From Candidatus Versatilivorator sp. (GTDB lineage: Bacteria; Acidobacteriota; Terriglobia; Versatilivoradales; Versatilivoraceae), in contig OZ242296.1 of NCBI GenBank assembly GCA_965207735.1, forward strand, positions 576,001 through 640,000: DNA of 64,000 bases, read 5' to 3'. The notes beneath the pieces are model-generated. The model made no database searches. It was not told the DNA's origin and worked only from the letters and a program-made list of their open reading frames with translations. Positions within the stretch are counted from its first letter, which is position 1; each line of letters starts with the position of its first letter. This document shows positions 1 through 64,000 of the stretch, one piece after another. The translations under genes were made by a program, and so were the position numbers.

Positions 1-80
1 CTTCCCAAGACCTCGGATGTCGTCAGTGTGGCCAGGCACCTGGCAGCATACTGATTCTGTCATCCAAGTTGGAGAAGCCC

Positions 81-1316
81 ATGCCGTCCAACGTCATCAT
101 GCCCCAGATGGGCGAAAGCATCTTCGAGGGTACGATCACCAAGTGGCTCAAGAATGTGGGTGACCGGGTGGAACGAGATGAACCCCTTTTTGAAATTTCC
201 ACCGACAAGGTGGATTCCGAGATACCGGCCTCCACCTCGGGCATCCTCAGAGAGATCCTGTTCCAGGAAGGAGAAACGGTCGAGATAAACACCGTGGTAG
301 CCATTATCGATGACGAGGGGGGCGCGATTCCGGATTCCACGGAGGCCGGCGACGCTGTTTCCCCCAAAGAGTCTGAGCAGCCTCCCGAGCGCAACCTGAG
401 AACTGAAGCTGCCGATCCCCGGCGGGGCCCTCGTTCCTCCCCGCTGGTGCGGCGCATGGCTCAAGAAGAGGGGATCGATCTGAGGGAAGTTGAAGGGACC
501 GGTCTGGGGGGGCGGATCACCAAGCGGGACATCCTGAACTACCTGTCGGAGCGGGAGAGGATTGCCGAGGTGGCCCGGCCGCTGGTTCAACAGGCACAGC
601 AGGGGCTGCCTGCGGCGCCCTCCGGTCAGGATGAGATCGTTCCGATGACGGCCATGCGCAGAAGCATTGCGGAGCATATGATCGACAGTCGCCGCACTTC
701 GGCACATGTCACCACCATTTTTGAAGTGGACATGACCGCCATCGTAAAGCTAAGGAAGGAACATGCCGATGAGTTCGGGCGCCGGGAAGGGTTCAAGCTG
801 TCCTTGACGTCCTTCTTTGTCAAGGGAGTTGCCGATACCTTGAAGGATTTCCCCATCTTGAATGCGTCGATCGTGGGAAACGACATCGTCTACAAGAAGG
901 AGATCAACCTGGGCGTTGCCGTGGCGTTGGATTGGGGCTTGATCGTCCCCGTGATCCGGCAGGCTCAGTTGAAGACTCTGGTGGGATTGGCCAGGGAGGT
1001 TGCCGACCTGTCCCATCGGGCTCGCCAGAAGAAGCTCAGTCCGGACGAAGTCCGCGGAGGGACCTTTACCCTCACCAACCCGGGGGTGTTCGGCAGCTTG
1101 ATCGGAACGCCGATCATCAATCAACCCCAAGTCGCGATTCTGTGTGTCGGCGCTATCACCAAACGGGCGGTTGTGATCAACGATGCCATTGCCATCCGCT
1201 CCATGGCTTATCTGTCGCTGACCTTCGATCATCGGCTCATAGACGGCGCCATGGCAGACCGGTTCCTCTCGAGTCTCAAGGCCAGGCTGGAGGGTTGGAG
1301 CGGCACCATCGGCTGA
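81..1316 (+). CDS. sucB: 2-oxoacid dehydrogenase E2 (dihydrolipoamide succinyl/acyltransferase)
   Basis: Lipoyl domain (EISTDKVDSEIP), E3-binding domain (GTGLGGRITKRD), catalytic DHRLIDG; GGAG RBS before ATG 81. Confidence 0.85.
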   Translation: MPSNVIMPQMGESIFEGTITKWLKNVGDRVERDEPLFEISTDKVDSEIPASTSGILREILFQEGETVEINTVVAIIDDEGGAIPDSTEAGDAVSPKESEQPPERNLRTEAADPRRGPRSSPLVRRMAQEEGIDLREVEGTGLGGRITKRDILNYLSERERIAEVARPLVQQAQQGLPAAPSGQDEIVPMTAMRRSIAEHMIDSRRTSAHVTTIFEVDMTAIVKLRKEHADEFGRREGFKLSLTSFFVKGVADTLKDFPILNASIVGNDIVYKKEINLGVAVALDWGLIVPVIRQAQLKTLVGLAREVADLSHRARQKKLSPDEVRGGTFTLTNPGVFGSLIGTPIINQPQVAILCVGAITKRAVVINDAIAIRSMAYLSLTFDHRLIDGAMADRFLSSLKARLEGWSGTIG

Positions 1317-1412
1317 CTTCCGTTGCTGGTCCGAGGCATGCCTGCCTGAGACAAGCGGGGGGGCGTTACTGCGAGCGGTCTGGTTGGGACCAGTGCCCCG
1401 AGGGAGGAATGA

Positions 1413-1994
1413 TTGATGCTGATGAAGGCCCAGCCGGACAAACAGGCCGAGGCGCTTTCCGGGCTGGTGCGCCAAATGCTTCACCACTTGGGCGAAGATG
1501 CCCAACGATCAGGGTTGGAACGGACTCCCGAGCGGGTGGCGGCCAGCCTCCAGTTCCTCACTCAGGGCTACCAGCTCGACCTGGAATCGGTGATCAATGG
1601 GGCGCTGTTTGAAGCCGAATATGACGAAATGGTGATCGTCAAGGACATCGAGGTCTACAGTCTTTGCGAGCACCACCTTCTGCCCTTCTATGGAAAGTGC
1701 CACCTGGCTTACCTGCCGGATCGCAAGATCATCGGACTAAGCAAGATGGCGCGAATCGTAGATGTCTTGAGCCGACGGCTTCAGATTCAGGAAAGGCTCA
1801 CTACGGAAATTGCGGCCACGGTCAAGAAGTACCTGGAGCCGAAGGGAGTGGGGGTGGTGATTGAAGCCTATCATTTCTGCATGATGATGCGCGGGGTGCA
1901 GAAACAGAACAGCCAAACCGTCACCAGTTGCATGCTCGGCCGCTTCAAGAGCGACAGCAAGACCCGAAGCGAGTTCCTGGAGTTTCTCAAGTAG
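1413..1994 (+). CDS. folE: GTP cyclohydrolase I
   Basis: [33 protein letters not shown] motifs. Confidence 0.95.
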
Positions 1995-1998
1995 TCCC

Positions 1999-2910
1999 TC
2001 ATCGAGCCGAAAGCTTTTCAAGAGTCCTGAGTACGATCTGTCCCACCCGTTCCATGCTTCGGGGGCTGATTTTGTCCAGCGTGTCCTGCGGCGTGTGCCA
2101 GTAGCGGTTGTTCGGTCCGAATTCGTAGTCGATCAAATCCACGGCCGGGATCCCAACCTCGATAAATGGCGTGTGGTCGTCCATCACGGCCTTTGGATTG
2201 CCGGCCAGATGTCTTCCATACCCCAACTCGGTGGCTGAGTCTCTCACCAAACGCATCAGCCAGGGGGTCGAGTTGAGGTCATGCTCCAGAACCAGGTCCT
2301 TGTCGCCCACCATGTCCATCAGGATCATGGCCTTGATTCTGCCGGCTTGACCACTGGCTCTGAGACGCTCCACAAAATATCGGCTCCCGTAAAGACTGTC
2401 GGTGCGTGACCAGGCCTTCTGGGCTTCCTCTCCGTCGAAAAAGACAAACCACAGGGAGAAACTCAGTTGCCGGTGGGGGAGTACCCTTGCCAGTTCCAGC
2501 AACAGGCCCACGCTGGAACCTCCATCGTTGGCACCCACAAAGACGCTGTTCGGCATCAAGTGGGTATCGTAGTGGCTGGCCAGAATCACCACCTGGCCCA
2601 TGTCTCCCCCGGAGCGTCCAATGATGTTTTTCATGGACAGGTTGCCATTGGGGGTCGAAGCCAGGAAGTTTTGGTGTTCGACCTCAAGGGGAATTTGGCG
2701 CAAGACCCCAGTGATGTACCGTTGGGCTTTCTTGATGCCGGGCGACGCCGGCGGCCGGGGACCGAAGGTGACCAGTCGCTCCACATGGGCGAATGCCCGA
2801 TCGCCGCTTAAGGGGAGACTTTCTCCGGAGAGACAGCCAGCGAAGATGGCAATCAGGAGCAGACCGGCGAGCCCGGTGGGAATCCCTGGGGATGAACGGC
2901 GGTGGGTCAT
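1999..2910 (-). CDS. M28 family peptidase / glutaminyl cyclase-like lipoprotein
   Basis: SHYDT, GANDGGSS, FFDGEE, DMVGD, DDHTPF, WHTPQD; lipobox-like FAGC; start set at MTHRR. Confidence 0.85.
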   Translation of the reverse strand: MTHRRSSPGIPTGLAGLLLIAIFAGCLSGESLPLSGDRAFAHVERLVTFGPRPPASPGIKKAQRYITGVLRQIPLEVEHQNFLASTPNGNLSMKNIIGRSGGDMGQVVILASHYDTHLMPNSVFVGANDGGSSVGLLLELARVLPHRQLSFSLWFVFFDGEEAQKAWSRTDSLYGSRYFVERLRASGQAGRIKAMILMDMVGDKDLVLEHDLNSTPWLMRLVRDSATELGYGRHLAGNPKAVMDDHTPFIEVGIPAVDLIDYEFGPNNRYWHTPQDTLDKISPRSMERVGQIVLRTLEKLSAR

Positions 2911-2924
2911 GGAATGCAGGAAGT

Positions 2925-3761
2925 CTATTCCCGGACGACCTCGACCTCGGAATCCGGAATGGCGAGCTTCTTCAGCCTCAGGTCGCTGTCCAGCCAATAA
3001 TTGACTATCATCTCCCCCGTGTCGACCAGGAAGCGTCGCAGCCACAAGGGTTGATCCTCGAATTCGACTTCTTCCTTCCCCACTTCGGAAACGGTGACTC
3101 CTCCAGCCAAGAACTGTTGCGGAACGAACGCGGAGAACTCCTGAATGCCGCCACGGCAGAGGTCGTACCGTTTGGAGAGGATCAGGTAATGGTGAAAGAC
3201 ATTGTCGTCAAGAATGGTCACATCCTTTTTCAATTCGATTCTTTTCCGGTCCGTTTCTCCATCGGAAAAATAGGACACTCGGCTTCGATCCGGCAGGAAA
3301 TCCACCTTGGCCCTCATACGGTTGGGACCCGCATCCTGCACCACTTCGTAAGCCTCCGGTTCAAACAGGTCATTGAAACGAAGGGTGGAATCGATTCGGA
3401 AGGTCACCGGTTCGGCGGGCGGACGGTCGGGGCGGGGAAGCTCCTCATAATCTTCCTCATCCAGATATTCAGGCGGATCCGCGGGGTCTTCCCGGCTGAT
3501 GGTGAGTTGGGTGCGGCTACTGGCTTTTATGTGATGGTTGCTCTCCGAGATTTCGAATTCTTCGTGCCCGATTTCCTTTCCCGCGAAAAATATCCGGAAG
3601 CGACCGAGCTCGCGGCCGGAGTAAATGATGGGTGGAGGCTCCTCGTCCTCTTCCAGCTCCTTGCACTCCTGTTGCGGCAAAAGGGATGGCCCTGCCACCA
3701 GCAAGGGGCACAGCTGTAGCGACAACAGCAACCAAGCGGGGACGGCTGTCTTAATGCCCAT
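2925..3761 (-). CDS. Exported hypothetical protein (beta-rich)
   Basis: Signal-like N-terminus, operonic between aroK and the M28 gene. Confidence 0.65.
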   Translation of the reverse strand: MGIKTAVPAWLLLSLQLCPLLVAGPSLLPQQECKELEEDEEPPPIIYSGRELGRFRIFFAGKEIGHEEFEISESNHHIKASSRTQLTISREDPADPPEYLDEEDYEELPRPDRPPAEPVTFRIDSTLRFNDLFEPEAYEVVQDAGPNRMRAKVDFLPDRSRVSYFSDGETDRKRIELKKDVTILDDNVFHHYLILSKRYDLCRGGIQEFSAFVPQQFLAGGVTVSEVGKEEVEFEDQPLWLRRFLVDTGEMIVNYWLDSDLRLKKLAIPDSEVEVVRE

Positions 3762-4293
3762 GGTCAGGAGGGGTAGCAGGCCGGCTCAGTGAGAGCTGCA
3801 GACCGGTCTCTTCCAGGATGGTGCTCACTATTCTATCAGGGGGCAAGGAGGCGTCGACCTCAAAATCACTCAGCCGGTACAGGGGCAACCGGGATGCATA
3901 GAGCTCTTGTACTGAAGCCGGATCCTTCAGGAGCGGTCGGGTGCCGTCCGGAGGGCATCGCTCCAGCACAAGCTCCGGGGGCAGATTGAGAAATACCGAA
4001 AGCCCCAGCCGCTTGATGTGGAGACGGTTCCGGGGTTCGATGAATGCGCCGCCCCCCAGGGCTGCCACGCAGTGATTCCAGCGCTCCAGATTCCTCACGG
4101 CATCGCTTTCCATCCGGCGGAAGTAGGGTTCCCCATGCTCCGCGAAGATCCGGTGGATGGGACCGCCGAAGGAGGCCTCGATCACGGAGTCCAGGTCCAG
4201 GAAAGGCCATCCGAGGCGCTGGGCCAGCAACGGTCCGACAGTTGATTTCCCGGAGCCCATGAATCCGACCAGAAAGACGCGATCTCTTTCCAT
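3751..4293 (-). CDS. aroK: Shikimate kinase
   Basis: GFMGSGKS P-loop, DLD, GEPYFR, LGGG, RPLL. Confidence 0.95.
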   Translation of the reverse strand: MERDRVFLVGFMGSGKSTVGPLLAQRLGWPFLDLDSVIEASFGGPIHRIFAEHGEPYFRRMESDAVRNLERWNHCVAALGGGAFIEPRNRLHIKRLGLSVFLNLPPELVLERCPPDGTRPLLKDPASVQELYASRLPLYRLSDFEVDASLPPDRIVSTILEETGLQLSLSRPATPPDHGH

Positions 4294-4371
4294 TTCAAAA
4301 AAAATAGCCCAAGGCAGCTTGGGCTTGTCTTCAGTTGTAGCTCAGCAGGTTCGGAGGAATGCGGGCTGGAA

Positions 4372-5232
4372 CTATTCCGAAGACTGGCGTTTGATCTGAA
4401 TAGGGCCACTGAAGGTGGAGAGTTGTACGGTTGCCGATCCTTCATTCAGGGTGCCCAAGAGCGAATGGCGGTCACGCCACAGTGGCCGGTGTTGCTTGGA
4501 CTTGATGGGAAGATCGGTCTTGATGCTTCCTTTGACCGTTCGTACGTCCCACTCCACCGAGGCCTCCTCATCGCAGATGACCGAAATCCGACCATCGGTG
4601 CTGGAGAGGTTGTAGGAGCCTCCCCCCATGAAATCCCCTTTGTAGGTAATGTTCCCAAGGGTTGAGTTGGCCTTGACGTTGTCGCTTTCCAACTGGTCCA
4701 GCACAATGTCTCCGGTCACCGTGGTGGCATGAATGGTGCCCTTGGATTGGGTGACCTCGACCGCCTTCCGTCCGATCGAGGAGGCATTGACGTAACCCTC
4801 GACCCCGGCGACCTTGACCTCTGCCTCAACCACGTCCACGGTTACCTGACCTCGAATGTTGTGTACCGTAACGACGCCCATATTGGATCGAATCTCGAGA
4901 TTCGAGCGTTTCGGAACGTAGAGCTCATAGTCCACCACCGTATTCTCGGCAGTAGCCAGCTCGTCCAGCACGTGGCTGGTAATCCGCACCCGGTTGGGTC
5001 CGACCTCGGTGTCGATTTCAACGTTCTCCGAACGCCTCATCCCAATCACCGTCACCACCTTGTTCTCCCCGCCCTCCACGGAGATCATGCCGGAATAGTT
5101 CACGAGGATGATCGTGGGTGAGTCCCCGACCTTGAAGATTTTTTCCTCGCGATGGTCGTGAGCGCCGGCGGCCGGGGGAAGCGCCAGCATCAGGGCAGCC
5201 GACAGGGTCAGGAGGGTTGGGTGGCGGGTCAT
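4372..5232 (-). CDS. DUF4097-like beta-strand repeat exported protein
   Basis: Signal peptide; repeated S/T-x-x-G-x-I motifs; typical third gene of an ECF/anti-sigma locus. Confidence 0.75.
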   Translation of the reverse strand: MTRHPTLLTLSAALMLALPPAAGAHDHREEKIFKVGDSPTIILVNYSGMISVEGGENKVVTVIGMRRSENVEIDTEVGPNRVRITSHVLDELATAENTVVDYELYVPKRSNLEIRSNMGVVTVHNIRGQVTVDVVEAEVKVAGVEGYVNASSIGRKAVEVTQSKGTIHATTVTGDIVLDQLESDNVKANSTLGNITYKGDFMGGGSYNLSSTDGRISVICDEEASVEWDVRTVKGSIKTDLPIKSKQHRPLWRDRHSLLGTLNEGSATVQLSTFSGPIQIKRQSSE

Positions 5233-5264
5233 GATCGAAGTGATAAAGTCTCCTTTTTTTGAGG

Positions 5265-5954
5265 CTATAACAAAGAATCCGAAGTCACGATTGTTTGCAA
5301 CAACTCGACTTTCTTTTGATATGCGGCCAAAAGGTACCGGTGAGCCAAGGGGTTTTGCGGGCTGTTTTCCACCGCCTGCTTACACTCGTGCAGGTAGTAA
5401 TCCATGGTCGCCAGGTTGTCGTGAAACACCTGCGCCAGCACTGGATCCAGTCCTTCCAGCCTCCTCCGCGAGCTTGTGCTGAGTGCCTCGATGGCGGCCC
5501 GGTAGTTGGTCTCCGCTATTTGGAGTTCCTCGAGGAGGTCCTCCTGGTGGGAGGTCGAAGCCGCGGGAATCGGAACCAACGGCGAGTGGGTTGTCAAATC
5601 GTAGACCAGCAGCGACCCGATCCCGAGAAACAAGGCCAATATAGCACCGCTCCAAGCGGGTTTCAAGGCAGGCAGGCGCTTGGGTAGAATCGAGGCCCAG
5701 AAGGACTCCTTGGGCTCGGAGTGAATGAGCCCTTCGGCCTCGAGTTGGTATCGGAGGTTGGTCCAGAGGTGCTCGGGCGGATCCAGGGGCTTCAATCTTC
5801 CCACGCCATGCCGAATGGAATTCAGGTCCTGATGGAAGGCGGTGCACTCGGCGCAGGACTCGAGATGTTTCTCAACCGCCTCGGCCCGCAACGGATCCAG
5901 GTCTCCATCCATCCACAATGAGACATCTTCTTGTATATCAGGACAATCGGTCAT
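5265..5954 (-). CDS. zf-HC2 (ZAS) anti-sigma factor
   Basis: HLESCAEC (HxxxCxxC) motif, single TM helix, downstream of ECF sigma. Confidence 0.85.
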   Translation of the reverse strand: MTDCPDIQEDVSLWMDGDLDPLRAEAVEKHLESCAECTAFHQDLNSIRHGVGRLKPLDPPEHLWTNLRYQLEAEGLIHSEPKESFWASILPKRLPALKPAWSGAILALFLGIGSLLVYDLTTHSPLVPIPAASTSHQEDLLEELQIAETNYRAAIEALSTSSRRRLEGLDPVLAQVFHDNLATMDYYLHECKQAVENSPQNPLAHRYLLAAYQKKVELLQTIVTSDSLL

Positions 5955-6024
5955 CAAGTTATCCTCGACCAACTCGTGTGAAGCGCAAAATTCCTACTAC
6001 CGCTAGGTTAGATACAAAAAACCA

Positions 6025-6609
6025 CTACGGTGATGCCTTGAGTTGTTTTTTTTTCAATTTTGGCTTCTTGTCCAACAATAACGACCTGAGCTTAAGCCGA
6101 GCCTTGAAAAGCTGTGACTTGGAGTTTCCGACCGAGCAACCCATTATTCGGGCAATTTCGTTATGTTCATAGCCTTCAATGTCGTGCAGGACAAAGACGG
6201 TTCGGTACCCTCTGGGCAGAGCTGCAATTGCCTTTTCCAGGGTGATCCGGTCCACCACTCCCAACAGGTCGATATCCTCGGATCCATACTCCTTCGGGGG
6301 GAGATCCTGCCCATCGTCGCGATCCTGGTCCAGCGAGACCTGGTCCAGCCCCTTCTTTCTGATGCGCATCAGGATGATATTGACTGTAAGGCGATGCATC
6401 CAGGTCGAGAAAGCCGAGTCTCCCCGGAAGGTGCCGATCTTCCTGAAGAGTTGCATGAAGGCTTCCTGGCTCATATCCTCCGCCTCTGCCGGGTCGCGTA
6501 CCATCCTCAAGCAGAGCGAGTAGACCCTGCGCTTGTGCAGGTTGTACAGCACCTCGAACGCCTGCGGGTCGCCGGCGACGCATCCAGCGATGGCTTGAGC
6601 TTCGGTCAT
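6025..6609 (-). CDS. ECF RNA polymerase sigma factor
   Basis: AEDMSQEAF, FSTWMHR, LHDIEGYEHNEIA, SKSQLFKAR; start at MTEAQ. Confidence 0.93.
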   Translation of the reverse strand: MTEAQAIAGCVAGDPQAFEVLYNLHKRRVYSLCLRMVRDPAEAEDMSQEAFMQLFRKIGTFRGDSAFSTWMHRLTVNIILMRIRKKGLDQVSLDQDRDDGQDLPPKEYGSEDIDLLGVVDRITLEKAIAALPRGYRTVFVLHDIEGYEHNEIARIMGCSVGNSKSQLFKARLKLRSLLLDKKPKLKKKQLKASP

Positions 6610-7063
6610 CTGTGGAAACCCGATAGCGCAACGGCAACCGCACCGTTGGCGAGCAGGTCGGGGCAGGCAACAGTCCTGATCCCGAAAGTTGTTATTTGTA
6701 AGTGACTTATCACGCCTGAGACAGTAAGTCTTGTTGGCCTGATGGTGGAAAATAACGGATGGTAGAGAAGGTGTCAACCTCTGGAGGGGATTGGTCCGCC
6801 CGTTGAAAGAGGTCCTGAAGGGTGTTTCAGGCTGCTGAGTCCTCATTATTTGTCCGAAGGGGGGTGAGCGGGGGGGCAATGGCCAGCCAATGGACACTGA
6901 AATGGAACAGCTCCAGCTAAACATTGACAAATCAAGGGTTAAGGGGTTCAGTTTCTTGACGGAAGGGGGGTTTTCTGTGTAGGGTTAGTCGCAACTTTCC
7001 GCGGAGCCGCCAGGGGACTCCCTTGCAGCCGCAGTTGGACTCGTTGACCTCTTACTCAAGCCC

Positions 7064-7528
7064 ATGAAATGTCCCTATTGTAGTCACCTGGAAGACAAGG
7101 TCGTCGATTCCCGCGAGAGCAGGGAAGGGGAAGCTATCCGCCGCCGCCGCCAATGTGCGGGTTGTGGCCGCAGGTTCACCAGCTACGAGAGGATCGATGA
7201 GATTCCCTATCTGGTGGTCAAGAAGGACGGGTCTCGCGAACGATTTGACCGGCAGAAGTTGATGACGGGCCTATTGAAGGCCTGCGAAAAGCGTCCGGTG
7301 AGCATGAACCAACTGGAATCCATCGTGAATGAAGTCGAGTCCTTTGTTCACGAATCCAGCGATCGTGAGAGAGGCACTGCGCAGATCGGGGAAATGCTGA
7401 TGGAGAGATTGCGTCAACTCGACAAAGTGGCCTACGTGCGGTATGCCTCGGTGTACCTGGATTTCAAGGACATCAAGGAGTTCATGGCAGAGCTTCGCGA
7501 ACTGCTCAGAGTTGAGAGAATCGACTGA
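7064..7528 (+). CDS. nrdR: Transcriptional repressor NrdR
   Basis: MKCPYC...IRRRRQC..C..RFTSYE zinc ribbon plus ATP cone, VAYVRYASVY. Confidence 0.97.
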   Translation: MKCPYCSHLEDKVVDSRESREGEAIRRRRQCAGCGRRFTSYERIDEIPYLVVKKDGSRERFDRQKLMTGLLKACEKRPVSMNQLESIVNEVESFVHESSDRERGTAQIGEMLMERLRQLDKVAYVRYASVYLDFKDIKEFMAELRELLRVERID

Positions 7529-7683
7529 CTTACCTGGCATTACGGCAAGGTAATGGACCCTTTCAAAAACTCCGGTGTGCTTCCCAATGCTCGAAAAACG
7601 GCCCGGGTTGCCGCCGGCGGCAGGCGTTTCCCCACGGCATGGGGCGCCGGAGGGTGCCGGCATGTCAAGAGGCGGTAGGGATC

Positions 7684-8694
7684 ATGGCGGTCGGGTCCTC
7701 CTCTCAGGGCGAAACAAGGCTGATTGAACGCATTCACCGCCTCGCCCGCCAGGTTCTCCCGCCATCGGAGAGCGTCTTCATCTCCTTTGGAGACGACGCC
7801 GCTGCCGTGGCCCCATCCTCGGGGCATGTGCTCCTGATCTCGACCGATGCCCTTGTCGAGGGTATCCACTTCGACCTGGACTACTTTCGACCTGAGGATC
7901 TGGGTTGGAAGGCGCTGGCTGTCAATCTCAGCGACATCGCCGCCATGGGAGGCAAGCCCTTGGGATTCACCACTTCCTTGGCGTTTCCGAAAGAGACGCC
8001 GCCAAATTTTGTAACCCGCGTCTACGGAGGCATGTTGAAGCTGGCTGAACTCAGCCGTGCCGACCTTCTGGGAGGAGACCTTTGCGCTTCGCCGGGAACA
8101 GTTTTCCTGGATGTGACCATCCTGGGAGAAGTAAGGCCGGCGCAGGTGCTCACTCGAAAGGCTGCTCGTCCCGGAGACAGCCTCTTTGTCACCGGGGAGC
8201 TTGGGGCCTCGGCGATCGGGCTGGAGCTGCTTCGGCGGTCTCCAGGACGGGCCCGTTACTTTCCGCATCTGGCGGGACGACACCTACGCCCGATGCCCAG
8301 AAATCGGATTGGCTGCTGGCTGTCCGCCAACGGCTGTGCTTCCGCTCTCATCGACTTGAGCGATGGACTCTCGACCGACCTTCACCATCTTTGCCAGGCG
8401 AGCCATGTGGGCGCCGTGATCGACTCGGATCGCATACCCCTGCCCAAAATCAGCCCAAAAGTCGGTTCCTGGGTGGAACGGCCCCTGCTAGACTATGGGT
8501 TGAACGGGGGTGAGGATTACGAGCTTCTGTTTTCCGTGCCCCCGGAGAGGCGGGATCAGGTTCCCGGCCGTTTGGACGGCCTTGAGATTCACGAGATCGG
8601 CTCCATTGTTGATGAACCCGGGGCCTGTTGGCTTCGAGAACAGGGACGTCTGAGACTTCTCTCACCCCGCGGATTCGACCATTTTCGACGGTAG
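7684..8694 (+). CDS. thiL: Thiamine-monophosphate kinase
   Basis: GDDAA, NLSDIAAMGG, GGD, DLSDGL, GGEDYELLF. Confidence 0.95.
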   Translation: MAVGSSSQGETRLIERIHRLARQVLPPSESVFISFGDDAAAVAPSSGHVLLISTDALVEGIHFDLDYFRPEDLGWKALAVNLSDIAAMGGKPLGFTTSLAFPKETPPNFVTRVYGGMLKLAELSRADLLGGDLCASPGTVFLDVTILGEVRPAQVLTRKAARPGDSLFVTGELGASAIGLELLRRSPGRARYFPHLAGRHLRPMPRNRIGCWLSANGCASALIDLSDGLSTDLHHLCQASHVGAVIDSDRIPLPKISPKVGSWVERPLLDYGLNGGEDYELLFSVPPERRDQVPGRLDGLEIHEIGSIVDEPGACWLREQGRLRLLSPRGFDHFRR

Positions 8695-8720
8695 ATGTTC
8701 CAGTGATCGGCAACCGGCAC

Positions 8721-10208
8721 ATGAGTCTTCTCTCTCCAATGCTTGCAGGCGGGTTTCGCATTTGTGCAATCCTGATCCTGCTCCTTGCGCACGCCGGCCG
8801 GAGCCAGGCCCAATTTCCGTCGATTCTGATTCAACCCGATATTCGGGTGTTTACCGTTCTGGGAGCGCTGCGGGCCGCAGGATTCGATGAGGGATCGCTC
8901 CTGCTTCACCCGGCCGGCCTCCCGATTGCCCGGGAGTTCAGGGATCTGCCCGCCGGCTTGAAGTCGCGGTTGGAGGATTTCTACGACACCCATCGCGGAG
9001 GAAAAGATCCACACCAGGAATTGATCAAGTATATTTCGCTGGCGTTCGTCATCGATGGCCCTCCCGATTTCAAGCCGCTCCTGGCAGCAGGTCAGATGCC
9101 TCCCGATGCCGGTTCAGTGGCTGAGCTGACGAGTCTGCTGGGGGAATTCTACGCGAAAGCGAGAGTAGAATCCGTCTGGAGCCGGTACAAGCATCTGCAC
9201 GATCGAGCCGTCCTGGACTACCGCCCGTTGATCAACCGGATGATCATGACCACCGAGGGCTATCTCAGGATGCGGTCGGGAATCTATCGAGGGCGGCAAC
9301 TGATCCTGGTGCCGGATTTTCTGGTTCCTTCCAATACCTTCAATGCACGAACCTATCAAAGCACCTACTATTTTCTTTTCAGTCCATCCGGTTCCCCCAA
9401 GATTTCGGAAATTCGCCACCAGTTTCTTCACTTTCTGCTGGATCCCTTTGCCGCCAGGTATCCGCTGCCCGTGGAAGAGCGAAAGGCTCTGACCGAGATC
9501 ATGCTGGCCGGGAGCGAGGGTCCGGAGGGCGCCGAGCAGGGAGTGCAGGAGATGGTTACCGAAAGCCTCATCAAGGCGGTGGAGATGAGGCTCGATCACT
9601 TGCCGCAAGAGCAGGCCGAAGCCTCCTTGAATGAGGCTGTTCGCTCGGGAGCCCTGCTGTGCGGCCACTTTTTTTCGGCACTACAGCGGTTTGAGAAGGA
9701 ATTCGAGGGATTTCAATTGTATTACCGCACTCTCCTCTCCGGTCTGGATGTCTCTGAAATCATGGCAGCCCAGCAAGCGGCCATCAGTTCCCCACGTGAG
9801 GAGACACCGCCGGCCCAACGGCCGACGGAAGTGGAACGGCTTCTGCGCCAGGCCAAGTCGAGCTTGGGGAGCGACGAATTGGAGCGGGCCGCGGAGCTGT
9901 TCAACCTGGTGTTGGACCGCCACGACTCCCGCAATGGCGAGGCCCTTTACGGCCTGGGAATCGTGGCCGTCAGCCGCTCAGACAAGGATGCGGCCAGGGA
10001 CTATTTCGGCAGGTCGGTAGTGTCCGAAACCTGCCCGGACTCGGTCAAGGTCTGGGCCTACATTTATTTGGGAAGACTGTTCGATCTGGATGACGCCCGC
10101 GAGGAGGCGATTCTGCAGTACCGCGCCGCCGTTGCCCTGGGTGACGATACACGCGGCGCCCAAGCCGTTGCTCGCAGCGGTTTGCTGGAACCCTTTCAGC
10201 CAAAGTGA
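8721..10208 (+). CDS. Exported TPR protein with degenerate zincin-like segment
   Basis: Signal peptide; C-terminal TPR-like repeats (ALYGLG, AYIYLGR); HQFLH...E motif. Confidence 0.7.
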   Translation: MSLLSPMLAGGFRICAILILLLAHAGRSQAQFPSILIQPDIRVFTVLGALRAAGFDEGSLLLHPAGLPIAREFRDLPAGLKSRLEDFYDTHRGGKDPHQELIKYISLAFVIDGPPDFKPLLAAGQMPPDAGSVAELTSLLGEFYAKARVESVWSRYKHLHDRAVLDYRPLINRMIMTTEGYLRMRSGIYRGRQLILVPDFLVPSNTFNARTYQSTYYFLFSPSGSPKISEIRHQFLHFLLDPFAARYPLPVEERKALTEIMLAGSEGPEGAEQGVQEMVTESLIKAVEMRLDHLPQEQAEASLNEAVRSGALLCGHFFSALQRFEKEFEGFQLYYRTLLSGLDVSEIMAAQQAAISSPREETPPAQRPTEVERLLRQAKSSLGSDELERAAELFNLVLDRHDSRNGEALYGLGIVAVSRSDKDAARDYFGRSVVSETCPDSVKVWAYIYLGRLFDLDDAREEAILQYRAAVALGDDTRGAQAVARSGLLEPFQPK

Positions 10209-10928
10209 ATGAGAGTAAATCCGCCGATGGAAGACGCGCTCGATAAACTGGAAGATCAAATCGAATACGCGTTCAAGGACCGGTCCCTTCTCCTCAGAGC
10301 CTTGACCCACAGTTCCTATGCCAATGAATGCCGGGTCGAGAAGGAAGACTATGAGCAGTTGGAGTTCCTGGGGGATTCCATCATTGGCTTTGTGGTTAGC
10401 GAGTATCTCCTGGTGAATCATCCCGACTTGACCGAGGGTCAACTTTCCAAGCTCAGAGCCCAACTGGTCAGTTCCGGCAGTTTGTTTCGCTCGGCCTTCG
10501 GTCTGGAACTGGGCCGATTCCTCAGATTGGGTAAGGGAGAAGAGAAAAGCGGCGGCCGCAGAAAGCAGGCCGTGCTGGTGGATGTGACCGAGGCATTGGT
10601 GGCGGCCGTGTATCTGGATGGAGGGATGGATGCCGCCCGCAGGTTTGTGCTGAAACAGTTGGCGGAGGATTTTGGGGATATCCTGTCGGGGCGATTTGTC
10701 TTCAGCGATTACAAGTCCAGGTTGCAGGAGAAGCTGCACTCGCTCCGTGAGGCGCGGCCCGAGTACTCGGTCATCGACGAGTCCGGGCCCGACCATCAAA
10801 GACAGTTTTCCGTAAGTTTGACCATCGGGGGCAAGGCGGCGGCTCGAGGTCAAGGTGAGACCAAGAAGAGCGCGGAGCAGGATGCGGCTCGGCAAGCCTT
10901 GAAACAATTAGGTCCTATAAAGTGCTGA
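10209..10928 (+). CDS. rnc: Ribonuclease III
   Basis: ALTHSS, EQLEFLGDS signature, dsRBD (YKSRLQE, GPDH, KKSAEQ). Confidence 0.97.
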   Translation: MRVNPPMEDALDKLEDQIEYAFKDRSLLLRALTHSSYANECRVEKEDYEQLEFLGDSIIGFVVSEYLLVNHPDLTEGQLSKLRAQLVSSGSLFRSAFGLELGRFLRLGKGEEKSGGRRKQAVLVDVTEALVAAVYLDGGMDAARRFVLKQLAEDFGDILSGRFVFSDYKSRLQEKLHSLREARPEYSVIDESGPDHQRQFSVSLTIGGKAAARGQGETKKSAEQDAARQALKQLGPIKC

Positions 10929-11003
10929 ATAATAATGGCCTTTCAAAGTGTATCCAGCGACCCGGTGAGAAATTCGGGCTAAGTTAGGGAGCGTTCCTTT
11001 ATC

Positions 11004-11801
11004 GTGGAAACCGTGAATTCAAATAACACCGATCACCCTTCCAGGCAATCGACCCTGCGCGAATATTTCGAAAGTTTCGTCGTCACCATCGTTCTGGCGC
11101 TATTCGGAACGACCTTCGTGGTGCAGGCATTCAAGATTCCGACACCCTCCATGGAGGACAATCTCCTGGTCGGAGACCATCTTCTGGTTAACAAGTTCGT
11201 CTATGGTAATCCGGGGGGATGGCTGCAGCGGCTGCTGCCGTTCCAGCAGGTGAAGCACGGCGACGTTATTGTATTTCGCTACCCGGAAGACCCCGCCAAG
11301 CATTACGTCAAGCGGGCCATCGGGCTGCCGGGAGATCGCATCCGCCTGAAGAACCAGAGGTTGTACCGGAACGGCAACCACGTGGTAGAGCACTACGTGT
11401 TCCATAAGCGTCCGGAACGCAACGACGTGGAAATCAGAGACACCTTTCCCCTCAGCGAGGCCCAGATCAATCGCTTCGCCGACTACAACCAGGCCCGTGA
11501 TATTCACTTGGCCTACCGGTACTTCAAGGAGTTTACCGAGGGTCAGGACGTCGTGGTTCCTCCGGGTCGATACTTCGCCATGGGAGACAACCGGGACAAT
11601 AGCGCCGACAGCCGATATTGGGGATTCGTGCCTCGAAAAAACATCGTCGGCAGAGCATTCATCATTTATTGGTCGTTCGAAACACACCCCAGGGAACATT
11701 TGCACAATTCGCTGTCGGAACGAACAGATCGGTTCGCGGATGTCTTGTGGAACTTTTTTCGCAAGACCCGTTGGAATCGGACCTTCAAGCTGGTGGGATG
11801 A
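11004..11801 (+). CDS. lepB: Signal peptidase I
   Basis: IPTPSM (Ser), YVKRAIGLPGD (Lys), MGDNRDNSADSRYWG. Confidence 0.95.
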   Translation: METVNSNNTDHPSRQSTLREYFESFVVTIVLALFGTTFVVQAFKIPTPSMEDNLLVGDHLLVNKFVYGNPGGWLQRLLPFQQVKHGDVIVFRYPEDPAKHYVKRAIGLPGDRIRLKNQRLYRNGNHVVEHYVFHKRPERNDVEIRDTFPLSEAQINRFADYNQARDIHLAYRYFKEFTEGQDVVVPPGRYFAMGDNRDNSADSRYWGFVPRKNIVGRAFIIYWSFETHPREHLHNSLSERTDRFADVLWNFFRKTRWNRTFKLVG

Positions 11802-12445
11802 TACAGGGGAGCAGCGCGAGCCAGATGGGGAGAAGAACGGTTCTTTCCTTGTTGGGTCTGCTTCTGTTGGGGGCGGGTGCCTGGTGGTTTCTTCGCGCTC
11901 CGTCGGAGGCATCCGGACCCGCCTCAGCGGTGAATCGGACCGCCGCTCAGGCATTTGCCAAAAAGCTGGCGGCCATTGCCCTGCCGCCGGCGGGTTCCAG
12001 CGGAGGACAGGCCGAGTTCACCGAATCCGAGGTCGACGCCTTCCTTCAGCACGAGATTTCGCGGCACTATCCCCAAGGGGTGCGCCAGATCCAATTCCGC
12101 TTTCAGCAGAACCGGCTTTCCGCCCGGGCACTGGTAGACTTCGATGAAATGCAGGCCGACTCTGCCAATGCCGGCAAGTCCCTGGTGTGGGCTCTGCTGC
12201 AGGGCGAGCATTGGGTGCAGGTTTCCGGCAAGTTTACGGCTGAGAACGGGCTGGGGCGCTACGATATCCTTGGGATCCGGATCGATGAGCAGGAAATCCC
12301 CAGGGTCCTGATCGATTTGCTGCTGGATCACTATGTGCTTCCCAAGTACCCCGGGGCGGCGCCGAACACCGATTTTCATCTCCCCTTCAAAATCCGGAGC
12401 ATTGAGTTGACGCCGGGCAAGGTCTTCGTCCGCTATGGGACCTGA
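11798..12445 (+). CDS. Membrane-anchored hypothetical protein
   Basis: ATGA overlap with lepB, N-terminal TM helix. Confidence 0.65.
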   Translation: MIQGSSASQMGRRTVLSLLGLLLLGAGAWWFLRAPSEASGPASAVNRTAAQAFAKKLAAIALPPAGSSGGQAEFTESEVDAFLQHEISRHYPQGVRQIQFRFQQNRLSARALVDFDEMQADSANAGKSLVWALLQGEHWVQVSGKFTAENGLGRYDILGIRIDEQEIPRVLIDLLLDHYVLPKYPGAAPNTDFHLPFKIRSIELTPGKVFVRYGT

Positions 12446-12531
12446 TGGCCTCCCGGTCGCTCCCTCGGCGACGGCTGCCCGCTCAATTCGTGGGGGTGGG
12501 TGTCCTGTCTCAGAAATACGATATGGCAACC

Positions 12532-13587
12532 TCATTTCTGAGGCAGAACGCTTGCGCTCCAACCTCTCGGCAGAAACAGGCGGTTGTAGAGGTTCAAGGC
12601 AAAGCGGTCGGTCATCCCGGCGACAAAATCGACCGCGGCAAGCTCCGCGCCGACCTCAGGACGCCGAAAACCTTCCGGAATACATTGGGGATGGGCCAAC
12701 AGATGGTGGTAGATGTCGCTCAAGAGCTTCTTGGCCTTGAGCAGCTCTTCCTTGGGAATGCTGCGCGCGTAGACCGTCCGATAGAGAAAGTGCCGCAGTT
12801 CCATCATCGCCTGCAGAGTCGTGGGGCTCATGGAGACGATTTGAAGGTTGGTTCCCAGGCTGGATCGAATCACGTCACGGACCAGGGTGTCGATTCGGAG
12901 CGAGTGGCTCTTACCCAAGGCATTCGTCAGTTCCCTGGGTATGTCGGACTCTCGAATCAGACCCGACCGTAGGGCGTCGTCCAGGTCGTGGTTCACGTAG
13001 GCGATCACGTCGGACACTCTGACGACCTGACCCTCCAGGGTTGCCGGGCGGCCCTTGTCCTGGGTGGTAAATACCGCTCCCGCCCCCTTGGAATGCTTGA
13101 GGATTCCGTCCCTCACTTCCCAGCACAGGTTCAACCCTCGTCCTTCCTGCTCCAGCGTGTCCACAACCCTCAGGCTCTGGCGGTAGTGGCGAAAACCGCC
13201 GGGAGCAAGCTCATTCAAAATGGCTTCGCCCGCGTGCCCAAAGGGGGTGTGGCCCAGATCATGACCCAGCGCAATTGCCTCGGTGAGGTCCTCGTTCAGT
13301 CGCAGCGCTCGACTGATGGTTCTGGCGATTTGGGCGACTTCGAGAGTATGGGTCAGGCGAGTCCGATAGTGGTCGCCCTCCGGTGAAAGAAACACCTGGG
13401 TCTTGTGCTTCAAGCGGCGAAATGCCTTGGAATGAAGGATTCGGTCGCGGTCGCGTTGGAAGGCGGTGCGGATGGCGCAGGCGGACTCGTTCCTCTGGCG
13501 GCCTCGAGTCCGCCTGCTGAGGGTTGCTTGAGGGGCCAGGGTTTGGGCCTCTTGCTCCTCCGCCCGTTGACGAAGGGTCTCAACCAT
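12532..13587 (-). CDS. dgt: dGTP triphosphohydrolase-like HD protein
   Basis: [32 protein letters not shown]. Confidence 0.93.
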
Positions 13588-14303
13588 CAGGGAACAATTT
13601 TCCTTAACCGCTGTTCGGCTTCGGTAGAGGCAGGCGAAGTGGGGAAGTCGTTGATCACCTTTTCGTACATCTTGGCGGCCTGCTCCTGCTGGTTCTGTTG
13701 CTCGTAAAGCAGGGCCACCTTCATTGCCAGGCTTTCACCTGGAGTCGTCAAGGCATTGCGCTCAACCAACTGCTGATAGACCTCGGTTGCCTTGGCCAGG
13801 TCCGCGGTGTCCTCGTAAATCCGTCCCAGGGCTGCCAGCGCCAGTGCGCCGAAGTCAGTCTGCTCCTGACTCAGGGGCTCCAGCAGCGACACGGCTTCCG
13901 AGCTCCTGTCGAGCTGATGGAGACAAAGACCGGAGTAGTAGGTGGCAATCTTGCCCGCCGCCCTGGAATCGTGCCGGGAGACGACCTCCTGCAGCTCTGT
14001 CAGCGCCTTTTCGTGTTTCTGTTCGGGCGTCTCAAAGAAGACCGGAGCCGTCGAGCCGGACGATTCGGTCTTGCCGACGGTTGCGTGGTAGGTCGCCAGG
14101 GCCCGGGCCAACTCCTGCTTGGAATGCTCCTCCTGCTTGGCCGAGTAGTAGTAGTAGCCTCCCACCAGAATGGCCACCACTCCGACGGCTGACAGACCAC
14201 GCAGGATTTCGGAACGGTTGTTGGCGAAGAAGTGGCGAGTATCATCCACCAACATCATGAAACGGTCTTCCTTCAGAATTTCATGCCGGGTGAGTCGGGC
14301 CAA
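13587..14303 (-). CDS. YfgM-like membrane-anchored TPR protein
   Basis: N-terminal TM helix then TPR-like helices; TTG start after GGGAG. Confidence 0.7.
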
Positions 14304-14467
14304 GAGATTCTCCCTGAGTTCCTGAGGTCTGACGGCGGCGGGCTTGTCGCCCGAGGTGCTGGCGTACTGCCACGCCCACCCAATGCTAGCAATGTCCACC
14401 AGCGCTGTCAATTTCGCCGGTTTCGCCGGGAGAGGGCCGCAACGTCACCGATGACCAAGCAAGAGAA

Positions 14468-14490
14468 ATCCACGAAGGGCCACGAAGGGA
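14468..14490 (+). repeat. CCACGAAGGG 10-bp-period intergenic repeat, copy 1
   Basis: ATCCACGAAGGGCCACGAAGGGA; related copies at 17.9, 23.6 and 42.3 kb. Confidence 0.7.
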
Positions 14491-14576
14491 TGGGTTTACA
14501 ACATGGACAAAACATCATTAAATGGGGAGCGAATCCGTCAGGGAGAGCGACGAGATCCCGAAGGGAGGCTGGGACT

Positions 14577-15074
14577 ATGGGAATAGAGGATTTGACGGCA
14601 TTGTATGCCTATAACGGTTGGGCCAACCGGAGGGTCAGGAATTCTATTGAGGACCTGGATCCGGAAATCTTCAAGCGCGATCTGGGAGCCAGTTTCGGCT
14701 CACTGCAGGGGACCGCGGCTCATCTGGTTTCAGCGCAGTGGAATTGGCTGGGACGTTGGAAGGGCAAACCGGCCAGCCAGCCCCTGCCTGCAGATGCCTT
14801 TGCAAGTCCCCAGCAAGCCAACCGGCGCTGGGTAGAAGTCGATCGGGCTCTGGCCGACTTCGTCGAAGGACTGGACGCCGGCAGTCTGCAGCGATCCATC
14901 GCCTTGACAACTCCTCAGGGGCGCAGTTACTCGAGCCTGCTCTGGCAGGCGATGCTGCATGTCGTGAACCACTCCAGCTACCACCGCGGGCAGATTGCGG
15001 CCATGCTGCGGCAGGTCGGCGCCATCCCGCAGGGGACGGATCTGATGCTCTTTTACCGCGAGCTGTCGGGGTGA
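14577..15074 (+). CDS. DinB family protein
   Basis: YNGWAN, S..GTAAHL, HVVNHSSYHRGQ. Confidence 0.9.
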   Translation: MGIEDLTALYAYNGWANRRVRNSIEDLDPEIFKRDLGASFGSLQGTAAHLVSAQWNWLGRWKGKPASQPLPADAFASPQQANRRWVEVDRALADFVEGLDAGSLQRSIALTTPQGRSYSSLLWQAMLHVVNHSSYHRGQIAAMLRQVGAIPQGTDLMLFYRELSG

Positions 15075-15154
15075 CTCCTGCGAGCCTGAAAGGCCATTGA
15101 GAGAGAAACCGGTCGTTCGGGCCAATCTCAGCAGGGAGGAGCGAATCCAACACC

Positions 15155-16150
15155 ATGTTCAACGCCAGAATCCTGGGTACCGGAAGCTACCTGCCGGAAA
15201 GGATCGTCACCAATGCCGATCTGGAAGAGGTAATGGACACCTCTGACGAATGGATCCGGCAGAGGACGGGAATCCGCGAGCGGCGTTTCGTGGAGCCGGG
15301 GGTCGGACCCACCGATCTGGGCTTGCAGGCCGCCCACCGGGCACTGCATTCGGCCGGGTTGACCCCCGATCAAATCGACTTCATCATCTTTGCCACCTTG
15401 AGTCCCGAGTACAATTTTCCGGGTTGTGGCTGCCTTCTTCAGGAAAAGCTCGGCGTTGGTACGGTGGGCGCCCTGGATGTCCGCAATCAGTGCACGGGTT
15501 TCGTCTACGGTCTGTCCATTGCCGATCAGTTCGTCAGAACCGGCACCTATCGCCACATCCTGGTAGTTGGCGCTGAGGTCCATTCTTCCGGACTGGAGAT
15601 GAATACCCACGGCCGGGATGTCGCCGTCATCTTTGGAGACGGGGCCGGGGCTGTGGTGGTGGGCCGTTCGGATAACAGAAGCCGACGAATTCTCTCCAGC
15701 CCCTTGCACGCCCAAGGGAAATATGCGCGGAAACTATGGTTGGAAGTTCCGAGCTCGCTGAGCCACCCCCGATTGACGGAGGAGATGCTGAGAGAGGGAC
15801 GGCACTATCCGCACATGGACGGCCGCTACGTCTTCAAACACGCGGTGGAGCGTCTGCAGGAAAGCGTGCGGGAAGCCCTGGCCGACAACCAACTGAAAAT
15901 TGAGGATGTCTCGCTGCTGATCCTGCATCAGGCCAATTTGCGCATATCGGAGGCGGTGGTGCGTTCCTTGAAAATACCGCCGGAACGAGTTTTCAGCAAT
16001 ATTCAACGGTACGGCAATACCACGGCGGCGTCCATTCCGATCGCTTTGGACGAGGCTGTTCGGGCGGGAATAGTCCAGCCGGGGGGCTTGGTTGTGCTGG
16101 CCGCCTTCGGTTCCGGGTTTACCTGGGGCGCCACCATCCTGCGCTGGTAG
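15155..16150 (+). CDS. fabH: 3-oxoacyl-ACP synthase III
   Basis: DTSDEWI..RTGI, catalytic C (NQCTGF), HQAN, YGNTTAAS. Confidence 0.93.
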   Translation: MFNARILGTGSYLPERIVTNADLEEVMDTSDEWIRQRTGIRERRFVEPGVGPTDLGLQAAHRALHSAGLTPDQIDFIIFATLSPEYNFPGCGCLLQEKLGVGTVGALDVRNQCTGFVYGLSIADQFVRTGTYRHILVVGAEVHSSGLEMNTHGRDVAVIFGDGAGAVVVGRSDNRSRRILSSPLHAQGKYARKLWLEVPSSLSHPRLTEEMLREGRHYPHMDGRYVFKHAVERLQESVREALADNQLKIEDVSLLILHQANLRISEAVVRSLKIPPERVFSNIQRYGNTTAASIPIALDEAVRAGIVQPGGLVVLAAFGSGFTWGATILRW

Positions 16151-16173
16151 GAAGTCGGGAAGTCGGGGACGTA

Positions 16174-17172
16174 ATGACCCATCGCTTCGTCAAGGGCGGG
16201 CTGGCCTGCCTGGGAGCATCCGTCGCCTTGGCGCTGTCCGGGCCGTCGCCTTCCCCGGGGGTCCGTTTTGCCTCGGTGAAAGAAGGACAAGAGATCCTCC
16301 GGACCCGGGATGGATTTGTCCGGCGTTTGAGTCCCTTCGATCGGGCCGCTCGCCTGAAGACGGACCGGGAAGTGTCCGAGGCCGAGTTTCTGAAATTTAT
16401 CGCCGGCGAGGTCGTTGCCTGGGGCAGCGCGGAGAGAGAAAAGGTGGAGCAGGCCTTCGAGCGGGTCCGGCATGAGTTGGGCGGGTTCCCCTTGAATTGG
16501 CCGGAGAGTGTCCATTTCGTTCATACGACGGGAGAAGAGGAGGGAGGCGCGGCCTACACCCGGGGGAAGTCCATCATTCTGCCCCGAACCAGACTCGACC
16601 AGTCCCCGGAGAAGCTGGCCCGGCTGATTGCCCATGAGCTGTTTCACATCCTGTCCCGTCACGACCGGAACCTGCGGGATCGACTGTACCGGGTGATCGG
16701 ATTCCAACCTTGCGATGAGGTCGAGTTGCCGGGCTTCCTCACCCGAAGAAGGATCACCAACCCCGATGCGCCCGTCAATGCCCACCGCATTCGCGTGCAA
16801 CGGGACGGCAGGCAGTTCTGGGCAACCCCGGTCCTTTACTCCAAGAGCGATCGCTACGATCCCCTGCAGGGGGGCAGCTTCTTCAAGTACCTGCAATTTC
16901 GGCTGTTGCTGGAGAGCGTGGAAGCCGGGCCCGCCGTTCCGGCGACGCCGGCCGATTCAGTTCCCAGGCTGGTCGAAGTCAAGGAGGTGTCGGGATTCTT
17001 CGAGCAGGTCGGCAGGAACAGTTCCTATATCATCCACCCCGAAGAAATTCTGGCGGTCAACTTTGCCTTGATTGTGACGGGAGAGACCGAGTTTCCATCC
17101 CCCGGGGTGGCTGAAGGGATCCGATCCGTCTTGAGAGGCGGAGTCGAACGGACGGTCCCGGACGAACAGTAG
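16174..17172 (+). CDS. Exported putative zinc metalloprotease
   Basis: Signal peptide; AAYTRG...IAHELFH (HExxH) and downstream HPEEILA. Confidence 0.65.
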   Translation: MTHRFVKGGLACLGASVALALSGPSPSPGVRFASVKEGQEILRTRDGFVRRLSPFDRAARLKTDREVSEAEFLKFIAGEVVAWGSAEREKVEQAFERVRHELGGFPLNWPESVHFVHTTGEEEGGAAYTRGKSIILPRTRLDQSPEKLARLIAHELFHILSRHDRNLRDRLYRVIGFQPCDEVELPGFLTRRRITNPDAPVNAHRIRVQRDGRQFWATPVLYSKSDRYDPLQGGSFFKYLQFRLLLESVEAGPAVPATPADSVPRLVEVKEVSGFFEQVGRNSSYIIHPEEILAVNFALIVTGETEFPSPGVAEGIRSVLRGGVERTVPDEQ

Positions 17173-17343
17173 CAGCCAGTGTCTCCCGCGGCTCATCGGG
17201 TTGCGACCGGCGTGTTGGGGCCGCGTTTACAAATCGGCGGCGGCATGCTACTCTCCACGCCGTCCCGTGGATTCGATTCCCCGAGACCGTTCAGATAGGG
17301 GGCATTTTCTGAAGCCGTTCTTCACCCACCCTCACCCCACTCT

Positions 17344-17432
17344 GCCGGAGTGGCGGAATTGGCAGACGCACTAGACTCAAAATCTAGCGTGGGTTACCCC
17401 ACGTGGGGGTTCAAGTCCCCCCTCCGGCACCA
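17344..17432 (+). tRNA. tRNA-Leu(CAA)
   Basis: GCCGGAG/CTCCGGC acceptor stem, anticodon loop CTCAAAA, long variable arm, GGTTCAAGTCC, encoded CCA. Confidence 0.97.
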
Positions 17433-17526
17433 AGTTTTCCGCAGGATCGGTTAACAGCCTGAAATAGACCTGTAGGGTGCAATCCCTTTCCGTGTGACGT
17501 TGGTGTCGCGGCGTCATGGGAGAATG

Positions 17527-17740
17527 CCCACCCGGGAGCGCGGGCGTCCCGCCCGCACAACACCGGCAAGGCCTCGCCCATCTCCTCGACCCGGGTCGAC
17601 CGGCAGGGGTGCCATGGCTCTGCTTCGGCCGGGCCCATGCGATTCCCGCCGGCAGGAGGGGCGGGCTACCGCATCGCAGGGAAACTGAGCGATAACTCAA
17701 GGGAGAGGATGCGGGCGGGACGCCCGCGCTCCCGGGTGGG
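17527..17740. repeat. REP-doublet / MITE-like element with perfect 31-bp terminal inverted repeats
   Basis: CCCACCCGGGAGCGCGGGCGTCCCGCCCGCA (17527-17557) and its exact reverse complement (17710-17740). Confidence 0.8.
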
Positions 17741-17867
17741 TCGTCCCGATGGTGCGATGGAGCGTATCCGGGGGGCGACTTCTCTGAGAGCCGACGGGTG
17801 CCCCTTGGGAAACTCCCCTTTGCCCGCGAGGCCGGCCCCCGCCCTGCCGGGCGGTCAACCTCAGCGC

Positions 17868-17920
17868 CTTGGTGGCCCTTCGTCGTTCTTGGTGGCCCTT
17901 CGTGGATAACTCTTTTTTCT
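17868..17920 (-). repeat. CCACGAAGGG 10-bp-period repeat, copy 2
   Basis: Reverse strand reads AAAAAAGAGTTATCCACGAAGGGCCACCAAGAACGACGAAGGGCCACCAAG. Confidence 0.75.
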
Positions 17921-17926
17921 CTTGTT

Positions 17927-19372
17927 TCAGGTGAGCACTTCCCGGAGCACCCGGCCGTGGACGTCTGTCAGGCGGAAGTCTCGGCCGCTGTAGCGGTAGG
18001 TCAGTCTTTCGTGGTCCAAGCCCAGCAGGTGCAGGATGGTGGCGTGCAGGTCATGGACGTGGACCTTGTTCTCCACGGCCTTGAAACCGAAGTCGTCGGT
18101 GCTCCCGTAGGTCGTTCCGCCGCGGACACCGGCGCCGGCCAGCCAGACCGAAAAGCCCCAATGGTTGTGGTCGCGGCCGTTCTGGACCACGCTGGCTCCG
18201 CTGGTCTCCACCACCGGCGTGCGGCCGAACTCGCTACCGCAAATGACCAGCGTGTCTTCGAACAGGCCCCGGTCCTTCAGGTCCTGCAGCAGGGCCGCCA
18301 TGGCCGGATCGGCCTCACGAGCCAGCCGTTGATGGGCCATGATGTCGTAGTGGCTGTCCCAGGGCTGGCCGGTTCCGAAATAGACCTGGACCACCCGAAC
18401 TCCTCGTTCCACCAGGCGCAGGGCCATGAGGCAGCCCCGAGCGAAATCGCCCTGGCCGTAGCGCTCCAGGGTGCCCGGATTCTCCTTGGAGAGGTCGAAG
18501 ACCTCCGGGGCCTCCATCTGCATCCGATAGGCGATTTCCATGGAATGGATGCTCCCCTCCAACTGGGGGTCGGCGGGGCGCTGCCGCCGGTGAAATTGGT
18601 TGAGCCGGTCCAGCAGGTCCAGTTGGCGGCGCTGCTGGCCCCGGGTCAGATGGGAGTTGCGAATGTCATGGATGAGCTTGTCCGGGGTCGTCTGATCGTT
18701 GGGGATGCGGGTTCCCTGGTAGACCGCCGGCAGGAAGGCCGAGTTCCAGAGGGGGACGCCTCCGGTCGGAGGACCTCCGGAGGGGCAGAGCACCATGAAG
18801 CCCGGCAGATTCCGGTTTTCGGTGCCCAGTCCGTAGGTGAGCCAGGACCCCAGGGAGGGGCGTCCGGGTTGCTGGTGACCGCAGTTCATCAGGAACATCC
18901 CCGGAGGATGGTTGGGAACCTCGGTGTGCATGGACCGGATCACACAGATGTCGTCGATGTGGGCGGCCGTTTCGGAAAAGAGCTCGCTGACTTCAATCCC
19001 GCTCTGACCGTATCTCTTGAACTGGAAGGGCGACCGCATGAGGTTGCCGGTCTTGCGTTCGGTCTTGACGTAGGCGCCCGGCATGGGCTGGCCATGATGT
19101 CTGATTAGCCGCGGCTTGGGGTCGAAGGTGTCGACCTGCGAGAGGCCCCCATTCATGAAGAGAAAGATGACCCGCTTGGCCCTGGCGGGGAAGTGAGGCG
19201 GCTGCACTGCCAGCGGATCGGTGGGTGCGGTCGGCGAAGAAGCATGCAGCCGGGAACTCTGCAGCAGGCTGGCATAGCCGTAGAGGCCGAAGCCGCCGCC
19301 CAGCGTCCGGAGCAGATCACGGCGGGTCACGGCAAGTTCAGGAGTTTTAGGGATAGCCATTGGGTTTCCCAT
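17927..19372 (-). CDS. DUF1501 domain protein with Tat-like signal
   Basis: TRRDLL, KRVIFLFMNGGLSQVDTFDPKP, SEFGRTP, GRDH, HDLHATILHLLG. Confidence 0.9.
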   Translation of the reverse strand: MGNPMAIPKTPELAVTRRDLLRTLGGGFGLYGYASLLQSSRLHASSPTAPTDPLAVQPPHFPARAKRVIFLFMNGGLSQVDTFDPKPRLIRHHGQPMPGAYVKTERKTGNLMRSPFQFKRYGQSGIEVSELFSETAAHIDDICVIRSMHTEVPNHPPGMFLMNCGHQQPGRPSLGSWLTYGLGTENRNLPGFMVLCPSGGPPTGGVPLWNSAFLPAVYQGTRIPNDQTTPDKLIHDIRNSHLTRGQQRRQLDLLDRLNQFHRRQRPADPQLEGSIHSMEIAYRMQMEAPEVFDLSKENPGTLERYGQGDFARGCLMALRLVERGVRVVQVYFGTGQPWDSHYDIMAHQRLAREADPAMAALLQDLKDRGLFEDTLVICGSEFGRTPVVETSGASVVQNGRDHNHWGFSVWLAGAGVRGGTTYGSTDDFGFKAVENKVHVHDLHATILHLLGLDHERLTYRYSGRDFRLTDVHGRVLREVLT

Positions 19373-19374
19373 AT

Positions 19375-22323
19375 TCAGTCGACGAACAGAAATTCGTTGG
19401 AACTCAACAGCGTCTGCAGATATTGCCTCAGCCGATCGGTGGGCGGATGGTTCCGGGCTTCGACCGAATCCATGAAGTTCAGGGCCAGTTGGCGCTCCTC
19501 CCGGGTGGCTTGGCGGCCGAAAATCAGTTGGTAGGCCCGGTCGACCACCCGGTCGTCCAACGGGTCTTCTTTCTCCTGGACTCGATCCGCCAGAACTCCG
19601 GCCTGGTTCCATACCAGGCTGCTGTTGAGAAAGAAGAGCTTCTGCGACGGCACGTTGGTGACGGCCCGCTGCTGGCTGCTCAAGCTGGGGTCGGGAAAAT
19701 CGAAAAGGGCCAGCATGCTGTCCAGCCCGGAACGTTTCACTTCACCGTAGACGCTCCGGCGCCGTGCATCCTTGGACAGATCCACCGAAGCCCCGCCGAT
19801 GTCGGGACGCAGGGTTCCCGCGATGACCAGAATGGAATCGCGCAAGGCCTCGGCGTCCAGCCGTCGCCGGTTGGCTCGCCACAGCAGCCGGTTCTCGGGA
19901 TCCTTGAGGGCGGCTGTCTCGGAGTGGCGGCTGCTTTGCCGGTAGGTGGCCGACAGCAGAATCTCGCGGTGCAAGGCCTTGACCGAGTAGTTGCTCTGGA
20001 TGAAACGGTGAGTCAAATATTCCAGCAGTTCCGGGTGAGTGGGCGGCGAGCCCAGCCGGCCGAAATTGCCGGGGGTTTGGACGATGCCCTGACCGAAATG
20101 GTTCTGCCAGATGCGGTTGACCATGACCCTTGCCGACAGGGGATGGCCGGCTATGGCCTCGGCCAGCTGCAAGCGCCCGCTGCCCTGGTTCAGGGGCTGG
20201 GGCCGGCCGTTGCCCAGCACCGCCAGGAATCGGCGCGGGGTCTTATCGCCCAGATCGTAGGGATTGCCCCGCACGTGGATGTGGGAATCACCGGGAAGGG
20301 CAGAGTCTGCCATCCCGTGGATGTAGGCGTAGGCAGACGGGCTGCTGCTCTTCAACCCCTCCAGCTTAGAGCGCAATGTCGTCAGATAGGTCTTCCATTC
20401 GCCATCGAGGTAACTTTCCAGTTTTTCGTCCTGCAGTCGGAACAGGCCGTAGTCCTCCTTCATGAAGCTGTTGGTCAGGTCGGTAGCCCCGAACAGATCC
20501 AGCCACAGAATGTACTTTTCCCGGGAGATGGGCTCGAGCGTCAGCTCGCAGATGTGGCAGAAATCGTCGGCGCGAAACCCGTTAGGCAGAAAGACGGCCG
20601 TCTCGGGGTCGACTTTCGGCTTGTTGGACTCCAGGATGATGTGATTCTTCTCGTCGGCTTCCCTCTTCTCGGCGAAGACTGCCAGCGCCAGCGCCTGAAA
20701 GTCCTCGGCGACCCTGGTGGCCTCCTCCAGAGTTCCGCCCCGCGCCCGCAGGTCGTCCCAGGCTTGCAGGTAGGGGTGTCGCCTTTCCTCGCCAGTCAAG
20801 TAACCGAACCACGCTTCCAGCAACTCGGGGTCGATTTCTGCGTCTCGGGCCAGGTGGGCGCGAGAGAACTCCGGATCCCGAAGCGATTTCCAGGTCGCCA
20901 ACAGGTATCGTGCCGTCTTCCAGGCGAGCATCTCGCTGAGTTGGATGGACTGCTTGTCGAGAAACTTCTTGATCGAGTCCTCCAGGGCCTTCACCTTCTT
21001 GTCGTGCTCCCGGTAAGCCTTGACGGTTTCCTCGGGCGCCAGCGGATACTCCCGGTAGACGGTGCTGGCCATGATTCCATCCAGTGCCCAGTAGTCGTCG
21101 AAGGCGATGGGGTCGTACTTGTGGTCGTGGCAGCGGGCGCACCCGACCGTCAGACCCAGGAATCCACGCGAGATGGCATCGATACGGTCGAAACGTTCGT
21201 CGGCCCGGGCCTGGGGAGCCTGCACGGCGCCGTAATACCAGACTCCCAGGCTGAGGAATCCGGTGCCGGCGAGCAGCTTGTCCTTGTCCTCGCGCTGCAG
21301 CAGGTCACCGGCGATCTGAGCCCTGACGAACCGGTCATAGGGCATGTCCTGGTTGAAGGCCTGGATCACCCAGTCGCGGTAGCGCCAAGCATTGGGATAT
21401 TGGGAATTTCCCGCGGGGCCGTAAAGGTCATCCTCGGCATAGCGGGCCACATCCAGCCAGTAGCGTCCCCATCGTTCCCCGTAGTGGGGAGACTCCAGCA
21501 GCCGGTCGACCAGCCTGGACCAGGCCTGTGGGGACCGATCCTGCAGGAAGGCGTCCACTTCCGCCGGGGTGGGGGGCAAACCGGTGAGGTTGTAGCTCAG
21601 TCGTCGAATCAATTCTCGAGGGCTGGCCTGCGGGGATGGACGCAGGCCGGCCTTTTCCAGACGGGCCAGAATGAAGCGATCGATGGCGGTGCGGGGCCAG
21701 CGCGAGTCCCGGACCGCGGGCGGGGAAGGGCGTCGAACCGGAAGAAAAGCCCAGTATTGCCGGTCCTTTTCCGTAATGGTGAACTCGCGGTTGCTGGAAT
21801 TGGACGGAGCTTCGACCGAGAGCCGGGGCCAGGGCGCGCCCATCTCGACCCAGCGAACGAGGTCGGAGATCTGCTGCTGTCGGAGCTTCTCTCCCAGCGG
21901 CATTCGCAAACGGGAATGGGAATGATCCACGGCTTGGATCAGGAGACTCTGGGCCGGCTTGCCGGGGACGATGGCGGGCCCCAGGGTCCCGCCCTGGATC
22001 AGAGCCTGCCGGGAGTTCACCTTGAGTCCGCTGCTGGCCGTTTCGCTGTGGCAGCTATAGCACTTCTCTACCAGCAGGGGGCGAATGCGGAGCTCGAAGA
22101 AATCTTCTGCTTCGGCCACGGGGACGGCGCCTTGGGCAACGGTGGCGCCCAAGACCAGGATGGCCGGCACCAGCCCGAAGCAGCGCGCCCGCTCCCAAAC
22201 CGGCCGTCCAGACTCCCGCGCCCGATTCCCGGGTCCAAGCCTCGGGGCCGTGCGATTCAACCCAGTGCCTGGGAACTTCAGGAATCCAAGGCGAAGGACC
22301 GTAATCATGGAACAAGAATCCAT
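19375..22323 (-). CDS. PSD1/PSCyt (DUF1549/DUF1553) planctomycete-type cytochrome c protein
   Basis: CYSCH and CARCHDHKYDP haem motifs, YGERWGRYWLDVARYA, PTHPELL, RRLDAEALRD; exact start uncertain. Confidence 0.9.
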   Translation of the reverse strand: MDSCSMITVLRLGFLKFPGTGLNRTAPRLGPGNRARESGRPVWERARCFGLVPAILVLGATVAQGAVPVAEAEDFFELRIRPLLVEKCYSCHSETASSGLKVNSRQALIQGGTLGPAIVPGKPAQSLLIQAVDHSHSRLRMPLGEKLRQQQISDLVRWVEMGAPWPRLSVEAPSNSSNREFTITEKDRQYWAFLPVRRPSPPAVRDSRWPRTAIDRFILARLEKAGLRPSPQASPRELIRRLSYNLTGLPPTPAEVDAFLQDRSPQAWSRLVDRLLESPHYGERWGRYWLDVARYAEDDLYGPAGNSQYPNAWRYRDWVIQAFNQDMPYDRFVRAQIAGDLLQREDKDKLLAGTGFLSLGVWYYGAVQAPQARADERFDRIDAISRGFLGLTVGCARCHDHKYDPIAFDDYWALDGIMASTVYREYPLAPEETVKAYREHDKKVKALEDSIKKFLDKQSIQLSEMLAWKTARYLLATWKSLRDPEFSRAHLARDAEIDPELLEAWFGYLTGEERRHPYLQAWDDLRARGGTLEEATRVAEDFQALALAVFAEKREADEKNHIILESNKPKVDPETAVFLPNGFRADDFCHICELTLEPISREKYILWLDLFGATDLTNSFMKEDYGLFRLQDEKLESYLDGEWKTYLTTLRSKLEGLKSSSPSAYAYIHGMADSALPGDSHIHVRGNPYDLGDKTPRRFLAVLGNGRPQPLNQGSGRLQLAEAIAGHPLSARVMVNRIWQNHFGQGIVQTPGNFGRLGSPPTHPELLEYLTHRFIQSNYSVKALHREILLSATYRQSSRHSETAALKDPENRLLWRANRRRLDAEALRDSILVIAGTLRPDIGGASVDLSKDARRRSVYGEVKRSGLDSMLALFDFPDPSLSSQQRAVTNVPSQKLFFLNSSLVWNQAGVLADRVQEKEDPLDDRVVDRAYQLIFGRQATREERQLALNFMDSVEARNHPPTDRLRQYLQTLLSSNEFLFVD

Positions 22324-22533
22324 CCTGCGAGGGCGATTGGTGCAGCTAAACGCTTATGATAGCATTATTTGCTCGCGCCGGCGGGCTGTTCCGGCGGAAG
22401 ATTCCACTCCTCTCCCATCCGGCTGGCTCGTGAGTTTTGTTTCTGAAAGTGCCACTGCCATCTTCCTTGACCGGCTTCGCCCACTCATGGGCGTCCAATT
22501 TCAATTCAACCACCCCCAAAGGAGGCTGTGGTT

Positions 22534-23601
22534 ATGCCAAGTATCGAGATCCTAGACTCTGGAATCATCGACAACCGGGACTCTTCCTTTCCCACCCTGG
22601 TCCGACTGGACAACGGGGACATCCTGGCCGGCTTTACGGTGGGCGGAGGGCCGAGCGTCACCGGGGGGACCGACCTGGCTCGCTCCACCGACAACGGCAG
22701 GTCCTGGAGTCTGCAGGGACCGATCCTGGAGCCCGGAGACAATCCACGCACCACCAATTCGTTGCGCTTGAGCCGTACTCCGCAGGGCATGGTCATCGCC
22801 TATGGGACGCGGGCCTATCCGCCGGAAGAGAAAAAGCAGTTCGGGAGCGCCACCCGAAAAGAACCCATCCTTTGTCTCTCACGAGACCAGGGCAAGACCT
22901 GGACCGATCCCCAGCTGCTGCCGGCCTCCATTCCCGGCCCTTTTGAGATCGCCAGTCCCGTCATTGTTACCAGCAATGGCAACTGGCTGGCGCCGGCTGC
23001 GACCCTCACTCAGCAGGATCGGCTTGGGGAACGGCTGGTGATGTTCATTTCCGAGGATGAGGGGAAGACCTGGCCCCGCACGTCGCTGGCGATGAAGGAT
23101 CCGGAAGGAGTCAAGGGGTTTTTCGAGCAGAAGCTGACTCGGCTCGACGGCGACCGGGTGATGGCGGTGTCCTGGACACTGCGCATGGGCGACTACTCCG
23201 ACTTCGAGGACCATTTCGTCATATCCGACGACGGAGGGGACACCTGGGGGCCGTTGCGATCCACCGGAGTTCGCGGCCAGACCATGACCCCCGTCTGGCT
23301 GGGTGAAGACCGGTTGCTGGTTCTCTACAACCGGCGATACGGAAAGCAGGGCGTTATCGCCCTCCTGGTGCGTTTCACCGAAGACTCCTGGACGGTCGAC
23401 TGCGAAGAAACGCTCTGGGACGCGCGGGCCTCCAGGGAAGCCCCGGAGGAAGCCGATGGAATCAATGAGCTGGAGACCTTCGCTTTCGGTTTGCCATCGG
23501 CGATTGCGCTGGACCGGGAGACACTGCTTTGCGTCCATTGGTGCATGGAGCAGGAAAAGTTCGGCATTCGTTGGACCCGAGTCCGGGTCGGCTGGGAATA
23601 G
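22534..23601 (+). CDS. BNR/Asp-box sialidase-like beta-propeller
   Basis: Four Asp-boxes (STDNGRSW, SRDQGKTW, SEDEGKTW, SDDGGDTW); GGAGG RBS. Confidence 0.8.
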   Translation: MPSIEILDSGIIDNRDSSFPTLVRLDNGDILAGFTVGGGPSVTGGTDLARSTDNGRSWSLQGPILEPGDNPRTTNSLRLSRTPQGMVIAYGTRAYPPEEKKQFGSATRKEPILCLSRDQGKTWTDPQLLPASIPGPFEIASPVIVTSNGNWLAPAATLTQQDRLGERLVMFISEDEGKTWPRTSLAMKDPEGVKGFFEQKLTRLDGDRVMAVSWTLRMGDYSDFEDHFVISDDGGDTWGPLRSTGVRGQTMTPVWLGEDRLLVLYNRRYGKQGVIALLVRFTEDSWTVDCEETLWDARASREAPEEADGINELETFAFGLPSAIALDRETLLCVHWCMEQEKFGIRWTRVRVGWE

Positions 23602-23630
23602 CCGGAGTCTGGGGTTTCGACCCAAAGGCA

Positions 23631-23680
23631 AAAAAGATATCCACGAAGGGACACGAAGAACGACGAAGGGTAACGAAGGG
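23631..23680 (+). repeat. CCACGAAGGG 10-bp-period repeat, copy 3
   Basis: AAAAAGATATCCACGAAGGGACACGAAGAACGACGAAGGGTAACGAAGGG. Confidence 0.75.
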
Positions 23681-23728
23681 ATCGTACTTGACTTACTAGT
23701 CAATGATGTATCCACTCAAGAGATCCGC

Positions 23729-25099
23729 ATGAGAAATTCCTTGCTGCAGGAATTGGCTGCCCGGGCCGAGGCGGACAAGCCGCTTCGAGTCGGGGTGATC
23801 GGGGCGGGGAAGTTCGCCACCATGTTCTTCAGCCAGGCCCGCCGACTGAACGGGCTGCACCTGGCAGGAGTGGTGGATCTCGCCAGGGACAGGGCGGCCC
23901 AGGCATTTCTGCGGGCCGGTTGGCCGGCCGAACAGTTTGGGGCTACAGACCTCGGGGAGGCGATGAGAACGGGCACGACCTGGCTGTCGGAAGACGCCGA
24001 GGCGCTGTTATGTGCCGGAGGCGTGGATGTCATCGTGGAAGCCACGGGCGATCCGGTCGCGGGGATCGGTCACGCCTTGAAGGCCATGGATCAGGGGAAG
24101 CACCTGGTCATGGTCAACGTGGAAGCCGACGTGGTGGCCGGCCCCCTGTTGGCCCGGCGAGCCCGGCGGGCCGGGGTCGTCTACAGCCTGGCTTACGGGG
24201 ACCAGCCGGCGCTGATCTGCGAATTGGTGGATTGGGCCCGGTGCAGCGGCTTCGAGGTGGTGTGCGCGGGCAAGGGGACCAAGTATCTCCCCGCGTTTCA
24301 CGCCTCCACCCCGGACACGGTCTGGGAACACTATGGTTTCAGCCAGGCCAAGGTGGCGGGAGGCGAGCTCAATCCGAGAATGTTCAATTCCTTTCTGGAC
24401 GGCACCAAGTCGGCCATCGAGATGGCTGCCGTGGCCAACGCCACCGGACTACAACCCCAGGCAGAAGGTCTGAATTTCCCCCCCTGCAGCCAGGATCGCC
24501 TTGCGGAGGTTTGCCGCCCGCGCTCCAGCGGGGGCTGTCTGTCGCGCTCGGGAACGGTTGAAGTCGTCTCCAGCCTGGAACGAGACGGCCGTCCCGTGCC
24601 CGGGGACCTGCGCTGGGGAGTCTACGTCACCTTTGAGGCCCCCAACGACTACGTCAGGGAATGCTTTGCCGAGTATGGCCTGCAGACCGATGCCGCCGGC
24701 GGCACCGCGGCTCTCTACCGGCCGGTTCACCTGGTGGGAATGGAATTGTCGGTCACTGTGCTCAAAGCGGGACTGGCCGGAGAAGCGACCGGATGCCCCG
24801 CCGCCTTTGCCGGGGACGTGGTGGCCACGGCCAAGCGGGATCTCTCGGCCGGCGAAGTACTGGACGGAGAGGGCGGCTATACCGTCTACGGCAGGCTGCA
24901 ACCCTCGGCCGCGGCCACTTGCATCGGAGGCCTTCCCATCGGTCTGGCCCACCATGTGACCCTCCTCAACGACATTCCCGCCGGCAGCCCGATCGGCTGG
25001 GCCGACGTACGACACGACCCCGCCGATCCCGCTGTCCTCATCCGCAGGGAAATGGAAAGGACGTTCGCTACTCGGCCGGCAAGTAGTTTATCGATGTAA
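23729..25099 (+). CDS. Homoserine-dehydrogenase-like NAD(P) oxidoreductase with C-terminal SAF domain
   Basis: GVIGAGKF Rossmann motif, VNVEADV, GDQP, DGTKSAIEM, AKRDLSAGEVLDGEGGY. Confidence 0.85.
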   Translation: MRNSLLQELAARAEADKPLRVGVIGAGKFATMFFSQARRLNGLHLAGVVDLARDRAAQAFLRAGWPAEQFGATDLGEAMRTGTTWLSEDAEALLCAGGVDVIVEATGDPVAGIGHALKAMDQGKHLVMVNVEADVVAGPLLARRARRAGVVYSLAYGDQPALICELVDWARCSGFEVVCAGKGTKYLPAFHASTPDTVWEHYGFSQAKVAGGELNPRMFNSFLDGTKSAIEMAAVANATGLQPQAEGLNFPPCSQDRLAEVCRPRSSGGCLSRSGTVEVVSSLERDGRPVPGDLRWGVYVTFEAPNDYVRECFAEYGLQTDAAGGTAALYRPVHLVGMELSVTVLKAGLAGEATGCPAAFAGDVVATAKRDLSAGEVLDGEGGYTVYGRLQPSAAATCIGGLPIGLAHHVTLLNDIPAGSPIGWADVRHDPADPAVLIRREMERTFATRPASSLSM

Positions 25100-25189
25100 A
25101 CCCCAAGCCCGATTTTCCGCACGATGGTCCGGGTTCAAGTACCTTCCGGCGACAGCGGCGGGAACATTGGCGCTCAAACTTCAGGGGGA

Positions 25190-25822
25190 TTACAGGGTAT
25201 TCAGGTGGAGGCCGGTGGCCGCGTCCACGAAGACGGTGCGTTTGGCGGAGCCGCGGGTTTCGCCCCAGATCACGCGCCAGACCGGGTGGGTGTATCGGGG
25301 GGTGGATTCCAGCAGGAAGTGGATGGGGAGATCGGGGTTTTTCTTGAGAAATCGGGCGCTCTTTTCTGCCGCCTTGTCGTAGGCTTTGGTCGAGTCGATC
25401 TTGAAGAGCTGTATGATGAAGGGTCTGGCCTGTCCTCTTCCCGACCAGGCTTCCGGTATACCCGCTCGGACCCCCTTGCGGATGCTGGTGCCGGATTTGA
25501 CCACCGAGTAGGTATAGGTGGCAGACTTTCGCTTTTGTGCGGACACGAAGGTGGCCTGCCACACGGCGTACCTTCCGGCCTTGCTGGGGACCTCCTTGAG
25601 ATTGAAGCTCGACAAGCGAAGAGGCAGCGCATCGGCGGACCAGTGTCGGGCTTGAACGTAGAGCCGGTGGAAGGCCGTATGGGCCGCTACCGGCGAGGGA
25701 GGCTTTGGCGGCTCAGGATCAGGCTCCGGCTCGGGAGCCGGCGCACAGGAGACGGCCAGCAGGCCAAACAGAATCACCGCCAGGGCAGGGAGGGTCAGGT
25801 CGTGGGCGTTCTTGATATTCAC
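25190..25822 (-). CDS. Hypothetical lipoprotein
   Basis: LAVSC lipobox, Pro-rich linker, PepSY-like end VFVDAATG. Confidence 0.65.
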   Translation of the reverse strand: MNIKNAHDLTLPALAVILFGLLAVSCAPAPEPEPDPEPPKPPSPVAAHTAFHRLYVQARHWSADALPLRLSSFNLKEVPSKAGRYAVWQATFVSAQKRKSATYTYSVVKSGTSIRKGVRAGIPEAWSGRGQARPFIIQLFKIDSTKAYDKAAEKSARFLKKNPDLPIHFLLESTPRYTHPVWRVIWGETRGSAKRTVFVDAATGLHLNTL

Positions 25823-25934
25823 TGGATTCGGGTGACTGAGATGGGAACCGCTGCGGCCTCTGTTGGCGCCGCTGAATTCTACAGCTTACCGGATGACCGG
25901 CCGGAAAACCAGCCTTTGCCCTCGGGCGGGCGGC

Positions 25935-28310
25935 TCAGAATCCGATCCGGATGCGGCCGCTCCACATCCGCGGGTGGCCGAAGTGGGTCCCACTGAAGGG
26001 GTTGCCGAAATTGTAGGCGAAACGCCGGTTGGTCAGGTTGCGCACGTCGAACTGAGTCCGGAGGGTGACGCGCCGGTCCGAAAAGAAATCTTTGCCCAGC
26101 GACAGATCGAAGAGGGCTCTGGGTTTGATGCGCCCGCGTTCGAAGTTGACCAGCTCGGCCCCCGGACGCTCCCGCAGTTCATCCAGCTCTTCCAGCTCCA
26201 CCTCCAGGGGCGGCCCACTCTCGTAGCGCCCCGACAAACCGAACCAGAATCGGGAGGGATGCTCGTAAATCATCCCGAATCCCCCGGTGTTTCTTTGATC
26301 GTGGTCGGGATTGAAGCGGGTCCCGGGCCCGATCTCGATCACTTCTTCCTCCAGAAACAGTCCTCCGTTAATGGGGCCCACCTGAAAGACTCGCGAGTTG
26401 GAATAGCTCAGGTATCCGGACCAGCCCTTTCGCTGCGGAAAATCGATGCGGGCCTCCAGTCCCTGAGCCTTGCCCCGAGCTACCGAGTTGGGAAAGATGA
26501 CCGTCGTGCCCAGAAACACGTTGGGATCGGCATAGTTTCTTACCAGTCTCCACCAGTAAGCGGTGTTGAGTTGGAACCAGTCGCCGAAGGGCTGGCCGAA
26601 TCCCACCTCGAACGCATGTTGTCTCTCCGGTGCCACCAGCGCGCCGCCGATGCCCTCAGGCGTCGCAAACGGGGAGAGGCGCCGGGCCTGCTCGGATGAG
26701 GAGAGCAACAGATTCTCGATCTGCGGCGGCATGAACAAGCGGTTGTAGGAAGCTCGTAGGACGGTTCGGCTGTAGGGCACCAGAACGGCGGCGCCGGCGC
26801 GCGGGCTGACCTGGGCGGTGGAAACCATGACGGCGGTGTGGTCGAACCGGACACCCGCGTTGATGGTCAGGTTCCTGCCCAGCGAAAAGGTGTCTTGCAG
26901 AAATACGGACCCTTGGCCCCGCACAGCCCGTTCCTGGAAGACAAAGGGGTTCTCCCGGTCAAACTCCAGCGCCAGATCGCTCAAGTCGAATTCTTCGCCA
27001 AATTCCTCGTCCGTTACAAAAAAGGAAAAGAATTCGCGGGGGGTGACCCGTTGGGCGTCGGCGCCCGCCTTGAGGGTGTGACCGCCAACTCGATGAGTCA
27101 GGTTCAGCAGTACCCCCGAGCGCACGTGGCGGCGGAGTTGAGTGGCTGAGACCGGCAGGTCGTTGGCGCTGGGGATCAGCTCGGAGCGGAAGGAACGGCG
27201 ATATCCCCCCAGGTTGGTGGCCGTAGACGGCGACCAGTTTCTCTGCCAGGCAAACGACTGGTGGTTGTCGTTCAGTCGCTGGCGCTGGCGCTGGCCGGCC
27301 TGTTCCTGCAGATAGGTGTTGGTGACCGCAAAGCGGCTTCCGTGGCCCGACAGGTTCGCGACCAGAATGTCGCGGGCCGAGGGATGCCAGTCCATCCGGG
27401 AGTCGAATCGCTGAGCCCATCCCCGGTTGTTGAAGTTCCCGGGGTCCACCGGGTCGAGGTAGCGCCGGCCGGACCCCGTCAGGGAGTGGGCCAAGAAAAA
27501 GCCCAGTCGGCTGCCGAGGCCTCCGGTCAGCGTGTAGCCGGCCTGGCCGCTTTGAAAGTTGCCGGCGGCCAGGCTGACCGAACCGCCCAGCGGCCGGTCG
27601 ATCCCGGACTTGGGGGTGAGGTGGACCACGGCTCCGGAGGCATTGCCGTACTCCACCGGCAAATGGCCGTTGATGACTTGCAGGGACTGGATCATCTCGG
27701 TCTGGGGCGAGCCGGCAAACAGGCGGTCGGTGCGGTCGGTCAACGGGATCCCGTCAATCAAATACAGGAATCCGTCGTCCACCCCCCTCACATGCAACAA
27801 TCCGTTGTCTTCACTGCTCCAGCCTGCAACCGTGGCGATGACCTCCTGCAGTCCCGCGGAGGGTTGGGCTCCCGGCTGCCGCTCGATGAAGGATTGGTCC
27901 AGGTCGGTTTCCAGGCCTAGGGAGTCGGCTTCCACCAGCGCCTCCACCCGGATGGACCGGGTCGGTGTGGTCAGGCTGAGCGAAACCTCAACCCGCACGG
28001 GGAGATTGGAGTGGACGCTCACCGGGCTGTTCCAGAGCTGAAATCCGGCGGCCTCGACCTGCAGCAGGTAGGGATCGAAGGGAAGGTTGTTGAAGTGAAA
28101 ACCGCCCCCGGTTCCGGTGGAGGTCTGGCGGTGGAATCCGGTGGTGCGGTTGCTGAGGCGGACCAGGGCTCCGGAGACGGTTGCTCCGGTAGGGTCAAGG
28201 ACGTTTCCTCGCAGGGTGCCGACCCGAATTTGGGCCGCCAGGGACGGACCCAGGATGAGAACACCAAACAATGCTAAAGCGTAGGGAATTCCAGGCCGAA
28301 CCATCCTCAA
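25935..28310 (-). CDS. TonB-dependent receptor
   Basis: Signal peptide, carboxypeptidase-regulatory-like N-domain, plug (LHVRG...DGIP), C-terminal NLTN...RIGF. Confidence 0.9.
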   Translation of the reverse strand: MRMVRPGIPYALALFGVLILGPSLAAQIRVGTLRGNVLDPTGATVSGALVRLSNRTTGFHRQTSTGTGGGFHFNNLPFDPYLLQVEAAGFQLWNSPVSVHSNLPVRVEVSLSLTTPTRSIRVEALVEADSLGLETDLDQSFIERQPGAQPSAGLQEVIATVAGWSSEDNGLLHVRGVDDGFLYLIDGIPLTDRTDRLFAGSPQTEMIQSLQVINGHLPVEYGNASGAVVHLTPKSGIDRPLGGSVSLAAGNFQSGQAGYTLTGGLGSRLGFFLAHSLTGSGRRYLDPVDPGNFNNRGWAQRFDSRMDWHPSARDILVANLSGHGSRFAVTNTYLQEQAGQRQRQRLNDNHQSFAWQRNWSPSTATNLGGYRRSFRSELIPSANDLPVSATQLRRHVRSGVLLNLTHRVGGHTLKAGADAQRVTPREFFSFFVTDEEFGEEFDLSDLALEFDRENPFVFQERAVRGQGSVFLQDTFSLGRNLTINAGVRFDHTAVMVSTAQVSPRAGAAVLVPYSRTVLRASYNRLFMPPQIENLLLSSSEQARRLSPFATPEGIGGALVAPERQHAFEVGFGQPFGDWFQLNTAYWWRLVRNYADPNVFLGTTVIFPNSVARGKAQGLEARIDFPQRKGWSGYLSYSNSRVFQVGPINGGLFLEEEVIEIGPGTRFNPDHDQRNTGGFGMIYEHPSRFWFGLSGRYESGPPLEVELEELDELRERPGAELVNFERGRIKPRALFDLSLGKDFFSDRRVTLRTQFDVRNLTNRRFAYNFGNPFSGTHFGHPRMWSGRIRIGF

Positions 28311-28326
28311 CCTCTGCCCGGGAGAA

Positions 28327-30660
28327 TTACCACTTTTTGGTCACACCCACAAAGACATTGCGTCCCAACTCCGGAATTCTCTCACGGGTGAAGGGATTCA
28401 GGGAATTCAGGTGTTCGAAGTAGAACTTGTCGGCCAGGTTCTCGATCCCCACATCCAGCGACAGGCGCTTGGGGAGTTTCAACCCCCCTCGCAGGCTGAA
28501 GGTGGTAAATCCGGGCGATGGCGCCTCCAGCCGGGATGCAGCCACCCGATCTTGCGGCCCGACGTTGCGCATTTCGAATTCTCCAAAGAATAGACCCGAG
28601 CCGCCGGTGTAACGCAGCCGGGAACGGACTTCAAAGGGGGGAATGCCCAGGACGGGTTCATTGACACCAATGGCTGCCAGGGATTGCTCGATGTCGTCGG
28701 CCAGGGTGTAGGCGCCTTGAATTCCGAACTCCAGCCCTTGCGTGATCGGGGCGCGAAGGGAAAAGTCCAGCCCCCGGAAGTCGGCATGGTCGCCACTGAG
28801 ATAGCGAAAGACCTGCGGTGGGCTCAGGGGCAGCCGCTTGCGGATGCCCGGGGCCGGCGCCACCGTGATGAAGTCCTGAATTCGACGATAGAATCCTGCG
28901 CCTCGCAGGCGCATTCCCGCCCATCGGATCTCCAGTCCCAGATCCGCCTGATAGCCGGTTTCCGGTTCAATGCCGGGAGTGCCCATGAATTCGGCCGCAA
29001 TCTGAAACTTGGTGCTGGGGAAGCGGTCGGAGTAGCGCTCCAGCACATTGGCGGTGCGTACCACCCGGCCCAGTCCTCCTGAAACCGTCACTGCTTCGGT
29101 CAGATTTCTCCGGGCAGTGAGGCTCGCGCTGGTGTTGAATTCCTTCCCGTTCATGGGACCCGCGGTGTTGGCCCTGAAAAAATCCGAAGGCCGGGCTGCC
29201 TCGGCCTGGACGGCATCGAATCGAACGGCCGCCGCCACTCCCCAAGCCTCTCCAGCTTTGGCGGCGGTGAGGTAGAACCCCTGATCGCGGATGCGCGCGT
29301 CCGGCCAGACATTGTCTCGAAACAGGAGCCGGTCGTTGCTGCGCCGGGAAATGAATCGAGTGGCCTGCTGAGACAGATCGTAGAAGTCGAAGCCGGTTTG
29401 AACGGCCCATCCCGAACGGGGCTGAAAGCTTATCCGTCCGGCCCCACCCAGAGAATCCGATTCCGTCGGTAGCGAGACGGCCAGCCCGAAGGGAGGAACT
29501 CGCCCGGGCATGTCCATGGCCGTCGGTTTCCCATCGTTGTTCATGCGATGGCTCTTCTTGCTCAAGTAGAGCCTGAAGGAAACGCTCTGAATGGCGGCGG
29601 CGGGTTCCTTCATATAGTAGGCGCCGTTCCAGGACCGAGTGATGAAATGGTTGGCGTCCAGTAGCCGCCCGGGGTAGTCCAGGTCTTGTTGAGTGTCGAG
29701 GCCCGAATCGAAGGTGAGTTCCTGATTGGAGGGCAGGCTCAACCGCAGCTTCCCGCCCAACTGGTATTCTCCGAACCGGCCCGGAATGGTCGGGGCGGGG
29801 GCGCTGCCGGCTCCCGCTCGATAATCGTCCCCCTTGCCTCCGGAGGCTCTCACACTGATGCCGGCCCGGCGGCCCGCGGCAAAGAACCGGGTATGGCCCA
29901 AGCGGTTGGCGCCGTTGAAGGAGTATCCTGTGGAAACGGAGCCGCCGAAGGTCATCCTGTCGTGGACGGGCACGGGATCGGTCTTCACCAGGACGGCGGC
30001 CAGTCCGCCGGCACACTCGCTCAGAGCGTAGGGGCCTTTGATCACCTCCAGGCTGCTGACTCGGGCCGGGTCCACATGGCTGATCTCGGAATCCATCCTG
30101 GCAGGTCCGGCGGCAAAGGCGCGGGATCCGTCAACCACCATGGCCACCTGGTGTTCCCGAAGTCCCTGGACCACCGGTTCCAGGTTGGTGCCGCCTCTTC
30201 GAACGGCCAGGACACCGGGCACTTCCTTGAGTTTCTCGGCCAGATCCCGGGGCGGGCCGGACTGTAGTCGGCCGGCCGGGATTTCCTCAATGGCAATCTG
30301 AGCCGGGGAAGTGGCCAGCACCTCGATTTCAGTAGCCACAGATCCAAGCTGCAACTCAACCGTCAACTGCGCCCTCTCGCCCGCATGGAGCGTCAGCTCT
30401 CTCCGGTGGGGCGCAAAGCCTCGAGCGGTTACCGATACGAGGTAGAAGCCGCTGGCAACAGTGAAGGCCATGCTTCCGCCGGCTTGGGTGTACCCGGTGG
30501 CTACCTGCTGACCGGAGGGCAATAACAGCGAGACCGTGGCCCCGGAGATGGGCAGGCCGGAGGGGTCCCGTACCTGAATGGCGATCGATTCCGCTTGAGA
30601 AAAGAGGTTTCCACACAACAGCGTAAGGACACCCAATAGGGGTAGGTAGGGCAGACGCAT
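28327..30660 (-). CDS. TonB-dependent receptor, OprC/NosA (copper receptor)-like
   Basis: RRGG...EPVVQG, GPARMD, EVIKGPYA, GIENLADKFYFEHL, terminal W. Confidence 0.85.
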   Translation of the reverse strand: MRLPYLPLLGVLTLLCGNLFSQAESIAIQVRDPSGLPISGATVSLLLPSGQQVATGYTQAGGSMAFTVASGFYLVSVTARGFAPHRRELTLHAGERAQLTVELQLGSVATEIEVLATSPAQIAIEEIPAGRLQSGPPRDLAEKLKEVPGVLAVRRGGTNLEPVVQGLREHQVAMVVDGSRAFAAGPARMDSEISHVDPARVSSLEVIKGPYALSECAGGLAAVLVKTDPVPVHDRMTFGGSVSTGYSFNGANRLGHTRFFAAGRRAGISVRASGGKGDDYRAGAGSAPAPTIPGRFGEYQLGGKLRLSLPSNQELTFDSGLDTQQDLDYPGRLLDANHFITRSWNGAYYMKEPAAAIQSVSFRLYLSKKSHRMNNDGKPTAMDMPGRVPPFGLAVSLPTESDSLGGAGRISFQPRSGWAVQTGFDFYDLSQQATRFISRRSNDRLLFRDNVWPDARIRDQGFYLTAAKAGEAWGVAAAVRFDAVQAEAARPSDFFRANTAGPMNGKEFNTSASLTARRNLTEAVTVSGGLGRVVRTANVLERYSDRFPSTKFQIAAEFMGTPGIEPETGYQADLGLEIRWAGMRLRGAGFYRRIQDFITVAPAPGIRKRLPLSPPQVFRYLSGDHADFRGLDFSLRAPITQGLEFGIQGAYTLADDIEQSLAAIGVNEPVLGIPPFEVRSRLRYTGGSGLFFGEFEMRNVGPQDRVAASRLEAPSPGFTTFSLRGGLKLPKRLSLDVGIENLADKFYFEHLNSLNPFTRERIPELGRNVFVGVTKKW

Positions 30661-30833
30661 CGTTTTCCGATCCTCCACGGTGAAGGGCCTGTGTCGTTGA
30701 AAAACGGGTTGGGACCGGCCGGCGGCGGAGTCCTCCCTGCAAAGCGAGGCGTCATTCCTCACTCTCCGAGGTCGGGACGGAATGGGACTTCGACAGGCGA
30801 AGAGACCGGGTTACGGCCGGGGATGTTGGGGGT

Positions 30834-31277
30834 CTATGAGATTCGCGGCGGGCGAAACAGGGAAGGATGGTGCCCCTGAGGAAGCGTCGGCCCCCTTAGG
30901 GGGTTCAAGTTGCCGTCAGTCTTGGCGAGAGCGGAGCAAGCGGCCTGCTCTTGGGCCGGCCAGCCGCTTTGTTCGCGAGCCGTCGCCAGGAGCGACTCTT
31001 GCCGTTCGCATCCCGGCGACCAGGCACAGTCTATTCCGGGGAACTGGTTGACCGCGGGGGAAGTTCGGTGGCATGGGTCGGGCTTGGCCGTCCTGGTTTG
31101 GCGGCACCTCTCCGGGCAGCAGCAGCGTCTTTGTCCCATGGCACACTGGCCGGGGTGCGAGGCGGCGGTGCCGGCCTCCGTCCCCAGCGGCAGGAGCCGA
31201 TGGGCGGGGAGAGTTCCCGGTCCCAGCGACACCAGGGCCAGCAGCACAGCCGTTTTCCTCCAGGCAGGTCCGCTCAT
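30834..31277 (-). CDS. Cys-rich exported leader protein, DUF2946/CruR/CutF-like
   Basis: Hydrophobic N-terminus, CAMGQRRCCCPERC, C-terminal LFRPPRIS, directly upstream of the receptor. Confidence 0.6.
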   Translation of the reverse strand: MSGPAWRKTAVLLALVSLGPGTLPAHRLLPLGTEAGTAASHPGQCAMGQRRCCCPERCRQTRTAKPDPCHRTSPAVNQFPGIDCAWSPGCERQESLLATAREQSGWPAQEQAACSALAKTDGNLNPLRGPTLPQGHHPSLFRPPRIS

Positions 31278-31444
31278 TTCCAGGAAATGTATTGGCAGTC
31301 AGAGGTCCGCGCGGGATATCCCGGCCGGATAGCCGTCCAGCCCCCCTGCTGCCGGTGGTTCAATCCGCCCAGCGGGCCACGATCGGCAAAGGCTCGATCG
31401 CCTCTCTCGCGGGTGCTTGCGAAACGGCGGAAGCCACCCGCAGA

Positions 31445-31963
31445 TCAACTGGTCGGCTTGTAGCGTTCCACCTTTTCGAAGGCGTCGGCGATGATGCGGG
31501 TGTCGAGACTGTCGACGGCGAAGGCCCCTGCCTGGGAGAGGTAGCGCCAGGTGACGTCGAAGTCCTGCTGGTTGAGGACCGGGTAGTTGCGCTCCAGGCC
31601 GTCGAAAAATGCGGTAAAGGCAACGCTCACGAAAAAGTCCACGGCCGCCACCCGGCTGCTCTCCAACTTGACCGCATTCCAGACATAGCCGCTGGCGCTG
31701 CTGGAGTCCGTTTCCTCGGAGATGGGTTCCAGATCCTCGGCCTTGACGCTGTAGCCGTCGAGTTGAGCGCCTTCCTTGAGCCGGAAGGTCTTCCAGCAGT
31801 GCCCGCAGGCTGACCGCCCCTTGCCCAGAACGAAATCCCAGACGGGAGCCACCTTCATTGCCGAGCCGCAGGCCGGGCACTGGTATTCCTTGACGAAGTC
31901 CGACAACGCCGACAATATCCCATCTCCGCGATCTGGCATGATAACAAGCCCCTTTTCAGTCAC
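31445..31963 (-). CDS. Hypothetical zinc-ribbon protein
   Basis: CPACG...CGHC. Confidence 0.6.
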   Translation of the reverse strand: MTEKGLVIMPDRGDGILSALSDFVKEYQCPACGSAMKVAPVWDFVLGKGRSACGHCWKTFRLKEGAQLDGYSVKAEDLEPISEETDSSSASGYVWNAVKLESSRVAAVDFFVSVAFTAFFDGLERNYPVLNQQDFDVTWRYLSQAGAFAVDSLDTRIIADAFEKVERYKPTS

Positions 31964-32024
31964 GTCACCGAAGAAACCCTCGGATTATAACCCAGTCGAT
32001 CAATCTATAGGGGCCATTTGGGCC

Positions 32025-33293
32025 TCAATCGGCGATGCGCTGAATCCTTGCCCCCAGCAACTGCAGCTTCTTCTCGATGGCTTCGTAGCCGCGGTCCAGG
32101 TGGTACACCCGGTGAACCAGCGTCTCTCCGCTGGCGACCAGTCCCGCCAGGATCAGGGAGGCGCTGGCTCGCAGATCGGAGGCCAGTACCTTGGCCCCCG
32201 TCAGATCCCGGCGCCCCGAGATCACGGCTCGGTTGCCCTCGATCCTGACGTCGGCCCCCATCCGCACCAACTCGCTGGCATGCAGGAATCGACTCTCGAA
32301 TATGGTCTCGGTGACGATGGAAGAACCGTGAGCCTGGGTCATCAGCGCCATGTATTGGGCCTGCATGTCGGTAGCGAAGCCGGGGTATTCCATGGTGGTG
32401 ACATCCCTTGCCTGGAGCCGGCGGGGGGCCGTTACCCGGCAGGCGTCGGGACCGCTGCGTTCGATGGCGATCCCGGTTTCCTCCAGCTTCTCGATCACGG
32501 CCGTCAGATGTTCGGGACGACAATTGAGCAGCTCGACGGCGCCGCCGGTGATGGCTCCGGCCACCATGAAGGTGCCCGCCTCGATGCGGTCCGGAATGAT
32601 GGTGTGGTCGGCTCCGCCCAACTCGGGCCTGCCCTGAATTCGAATGGTGCTGCTGCCGTCTCCCTCGATCCGAGCCCCCATCGAGCGCAGCAGATTGGCC
32701 AGATCGGTCACTTCAGGCTCGCGGGCGGCGTTATGCAGGACGGTCTCGCCTTTAGCCAGGCAAGCCGCCATCATGAGGTTTTCGGTTCCGGTGACGGTGA
32801 TCCGGTCGAAGACCACCTTTTCTCCGGTCAGGCGGGGCGCCGCGGCCTCGACGTATCCATGCTCGATAGTCAGGCTGGCGCCGAGTTTTTTCAGCCCCTT
32901 GATGTGGAGATCGATGGGGCGGGCCCCGATGGCGCAACCTCCCGGTAGGGACACCCGGGCCCGGCCGAAGCGGGCCAGCAGGGGCCCCAGGACCAGGACC
33001 GAAGAACGCATGGTCTTTACCCTCTCGTAGGGGGCGACGCAGGAGATGGGATTTGCGGCGACCAGTTCACAGCCATGGCCGGTCTGCAGGTCTTGCAGAC
33101 CGACCCGACAGCCCATCTCCTGCAGGAGTCGACCGGTGGTCCGGATGTCGCGGACGCTGGGCAGATTGCGCAGTCTGAGGGGTTCGTCGGTCAGCAGGGA
33201 AGCCGCCATGGCCGGCAGGGCCGCGTTCTTGGCGCCGCTGACGGCGACCCTGCCCCGCAGCACGGCGCCTCCCTGAATCAGGATCTTATCCAA
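32025..33293 (-). CDS. murA: UDP-N-acetylglucosamine 1-carboxyvinyltransferase
   Basis: [44 protein letters not shown]. Confidence 0.98.
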
Positions 33294-34455
33294 CGGTGTG
33301 GCTCACCTCCCCTTGCACAATGGTGGTATGCACCTGAAGGTTCCGGTCCAGAAGCACCATGTCGGCGTCGTGACCCGCGGCCAGGGTTCCCTTGCCGGCG
33401 GCCATCCCCAGCGATTGGGCCGGATTGCGGGTGAGCATGCCCAGCACGGTTTGCACCGGTAGACCGCTCCACCGGACGATGTTCCGCAGGGCCTGGTCCT
33501 GGGTCAGAATGCTGCCCGCCAACGTGCCGTCCGCCGTTCGACAGATACCATCCGAAAGCGTGATTTCGGCATCGGCCAGCCGGTACCGTCCCTCGGGCAT
33601 GCCGGTGGCGCTGACGGCGTCGCTGATCAGAAGCATCCTGCCGGCTCCCCTGCACCGGAGACAAAGGTCGACCGCGGCAGGCGAGACGTGCACCCCGTCG
33701 GCAATGAGCTCGGCCCAGATCCGCGGGGTTGTCAGGACGGCGCCGAGAATTCCCGGGTCGCGATGGCCAAAGCCCCTCATGGCGTTGAACAGGTGGGTGG
33801 CATTGCCGGCGCCTATATCAATGGCTGCCATGGTTTCTTCCAGGGTGGCGTTGGAGTGGCCCAGAGAGACGACGACCCCTCTGGAACGGGCGAAGCGGAT
33901 CAGGTCCAGGCCACCCTCGACTTCCGGCGCCAGCGTGATCAGCTTGATCCGATTGCCGGAGCGGGCCAGCAACTGCTCGAGGATGAGTGTGGATGGGCGG
34001 CGGATGTGCTCGGCGGAATGAGCCCCCCGCTTTTCGGGATTGATGAAGGGACCTTCCAGGTGGAGCCCCAGCATGCGGGCGCCCGGCAGAGGTCGATCCA
34101 CCTGGCGTCCCAGGGCTTCTACGGCCTGCAGGGTCGCAATGGGAGAAGCCGTCACGGTCGTGGCCAGAAAGGAGGTGGTGCCGTGAGCGGCCAGAAAGCG
34201 AGAAATCGCCTCGAGAGCCTCGGGCGTGCCCTCCATCACATCTCGTCCTATCGCGCCGTGGATGTGGACATCGATGAACCCCGGAGCCAGCAGTTGTCGG
34301 GAGTGGTCCACCACCTCGAATTCGTCCCTGGAGAACCGCACCGCCGCCCGGCTCCCGACTTCCAGGATCTTGGGGCCTTCGACCAGAACCACCCCGTCCA
34401 GAATGACCCGATCGGGAGTCATGACCCTGCCGGCGATCACTGCCAGTCGCTTCAT
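33286..34455 (-). CDS. nagA: N-acetylglucosamine-6-phosphate deacetylase
   Basis: PGFIDVHIHG, HLEGPF, TLAPE, THLFNAM, DGVH, LAGS. Confidence 0.96.
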   Translation of the reverse strand: MKRLAVIAGRVMTPDRVILDGVVLVEGPKILEVGSRAAVRFSRDEFEVVDHSRQLLAPGFIDVHIHGAIGRDVMEGTPEALEAISRFLAAHGTTSFLATTVTASPIATLQAVEALGRQVDRPLPGARMLGLHLEGPFINPEKRGAHSAEHIRRPSTLILEQLLARSGNRIKLITLAPEVEGGLDLIRFARSRGVVVSLGHSNATLEETMAAIDIGAGNATHLFNAMRGFGHRDPGILGAVLTTPRIWAELIADGVHVSPAAVDLCLRCRGAGRMLLISDAVSATGMPEGRYRLADAEITLSDGICRTADGTLAGSILTQDQALRNIVRWSGLPVQTVLGMLTRNPAQSLGMAAGKGTLAAGHDADMVLLDRNLQVHTTIVQGEVSHTVG

Positions 34456-37286
34456 GTCCCCTCATTCCCTGCGATATCCGTTTGCATTATCTCCCATGAG
34501 TCCACCGCTTCGGCCACGGTGTCGGCGAGTTGACGGCGGGCCGACTGGATGGCGCTGTTGTTCCGGGAGGGATGGACCCGGTTGGTCAGGAAGACGATGA
34601 AGAGCCGGCGGGTGGGGTCGATCCACAACGAGGTGCCGGTAAACCCCGTATGGCCATAGGCCTGGGGCGACAGCCTGCTGCCGGCCGAGCTGCTGGGCGC
34701 AGGGGTGTCCCAGCCAAGGGCGCGACTACTCCCAGATGGCTGGGCCTGACGTTGGGTGAAGGTTTCCAGAGTGCTCGGCTTCACGATGCGGCGATGGTTG
34801 TAGACGCCGCCGTTGAGGAGAGCCTGGCAAAAGACTGCCAGGTCCGCCGCGGTGCCGAACAGGCCGGCGTGACCCGCCACACCACCCATGGCATAGGCAT
34901 TTTCGTCATGGACCTCGCCCCTCAGCAACCGTTTCCTCCAGGGGTCGACTTCCGTGGGAGCAATCCGAGGACTCCAGGCGGACGGGGGTTGAAAGCAGGT
35001 CCGGTGCATTCCCAGGGGTTTGAAGATCTGTTGTCGAGCCAGGTTGTCGAGGCTGTCTCCACAAGCTCTTTCCAGGACGGCCGCCAGCAGAATGAAGCCC
35101 AGGTCGCTGTAGAGGCTGTGGCTGCCCGGCTGGTACTCCAGGGGAGTTTCCAGAATCCGTCGCAGGACGTTTTCCTTTCCGCTGGCATGGGCGTAGAGAG
35201 GGAGGTGGGCCGGGAGCCCCGAGGTGTGGGCCAACAGATGCTTGAGGGCGACTTGCCGTTTTCCCCCCTCCCGAAATTCTGGAAAGTAGCGTCCGAGCCG
35301 GTCTTCCAGGTCGATTGCCCCGCCTTCGCAAGCCTGCATGGCCAGGGTGGCGGTGCACACCACCTTTGTGAGTGAGGCCAGGTCATAAACGGAACGTGGG
35401 TTTGCCGGGGGACTGGTCGAAGTGTAGTCCAGCCTGCCGTATCCTCGGCAAACCAGCAGCTTTTCCCGGTAGCCAACCGCCAGGGAGGCTCCCGGGAAGG
35501 CTTGCAGGTCGATGAAGCGGCGGACAAGCTGCTGAAGCCTGGTTCGCAGGCCCCGGATGTCCTGTCGGGGCCGGTCCAATGCGTCCGGACGGGCCTTTTC
35601 CAGGACCATCGGAAAGGCTTCCCGGCGGAGGCCGGCGCCCCCCGCGGCTACGCCGGGAATCGACACCGGCAGCCGGCCGGTCAGGGGAATTTCTCCAAAG
35701 AGCGCCCTGGCTGCCGCCCGCTGGGAAGTGGAAACGTGGCTGTAGGCGCAGAGATAGGTGGGGAAGAAGGAAAGCTGTCGAATCAGATAAGGGTCACCCA
35801 GGGAAATCAAGAGCGCAGAGGGCTTGAGCCGGACCAGCCCCTTCAACCAATCCGCCAGGCGGGCAGGCAGTCCCAGCCGGCCGGTCCCGGTCACCAGCGG
35901 AACATACAGAGCCACCACGCAGAGATCCGCTTTGCCGGCCCCGTCCTTGACCTGGTTCAGCAGGGCGGGAGTCGCTTCCGGGGAGAGACGATCCACTTCC
36001 AGGAGATCGAGTCGCGTCCTGAGGTGATCTTCCAGATCGTCGGCAGCACTAGGCGATGGCTTGGCGGAAACGATGATCAGATGTGCCGAGCGGATTCGAC
36101 GGACGTCCAGCGGCACCTGAGAGGGATCGTCTTTCACCAGGGTGACGGAAGCGTCGGCCAGCTGTTGGGCTTGACGGTGAAGTGAGGGAGCGTTCATTCG
36201 CCGAGCCAACTGCCCGAAGTCCACCGGCTTTCTTCGGTTCAGTCCCAGCCAGGCCTTGGCCTGCAGGATACGCTCGACCGATCGGTCCACACGGGCCTGG
36301 GACAGGCGGCCGGTCTTTACCGCCTCGAGCAGCGCGCTGAAGACGACCCGGGCATCGGGTGGATCCAACAGCACGTCAACACCGGCCTCCAGGGCCTGAA
36401 CAGCCGCTTCGCCGCTCCAGTACCCTCGAGTCAGCCCCTGCATCTTCATGGAGTCGGATACGATCAGACCCTGAAACCCCAGCTCGTTCCTCAAGACCCG
36501 TTCCAGTATCGCCGCCGAGAGCGAGGCCGGGCGACGGCGGTCTTTCTCCAGGGCCGGGACGGCGACGTGAGCCGTCATGACCGCCATGACGCCGGCGCCG
36601 ATCGCCTCCCGAAACGGAACCCATTCGATCCGCTCCAGGCGTGGACGCTGCAGGGGAATCACCGGCAGGGACAGGTGCGAATCCACCTCGGTGTCGCCGT
36701 GACCCGGAAAATGCTTGGCGGTCGCCAGCACCCGGGCCTGCTGGGCTCCGGCCACGAATGCCGCGCCCAAACGGCCCACCGTTTCAGGGTCCTCTCCGTA
36801 GGAGCGGATGTTGATGACCGGATTGGCCGGGTTGTTGTTGACATCCACCACTGGGGCAAAAATCCAGTTGACTCCCAGGGCGCGGGCTTCCTGGGCGGTG
36901 ATGCGCCCCTGCCGGTAAGCCCACCGCTCCGAGCGGGTGGCCCCCACGGCCATGTTCCAGGGCAGGGGAACGGTATGGCGAATACGGAAGGCGGCCCCCC
37001 GCTCGAAGTCGGATCCGATCAGCAGGGGAATCGGTGCCTGGGACTGCAGTCGGTCGATGAGGACGGCCGATTCGTAGATGTCTCCCTCGAAGAGTATGAA
37101 ACCGCCCATGCCCAGTTCTTGCGCCTGATGCCGCAACCGCTCGAATTCGTGGCTGGCTTCATTGAGGTGAATTCCACGGATGGCCGGCATGATGAGCTGG
37201 CCGAGCTTAGCCTCCAAAGGCAGTCGGTTTAAAGTGGATATAACCCAATTTTTACCAATGGTTTGGAATTGGAATAGTGAAGGCAT
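34452..37286 (-). CDS. GH3 beta-N-acetylglucosaminidase fused to a beta-lactamase-like serine hydrolase
   Basis: KHFPGHGDTEVDSH (NagZ motif); C-terminal ASLTK (SxxK), YSD, GHTGFTG. Confidence 0.9.
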   Translation of the reverse strand: MPSLFQFQTIGKNWVISTLNRLPLEAKLGQLIMPAIRGIHLNEASHEFERLRHQAQELGMGGFILFEGDIYESAVLIDRLQSQAPIPLLIGSDFERGAAFRIRHTVPLPWNMAVGATRSERWAYRQGRITAQEARALGVNWIFAPVVDVNNNPANPVINIRSYGEDPETVGRLGAAFVAGAQQARVLATAKHFPGHGDTEVDSHLSLPVIPLQRPRLERIEWVPFREAIGAGVMAVMTAHVAVPALEKDRRRPASLSAAILERVLRNELGFQGLIVSDSMKMQGLTRGYWSGEAAVQALEAGVDVLLDPPDARVVFSALLEAVKTGRLSQARVDRSVERILQAKAWLGLNRRKPVDFGQLARRMNAPSLHRQAQQLADASVTLVKDDPSQVPLDVRRIRSAHLIIVSAKPSPSAADDLEDHLRTRLDLLEVDRLSPEATPALLNQVKDGAGKADLCVVALYVPLVTGTGRLGLPARLADWLKGLVRLKPSALLISLGDPYLIRQLSFFPTYLCAYSHVSTSQRAAARALFGEIPLTGRLPVSIPGVAAGGAGLRREAFPMVLEKARPDALDRPRQDIRGLRTRLQQLVRRFIDLQAFPGASLAVGYREKLLVCRGYGRLDYTSTSPPANPRSVYDLASLTKVVCTATLAMQACEGGAIDLEDRLGRYFPEFREGGKRQVALKHLLAHTSGLPAHLPLYAHASGKENVLRRILETPLEYQPGSHSLYSDLGFILLAAVLERACGDSLDNLARQQIFKPLGMHRTCFQPPSAWSPRIAPTEVDPWRKRLLRGEVHDENAYAMGGVAGHAGLFGTAADLAVFCQALLNGGVYNHRRIVKPSTLETFTQRQAQPSGSSRALGWDTPAPSSSAGSRLSPQAYGHTGFTGTSLWIDPTRRLFIVFLTNRVHPSRNNSAIQSARRQLADTVAEAVDSWEIMQTDIAGNEGT

Positions 37287-37567
37287 GGACGAAGTCCTTG
37301 CAACTGCTTGGGACGAGGGAGAGTACGCCGCGCAGGCAATACCCGGTCGGAAGCGGCTCAGCAGCCGGACACGCTATTGGGTTCATCCCATTGTTTGGCC
37401 GGCTCAGGGTTCTTGCCTTCGCCGTGCCTGGAGAGAGAGCCGAGTCGGTGGAATCCACTACCTGTCGGAACGTTGCGTAATATGTTTGTTTTCAACGAGG
37501 TGACGTTCAGGCGCAGGATCTGTCGCTCAAAGAGCGGAATTATCTTGTCAATGCGGTAAAAAACCTC

Positions 37568-37595
37568 TTGACATGCGGTATATATATGTTAGTCT
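37568..37595 (+). promoter_or_regulatory. Sigma70-type promoter
   Basis: TTGACA (37568-73), 16-nt spacer, extended -10 TGtTAGTCT (37587-95) in a locally AT-rich patch. Confidence 0.65.
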
Positions 37596-37601
37596 TTCTT
37601 T

Positions 37602-38107
37602 CAAACAGCCCCTGGACGGGAAGCCTCCTGAATGTGTTCACCCCGGAGAGGGTCCCAAACAGCAAGGCTGCCAGACAAAGGGTGGTCTCAAGGCTGCCCT
37701 TTGGCCACCAGAACGGTTGATCGCGATAGATTGCGGCACCGGGCCGGTGGCGAGAATTCTAGTGCAAAGGAGGCATTTGGGCAATCCTCACGGTCGTAAT
37801 CCTCACGGTCGTAATCGCCCCAATGCCGGCATGGATGATTCGGGAATTGCGAGGCCGGGAGAGGTGGAAGGCCTGTCAGCCTGCTGGTTCAGGCAATCCT
37901 CTCCAGGCACTCAAAGGTGTGGACGGGCAGGCGTGGAGAGGGAGACACGCTTGCTTTTCCGCTATCCCCCTCTCAGCGCGCGGGGAGGGGGTGCTTTGAG
38001 TGGAGTCCAAGAGTGAATCGCATTTCCGACCGGGTCGCTGGTTCCTGATCAAGACCGGGATACCAGGAGGCTCGGAGTGTTGGAACATCCCGTTCAGCCT
38101 GAAGGCT
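37602..38107 (+). ncRNA. Candidate large structured ncRNA of unknown class
   Basis: 5' and 3' ends pair (37612-21/38088-97; 37622-30/38064-72); at least 8 nested internal helices; G-U pairs favour the + strand; upstream promoter. Confidence 0.6.
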
Positions 38108-39500
38108 AGCTCTTGTTCCCCCCCCAGGGACCGGTGATGGCCAGGGTGATGCCCGGATTCTGGATGTTGGCAAAGAGGGTGGTTCCGTCGGGGGAAAAGG
38201 TCGAACCGGCAAACTCGGAGTTGTTGAAGACGTTGCGGCCGAGCTTGTAGAGGTCGCCCCGAGGAGTGACGCCGACCAGGAATTGCTCGTTCGGTCCATC
38301 CTCACAAAGGATCAGGTCTCCCCAGGGCGCCACCGTCAGGTTGTCGGCGTTCTCGACCAGGTTGCCGTCGTTGGGCTCGATGAAAAGTTCCAGTCTGCCC
38401 GGGCTGTTCTTCTCGCCGGGTTTTCCTTCCGCAGGACCGGGGGCGTAGCGCCACACCTGCCCCTTCTTGTTCAGACCGCCGTTGGTGCAGACAAAATAGA
38501 CCCATCCCTTGTCCCACCACATGCCTTCTCCCCTGGCGAAGCGGGCCGCACCCAGATCCTCGAATCCCCGATAGCGCAGGTCGTCGTCGGGGGACTCGAC
38601 CTCGTCGATTTCGACCCACTCCACCTCGAAAACATGTCCCGGCAGCACTTTGCGCGCATTCCAGTTTCGGGTGTCCAGACCGGGCTTGTCCTTCACTTTC
38701 AACACCTGCAGGCGTCCGCCCGCTGCCAGGTTTCCGGGCTGGTCGGGGATGAACCGATAGAGCAGTCCATCGCCCCGGTCCTCCGTTTCGTAGACGATTC
38801 CGGAATTGGGGTCGACGGCGACCGCTTCATGCACGAAGCGTCCCATGGCTTTCAGGGGAACGGCGAGAGTCAACCCGACTTCGCTGCTGGCCGGCACTTC
38901 GAAGTTGTAGCCGTGGTCCCTGGTGTAGAGTCCTTCCTCCTTTTGAATCGTCTCCTCGCAGGTAATCCAGCTTCCCCAGGGAGTCGGTCCTCCCGCACAG
39001 TTGCGAACCGTTCCGCCCAGGCTCAGGAAGTGCTTTTCCAGGCGCATCTCGCGGGTGTTGTAGACCACGGTGGTGGTTCCTCCCAGGCAGGCCCTCCTCC
39101 CACGGCCGGCGTCATACAATTTTTGCCGGTCTGCGTTCCTGAGCGACTGGTTGATGGGGCCAAAGGCTCCGATGGTCTGGTGATCGATGCCCAGCTCGTG
39201 ATTCCGGACCAGAATCGTGCTGCCTGCCGGACCCGGAAAGGCAGCCATCCCGTCATGCAGACCCGGAACTCTGTAGCCATCGTCCATCAACTCTCCCACT
39301 TTGGACAAGATCCGATAAGTGAAACCCGCGGGGAGTTCAATTACTCCCTCCGGATCCGATTGCAAGTCCCCATAGCCTGCCGGAGCATTCGGTTTGGAAG
39401 TGGGCCTTGAAAACCCGTTGCCGGTAAGGGAACGAAGCCCCAGAAAGCCCATGGTGCAGGCCCCGGACGCTTTCAGAAACGATCGTCGTGAGGAATTCAT
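38106..39500 (-). CDS. PhoX/DUF839 family Tat-exported alkaline phosphatase
   Basis: SRRSFLK Tat signal, HDGMAAF, NHE, NCAGGPTPWGSWITCEE, GRFVHEA, RGEG, NADN, SEFAG. Confidence 0.88.
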   Translation of the reverse strand: MNSSRRSFLKASGACTMGFLGLRSLTGNGFSRPTSKPNAPAGYGDLQSDPEGVIELPAGFTYRILSKVGELMDDGYRVPGLHDGMAAFPGPAGSTILVRNHELGIDHQTIGAFGPINQSLRNADRQKLYDAGRGRRACLGGTTTVVYNTREMRLEKHFLSLGGTVRNCAGGPTPWGSWITCEETIQKEEGLYTRDHGYNFEVPASSEVGLTLAVPLKAMGRFVHEAVAVDPNSGIVYETEDRGDGLLYRFIPDQPGNLAAGGRLQVLKVKDKPGLDTRNWNARKVLPGHVFEVEWVEIDEVESPDDDLRYRGFEDLGAARFARGEGMWWDKGWVYFVCTNGGLNKKGQVWRYAPGPAEGKPGEKNSPGRLELFIEPNDGNLVENADNLTVAPWGDLILCEDGPNEQFLVGVTPRGDLYKLGRNVFNNSEFAGSTFSPDGTTLFANIQNPGITLAITGPWGGNKS

Positions 39501-39641
39501 TTCGGTCTGCCTTTCTTGGGAGACGCCCGGCGCCGGTTCGTCAGAATCGCCGGTTCGATGCCCAGGTTCGTAGGGCGCTACCCTGATCTTCATTGATTCC
39601 GCGATGGGCTTGTATGTTAACAAGAACCGCTGTGTCACTCG

Positions 39642-39658
39642 CGTAAATTTATCGTAAA
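39642..39658 (-). promoter_or_regulatory. Possible Pho-box-like direct repeat
   Basis: TTTACG-N5-TTTACG (11-bp period) on the minus strand upstream of the PhoX-like gene. Confidence 0.3.
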
Positions 39659-39982
39659 GGGAATCCGGACGACCGACAAATCGAGAGAGGGATGCCATCT
39701 CAGGAATCCTTCCCGACCCGAATTGCGGCGCCCCGGGCGCCGACCAAAAAAGCCGTCCGGGGGCAGGCAACTGTGGTATTTTGGGGCGGCGTTCTTGCAG
39801 GCTTCGGAGCCGCCGGGCCACAGTCGGCGAACTCCGGCCGGGTGGCTGGCCTAAGGATAAAAAAGGTCTGATTTCAAGTCCTTATGAAGCGCATCTTTCG
39901 AGGCCTCCCGGACAGTATCGGGCAAGGCCATCCCCGAGAGCCATGAAGCGGGTCGGAACCCGCCGGCAGCGACATTCTTTCC

Positions 39983-41119
39983 ATGAGCACACTCCTCTCC
40001 TATTTTCGTGAGCTGGAACCGCAGATGGTCCAGTGGCTGATGGATCTGATCAACACCGATTCGCCTTCGGACAACAAGCCGGCGCTGGATCGGCTGGCCC
40101 GACAGATGGCCGACCGGTTCGACAGCTACGGCGCCGCGGTGGAAGTGGTCCCCAACCCGGAGGCGGGAGACCACCTGCTGGCCAGGTTTTCAGGGCCCGA
40201 TGCCCAGGGAAAGCCCCTGCTGCTGCTGGGGCACCTGGATACGGTTTGGGGTATGGGAGAGGCCGGGCGCCGTCCGGCCAGGCTGGAGGACGGTAAGATC
40301 TTCGGACCCGCTTCCTTTGACATGCGAGGGGGCACCACCTTGATGCTGGCGCTGGCCCACTATCTGTCGAGTGGCCGGGGGAGGTTGAAGCGGTCCCTGA
40401 CCATCCTGCTCGACTCCGACGAGGAAGTCGGCACGCTGACAGCTCGGGCCTTGATCGAAAAGGAAGCCCGGGATTGCCGGGCCGCGCTGGTGCTGGAGCC
40501 CTGCCTGCCGGGGGGCGCTGTCAAGACCGCCCGCAAAGGGGTTGGAACCTTTTCGATTTCAGCCGACGGTGTGGCCGCCCATGCCGGCGTGGACTATCAG
40601 AAGGGGGTGAGCGCCATTCAGGAGTTGGCCTACCAGGTCCTGGAGCTCTACAAGTTGAACAACCTGGATCTGGGAACCACGGTCAATCCGGGGGTCATCC
40701 GCGGGGGGTCCCGCTCCAACGTGATTGCCGACCGGGCCGGGCTGGAAGTGGACGTGCGAGTGGCCACCAAAGCCGAGGGAGAGCGCATCACCGGATGCAT
40801 TCACGGGCTCCAGCCACGGGTCGAGGGCAGTCGCCTTGCCGTCCAGGGGAACATGAATCGGCCGCCCCTGGAACGCAATCGGCAGGTGATTCAACTGTAC
40901 CGGCAGGCCCGGCAGTTGGCCGCCGAGCTGGGCATCGACCTGCAGGAGGGTTCGACCGGTGGAGGCAGCGACGGTTGCTTTACCGCGGCCCTGGGAATCC
41001 CGACGTTGGATGGCCTGGGCCCCGATGGCGCCGGCCCTCATGCCTTGCACGAACATGTGCTGGTGGAAAGCCTGGTTCCAAGAGCTGCATTGCTGACCCA
41101 CCTGGCCTTGAATCTATGA
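39983..41119 (+). CDS. M20 metallopeptidase (glutamate carboxypeptidase G2-like)
   Basis: GHLDTV, DMRGG, DEEVG, AHAG, GGGSDG, H..HE. Confidence 0.9.
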   Translation: MSTLLSYFRELEPQMVQWLMDLINTDSPSDNKPALDRLARQMADRFDSYGAAVEVVPNPEAGDHLLARFSGPDAQGKPLLLLGHLDTVWGMGEAGRRPARLEDGKIFGPASFDMRGGTTLMLALAHYLSSGRGRLKRSLTILLDSDEEVGTLTARALIEKEARDCRAALVLEPCLPGGAVKTARKGVGTFSISADGVAAHAGVDYQKGVSAIQELAYQVLELYKLNNLDLGTTVNPGVIRGGSRSNVIADRAGLEVDVRVATKAEGERITGCIHGLQPRVEGSRLAVQGNMNRPPLERNRQVIQLYRQARQLAAELGIDLQEGSTGGGSDGCFTAALGIPTLDGLGPDGAGPHALHEHVLVESLVPRAALLTHLALNL

Positions 41120-42228
41120 AGATCGAACAGATTGAGCTTCGGGAAGTACAGATGCCGCTGATCTCCTATTTCGAGACCAGCTTCGGACGAACCACGCTGC
41201 GGCGGGTGATTCTGGTTCGCGTCTTTGGAGAAGGCCTGGTTGGCTACGGAGAATCCACCGCTCCCGAGGGTCCCTTCTACAATCACGAATCCACCGCGAC
41301 CGCCTGGCACGTGTTGCAGGATTTCGTCGTCCCCAGGGTCTTTGCAGCGCAGATCTCCCATCCTCGGGACGTGGCTCCCCACCTCAAACGCATCCGCGGC
41401 CACAATATGGCCAAGGCCGCCGTGGAGACGGCCATCTGGGACCTCTACGCCCGCCTGCAGGGGAAACCCCTCCACCAGTTGCTTGGGGGCCGGCGGGAGA
41501 CCCTGGACTGCGGGGTCTCCATCGGCATTCAGGAGAGCCCCGGCAAGCTGCTCGACAAGATCGAGACGGAGCTGCTGGCGGGTTACCAGCGAATCAAGAT
41601 GAAGATCAAGCCGGGGTGGGACGTGGACGTGGTGAGGGAAGTCCGAAGGCGCTTCCCCGAGATCCTGCTCATGTGCGACGCCAACTCCGCCTACAGCCTG
41701 GCCGACCTGGAGCACCTGAAGGCTCTGGACGATTTCGACCTGTTGATGATTGAGCAGCCCCTGGCCTGGAACGACATCCTGGATCACGTCCAGTTGCAGA
41801 AGGCTCTGCGCACGCCCATCTGCCTGGACGAATCCATCCTGGATGGCGAAGATGCCCGCAAGGCCATCGATGCGGGGGCCTGCCGGATCATCAACATCAA
41901 GCTGGGAAGAGTCGGCGGCTACACCGAAGCCCTCCGGGTTCACGATGTCTGCCAGGAGCGCCGGATACCCGTCTGGTGCGGGGGAATGCTGGAATCGGGA
42001 ATCGGCCGGGCGCACAACGTGGCCCTCTCCACCCTGGCGAACTTCAGGTTGCCGGGGGATGTTTCGGCCAGCAAGCGCTATTTTCGGAAGGACCTGGTTG
42101 ATCCGGAAGTGGAAGTAGACCCGCAAGGCAGGATCCATGTGCTGCCGGATGCGGGCATCGGCTTCCGGCCGTGCCTGAAGACCATCGAGCAGGTGACGGT
42201 GAAGACCCGGTTCCTGCGGCCGCGGTAG
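41116..42228 (+). CDS. menC: o-succinylbenzoate synthase / N-succinylamino acid racemase (NSAR/OSBS subfamily)
   Basis: FETSFG, KMKIKPG, DANSAY, IEQPL, LDESI, WCGGMLE, PGDVSAS; ATGA overlap with the M20 gene. Confidence 0.88.
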   Translation: MKIEQIELREVQMPLISYFETSFGRTTLRRVILVRVFGEGLVGYGESTAPEGPFYNHESTATAWHVLQDFVVPRVFAAQISHPRDVAPHLKRIRGHNMAKAAVETAIWDLYARLQGKPLHQLLGGRRETLDCGVSIGIQESPGKLLDKIETELLAGYQRIKMKIKPGWDVDVVREVRRRFPEILLMCDANSAYSLADLEHLKALDDFDLLMIEQPLAWNDILDHVQLQKALRTPICLDESILDGEDARKAIDAGACRIINIKLGRVGGYTEALRVHDVCQERRIPVWCGGMLESGIGRAHNVALSTLANFRLPGDVSASKRYFRKDLVDPEVEVDPQGRIHVLPDAGIGFRPCLKTIEQVTVKTRFLRPR

Positions 42229-42270
42229 GATCCCTGGGGCATCAGCTCTCGATCCACAATGGGGCACCAG

Positions 42271-42302
42271 GGCAAAAAGATACCCACGAAGGGACATGAA
42301 GA
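42271..42302 (+). repeat. CCACGAAGGG repeat, copy 4
   Basis: GGCAAAAAGATACCCACGAAGGGACATGAAGA. Confidence 0.65.
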
Positions 42303-42323
42303 GACGCGATAGAGACTTTATTT

Positions 42324-42515
42324 ACATGGATGTACAGGATAAACAGGATTTTTTGGCGGGAGGATTCAACGCTTTGAGTTCAACCATCGCCCATGTTCCA
42401 ACACGGATTTTCCCAAGTACGCTCCCAGGCTCATGGGTCACTTCCAACCGGCGAGTCCGCATGCAGTGCCACAGCGTCTCGTCCTGATTATCCTGTCTAT
42501 CCTGTGAATCCATGT
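42324..42515. repeat. Inverted CAGGAT-periodic repeat pair (MITE-like)
   Basis: ACATGGATGTACAGGATAAACAGGAT (42324-49) versus reverse complement of 42490-515, ACATGGATTCACAGGATAGACAGGAT. Confidence 0.7.
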
Positions 42516-42631
42516 TCAATATGTAGTTAACCAGGTTAACGGGACATGTCCCCTGTTCCCGAGTGGCCATGAGAGGAGGTTGTTTCACTCTCGTATGATC
42601 CGCCCGGCACGGCGGGGCCCGGACTTATCTC

Positions 42632-43732
42632 TCAAACTTGTTTCGACTCAAGAGATCCGGTCCGCTCCAGCAATCGCTGCAAGGCTTCCTTCACCTGATC
42701 GGGCGTAATGCTAAGGATACAGTGGGGTTCGCCGTACACATCACAGCGGTAGCCGGGGCAGGGATTGCAGTCGAAGGGATTCTGCACGATTTCATGAGCG
42801 GCTTGCCAGGGGTGCCACAGGTCTGAATCGGAGGAACCGAACAGCACCAGCACGGGGACTCCCAATGCCGCCGCCATGTGGGTGGGGCCGCTGTCGTTGC
42901 CCACGAACAGACTGGCCTGATCCAGCACCCAGGTCAATTCAGAGATCGAAAGGCCCCAGATTGAAGCAGGCCGGGCTCGGCAGAGGTCGGCCACCCTCTT
43001 GATCTTGGACTCCTCCTCCTCGGTACCGACCAGCAGGGTGGCATAGCCGTACTCGTTCTGCAGGGTATCGGAGATCTCGGCAAATCCGGCATCGGTCCAC
43101 TCCTTGGTATGGAAGCGGGAACTGGGCTGAATCACGCAGACCGGCCGGGAGGGTGGGAGCCCGGCATCCCGCAGGCGAACCTCCAGATTGGACCGGAGAT
43201 CCGGGTCCGGAAAGAGGCGCGCCGGAGGCGCAGGACCTTCTTCCAGGCCCAGTCGATAGAGCCACTCCAATTGGAATCTGGCCGAGTGCCAGCGCACCCC
43301 GGGGGGCGGCGACGGCAGCCTGGTCCTGACGTTGTAGCAGAAGGAATTGCGATAGCCGTGCAGGCCGATACGATGGCGCGCACCGCTCATCCCGGTGAGC
43401 CAGGCGCTGGTAGTGCCTCCGTGCAGGTTGATACAGCAGTCGAAACGGTTTTTGCGGATCTGCCGCAGCGTCTGCCAGCGAGCCTTGGCGGTGGACCTTT
43501 GTTTGGTCCCGCGGACCTGCAGAGGGAAGACAGATTCCAGATCAGGATTGCGGCGCAGCGCTTCATCGTAGGGTTCTTCCACCAGCGCCGAAAGCTGCAG
43601 GTCGGGCCTCCAGGACTTGAGCGCGGCGTAGAGAGGGGTTGACAGAATGGTGTCTCCCAGAGAGCGAAGCCGGATGAACAGGATCCTGGAGCCGGGCGGA
43701 AGGCGGGTCAACAGTCCTTCTGGAGGTGTCAT
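42632..43732 (-). CDS. GT9 family glycosyltransferase (LPS heptosyltransferase-like)
   Basis: IRLRSLGDTILSTP, KEW, FVGNDSGPTHMAAALG, LFG, CNPC. Confidence 0.9.
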   Translation of the reverse strand: MTPPEGLLTRLPPGSRILFIRLRSLGDTILSTPLYAALKSWRPDLQLSALVEEPYDEALRRNPDLESVFPLQVRGTKQRSTAKARWQTLRQIRKNRFDCCINLHGGTTSAWLTGMSGARHRIGLHGYRNSFCYNVRTRLPSPPPGVRWHSARFQLEWLYRLGLEEGPAPPARLFPDPDLRSNLEVRLRDAGLPPSRPVCVIQPSSRFHTKEWTDAGFAEISDTLQNEYGYATLLVGTEEEESKIKRVADLCRARPASIWGLSISELTWVLDQASLFVGNDSGPTHMAAALGVPVLVLFGSSDSDLWHPWQAAHEIVQNPFDCNPCPGYRCDVYGEPHCILSITPDQVKEALQRLLERTGSLESKQV

Positions 43733-44068
43733 CTCGAATCCCTTGGGATTTCGGTTACAAGACTCTCCCAAAGCGTGCCCGTTGGCTTTGTACACCGAGC
43801 GCCTGACGGACATTCCAAGTCCGACAGCGCAGAAGTTGTCACCGAGCATTCGGGGTGCCGGATGGATGGCTATGATATCCCAATTCGCAGCGGACCGGCC
43901 GGCCGGGACCGGCATTGGATAGTGAATAGTGGACAGCCCATTTTCCCCTATTTTTGATCCGCACGGCAGGGCAATGGCCAGGATAACCACTCTCCACTAT
44001 CCACTAACCACTACAAACGGTGCTAGACTACCCGGACCCATCTGGATTTCCTGAAACAGGAGGACGCA

Positions 44069-45400
44069 GTGGCAACCAAGGCTGAGAAGCGCAGGGTTCT
44101 GGACGTCATCGACGGCATGCAGGAGGAAATTGTGACGGCCGTCAGCGAACTGGTGCGGATTCGCAGCATCAATCCGGGATACCCCGGGACCGATTACGAG
44201 GCGGAAGTCGGAGGCGAAACCCAAGCCAATCGGTACCTGGCGGGACACTACCAGCAGCTTGGACTGGACGTCGACCTGTGGGAGGTGGAGCCCAAGCGGG
44301 CCAATCTGGCCGGCGTATGGAAAGGGACCGGCGGGGGCAAGTCGCTGCTCTTCAATGGCCATATCGATACGGTTCCCACCGGCCTGCCCGAGACCTGGAA
44401 GTCCGGAGACCCCCTGAGCGGCAAGGTCGAGGCAGGCCGAATCTACGGCCGGGGGTCCTGCGACATGAAGGGACCGCTGGTCTCTCAGATGATGGCCATC
44501 AAAGCGATCCAGTCGGTGGGTGTCAAGCTCAAGGGGGACCTGACTCTCTCCGCCACGGCGGGCGAAGAGAATATGGACAGCGCCACCATCGGCGCCGGCG
44601 ATCTGCCCAAGCGGGGCTATCGGGCCGACGCCGCGGTGGTCTCGGAACCTTCGGCGCCACCTCACCCCCTGGCCGTGGTGCCGGTCTCGCCGGGCTTGTG
44701 GTGGGTCAGTGTGACTGTAGAAGGGAAGGCCAGCCACGCCTCCACCCGGGGAGAGACCTTTCGGGCCGGAGGCCTGGGAGCCGAGGTTGCCGTCAATGCC
44801 ATCGACAAGGGCGTTTATCTGGTCAACATGATCCGCAAGCTGGAAGACCAGTGGGGATTGACCAAGAAACATCCTCTGTTCAAGCCCGGTCACTTCACCA
44901 TGCTGCCGGGCGTCATCACGGGAGCCCCGCACGGCGTGCAGGTGCCCTTCTTCATTTCGGATTACTGCACGATCGAGTATTGCCTGTGGTATCACCCGGA
45001 GGATTCTCCCGAGGCTGTCCAGCAGGAGTTCGAGGACTACCTGCGCCATGCCTGCCAGCTCGACGAGTGGCTCCGAAACCATCCGCCCAAGGTGGAATGG
45101 AAGGTCAACTGGCCGGCCTATTCGGTGGACCCCGGCCATGCGATCTGTCAAGCCATGGCCTCTGCCCACGGGGAAGCGGCACAGGGAACACGCTTCGACG
45201 TGCCGGCCAGGTTCGCCGGATTCTACGCGGTGTGCGACGCTGCCTTTCTCAATCCGCAGGGGATTCCAAGCATTGTCTACGGGCCGGGAAGCATCCTGGT
45301 CGCCCACGCTGCCGATGAGTACGTGGAAATCGACGAGCTCATGGTGGCCACCAAGGCCTATGCCATGCTGGCCATGGATTGGTGTGAAGTGAGCGAGTAG
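44069..45400 (+). CDS. ArgE/DapE-family M20 deacylase
   Basis: LLFNGHIDTV, YGRGSCDMKG, GEE, SEPS, YGPG...AHAADEY. Confidence 0.9.
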   Translation: MATKAEKRRVLDVIDGMQEEIVTAVSELVRIRSINPGYPGTDYEAEVGGETQANRYLAGHYQQLGLDVDLWEVEPKRANLAGVWKGTGGGKSLLFNGHIDTVPTGLPETWKSGDPLSGKVEAGRIYGRGSCDMKGPLVSQMMAIKAIQSVGVKLKGDLTLSATAGEENMDSATIGAGDLPKRGYRADAAVVSEPSAPPHPLAVVPVSPGLWWVSVTVEGKASHASTRGETFRAGGLGAEVAVNAIDKGVYLVNMIRKLEDQWGLTKKHPLFKPGHFTMLPGVITGAPHGVQVPFFISDYCTIEYCLWYHPEDSPEAVQQEFEDYLRHACQLDEWLRNHPPKVEWKVNWPAYSVDPGHAICQAMASAHGEAAQGTRFDVPARFAGFYAVCDAAFLNPQGIPSIVYGPGSILVAHAADEYVEIDELMVATKAYAMLAMDWCEVSE

Positions 45401-45441
45401 AACCGCCGCCGCCCGGCATTTTGAGGGCTACAGGAGTGGTG

Positions 45442-46851
45442 ATGGACAACGACCCCATCGTTTATCCCTACATTCCGAACTCGGTCCCGGAAATCAAGAG
45501 GCGGATGCTCGAGGAGATCGGAGCCGGCAGTACCGAGGAGCTCTATGCCGAGATCCCGAGCCACTTGCGGTTCAAGGGACAACTGAACCTTCCCGACCCC
45601 ATCCTGGACGAGGCCTCGATCAAGAGGCACGTGGAGCGGTTGCTGCGGAAGAACCGGAACTGTACGGAGTACCTCAGCTTCCTGGGGGCCGGCTGCGCTC
45701 AGCACTACGTTCCGGCGGTATGCGATGAGATCAACAACCGTGCCGAGTTCCTCACGGCATATGTCGGGGAGTCCTATGCCGATCACGGCAAGTGGCAGGC
45801 ATTTTTCGAGTATGCCAGCCTGATGGGGGATCTGCTGGAGATGGATGTCCTGAGCTGTCCCCTGTATGACGGCCCTCAGGCAGCCGCCACCTCTCTGCGC
45901 ATGGCCTCGAGGATCACCGGACGCACTCAGGTGCTTTTGCCCGGATCCATGGGTGAGGAGACCCTGTCCGTCGTCAGGAACTATCTCAAGGGGGGTGGGG
46001 ACTCGGCTCTCGAAGTGGACCTCATCCAGTTTGATCCGGCAAGCGGACTGGTGGACATCCGAGACCTGAAGGCCAGGCTGTCGGATCGGACGGCGGCGGT
46101 GGTGATTGAAAATCCCGGCTACCTGGGAGTGATTGAAACCCGGGCCGAGGAGATCAGCCGAATGGTTCAAGCCCATGGCGCCGAATTGGTGGTCTATGCG
46201 GACCCCGTTTCGCTGGGCGTGATGGCCCCTCCGGCAAGTTACGGAGCCAGTTTCGCCTGCGGGGATTTCCATTCCCTGGGCATGCATCTGCTGTGTGGCG
46301 GCGGACAAGGCGGCTTTATCGCCACCCATGACGACATGAGGTATGTGGCCGAGTTCAAGGACTTGATGTTCGGTCTTACCGAAACGGTCCGCGAAGGGGA
46401 GTATGGCTTCGGAGAGGTGCTTTTCGAAAGGACCTCCTACGGTTCCCGGGAAAAGGGCAAGGAGTATACGGGCACCACCACCGGGTTGTGGGCCATCACG
46501 GCAGGAGTTTATCTGGCCTTGTTGGGGCCCAAGGGGATGCAGGAGCTGGGCCAGGTCATCATGCAGAAAGCCCAGTATGCCGCCAAGCGCATCGCAGGTA
46601 TCCCGGGCATCGAGGTTCTCTTTCCCACGCCCTTCTTCAAGGAATTCGTGGTGAGCTTCGCTGGCACCGGCCGGAGCGTGAAGCAGGTCAACAAGTCCCT
46701 GCTGGAGCACCGGATCATTGGCGGCAAGGATCTCTCCGGAGAATTCCCGGAACTGGGGCAGAGCGCCCTCTATTGCGTCACCGAAATCATGACCAAGGAA
46801 GACATCGACCGGCTGGTCATGGCCGTGGAGACTGTCGCAGGGCAAGGTTGA
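45442..46851 (+). CDS. gcvPA: Glycine dehydrogenase subunit 1-like (divergent)
   Basis: YPYIP, SFLGAG...HYVP, RAEFLTAY, LYDG, FFKEFVV, CVTE. Confidence 0.85.
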   Translation: MDNDPIVYPYIPNSVPEIKRRMLEEIGAGSTEELYAEIPSHLRFKGQLNLPDPILDEASIKRHVERLLRKNRNCTEYLSFLGAGCAQHYVPAVCDEINNRAEFLTAYVGESYADHGKWQAFFEYASLMGDLLEMDVLSCPLYDGPQAAATSLRMASRITGRTQVLLPGSMGEETLSVVRNYLKGGGDSALEVDLIQFDPASGLVDIRDLKARLSDRTAAVVIENPGYLGVIETRAEEISRMVQAHGAELVVYADPVSLGVMAPPASYGASFACGDFHSLGMHLLCGGGQGGFIATHDDMRYVAEFKDLMFGLTETVREGEYGFGEVLFERTSYGSREKGKEYTGTTTGLWAITAGVYLALLGPKGMQELGQVIMQKAQYAAKRIAGIPGIEVLFPTPFFKEFVVSFAGTGRSVKQVNKSLLEHRIIGGKDLSGEFPELGQSALYCVTEIMTKEDIDRLVMAVETVAGQG

Positions 46852-46886
46852 GCATCCGCTGACCGGTTGCCCCGGGAGACGATTCA

Positions 46887-48464
46887 ATGGGCAGAAACAA
46901 GACCACGCTGTTGCGAAAGTTCCATCAGGCAAGGTGGGACGAGGAGATCATCTGCGAGATGAGCGTCCCGGGCGAGCGAGGAATCCTGGTTCCCAGGGTT
47001 GAAAGGGAAATAGAGGCCGAGGTTGGGGACGGTATTTCCAGGATTCCGCAAGGTCTCAGGAGGGAGAAGCCGGCCGCGCTCCCCGAAGTGAACCAGGTTC
47101 GGGTGCTCCGCCACTATCTGAGGCTGTCGCAGGAGACCATGGGCGCCGACATGACCGTCGATGCCAGCGAGGGGACCTGCACCATGAAGTACAGTCCCAA
47201 GGTTCACGAACAACTGGTGGGGAACCCGGGACTCCGGGATATTCATCCTCTTCAGGACGAAGACACCATGCAGGGCATCCTGGAGGTTTACTTCCGACTG
47301 GAGGAGTTCCTCAAGGAGATCTCGGGGCTGGACCATTTCAGTTTTCAACCCGGAGGCGGGGCCCAGGGAGTCTACGCCAATGCCTGCATGGTTCGGGCCT
47401 GGCACGAGGCCAGGAAGGACGAGAACAGATCGGAAATCATCACCACGCTGTTCTCCCATCCCTGCGATGCCGCCAGTCCGGCCACCGCCGGATACAAGGT
47501 GGTCACGCTCATGCCCGACGAGAGCGGTTATCCCGACCTGGAAGCCATGAAGGCGGCTCTGTCCGAGCGCACGGCCGGAATCTTCATCACCAACCCCGAG
47601 GACACCGGGATCTACAACCCCAGGATCGATGAATTTGTCAAGGCCGCCCACGAGGTGGGAGCGCTCTGCGCCTACGACCAGGCCAACGCCAACGGGATCC
47701 TGGGAATCACCCGAGCCAAGGAAGCCGGATTCGACCTGTGCCACTTCAATATCCACAAGACCTTCTCCTCTCCCCATGCCTGCATGGGGCATTCCACCGG
47801 GGCCGTCGGAGTGGCCGGGGAGCTGGGACGGTTTCTGCCGGTTCCCCGGGTGACGTATAACGGAACCAAGTACCGCCTGGAGTACGATCGGCCCGAGAGT
47901 ATCGGCAGGGTACGGTGCTTTTTCGGAAACGCGTCCACGATTCTGCGGGCCTACGCCTGGATCCTGCAGCACGGGGCCGACGGGCTGCGGGAAGTCGCCG
48001 AGTGCTCGGTGCTCAACAACAACTACCTGCTCAAGAAGCTGAGCGAGATCCCGGGGGTGGTGATTCAGTATGCCGAAGGGAAACGCCGGCTGGAACAGGT
48101 TCGCTACTCCTGGGACAAGCTGAAGCAGGACACGGGAGTCGGCACCGAAGACGTGATGCGGCGAATGGCCGACTTCGGACTTCAGCACTACTGGATGAGT
48201 CATCCTCCCTGGATTGTGCCGGAACCGTTTACCCTGGAACCCTGCGAGTCCTATTCCAAGGACGACCTGGACGAGTACGTCGCCGTCCTTCGGCAAATTT
48301 CCAGGGAGGCCTACCAGGATCCCCAATTGGTCAAGAACGCTCCCCACAACTCCGTGGTCCACAGGGTTCCCTCGCCGGGCATCGACGAACCCGAGAGAAT
48401 CGCCGTCACCTGGCGCCAGTATCAGCGAAAAAAGCGCGTCGATTCCGTCAAGCCGCAGTCGTAA
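46887..48464 (+). CDS. gcvPB: Glycine dehydrogenase subunit 2-like (divergent)
   Basis: RHYLRLSQ, GTCTMKYSPK, QPGGGAQG, YDQANAN, HFNIHKTFSSPH (PLP Lys), EPCES. Confidence 0.85.
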   Translation: MGRNKTTLLRKFHQARWDEEIICEMSVPGERGILVPRVEREIEAEVGDGISRIPQGLRREKPAALPEVNQVRVLRHYLRLSQETMGADMTVDASEGTCTMKYSPKVHEQLVGNPGLRDIHPLQDEDTMQGILEVYFRLEEFLKEISGLDHFSFQPGGGAQGVYANACMVRAWHEARKDENRSEIITTLFSHPCDAASPATAGYKVVTLMPDESGYPDLEAMKAALSERTAGIFITNPEDTGIYNPRIDEFVKAAHEVGALCAYDQANANGILGITRAKEAGFDLCHFNIHKTFSSPHACMGHSTGAVGVAGELGRFLPVPRVTYNGTKYRLEYDRPESIGRVRCFFGNASTILRAYAWILQHGADGLREVAECSVLNNNYLLKKLSEIPGVVIQYAEGKRRLEQVRYSWDKLKQDTGVGTEDVMRRMADFGLQHYWMSHPPWIVPEPFTLEPCESYSKDDLDEYVAVLRQISREAYQDPQLVKNAPHNSVVHRVPSPGIDEPERIAVTWRQYQRKKRVDSVKPQS

Positions 48465-48470
48465 TTGCCG

Positions 48471-49589
48471 ATGAAGACCCTGGGGCTCATAGTCAATCCC
48501 GTCGCCGGGATGGGAGGCAGGGTCGGTCTCAAGGGCAGTGACGGCCCTGCAGTTCTGCGTCTGGCCCGAGAGCGGGGTGCGACTCCTGAAGCTCCTCAGC
48601 GGGTCAGCCAGGCGCTGGCCGCCTTTGCCCAAACCGGGGATCCGGTGGAATGGATCACCTGTCCCGGAGAGATGGGCGAGGACGTCTGCCGTGGGGTCGG
48701 TCTGGCTCCTCTGGTACTGAGTTCCATACGGGGAAGGGAAACCACCGGGGAGGATACCGAGCGGGCCGCCGGACTGTTGTTGGAGAGAGGGGTGGACCTG
48801 CTGCTGTTCGCGGGCGGGGACGGAACCGCCCGGAATGTTTGCACGGCCGTGGGCAACCGACTGGTGACGCTGGGAATCCCGGCCGGCGTCAAGATCCATT
48901 CGGCGGTCTACGCCGTGACCCCCCGGGACGCCGGCGAGTTGGCCCGCAGGTTTCTCGAGGGTGGGTTGAGGAGCGTTCGCGAGGGCGAGGTCATGGATAT
49001 CGACGAGGAGTCCTTTCGTCAAGGGGTGGTCGACGCCAGGCTCTACGGCTATCTGCGGGTGCCGGTGGAAGACCGGTATGTCCAACGGATGAAGGCGGGA
49101 GGAGTGGCGAGCGAGGCTCAGGCTCTGGCCGGGATGGCCGAGGAGGTTGTGGATTCCATGCAGGAGTCGGAGGTTCTTGCGATCGGACCCGGGACAACCA
49201 CCCGCGCCATCATGGAGCGGCTGGGGCTCTCAAGCACGCTGCTGGGCGTGGATGTCGTTTGCAACCGCCGCCTGGTTGCCCGGGATGTCTCGGAGCGGCA
49301 ACTGATGGATCTGACCGCCGGGCGTCGGGTAAGGATCGTGATCACCGTGATTGGAGGGCAGGGGTACATCCTGGGCCGGGGAAATCAGCAAATCGGCCCC
49401 ACGCTGCTCCGGCAGGTCGGGAAGGAAGGCCTGCTTGTGGTAGCCACCAAGGAGAAGCTGGCTTCCCTGGGGGGGCGGCCTCTTCTGGTCGACACCGGCG
49501 ACGAGGCTCTGAATCGCGAGCTGAGCGGTTACCTCCGTGTCATCACCGGTTATGAGGACTATGCCATCTACAGGGTAGGACACCGATAG
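48471..49589 (+). CDS. ATP-NAD kinase family (AcoX-like) protein
   Basis: NPVAGMGGRVGLKGSDG, FAGGDGTAR, GIPAGVKIHS, GQGYILGRGNQQ, LLVDTGD. Confidence 0.85.
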   Translation: MKTLGLIVNPVAGMGGRVGLKGSDGPAVLRLARERGATPEAPQRVSQALAAFAQTGDPVEWITCPGEMGEDVCRGVGLAPLVLSSIRGRETTGEDTERAAGLLLERGVDLLLFAGGDGTARNVCTAVGNRLVTLGIPAGVKIHSAVYAVTPRDAGELARRFLEGGLRSVREGEVMDIDEESFRQGVVDARLYGYLRVPVEDRYVQRMKAGGVASEAQALAGMAEEVVDSMQESEVLAIGPGTTTRAIMERLGLSSTLLGVDVVCNRRLVARDVSERQLMDLTAGRRVRIVITVIGGQGYILGRGNQQIGPTLLRQVGKEGLLVVATKEKLASLGGRPLLVDTGDEALNRELSGYLRVITGYEDYAIYRVGHR

Positions 49590-49837
49590 CCGCTCGATCG
49601 TGCACCGGCCCGGAGAGAAACGCGGGGCGGCCGGGTTGTTAGTGGGTCAGGCTGACCGGTTTCGATGACACTTCGATGACACTTGACGTGTCCGATTTGG
49701 AGGCAAGTGCTAGAATGGCAGCAGGCTTCGGGAGTACACCCGATCCTACAGGGATCTCCGACCGACCTGCAGGCTCTGTCGGCACTCGGCGGCTTCCGCC
49801 GACATCCTCCTACCAAACTCGTTCCAAGAGTATTGCC

Positions 49838-51160
49838 ATGAAGAAGATAGGCTTGGTGAGCCTGGGCTGCGAAAAGAACCTGGTCGACAGCGAGGTCATG
49901 CTGGGACTGCTGCGCCGAAGAGGCTACGAAATCACGCCGCAACCCGAACGGGCCGATGTGATTGTGGTCAACACTTGCGGCTTCATCGACAAGGCCAAGC
50001 AGGAGAGCGTGGACACCATCCTGGAGATGGCGGAATTCAAGAACAGCGGCCAGTGCTGCCGGCTGGTGGTTACCGGTTGCCTGGTGGAGCGCTACAGGAA
50101 TGAGATTCAAACGGAGATTCCGGAGGTGGACGCTGTCCTGGGAACGACCCAGTTGGAGTCCATTATCGACCTCTGCGAGGGTCGAACCCCGCCCAGGATC
50201 GAAAACCCCTACTACCTCTACGACGAAAGGACTCCCCGCCTGCTGACGACCCCCGGTTACACGGCCTATATCAAAATCGCCGAGGGTTGCGACCGCCCCT
50301 GTTCCTTTTGCGTTATCCCCAGGATTCGTGGACGCCATCGCAGCCGTCCCATGGATTCCATCCTGAAGGAGGCTCGATTTCTGGCCCAGGGCGGAGTCAG
50401 GGAAATCGTCCTGATCTCTCAGGAGACCACCCACTACGGTTCCGACCTTGGATTGAAGCAGGGGCTCTCCAGGCTGCTGAGGGAACTGGCCAAGGTGGAA
50501 GGGATCGCCTGGATTCGCTTTCTTTACGCGTTTCCTTCGCAACTGGGAGAGGATGTGCTGGAAGCCATGCGGGACGAGGAAAAGGTCTGCCGCTACCTGG
50601 ACATGCCGCTCCAGCACGCCAGCCGGAGGATCCTGAGATCGATGAAGCGGGGAGGGAGCAGCTCCAGCCTGTGCCGGCTGCTGGATCGGGTTCGGGAAAT
50701 GGTTCCGGGCATCACCTTGCGGACCTCCATGATCGTGGGGTATCCCGGTGAGACCGAAGAGGAATTTGCGGAGTTGTGCCGCTTCGTGGAAACGATCCAG
50801 TTCGATCGGCTGGGCGCCTTTACCTATTCGGACGAGGAGGAAGCCGGCAGCTATGGTCTGGAGGGCAAGCTGCCGCCAACTCTGATCGAACGACGACGAC
50901 GCCGGTTGATGGGAATCCAGGCGAGGGTTTCCCGGCGAAAGAACCGGAGTATGGTGGGGAAGCGCGAACCCGTGCTGGTTGAGGGAAAGTCATCCGAAAG
51001 CGATCTCCTTTGGCAAGGACGGCTGGAGTCTCAAGCCCCCAGAATCGATGGCGTGGTCCTGATCAACGACCTGGAGGGTGCGCCTCCCGACTCGGGCGAA
51101 TTTGGCAACGTTGAAATTACCCGGGCCATGAACTATGATCTGGTGGGCCGGCTGGTATAG
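49838..51160 (+). CDS. rimO: Ribosomal protein S12 methylthiotransferase
   Basis: SLGCEKNLVDSE, NTCGFI, KIAEGCDRPCSFC radical SAM motif, TRAM (APRIDG). Confidence 0.95.
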   Translation: MKKIGLVSLGCEKNLVDSEVMLGLLRRRGYEITPQPERADVIVVNTCGFIDKAKQESVDTILEMAEFKNSGQCCRLVVTGCLVERYRNEIQTEIPEVDAVLGTTQLESIIDLCEGRTPPRIENPYYLYDERTPRLLTTPGYTAYIKIAEGCDRPCSFCVIPRIRGRHRSRPMDSILKEARFLAQGGVREIVLISQETTHYGSDLGLKQGLSRLLRELAKVEGIAWIRFLYAFPSQLGEDVLEAMRDEEKVCRYLDMPLQHASRRILRSMKRGGSSSSLCRLLDRVREMVPGITLRTSMIVGYPGETEEEFAELCRFVETIQFDRLGAFTYSDEEEAGSYGLEGKLPPTLIERRRRRLMGIQARVSRRKNRSMVGKREPVLVEGKSSESDLLWQGRLESQAPRIDGVVLINDLEGAPPDSGEFGNVEITRAMNYDLVGRLV

Positions 51161-51228
51161 ATCGCGGTGTATTGCCGGTGTCGGGTAGGGGCGGGCGCTC
51201 CCTGTCGCCTCGGGGGATCTGCGCGGTG

Positions 51229-51405
51229 ATGAAGTGTCCCATTTGCAGGAGGCCGGTTCGGTGGGAAGAAAACCCCTGCCGCCCCTTTTGCAGTCCGCGC
51301 TGCCAAATGCGTGATCTGGGAAACTGGGCGACGGATCGTTACACGGTTTCAGCGGAGAATACACCCGAAGTCGAGGAAGCTGAAGAAGCGCCGGTCGAAG
51401 AATAG
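51229..51405 (+). CDS. yacG: DNA gyrase inhibitor YacG
   Basis: CPIC...RPFCSPRC..RDLGNWA. Confidence 0.88.
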   Translation: MKCPICRRPVRWEENPCRPFCSPRCQMRDLGNWATDRYTVSAENTPEVEEAEEAPVEE

Positions 51406-51924
51406 ATGGGGGCTCCAACGGTCACCAGACCTTCAGGCATCAAGGACCGATTGGCCCTGGTCATTGCTACGGGATTCGGTGTCGGTTATATCCCGATAGC
51501 ACCCGGCACGGTCGGTTCCTTTGTGGGCATACTACTGATTTTGCTCCTCTCCCGTTGGCAGCTCATCGGGGGACAGCGGGTCTTCGTCAATTGGTTGGTG
51601 GTAGCCGTCATTAGCGCCGTGGGCATCTGGGCGGGTTCCCGGGCGGAAGCGGTCCTGGGCAAACGGGATCCACCTCAAGTCGTCATCGACGAGATCGTGG
51701 GTCAGTTGTTGACCTTTGGCCTGATCTTCAGGAACCCCCCATTTACCCTGCTTTTTCTCGGTTTTTTGTTCTTTCGCTTCTTCGACATTGTCAAGCCCTT
51801 CCCGATAAGGTCCCTGGAGAAAGTTCCCCTGGGATTCGGAATCGTCCTCGACGACTTGGCGGCCGGATTTTACGCCTCCTTGTTGTTGGCGCTGATTGTT
51901 CACAATTGGCCGTCGCTGGCTTGA
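51406..51924 (+). CDS. pgpA: Phosphatidylglycerophosphatase A
   Basis: APGTVGS, DPPQVVIDEIVG, FRFFDIVKP, DDLAAG. Confidence 0.95.
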   Translation: MGAPTVTRPSGIKDRLALVIATGFGVGYIPIAPGTVGSFVGILLILLLSRWQLIGGQRVFVNWLVVAVISAVGIWAGSRAEAVLGKRDPPQVVIDEIVGQLLTFGLIFRNPPFTLLFLGFLFFRFFDIVKPFPIRSLEKVPLGFGIVLDDLAAGFYASLLLALIVHNWPSLA

Positions 51925-51968
51925 TCTCCGGGTGCTCTCCGACATTCTCCATCTTTTCGATCTGACCC

Positions 51969-52976
51969 ATGATTAGAATTCTGAATCTGTTACCTGCAGC
52001 GGCCATTCCGGGAGGGGAGCTGTTCATTCGCTGCGGTGGCCTGGAATTGAAGTCCTACTTTCGCCCCGAAGTGAGGATGCAGCAGTCCGCCAGCCATCTG
52101 GTTTCGGCAGCCTCCGATCTGATTGTGGCGCAGGTCCCGTCGGAAGCCCGAACCGGGGATCTGTGGATTGCCATCGACGGACAGGAGAGCAACCACGTCA
52201 CCTGTGAAGTGGCCGACCTGGTGACTGATAATTTGCACCCGGTGGCCAATCCGGTCCTGGATGCGGGCGGCAACCTCTATTCGACCGTGAGCGGGCGAAA
52301 GGGCGAAAAGGTTCCCAACTCCATCTTCAAGGTAAGCCGGAACGGGGTTGTCGAACCCTTGGGCGCGGAGATCGTCAACCCGACGGGATTGGCTCTCAAC
52401 AGCAGGGACGAGCTGTTTGTCTCCAGTCGTCAGGACGGGAACATCTTCAGAGTTTCCGCGCGAGGCGAGGCAACGATCCATGCCAAGGGTATGGGGGTGG
52501 CCACCGATATTGTCTTTGACCGCGAGGACAACCTGTACGTCGGAGATCGTAGCGGCACCATTTTCAAGATTGACAGAAACCGTGAGATCTTTGTTTTCGC
52601 AACCCTGGAACCCAGTGTCTCGGCCTATCACCTCGCTTTCGATCAGGCGGGCAGCCTTTTTGTTACAGGACCGACCGCTTCTACCTGCGACCATGTTTAC
52701 AAGGTTGCCGCCAGCGGCGAGGTTGAAGTCTTCTTTACCGGTTTGGGTCGTCCTCAGGGACTGGCTTTTGATGTAGAAGGCAACCTCTATGTGGCGGCCT
52801 CCCTGGCAGGCCGGGGGGGAGTGGTGAAGATCGATCCCGATGGCAAGGCCTCACTGGCCGTCAGCGGTTCCAACCTCGTCGGCTTGACCTTCGGGTATGG
52901 GCAGGACACGTTTCTTGCCACCACCAGCTCCGTCTATCGGATCCACCTCGGAGTCGAAGGTAAGCCCCTGCCGTGA
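51969..52976 (+). CDS. IPT/TIG plus NHL/SMP-30-like beta-propeller protein
   Basis: Repeated P.GLA.D..G.LYV motifs. Confidence 0.75.
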   Translation: MIRILNLLPAAAIPGGELFIRCGGLELKSYFRPEVRMQQSASHLVSAASDLIVAQVPSEARTGDLWIAIDGQESNHVTCEVADLVTDNLHPVANPVLDAGGNLYSTVSGRKGEKVPNSIFKVSRNGVVEPLGAEIVNPTGLALNSRDELFVSSRQDGNIFRVSARGEATIHAKGMGVATDIVFDREDNLYVGDRSGTIFKIDRNREIFVFATLEPSVSAYHLAFDQAGSLFVTGPTASTCDHVYKVAASGEVEVFFTGLGRPQGLAFDVEGNLYVAASLAGRGGVVKIDPDGKASLAVSGSNLVGLTFGYGQDTFLATTSSVYRIHLGVEGKPLP

Positions 52977-53047
52977 CACCGGCGAGGCCCGGGAAGATTC
53001 GATAGCCCCGTGTTCCTTTCCAGCCTGCCGGATTCGTCCCCCAACCT

Positions 53048-54283
53048 ATGGAAACCGCCGAAATTATCGCTATCGGGTCGGAGTTGCTGACTCCACACCG
53101 GGTGGACTCCAACTCCCTCTATCTGACTGGAAAGCTCAACTCAATCGGCATTGAAGTGGATCTCAAGGTGGTCGCCGGGGACCAGGAAGCCCGCCTGGAG
53201 CAGGTGGCGAGGTCAGCGGTGGAGCGGTCCCGGCTGGTGATCGCCACCGGAGGTTTGGGACCGACCGAAGACGATATCACCAGGAAGGTATTCGCTCGCG
53301 TGCTCCGAAGGCAGATGGTGCTGCAGGATGATATTCTTCAGGCTATCCGGGAACGCTTTCGGAGGCGGGGACTGGAAATGGCCGCCAACAACGCCCGCCA
53401 GGCCCTGGTTCCCGTGGGGGCGCGAGTTCTCGAGAACCGTCTGGGGACGGCTCCGGGACTTTGGCTGGAAGAAGGCGAGGTGGTCATTGTTCTGCTTCCG
53501 GGAGTGCCTTCGGAAATGAAGGAGATTTTCGAGGAGTCCTGCCTGCCGTTGCTCAGACAGCGGTCCAAGGGATCTTCTCTTGTCACCCGTGTTCTGAGAT
53601 CTACCGGGATGACGGAGTCTCAGCTTGACGAACAGATTGCACCGATCTATACCCCCTACAAGAACCCCGCGACCACTATTTTGTCCGGAAGGGGAGAGAT
53701 TCAGATTCACCTGACAGGCCGAGCAAAGTCGCGGCAGGAAGCCGAGGCCCTGGTTGAGAAAGTCGCCGACCGGATCCAACTCAAACTGGGAGACTACATC
53801 TTTTCCACCGGCGACCAGAGCCTGGAACAGATCGTCGGAGAATGCCTTCTCAGGAAGAAAGAAACACTGGCCGTGGCTGAAAGCTGCACCGGTGGGTTGA
53901 TTGCCGAAAGGATTACAAGAGTTCCCGGCAGCTCCCGATATTTTCTGGGCGGGGTTACCTGCTACAGCAACCAGTCCAAAGTGGAATTTGCCGGCATGCC
54001 GCCCCTGCTTTTGGAAATGGACGGCGCCGTCAGCGCGGAGGTGGCCAAGGGCCTGGCCGAGGGGATTCGTGGCCGGATGGGAGCCAGTATCGGCGTTGGC
54101 GTGACGGGCGTAGCCGGACCATCCGGCGGCAGCCCCCAAAAACCGGTTGGGTTGGTCCATTTGGCATTGGCCATGGGAAACCAGGTCGAACATCGGGAGT
54201 GTCGTTTCAGCGGTGATCGGGAAAGGATCCGTTTCTGGGCTTCCCAGACGGCCTTGGACATGGTGCGGCGCCGTTTGCTCTGA
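53048..54283 (+). CDS. cinA: Competence/damage-inducible protein A (NMN deamidase fusion)
   Basis: IGSELL, TGGLGPTEDDIT, LPGVPSEM, AESCTGG, TGVAGP. Confidence 0.95.
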   Translation: METAEIIAIGSELLTPHRVDSNSLYLTGKLNSIGIEVDLKVVAGDQEARLEQVARSAVERSRLVIATGGLGPTEDDITRKVFARVLRRQMVLQDDILQAIRERFRRRGLEMAANNARQALVPVGARVLENRLGTAPGLWLEEGEVVIVLLPGVPSEMKEIFEESCLPLLRQRSKGSSLVTRVLRSTGMTESQLDEQIAPIYTPYKNPATTILSGRGEIQIHLTGRAKSRQEAEALVEKVADRIQLKLGDYIFSTGDQSLEQIVGECLLRKKETLAVAESCTGGLIAERITRVPGSSRYFLGGVTCYSNQSKVEFAGMPPLLLEMDGAVSAEVAKGLAEGIRGRMGASIGVGVTGVAGPSGGSPQKPVGLVHLALAMGNQVEHRECRFSGDRERIRFWASQTALDMVRRRLL

Positions 54284-54397
54284 CTGGGACGAGCTCAGGG
54301 TGGCTGTTTCCTGGTGTTCTGGGACCGGACGCTGACAACCGGGAAGTGTTGCCGGAGCGCGGTCTGCGCTGTTGAACGGCAAGTAGAGGCCGGATCC

Positions 54398-55396
54398 ATG
54401 AAACGGGTGGCGATCATTGGTGGCGGCGGATGGGGGACGGCTCTGTCCATCGCCCTGTCCGCAATGGGACACCCGATTCGACTCTGGGTCTATGAGCCGG
54501 AGTTGGTGCCCGCCATCAACCAGGATCGATGTAATCCTCTATACCTCAGCGGCTTTTCAATTCCCGAGTCCGTCGTTGCCACCGATTCTCTGGCCTTTGC
54601 TCTGAAAGGGGCCGAAATCGTGGTGACGGCCCTCCCGGCCAACCGTTGCCGCCGCATCTACCTGGAGATGCTTCCCTACCTGCGTCCCGAGTCTCTTCTG
54701 GTGAGCGCCACCAAAGGAATTGAAAGCACCAGCCTGCAGCGCATGTCGGAAGTGATGGAGGCCGTGGTCTCACCCTGCTTCCGGCCTCGAATGGCCGTAA
54801 TCTCCGGTCCCACCTTTGCCAAGGAGGTGGCTGGTGGCGTTCCGACGGCCATTGTGGTGGCGGGACCCGATCCCACCGTCAACCGGGCGGTGCAAACCGA
54901 GTTCTCCGGACGCTCGCTTCGCTTCTACACCAATACCGATATCATCGGCGTCGAACTGGGGGGCGCGGTCAAGAACGTGATCGCCATCGCGGCAGGAGCC
55001 TGCGCCGGTCTCGGATTGGGTTGGAACTCCGTGGCGGCGGTGGTGACGCGCGGTCTGGCGGAAATGACACGCCTGGTTGTGGCCTGCGGCGGCCGAACCG
55101 AAACCATGGCCGGCCTGGCCGGGATGGGGGATCTGGTACTGACCTGCCACGGGGAGCTCAGTCGCAATCGCCGGGTTGGCTTCCAGTTGGGGAAGGGATG
55201 TGGGTTGGCGGACATCACGGCGGGAATGCGCGCAGTGGCGGAAGGAGTTCCGGCCACTGCGGCCACCTTGAAACTAGCTGAACGCTATGGGGTGGAAATG
55301 CCCATCGCCGAGCAGGTGAACCTGATGCTTCATCACCGGAAGAAACCTCGGGACGCCGCGAGAGACCTGATGGAAAGGCGTCTGAGGGAGGAGTGA
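54398..55396 (+). CDS. gpsA: NAD(P)H-dependent glycerol-3-phosphate dehydrogenase
   Basis: GGGGWGTAL, SATKG, SGPTFAKE, GGAVKNVIA, GDLVLTC..LSRN. Confidence 0.96.
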   Translation: MKRVAIIGGGGWGTALSIALSAMGHPIRLWVYEPELVPAINQDRCNPLYLSGFSIPESVVATDSLAFALKGAEIVVTALPANRCRRIYLEMLPYLRPESLLVSATKGIESTSLQRMSEVMEAVVSPCFRPRMAVISGPTFAKEVAGGVPTAIVVAGPDPTVNRAVQTEFSGRSLRFYTNTDIIGVELGGAVKNVIAIAAGACAGLGLGWNSVAAVVTRGLAEMTRLVVACGGRTETMAGLAGMGDLVLTCHGELSRNRRVGFQLGKGCGLADITAGMRAVAEGVPATAATLKLAERYGVEMPIAEQVNLMLHHRKKPRDAARDLMERRLREE

Positions 55397-55434
55397 GCGC
55401 CGCCTTGCGGAATCGGGAGTTCAGGACTTCAGAG

Positions 55435-56013
55435 TCAACGTTGGGACGCAGGTGCATCGATGAGATGCAGGAAATCGCGGATGATCCGGGCCGTCAGCCC
55501 CCAGACGTCGCGGCCTCGAAAGTCATAGTGGTAAACGAGGATGTCGCAGCCCAGGCGGTGCAGGGTTTCGGTCCTGACCAGGCGGGGATCACGAAAGAGG
55601 CTCCAGGGGACCTCCAGAATTTCCTCGACCTCGCCGGGGTTGGGACACAGCTCCAGCGGTGGGGAGACCCAGCCGACAAACGGAGTGACAATCAGGTCGG
55701 TGGAGGACAGGTAGTCGTCGAACTGCCCCAGGATCCGTATCCGCGATTCCGGCAGTCCGATCTCCTCTCGTGTTTCTCTCAGAGCGGTCTGAACCAGGGG
55801 TTCCGCCTCCGAATCCCGCATTCCTCCCGGAAAGGAAATCTGTCCCTTGTGGGTTTCCACCGTTTCGGTCCGCTGGGTAAGCAGGAAATACAAGCCTTCC
55901 TCCTGTTCCCAGACCGGCATCAGCACGGCTGCTCGCCCCGAATGGCCGCCCGCTAGCCTGTGTGGGCTCCGGGAAGTGAGTTGAGAGGCGATTTGAAGAG
56001 CTGTTTGCGTCAT
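55435..56013 (-). CDS. CoA pyrophosphatase (Nudix)
   Basis: AAVL, HKGQISFPGG, ALRETREEIG, VWGLTA. Confidence 0.9.
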   Translation of the reverse strand: MTQTALQIASQLTSRSPHRLAGGHSGRAAVLMPVWEQEEGLYFLLTQRTETVETHKGQISFPGGMRDSEAEPLVQTALRETREEIGLPESRIRILGQFDDYLSSTDLIVTPFVGWVSPPLELCPNPGEVEEILEVPWSLFRDPRLVRTETLHRLGCDILVYHYDFRGRDVWGLTARIIRDFLHLIDAPASQR

Positions 56014-56237
56014 TAGGCGAGAGGCGTTGTCGGGGAAAAGCCGGGAAGTGGAAGCATCTTAATGACTGGCCGCAAACCGGTCAACACGAGGGTGCCGGGG
56101 GCCGGAAGGTTGAGAATGCCCGGGCTGCGGCGGAAATTGGCTCGGCTTCGAGGATTCCGGTTGCAACTCCGGACGGGGACAGGACGCATGCCGGGGCCGG
56201 GCAGCGGCTAAGAACTACATTTATCCAGGAGCTGTCA

Positions 56238-56669
56238 ATGGGTTCTTCCGTGGGAAGGTTGGTGAGCATCCAAAGATGTCCCGGGTCGCGCCGGCCCATG
56301 CAACCGGTCAGTCCGGCCAGGCTCATTCAGGATTTCGGTCTGGAGAAGGACCGCCATGCTCGGGCGGGGAGCGAGCGCCAGATACTCCTCATCGAAGAGG
56401 AGATCCTGCAATCCATGAACCTGCGCATCGGCGAGGTCAAGGAGAACCTGACCACCCGCGGAATCGTCTTGAGCAACCTCGATCAGGGGCAAATCCTGCA
56501 GATCGGCTCAACGGTGCGGCTGCGGATTACCGAGCCCTGTCGGCCTTGCAGCCGCATGGACGAAATCCGGGCTGGCCTGCAGCAGGATCTGGAGGGCCGC
56601 AGGGGCGTGCTCGCGAGGGTCGAATCCGGAGGTTCCATCGCGGTGGGCGACCCCATCCGGATCCTGTAA
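56238..56669 (+). CDS. MOSC domain protein
   Basis: RQILL, ENLTT, PCRPCSRM, GRRGVLARV..GG.I.VGD. Confidence 0.88.
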   Translation: MGSSVGRLVSIQRCPGSRRPMQPVSPARLIQDFGLEKDRHARAGSERQILLIEEEILQSMNLRIGEVKENLTTRGIVLSNLDQGQILQIGSTVRLRITEPCRPCSRMDEIRAGLQQDLEGRRGVLARVESGGSIAVGDPIRIL

Positions 56670-56826
56670 GGGACGCAGGACCACCGCGGCCCGGACCCGA
56701 CCGTATTCCTGAGGGTGTTTCCCTCCGACTCCACCCGGCCATCCACCGGCAGAGCCGGACTTGAATTCGAGGTCCCCGACTGGACGCTGCCCCCTGATTT
56801 CATTACAATCGGGCGCAATTGAATGG

Positions 56827-56916
56827 GGAGAGATGGCCGAGTGGCTGAAGGCGCACGCTTGGAAAGCGTGTTTAGGGGAAACTCTAACGCGGGTTCGAAT
56901 CCCGCTCTCTCCGCCA
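56827..56916 (+). tRNA. tRNA-Ser(GGA)
   Basis: GGAGAGA/TCTCTCC acceptor stem, anticodon loop TTGGAAA, long variable arm, GGTTCGAATCC, CCA. Confidence 0.97.
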
Positions 56917-57108
56917 CTTGTTATTTATAAGTAACTTATTATCAATAATATACATTGTATTGAATCTCTTACAATCCCCCAATTAGTCCCCCAGATGTTT
57001 ATCGCTACATCTCCAAAATCCCTTTCCAGCGAAGGTAGTCACCCCTTGCTGATCCAAGTTTCGCGGCCCACCTCAGTAATTGCTTTACTTGTTTGTCGGC
57101 GCAAACAC

Positions 57109-57873
57109 CTAGCCATTGCTGAGCACATTACGTTTTGCCCAGTCTAACAACTCATCAGGATCAACCCGTGGCTTCAGAAACCGATTCTTTGTGAGGTATG
57201 CGACGAACTGGCCCCGGACATAGAGTTTTGGAGGATTGGTGCTGAACTGATTGAAGGGGCTCATCGGATTAAATTGGTTTCCGTAGGTCGAAAACTTGTT
57301 GAATATCGAACTCTGAGATAACTTGTTGGCGTAAGGGCCAAGACTGTTGAAGATTGACTCTTGGTCGAATTTGTTTGGATTGAGTTTGCCAAGAAATGTG
57401 CCGTCTGGAGCTTCTATGAAGGATTCCCCTCTGAGTTGGCGTGCCTCGCTCTCCGATCCGACGATACGGCCTTGAAGCAACCCGTCAAGATCGTTTCTTA
57501 GTGAATACAGGAAAGCCTCAGTTGGAATGCGGTTTTGCACATAGGGATTTAGACCGACACGACCCACCAGACGATTGTCGATGTACAGCTTTGGGGGAGA
57601 TGCACAATATGGATTATGCACGCTGTTTTGCCCGTAGGGACTACCGTATTCGGAATATTGATTGAAGATGCTCGTATTACTGTAGGGGCTGCCGTAAGGA
57701 CCATATTCGTTGAGAATCGAGTCATGATCGTATGAATTTGACGTGATCTTGCCCAGAAACTGTTCGTTTTCGGCTTGAAGAAATGATGTTCCGTGCGGAT
57801 GCGTTCCAGCCGTTTGCCGCTCATAAAGCTCAGCAAGAAGTTGCTCGAGCAGTTTTATCGTCTGATCAGCCAT
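57109..57873 (-). CDS. Hypothetical protein with two copies of an N/S/Y/G-rich domain
   Basis: Two ~110-aa repeats, FLGK...SI.N..GPY....S..SIFN..S.YG......S..N.....PPKLY; lower GC than the host genes. Confidence 0.8.
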   Translation of the reverse strand: MADQTIKLLEQLLAELYERQTAGTHPHGTSFLQAENEQFLGKITSNSYDHDSILNEYGPYGSPYSNTSIFNQYSEYGSPYGQNSVHNPYCASPPKLYIDNRLVGRVGLNPYVQNRIPTEAFLYSLRNDLDGLLQGRIVGSESEARQLRGESFIEAPDGTFLGKLNPNKFDQESIFNSLGPYANKLSQSSIFNKFSTYGNQFNPMSPFNQFSTNPPKLYVRGQFVAYLTKNRFLKPRVDPDELLDWAKRNVLSNG

Positions 57874-57988
57874 CAACTTCCGGTCCTGTAGAGAGTGTGC
57901 AAGAGCTTTTGGATTTCCACCGCGGCCTGTTCGGGCGGTAGCTGCGTGATCAACATCGGAGCAGTAGCGAGCGCAATGTTTTTCTGTC

Positions 57989-59475
57989 GAGCCTTTTGCA
58001 AAATTCGGAATCGGGCATGACATTGGGCTGGCAACAGTGATGTTCCGGCGGTGACTACCCAGCTGCAAAGACCCTTTTGAAGGAAAAAGCCCGAATCTGA
58101 TGGCCGGATGGCCAGCGGTCGCCGGACGCAGGCACAGCTTACCCTCTCCCGGCCTTGAGGCGGGCGAACCTGCTGTGCGGTTGGGGGTGGCAACCCGGTC
58201 TTCAGAGCGTCAGGCGCATCAACTGATCCACCGTCAGGGCCAGAATGCCGAACATCAGGTGGCACCTCACCTTGTCGGGGCCGCGAACCCTCACCTGCCT
58301 CCCGCCAAACTCCTCCTTGAGCCGTCCGTTGACCCGCTCCACCGTCGAGCGTTCCCGGTAGCGCCGCGCCTCGGGAGTCACTTGGCCGATACAGCGCCGG
58401 GCCAGTGCCTCCCGCTTCCGCTCGGCTTTCAAGGTAGCTCTTCGGCGGGGGTTGACGTCAATAATCGGCACATGCCCCAGCTTCTCACTGAAGGCCCGGA
58501 TCTCCGGCGCATCGTAGGCGCTGTCCATCAAGTCGTAGAGACTCTCGACCCGCCTTGCCGTCAGCGTCGCCAGCGGAATGGCTGCCTGAGAGTCATGCAC
58601 CGAGGCCGAGGTCAGCAGACAACTGACCGGAATCCCGCCGTCAATGGCGTCGAGGTGTAGCTTGTAGCCGGTCCAGCTCTCCTGATGCCCCTTGGCGTTG
58701 CGCTTGACGCCGATGTCGCAGGCCTTGGGCAACTCCTTCAACATTTCCTCCAGCGTCATCGACCCCTGCCGCTCCAGCCGGCTCAACCGCTTGGGCCGTC
58801 GCTCGCCCTTCGGCGGCCGGCCCCGCCGGCGTTTCCGCTTGGCCTCCGGCGCAGCCTTGGCCGCTGGCTTTTCCCGTCCCGCAATCGCCGTCGAGTCCCT
58901 CGACACATGCCCCGCCAAGTGGCCCTTCAGCGTCTCCTCCAGCAATGCCTCGTGCAAACGCCCCGGCAGGTCGCTCTCAGCGAATTCCGCAAAGGCCCGC
59001 GAGAAGGTCGACTCGCTCGGTACCTCCCACGCCCTCTCCCAGCCGCACAGCCGCCGCAGCCTCCCCTCACTCCTCAGCCGCTCCACCAATCCCCGCGTGG
59101 TCGCCACCTCCAGCATCGACTTCGCCAGATAGGCTCGCGCCAGCACTGCCCGATCCTCCAGCGGCCGGCCACGCCAGCCCCGACTGTAAGGCAGCAACTC
59201 CTCCACCCGCACCAACTCCAATACCTGCACCAGCCGCTGGTAACGCTCTCCCAGAGGCCCCAAAACTTCCTCCAGCAGGGGAAACAGCTCTCGTTGAAAC
59301 CGGAACCAGTGTCGTGATAGGGTTTCCCTAAGGGGCAAGTTCCACCTCCGTTCATCATGTGGTTCAGACACCTTCATGATACAACAGACAGTGGTCTTGC
59401 CCCTCCTTCCACCTGCCCTCCTTGATCTTTCCCCACGTGAAAATTCCCGCTATCTGCGAATTTTGCAAAAGGCTC
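57989..59475 (-). mobile_element. Complete IS element (IS5/IS1182-like DDE)
   Basis: Perfect 19-bp terminal inverted repeats GAGCCTTTTGCAAAATTCG (57989-58007 / 59457-59475); 4-bp target duplication TGTC. Confidence 0.92.
58202..59377 (-). CDS. DDE transposase
   Basis: PSESTFSR, SRDSTAI, GYKLHL, HDS, LMDSAYD, YRERSTVERVNGRLK. Confidence 0.93.
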   Translation of the reverse strand: MKVSEPHDERRWNLPLRETLSRHWFRFQRELFPLLEEVLGPLGERYQRLVQVLELVRVEELLPYSRGWRGRPLEDRAVLARAYLAKSMLEVATTRGLVERLRSEGRLRRLCGWERAWEVPSESTFSRAFAEFAESDLPGRLHEALLEETLKGHLAGHVSRDSTAIAGREKPAAKAAPEAKRKRRRGRPPKGERRPKRLSRLERQGSMTLEEMLKELPKACDIGVKRNAKGHQESWTGYKLHLDAIDGGIPVSCLLTSASVHDSQAAIPLATLTARRVESLYDLMDSAYDAPEIRAFSEKLGHVPIIDVNPRRRATLKAERKREALARRCIGQVTPEARRYRERSTVERVNGRLKEEFGGRQVRVRGPDKVRCHLMFGILALTVDQLMRLTL

Positions 59476-60602
59476 TGTCGTATTTCCTTAATTTCTCGAA
59501 GCGGCCAATAGAGAAGACCTGTAGTTACCGCCGACGGCGTTGACCAAGCGAAATGCCCAGTAGCAAGTGCGACGAAGAAGCAACCGATTCCGGTGAGAAA
59601 CAGGGCAATCGTTAAGACGACGTACGTCCACTCAATCCGACGATTCTGTCGCAATACTTCATCGATACGCTGTAGAATTTGATCGATTGAGGCCATTGGA
59701 CGGCGTGTCTTGGCTAGCTAGCGGCTCACGGCCCACCGATGCCGGTGCTGAAAGAGAATTCAAGATTTTCCGGCCGCGGTCGAATGCAGCCTCGAATCGT
59801 CACTCCTGTGTTTCTCGCTACTGCCTGAATCGGTTTCATCAGCCCACCATCAGATCCAAAAGAGACCGTGGTAGCGACCAGACTTTATCTGGAACAATCG
59901 TTCTTGTCTCCCCCGAGATAGAAAATACAAACCCACGTTGGTGAAGGCGAGCACTTTTTCCTTCTCGCGGTCACTCCAGTTGCCCGAACCCCTTCCCTAG
60001 TTACCAGAGCCATAGAAGATCTGAAAAAAGGCTGGAAGGGAGCCGCATTTAGCGGTCTGCCCATTCAGTGAATTTTCTGGGGGAAAGTGGAAAATTCTCC
60101 GATTTTTTTAGGTCGCTTAACGGCCGTCTATTCCACAGTCTATGTCTCCCGCCAGACGAAACTGCTCCGGGACTGATGTTCTCCCTTGAGGGGATAAAGC
60201 AGATTGTAGTGAATCCACTAGCCCCCTATGCTGCGCCGGGCGTCGATCAGCTGATTCAGGGCATCGTGTTTATGTACGGCACGGGAGTTTGCCGATGATC
60301 TGTTCCGCGGATGGGTGCATGCCGCGCGATATCTCACCTGAATTGAAAGCCCCGATGGCGAGCAAACCAGCCGTTGCAGCAGCGATCCGAAAAGCCATCG
60401 ACATCGAGTTTCTCATCTACTCTATCGCCTTCCCGCAGGGAATGCCTATTCAGAATGGACTGATCGTCCAACCAAGTCCCATAATGTACATAACTGACTT
60501 ATCTACAGTCTTTTATGAGCATGCTTGAGCATCCATCCATTCCCATAGCGTCCCGCGCCATACGCTTGCATCCCACCTATTTCGGGGAGTATAATGGGGG
60601 GT

Positions 60603-61814
60603 ATGATGCTTTCCAGACGCTCCCCGCAACGCAAGCCCCCCGGCCAGCATCCCGACAACGCCCTCACGCCCCTCTTTGTCCGCAGCGTGAGCCAGGCCGG
60701 ACGCTATTGTGACGGCCAGGGGCTCTATCTCGACGTGCGTCCCTCCGGCAGCCGGGGCTGGATCCAGCGCCTCACCATCCGAGGCCGCCGCGCCGAGCTC
60801 GGGCTGGGCGGATTCCCCCTGGTCTCGCTGAAGGAAGCCCGGGAGAAGGCCTTCGCCAACCGGAAGCTGGCCCGGGAGGGCGGCGATCCCCTCTCGGAGA
60901 AGCGGCGGTCCGAGTCGACACCCACCTTTGCCGAGGCGACCTACCAGGTCTACAATCAGCTGCGGCCGGGCTGGCGCTCCCCTCAGCATGCCCAGCTCTG
61001 GCTCAGCAGCTTGGAGCGCTACGCCCTGCCCCGCATCGGCGGGATGCCGGTTTCCGAGGTGTCCAGTGCCGATGTGGTGGGGATTCTGGCTCCGATCTGG
61101 CACGAGACGGCGCCCACGGCCCGGAAGCTGCGCCAGCGCATCCGCGCGGTCATGGAGTGGGCGGTGGCGATGGACCTGCGGCCCGACAACCCCTGCGACA
61201 GGATCGGCCCGGTGCTGGGCGCACAGGGCAATGGCGTGCGCCACAGGCGGGCCTTGCCGCATCCCGAGGTGGCGTCGGCGATCGAGACGGTGCGGGCGTC
61301 GAGGGCGAGGCCGGCGGTGAAGCTTGCCTTCGAGTTCCTGGTGCTCACGGCGGCACGCTCCAGCGAGGTAAGCGGGGCGGTCTGGACCGAGATGGACTGC
61401 GACCAGGGTGTGTGGAGCATCCCGGCCCCGCGCACGAAGGGGAATCGCGAGCACCGGGTCCCGCTGTGCCGTCGTGCCCTGGAGATCCTGGAGGAGGCGC
61501 GGGGGCTCTCTCGCAGCAGTCCGTTGGTGTTTCCGAGCGTCAGGGGCAAGCCGTTCGCGATCACGACGCTGTCGGAACTGCTCCGGGAGTTGAACGTCGC
61601 GGCGGTGCCGCACGGCTTCCGGTCGAGCTTTCGGGACTGGGCGGCCGAAGAAACGGATCATCCTCGCGAGGTGGCGGAGGCTGCCCTGGCGCACAAGGTC
61701 CGCAGCCAGATCGAGGCGGCCTACCGGCGCTCGGACCTGTTCGAGCGTCGCCGGCGGCTCATGGATGACTGGGCCGGCTACCTGGCCGACCCGAGCCGAG
61801 GGCCGCAGGCCTAA
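60603..61814 (+). CDS. P4-like tyrosine integrase with arm-binding domain
   Basis: DGQGLYL, LGLGGFP.VSL..AR; catalytic R (ARSSE), K, HGFR, LAH, Y (AAYRR) all present. Confidence 0.95.
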   Translation: MMLSRRSPQRKPPGQHPDNALTPLFVRSVSQAGRYCDGQGLYLDVRPSGSRGWIQRLTIRGRRAELGLGGFPLVSLKEAREKAFANRKLAREGGDPLSEKRRSESTPTFAEATYQVYNQLRPGWRSPQHAQLWLSSLERYALPRIGGMPVSEVSSADVVGILAPIWHETAPTARKLRQRIRAVMEWAVAMDLRPDNPCDRIGPVLGAQGNGVRHRRALPHPEVASAIETVRASRARPAVKLAFEFLVLTAARSSEVSGAVWTEMDCDQGVWSIPAPRTKGNREHRVPLCRRALEILEEARGLSRSSPLVFPSVRGKPFAITTLSELLRELNVAAVPHGFRSSFRDWAAEETDHPREVAEAALAHKVRSQIEAAYRRSDLFERRRRLMDDWAGYLADPSRGPQA

Positions 61815-62036
61815 GCAGCGCTCGATGGCCGTGCGAGGCGGGGACAGCGGGGCCGGCGCCGCAACGCGTAGTGCCGGGGAGCCAGCCTACCCAATGTAAT
61901 ACATTGGGGCTGGCGAGGGGCTCCGGCCCCTTCGAACCCCCGACCGGGGAGAGCTCTCCCCTAGCCCCTCCATCACCCCCCGCCGCTCCCTTCTCCCTCT
62001 CCCATGACCGAGGCCTCGATGGCGCGAGAAGCGACA

Positions 62037-62427
62037 GCGACGAGGGTGTGTGGAGCATCCCGGCCCCTCGCACGAAGGGGAATCGCGAGCACCGGGTCCC
62101 GCTGTGCCGTCGCGCCCTGAAGATCCTGGAGGAGGCGCGGGCGCTCTCTCGCAGCAGTCGGCTCGTGTTTCCCGGCGTTGGGGGCAAGCCGATCGCGACC
62201 ACGACGCTGTCGGAACTGCTCCGGGAGTTGAACGTCGCGGCGGTGCCGCACGGCTTCCGGTCGAGCTTCCGGGACTGGGCGGCCGAAGAGACCGATCACC
62301 CTGGCGAGGTGGCGGAGGCCGCCCTGGCGCACAAGGTCCGCAGCAGATCGAGGCGGCCTACCGGCGCTCGGACCTGTTCGAGCGCCGCCGCCGGCTCATG
62401 GATGACCGGGCCGGCTACCTGGCCGGC
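62037..62427 (+). pseudogene. Duplicated 3' fragment of the integrase
   Basis: Near-identical to 61399-61788, with a 1-nt deletion (CAGCCAGATC to CAGCAGATC). Confidence 0.88.
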
Positions 62428-62492
62428 GGGTGTCGAGGGGCAGGACCGATCGGTTGATCGGCCCTGGCCTCGGCAGCGCTCGATGGCCTTCC

Positions 62493-63011
62493 CGCAAGGG
62501 ATCACTGTGGAGGGAGCGACCCCGGAAAGGGGAGGGGAGGTGGTGGATTTTGCCGTGCACCACCTCCCCCTCCCCGGTGCCGCACCAGCGGCCAAAATAC
62601 CGGGGTCGCTCCCTCCACTTCCTCCCCCTCCTGTGCGGCGCCACGACGCGCCGGGCGAGGGGGCGGACACGCGATGCCGACGCCCCACGGGGCTTTACCC
62701 CATAGGACTTGGGAAATCCGTGCCAACCCGCGTCCAATGCGGGTTTCCGGGAACAGCCTGGACCACGGCGGCGAGGGCTTCGCCCTCTGAGAGTGGAGCG
62801 TTGGGGTTGTCAAAAGCGTGAGCCACTTGGTGCGCCACCTACGTGAGCCACCCCCCTTTTGTAAGGTGGCCACCCATACGACGCCATGTCCTTGACCCCC
62901 GGAGGCGGAAATCGTCGATCATTCCTCGGCCGTTCGAGGCCGGGATTTCCTGCTCCCATTGGACGATCTTCTCCATGACGACATCGAGGCTGGCGTGGCG
63001 TTCGACGGTGT
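62493..63011. repeat. Structured non-coding element, copy 1
   Basis: Homologous to 63331-63785; 19-bp perfect stem 62507-25/62600-18. Confidence 0.7.
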
Positions 63012-63330
63012 CCTCCTGCACCCTGAATCCGCGAGCTTTGCCGGGCAGGCTGGACTTTCTCACTCCCTGGCAAAGCAGAACACCCCGAAACGCCTCCTGG
63101 ACCGATTCCCCTCTCAGGGACCGCAGGTCCCGCCGCCTGTGGGGAAACCGGAATGGTCGGCTCGCTCAGCGCTGCCGTGGTCGCAGCCTGGTCGTCGAAT
63201 CGTCCCGGTACGGCCATGAAGAGCCAGGGAAATCTGTTTTTTTTCGGGGGACATAATGGGGGGCAGGACATCGTCTGGAAACCCATAAGTCCTTTTCATA
63301 AAACGCTTTACATCAATCGCGGATGAATTC

Positions 63331-63785
63331 CGCAGGGATCACGGTGGTGAGAGCGACCTCCCCGCAAGGGGGGCAAAGGGTGTCCGGACCCCTGTCCCCC
63401 TTTGCCCTCCCCCGTGGCGCACCAGCGGCCAAAAAGGGGGGGGCGCTCTCACCACCAGCACCCCTCTCGTGCGGCGCGCCGTTGCGCCATGCGAGGGGGG
63501 GACTCGCGCGGCGCAGCCTCGCTTCGCGGTCTCGCATGGGACGCGGAAAATCCGTGGTGTCCCGTGTCTGATGCGGCGTTTCGGGAAAGTCCCACACCAC
63601 AACGGCGAGGACTCCGCCCTCTGAGAAAGAGGCGTTGTGCGGATCAAGATCATGTCACCCTTCGATGTCACCCCCCCCCTTCTGAAAGGGGGACACCCAT
63701 CTGACGGCATCTGCGTGACCCCCAGAGGCGGAAATCGTCGATCCATCCAGGTCCGGGCCGAGGCCGCCACGGCGTTCGACGGTGT
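63331..63785. repeat. Structured non-coding element, copy 2
   Basis: Same conserved blocks as copy 1, with compensatory stem substitutions. Confidence 0.7.
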
Positions 63786-64000
63786 TCCCGTCACTTCCGC
63801 ACCCCTCCCCGTGTGGCAAGGGCTCCGCAGCACCCTCTGTTCGTCGTTCCTGAGCCGGATCAGACGGCCTTACTCCCTCATTGTGTTCAAGACACCGGCG
63901 ATGGCGTTGGACTGGACCTCGATGTTATCTCGCGGATCCCAGCAGGCGATTTTTGGACGAGAACGCCTCAGTTGGACCAGCGTCGGGGTTTAATTCAGCG

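Follow-up and report, generated by a model that had tools for sequence, protein, structure and literature searches.

A genus-restricted non-coding element with two facing promoter patterns beside GH3-nagA-murA in Candidatus Versatilivorator

The gap between a GH3 glycoside hydrolase gene and a PhoX alkaline phosphatase gene, both on the minus strand of the window (the whole 64,000-nt stretch analysed here), houses a real and conserved non-coding element of about 396 nt that belongs to no known family. It begins behind a plus-strand promoter pattern, P+, and contains a second promoter-like site, P-, that points the other way. The account we favour, with confidence somewhat short of even, is that the element specifies a cis-antisense RNA made from convergent promoters, of the type of RnaG, and predicted to damp GH3-nagA-murA.

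32025 to 33293, minus strand: murA, overlapping the nagA stop; the sole murA match in the genome
33286 to 34455, minus strand: nagA, overlapping the GH3 stop; TIGR00221 over cut-off
34452 to 37286, minus strand: GH3 glycoside hydrolase, NagZ-like, with a fused beta-lactamase-like domain; it opens the likely target operon
37602 to 37997, plus strand: predicted non-coding RNA, 396 nt; z -3.06; no conserved frame
37998 to 38097, plus strand: lineage-specific insertion, 100 nt
38106 to 39821, minus strand: PhoX alkaline phosphatase, convergent on the 3' domain of the element

The extent of the element is set by its relatives, which we aligned as 14 sequences, from 12 element-bearing genomes and two metagenome contigs, all of them kin and hence not independent. 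Homology spans the promoter and everything up to a GC hairpin ending at 37991 with a short T tail, and stops near 37996, so that the unit of about 500 nt proposed by the sequence-only reading contracts to a conserved one of about 396 nt; its length in relatives is 365-398 nt, and 288 nt in G013. Each of the helix arms listed by that reading is present where it was placed. The long-range helices 37612/38097, 37622/38072 and 37840/38029 have, by our alignments, their 3' arms in 4 of the 14 sequences only, and the 3' arms of the supposed closing helices lie inside the segment 37998-38097, which is confined to this genome (G000), G002 and two near-identical metagenome contigs; because that segment is lineage-specific, the closed 500-nt fold is not the conserved structure. 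A duplex between the 5' 50 nt and the downstream 110 nt is good in G000, G002 and locus L057, and also in G004, whose DNA there is PhoX. Part of the insertion (38019-38045) resembles the end of a 14-copy genomic repeat. This repeat, found for example at 1211706 and 2277151 of contig C1 of G000, starts after CTAG and is in one case closed by an inverted end after about 250 nt, in the manner of a MITE; in G008 and G009 related ends sit by the PhoX stop, and in contigs assembled from RNA runs they sit beside the element.

The earlier judgement that the element is non-coding is borne out. No frame is common to the relatives, the variable columns (83, 79 and 87 by codon position) lack codon periodicity, and the open reading frame at 37573-38016 meets stops and frame shifts in relatives and has no Pfam or PHROG match. 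Nor does any of 4227 Rfam families match at the element, either in the window or in eight relatives, in line with the lack of known-family signatures first noted from the letters, and the 6S, RNase P, SRP and tmRNA of this genome are each located elsewhere, as a distinct RNA would have it. The faint 6S likeness once seen in the closing stem dissolves: there is no RF00013 match, the genome's 6S RNA lies elsewhere (72 bits), and the 6S-like stem is not conserved. We found no paper on the element in the openly accessible literature; large motif surveys may carry it in supplementary tables.

A DNA search of 61 genomes gave matches in 12 of 13 same-genus relatives and in none of 47 others; since the match in G005 is a 31-nt repeat piece only, the true carriers number 11 of the 13, as a covariance model of the 3' 151 nt confirms. 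The element is single-copy in each genome; its plus-strand promoter pattern and the want of a known family are as the sequence-only reading had them. A metagenome scan for homologues yielded two close relatives, and viral contigs and phage and plasmid collections yielded none. Model R1 found nothing outside the genus among 151 class-level genomes and, among 151 phylum-level genomes, repeat hairpins only, in two of them; the covariance-model search gave four weak family-level matches of 20-28 bits, and the pattern matches outside the genus are multi-copy repeat hairpins. Loci L104-L112 (G092, G120) are multi-copy double-hairpin repeats resembling BoxC/PIT, in two genomes of one other Acidobacteriota genus. 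Within the genus, no element was found in G001 and G005, both listed as 100% complete. As each is sister to an element-bearing genome on the GH3 tree, the element was likely lost twice.

The neighbourhood has a history of its own. In other genera GH3 faces an M20 peptidase gene, directly or across a short insert, in at least eight loci among the 12 listed of 16, and not one of the 16 gave a profile match to the element; the element and PhoX together thus look like a genus-specific insertion. GH3, nagA and murA, whose ends overlap in G000, are adjacent in five of the six relatives fetched. The exception is G011, where nagA-murA is absent within 4 kb behind GH3 and an HTH repressor gene comes first behind P-. 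G001 and G005, in which the element was not found, both retain GH3-nagA-murA, so that neither promoter is indispensable. This and the case of G011 count against the antisense reading.

37551 to 37558 and 37573 to 37580, no strand: direct repeat of ATGCGGTA, its two copies 22 nt apart and flanking the -35 box; candidate operator
37568 to 37595, plus strand: P+, predicted promoter of sigma70 type, TTGACA, 16 nt, TG-n-TAGTCT (extended -10); transcript expected to start near 37602
37602 to 37749, no strand: overlap of the two predicted transcripts; hairpins loosely kept, sequence free
37756 to 37784, minus strand: P-, predicted sigma70-like promoter (TTGCCC-N17-TAGAAT) facing GH3-nagA-murA; transcript expected to start near 37749

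The plus-strand promoter described from the sequence, TTGACA-N16-(TG)TAGTCT, is in place (TTGACA at 37568, TG-T-TAGTCT at 37587-37595) and is kept in 12 of 12 genomes, with TTGAC and TG.TA...T invariant throughout; in 11 of the 12 it faces no gene. The ATGCGGTA pair is the sole such pair in the genome, and most relatives retain it; G009 has one altered copy, and it is missing from G011. Upstream of P+, at 37485-37496, lies a TTTGTTTTCAAC motif that is also kept in most relatives and has two further sites in the genome. Elsewhere on C1 of G000 an identical consensus-like promoter occurs 17 times, for example at 134412, and is probably part of an insertion sequence.

P-, the opposite promoter-like site, was missed by the sequence-only reading, and as a pattern it is strikingly steady. 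TTGCCC-N17-TA(G/A)AAT, with a spacer of exactly 17 nt, is present in all 14 sequences (12 genomes and two metagenome contigs, related by descent), the most distant relative among those in which it is picked up; ten of the 12 hexamer positions are invariant as against six of the 17 in the spacer, and the lone variable -10 position is position 3. A site of this type falls in one column in 8 of 11 aligned rows, where the maximum in 500 column shuffles was 6, and TTGCCC-N17-TA..AT is spacing-specific in the genome, with eight sites at 17 nt against 0-3 at six control spacers. Between GH3 and P+, eight of nine genomes checked have no further minus-strand site scoring at least 9/12 (the exception being G003). 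The scan is coarse: it misses P+ itself, and weaker promoters on the minus strand may have escaped it. RNA structure could contribute to the conservation of the P- -35 box, which is also one arm of a predicted helix.

The two predicted starts are 144-155 nt apart in 13 of the 14 sequences, and 53 nt apart in G013, from which 100 nt of the overlap are deleted; RNA-RNA pairing would be limited there. Within the overlap 12 of 147 positions are invariant, and the first 100 nt or so have a mean identity of 0.62, below the 0.69 of four-fold sites in GH3. Such freedom may arise because sense and antisense sequences change together. The predicted leader of P- is long, about 460 nt, and has a T run some 185 nt from its start, with no hairpin before it in the one fold made; the same run is the A tract upstream of P+.

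These are the features that bring RnaG to mind. In Shigella flexneri, RnaG is a 450-nt structured RNA whose strong promoter faces the weaker one of icsA, with an overlap of about 120 nt, and acts by interference and attenuation (PMC2879508). Facing promoters with overlapping 5' ends occur here as sequence patterns in 14 of 14 sequences, and the antisense transcript would be non-coding; size, convergent promoters, 5' overlap and a remainder of the RNA outside the overlap are all alike. On the other side, the target here would be a cell-wall operon, no attenuator was found in the opposite leader in the one fold made, and the 3' end is near-invariant. RnaG has been shown by experiment whereas the present RNA is a prediction, and a sequence relation between the two is not to be expected.

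From these patterns we infer that both promoters fire and that P- serves the operon. If so, P+, the stronger-looking of the two, would make an RNA of about 396 nt that damps the opposite transcript from P-, mainly through transcriptional interference: polymerase coming from P+ would cross P- and collide with, or dislodge, polymerase there, a route that is sequence-independent and so would survive the deletion in G013. Pairing in cis between the first 150 nt or so of the RNA and the complementary first 150 nt or so of the P- leader could add a second layer. A factor bound to the ATGCGGTA repeats might tune P+ and thereby, indirectly, the operon, much as repressors act at convergent phage promoters (PMC5001618). 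In lambda PR-PRE a repressor at one promoter controls the other through relief of interference, and G011 has a CI-like HTH gene behind P-; unlike lambda, the element has no phage genes around it and no match in phage collections, and most genomes have lost the repressor. The 3' hairpins would serve to terminate the RNA and shield it, and their near-invariance points to some further contact, whether with a protein, a partner RNA or a second copy of the RNA itself.

37785 to 37814, plus strand: 15-nt tandem duplication in a hairpin loop; lineage-specific
37858 to 37904, plus strand: helix GGAGAGG/CCTCTCC; two-sided change once, in G011; tip deleted in G003 and G007

How far the element is a folded RNA is a matter of degree. 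Against dinucleotide shuffles, 37600-38110 has a z of -3.09 on the plus strand (0 of 100 shuffles as good) and -2.57 on the minus strand (1 of 100), on a scale where RNase P RNA and 6S RNA of the same genome reach -3.4 and -5.0. Fourteen random 398-nt windows of the same genome range from +1.0 to -2.74 (median about -1.3), and because they reach so low the single-sequence signal is modest; single-sequence z-scores run from -0.9 to -4.1. The plus strand does fold better than its shuffles, as the sequence-only reading expected, but both strands do so. Its argument for the strand from G-U pairs loses its force, with 22 G-U against 14 A-C variant types (p = 0.12, not significant). RNAalifold with eight sequences gives -180.7 kcal/mol for the plus strand and -151.6 for the minus strand (z -6.1 and -4.6, 40 column shuffles). 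In a hand-drawn structure of 77 pairs, taken from G008, 91.7% of cells are paired; two-sided changes occur at three of the 77 pairs, which is not above shuffles (53 of 500) for ten related sequences with little power. The structure is plausible, with covariation not above shuffles in this small set. A pseudoknot between 37729-37737 and 37793-37801 was set aside: by eye it shows a two-sided change between G000 and G012/G013 and is broken in G003, G004 and G011.

Conservation rises steeply along the element, mean pairwise identity being 0.62, 0.74, 0.79 and 0.92 from 5' to 3'. The 6S and RNase P RNAs of five carrier genomes are 92-96% identical to those of G000, and between genomes with such values the whole element is 71-81% identical. 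With 62 of 80 positions invariant, as against a far less conserved 5' part, it is only the last 80 nt that behave, in sequence, like a housekeeping RNA.

37916 to 37995, plus strand: 3' domain; 62 of 80 positions invariant, mean identity 0.92, z -5.07
37919 to 37962, plus strand: hairpin A, with an all-purine 10-nt loop at 37936-37945
37966 to 37991, plus strand: hairpin B, with a palindromic loop at 37975-37982, then a short T tail

The antisense model leaves this invariant domain unexplained. One could instead suppose, though we find it doubtful, that the element is a free-standing structured RNA whose 3' domain uses the purine loop to bind a protein or RNA and the palindromic loop to dimerise, in the manner of OLE and GOLLD, P- being incidental. 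The domain is 85-98% identical to that of G000, comparable to 6S and RNase P, and was kept after both ancestral neighbours had decayed; Hfq is present, with three family matches over the Pfam cut-off (377294, 1483676 and 4756578 on C1 of G000). The loop of hairpin B reads GCGCGC in 12 sequences and GCTAGC in two (G008 and G012), and the single-change form is absent in all 14. In OLE and GOLLD, palindrome switches of this sort are the mark of symmetric kissing loops, and GOLLD likewise has a conserved 3' and a variable 5' part (PMC12286853; for RNA multimers in general see 10.64898/2026.07.01.735769). Yet only one type of loop change is seen here, in two genomes that share other segments, so it is perhaps a single event, and by chance three of the nine possible double changes would give a palindrome. 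In two other Acidobacteriota genomes, moreover, multi-copy repeats have hairpins only 1-2 nt off hairpin B, with GC-NN-GC loops in which NN is non-palindromic. What we take to be a G(CNNG)C tetraloop would suffice, and explains the loop of hairpin B equally well. Covariation, as noted, does not exceed shuffles, the 5' two thirds fall far below housekeeping RNAs in conservation, and the element is not found in two of 14 genus members.

The sequence-only reading had gone further, to a free-standing RNA on the scale of OLE, ROOL and GOLLD. There are likenesses in the length of several hundred nucleotides, the many hairpins, the palindrome-switching loop and the 3'/5' gradient of GOLLD (PMC12286853); the element differs in being shorter, in being limited to one genus, in its internal opposite promoter and in having no Rfam match. 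An overall identity of 71-81%, the two complete same-genus genomes in which it was not found and the want of excess covariation speak against such a class, and the conserved opposite promoter ties the element to the operon. On present evidence, then, it is not an OLE/GOLLD-like housekeeping RNA.

Several more specific roles were considered. For a conserved target in trans, no complement of at least 15 nt is found in the genome. The purine loop pairs well with the opposite leader in G000, G002 and G013 and no better than background in most others, and we rejected such pairing; we likewise rejected a CsrB/RsmZ-like sponge (12 GGA in 396 nt, about what composition gives, and no CsrA match in the genome). 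As for a dif site, a dif-like one, by the pattern that we presume for it, lies instead at C1:700809, at the GC-skew switch and 87 kb away, where the strongly asymmetric skew suggests rearrangement.

The flanks in G011 speak to where the unit came from. There, on locus L034, a CI-like HTH gene and a gene for a protein of about 290 aa flank the element (1696-2196 and 3185-4063). The protein belongs to an unnamed family with weak SurA_N similarity below the Pfam cut-offs, with 61 representatives at E of at most 0.001 and members in only 2 of 301 class genomes, and pieces of the HTH or SurA_N-like genes remain in G001, G005 and G009. To go by these remnants, the unit probably originated as control DNA shared by a repressor gene and its divergent target. 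Since then the two genes have been outlived by both promoters and by the 3' domain, which would suggest that the plus transcript is useful in itself.

That the element is nothing but the relic leader or attenuator of the lost SurA-like gene, its two-state switch now a mere terminator, seems to us unlikely. In the switch a single pyrimidine tract would be contested by the purine loop and the last purine tract, and 9 of the loop's 10 nt are indeed able to pair with hairpin B along its 5' arm; in G011 the HTH gene behind P- is intact and the SurA_N-like gene lies about 127 nt behind hairpin B, with remnants of one or both genes in the three genomes named. The switched fold costs about 20 kcal/mol, however (-24.0 against -43.7), the T tail is weak, and in 11 of the 12 carriers, whose 3' domains stay 94-98% identical, no such gene is found downstream. 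In position the purine loop resembles a ribosome-binding site (37935-37977): 6 nt further on comes an invariant TTG that opens M-(L/P)-(F/V/I)-R-(Y/D)-P-P-L-S, beyond which length is not conserved. The TTG frame stops after nine codons in G008 and G012 and varies in length, which counts against this reading. The downstream open reading frame of G011 was dismissed as a coding cause of the 3' domain, since relatives align only from about residue 66 on; its single-sequence structure model, with a pLDDT of 39.7, is unusable.

Quite unlikely, in our estimate, is a reading with no functional RNA at all, in which GH3 regulatory DNA is joined to a domesticated BoxC/PIT-like hairpin that stops convergent transcription from PhoX or inserted genes. 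The closeness of hairpin B to the repeats of two other Acidobacteriota, those repeats being also what matches outside the genus, lends it some weight, as do the PhoX stop, 12-25 nt from the hairpin in seven genomes, and the modest single-sequence z. It sits poorly with an invariant P+ that faces no gene in 11 of 12 genomes, with a 3' domain that folds 12-20 kcal/mol better on the plus strand in 10 of 10 sequences, and with an invariant 10-nt loop, which a terminator does not need. The likeness to BoxC/PIT/TM repeats consists of the CCCCCTCTC...GAGGGGG hairpin, the GGAGAGGGAG tract and an insertion-prone neighbourhood (PMC4666352), and PIT elements showed no terminator activity according to the same paper. 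Unlike those repeats, the element is single copy, lacks the third purine block and lies within a promoter-driven unit; as a BoxC/PIT triplex repeat it was rejected, the three-block consensus going unmatched even with four mismatches allowed.

In G003 (locus L008) and G009 (L117/L052), genomes far apart on the GH3 tree, a reverse transcriptase-nitrilase gene lies convergent, a few hundred nucleotides behind the hairpin, and both have a second GGGTG(C/T)TT(C/G)AA copy about 85 nt downstream. In G009 the gene belongs to a 13.5-kb island that also contains an IS630-like transposase and open reading frames of 1339 and 1049 aa, in which no clear att-like duplication was found. The 3' end of the element looks like a repeated landing site. 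One might join all of this into a new class of two-part bacterial RNA, with a free 5' part that controls the operon in cis and an invariant 80-nt 3' domain, derived from a BoxC-like hairpin, that dimerises and has its effect in trans, while defence islands use the 3' end as a landing site; the dimerising loop would resemble what we take to be the HIV dimerisation loop (HIV-DIS). We consider this very unlikely as a whole.

Sixteen RNA runs from five studies hold a small share of the element's words. Contigs from six of the 16 were examined, X1, X6, X10 and X14 against the window and X10, X12, X14 and X5 against the G009 locus L062, and such contigs give neither strand nor ends nor the rank of parts. 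Those of X10, X12 and X14 cover a G009-like element, flanks included, and one X14 contig spans it. The summed contig depth of X10 and X12, from one study, is 91-150 over the 3' two thirds and falls to about 10-40 in most bins of the flanks, GH3 on one side included, and for the window the contig depth of the 3' domain is not above that of PhoX; we count these depths neither for nor against transcription.

Its range of one genus limits the general importance of the element. Within that genus, the 3' end is an 80-nt RNA domain conserved like RNase P and of no known family. If the cis-antisense reading is right, the unit as a whole would be a two-promoter cassette with sigma70-type signals, an antisense or interference switch placed before peptidoglycan recycling genes and the only murA match in the genome. 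The lineage is little studied, its sequences turning up in sponge and marine samples, and control of the cell wall at this point may bear on life inside a host.
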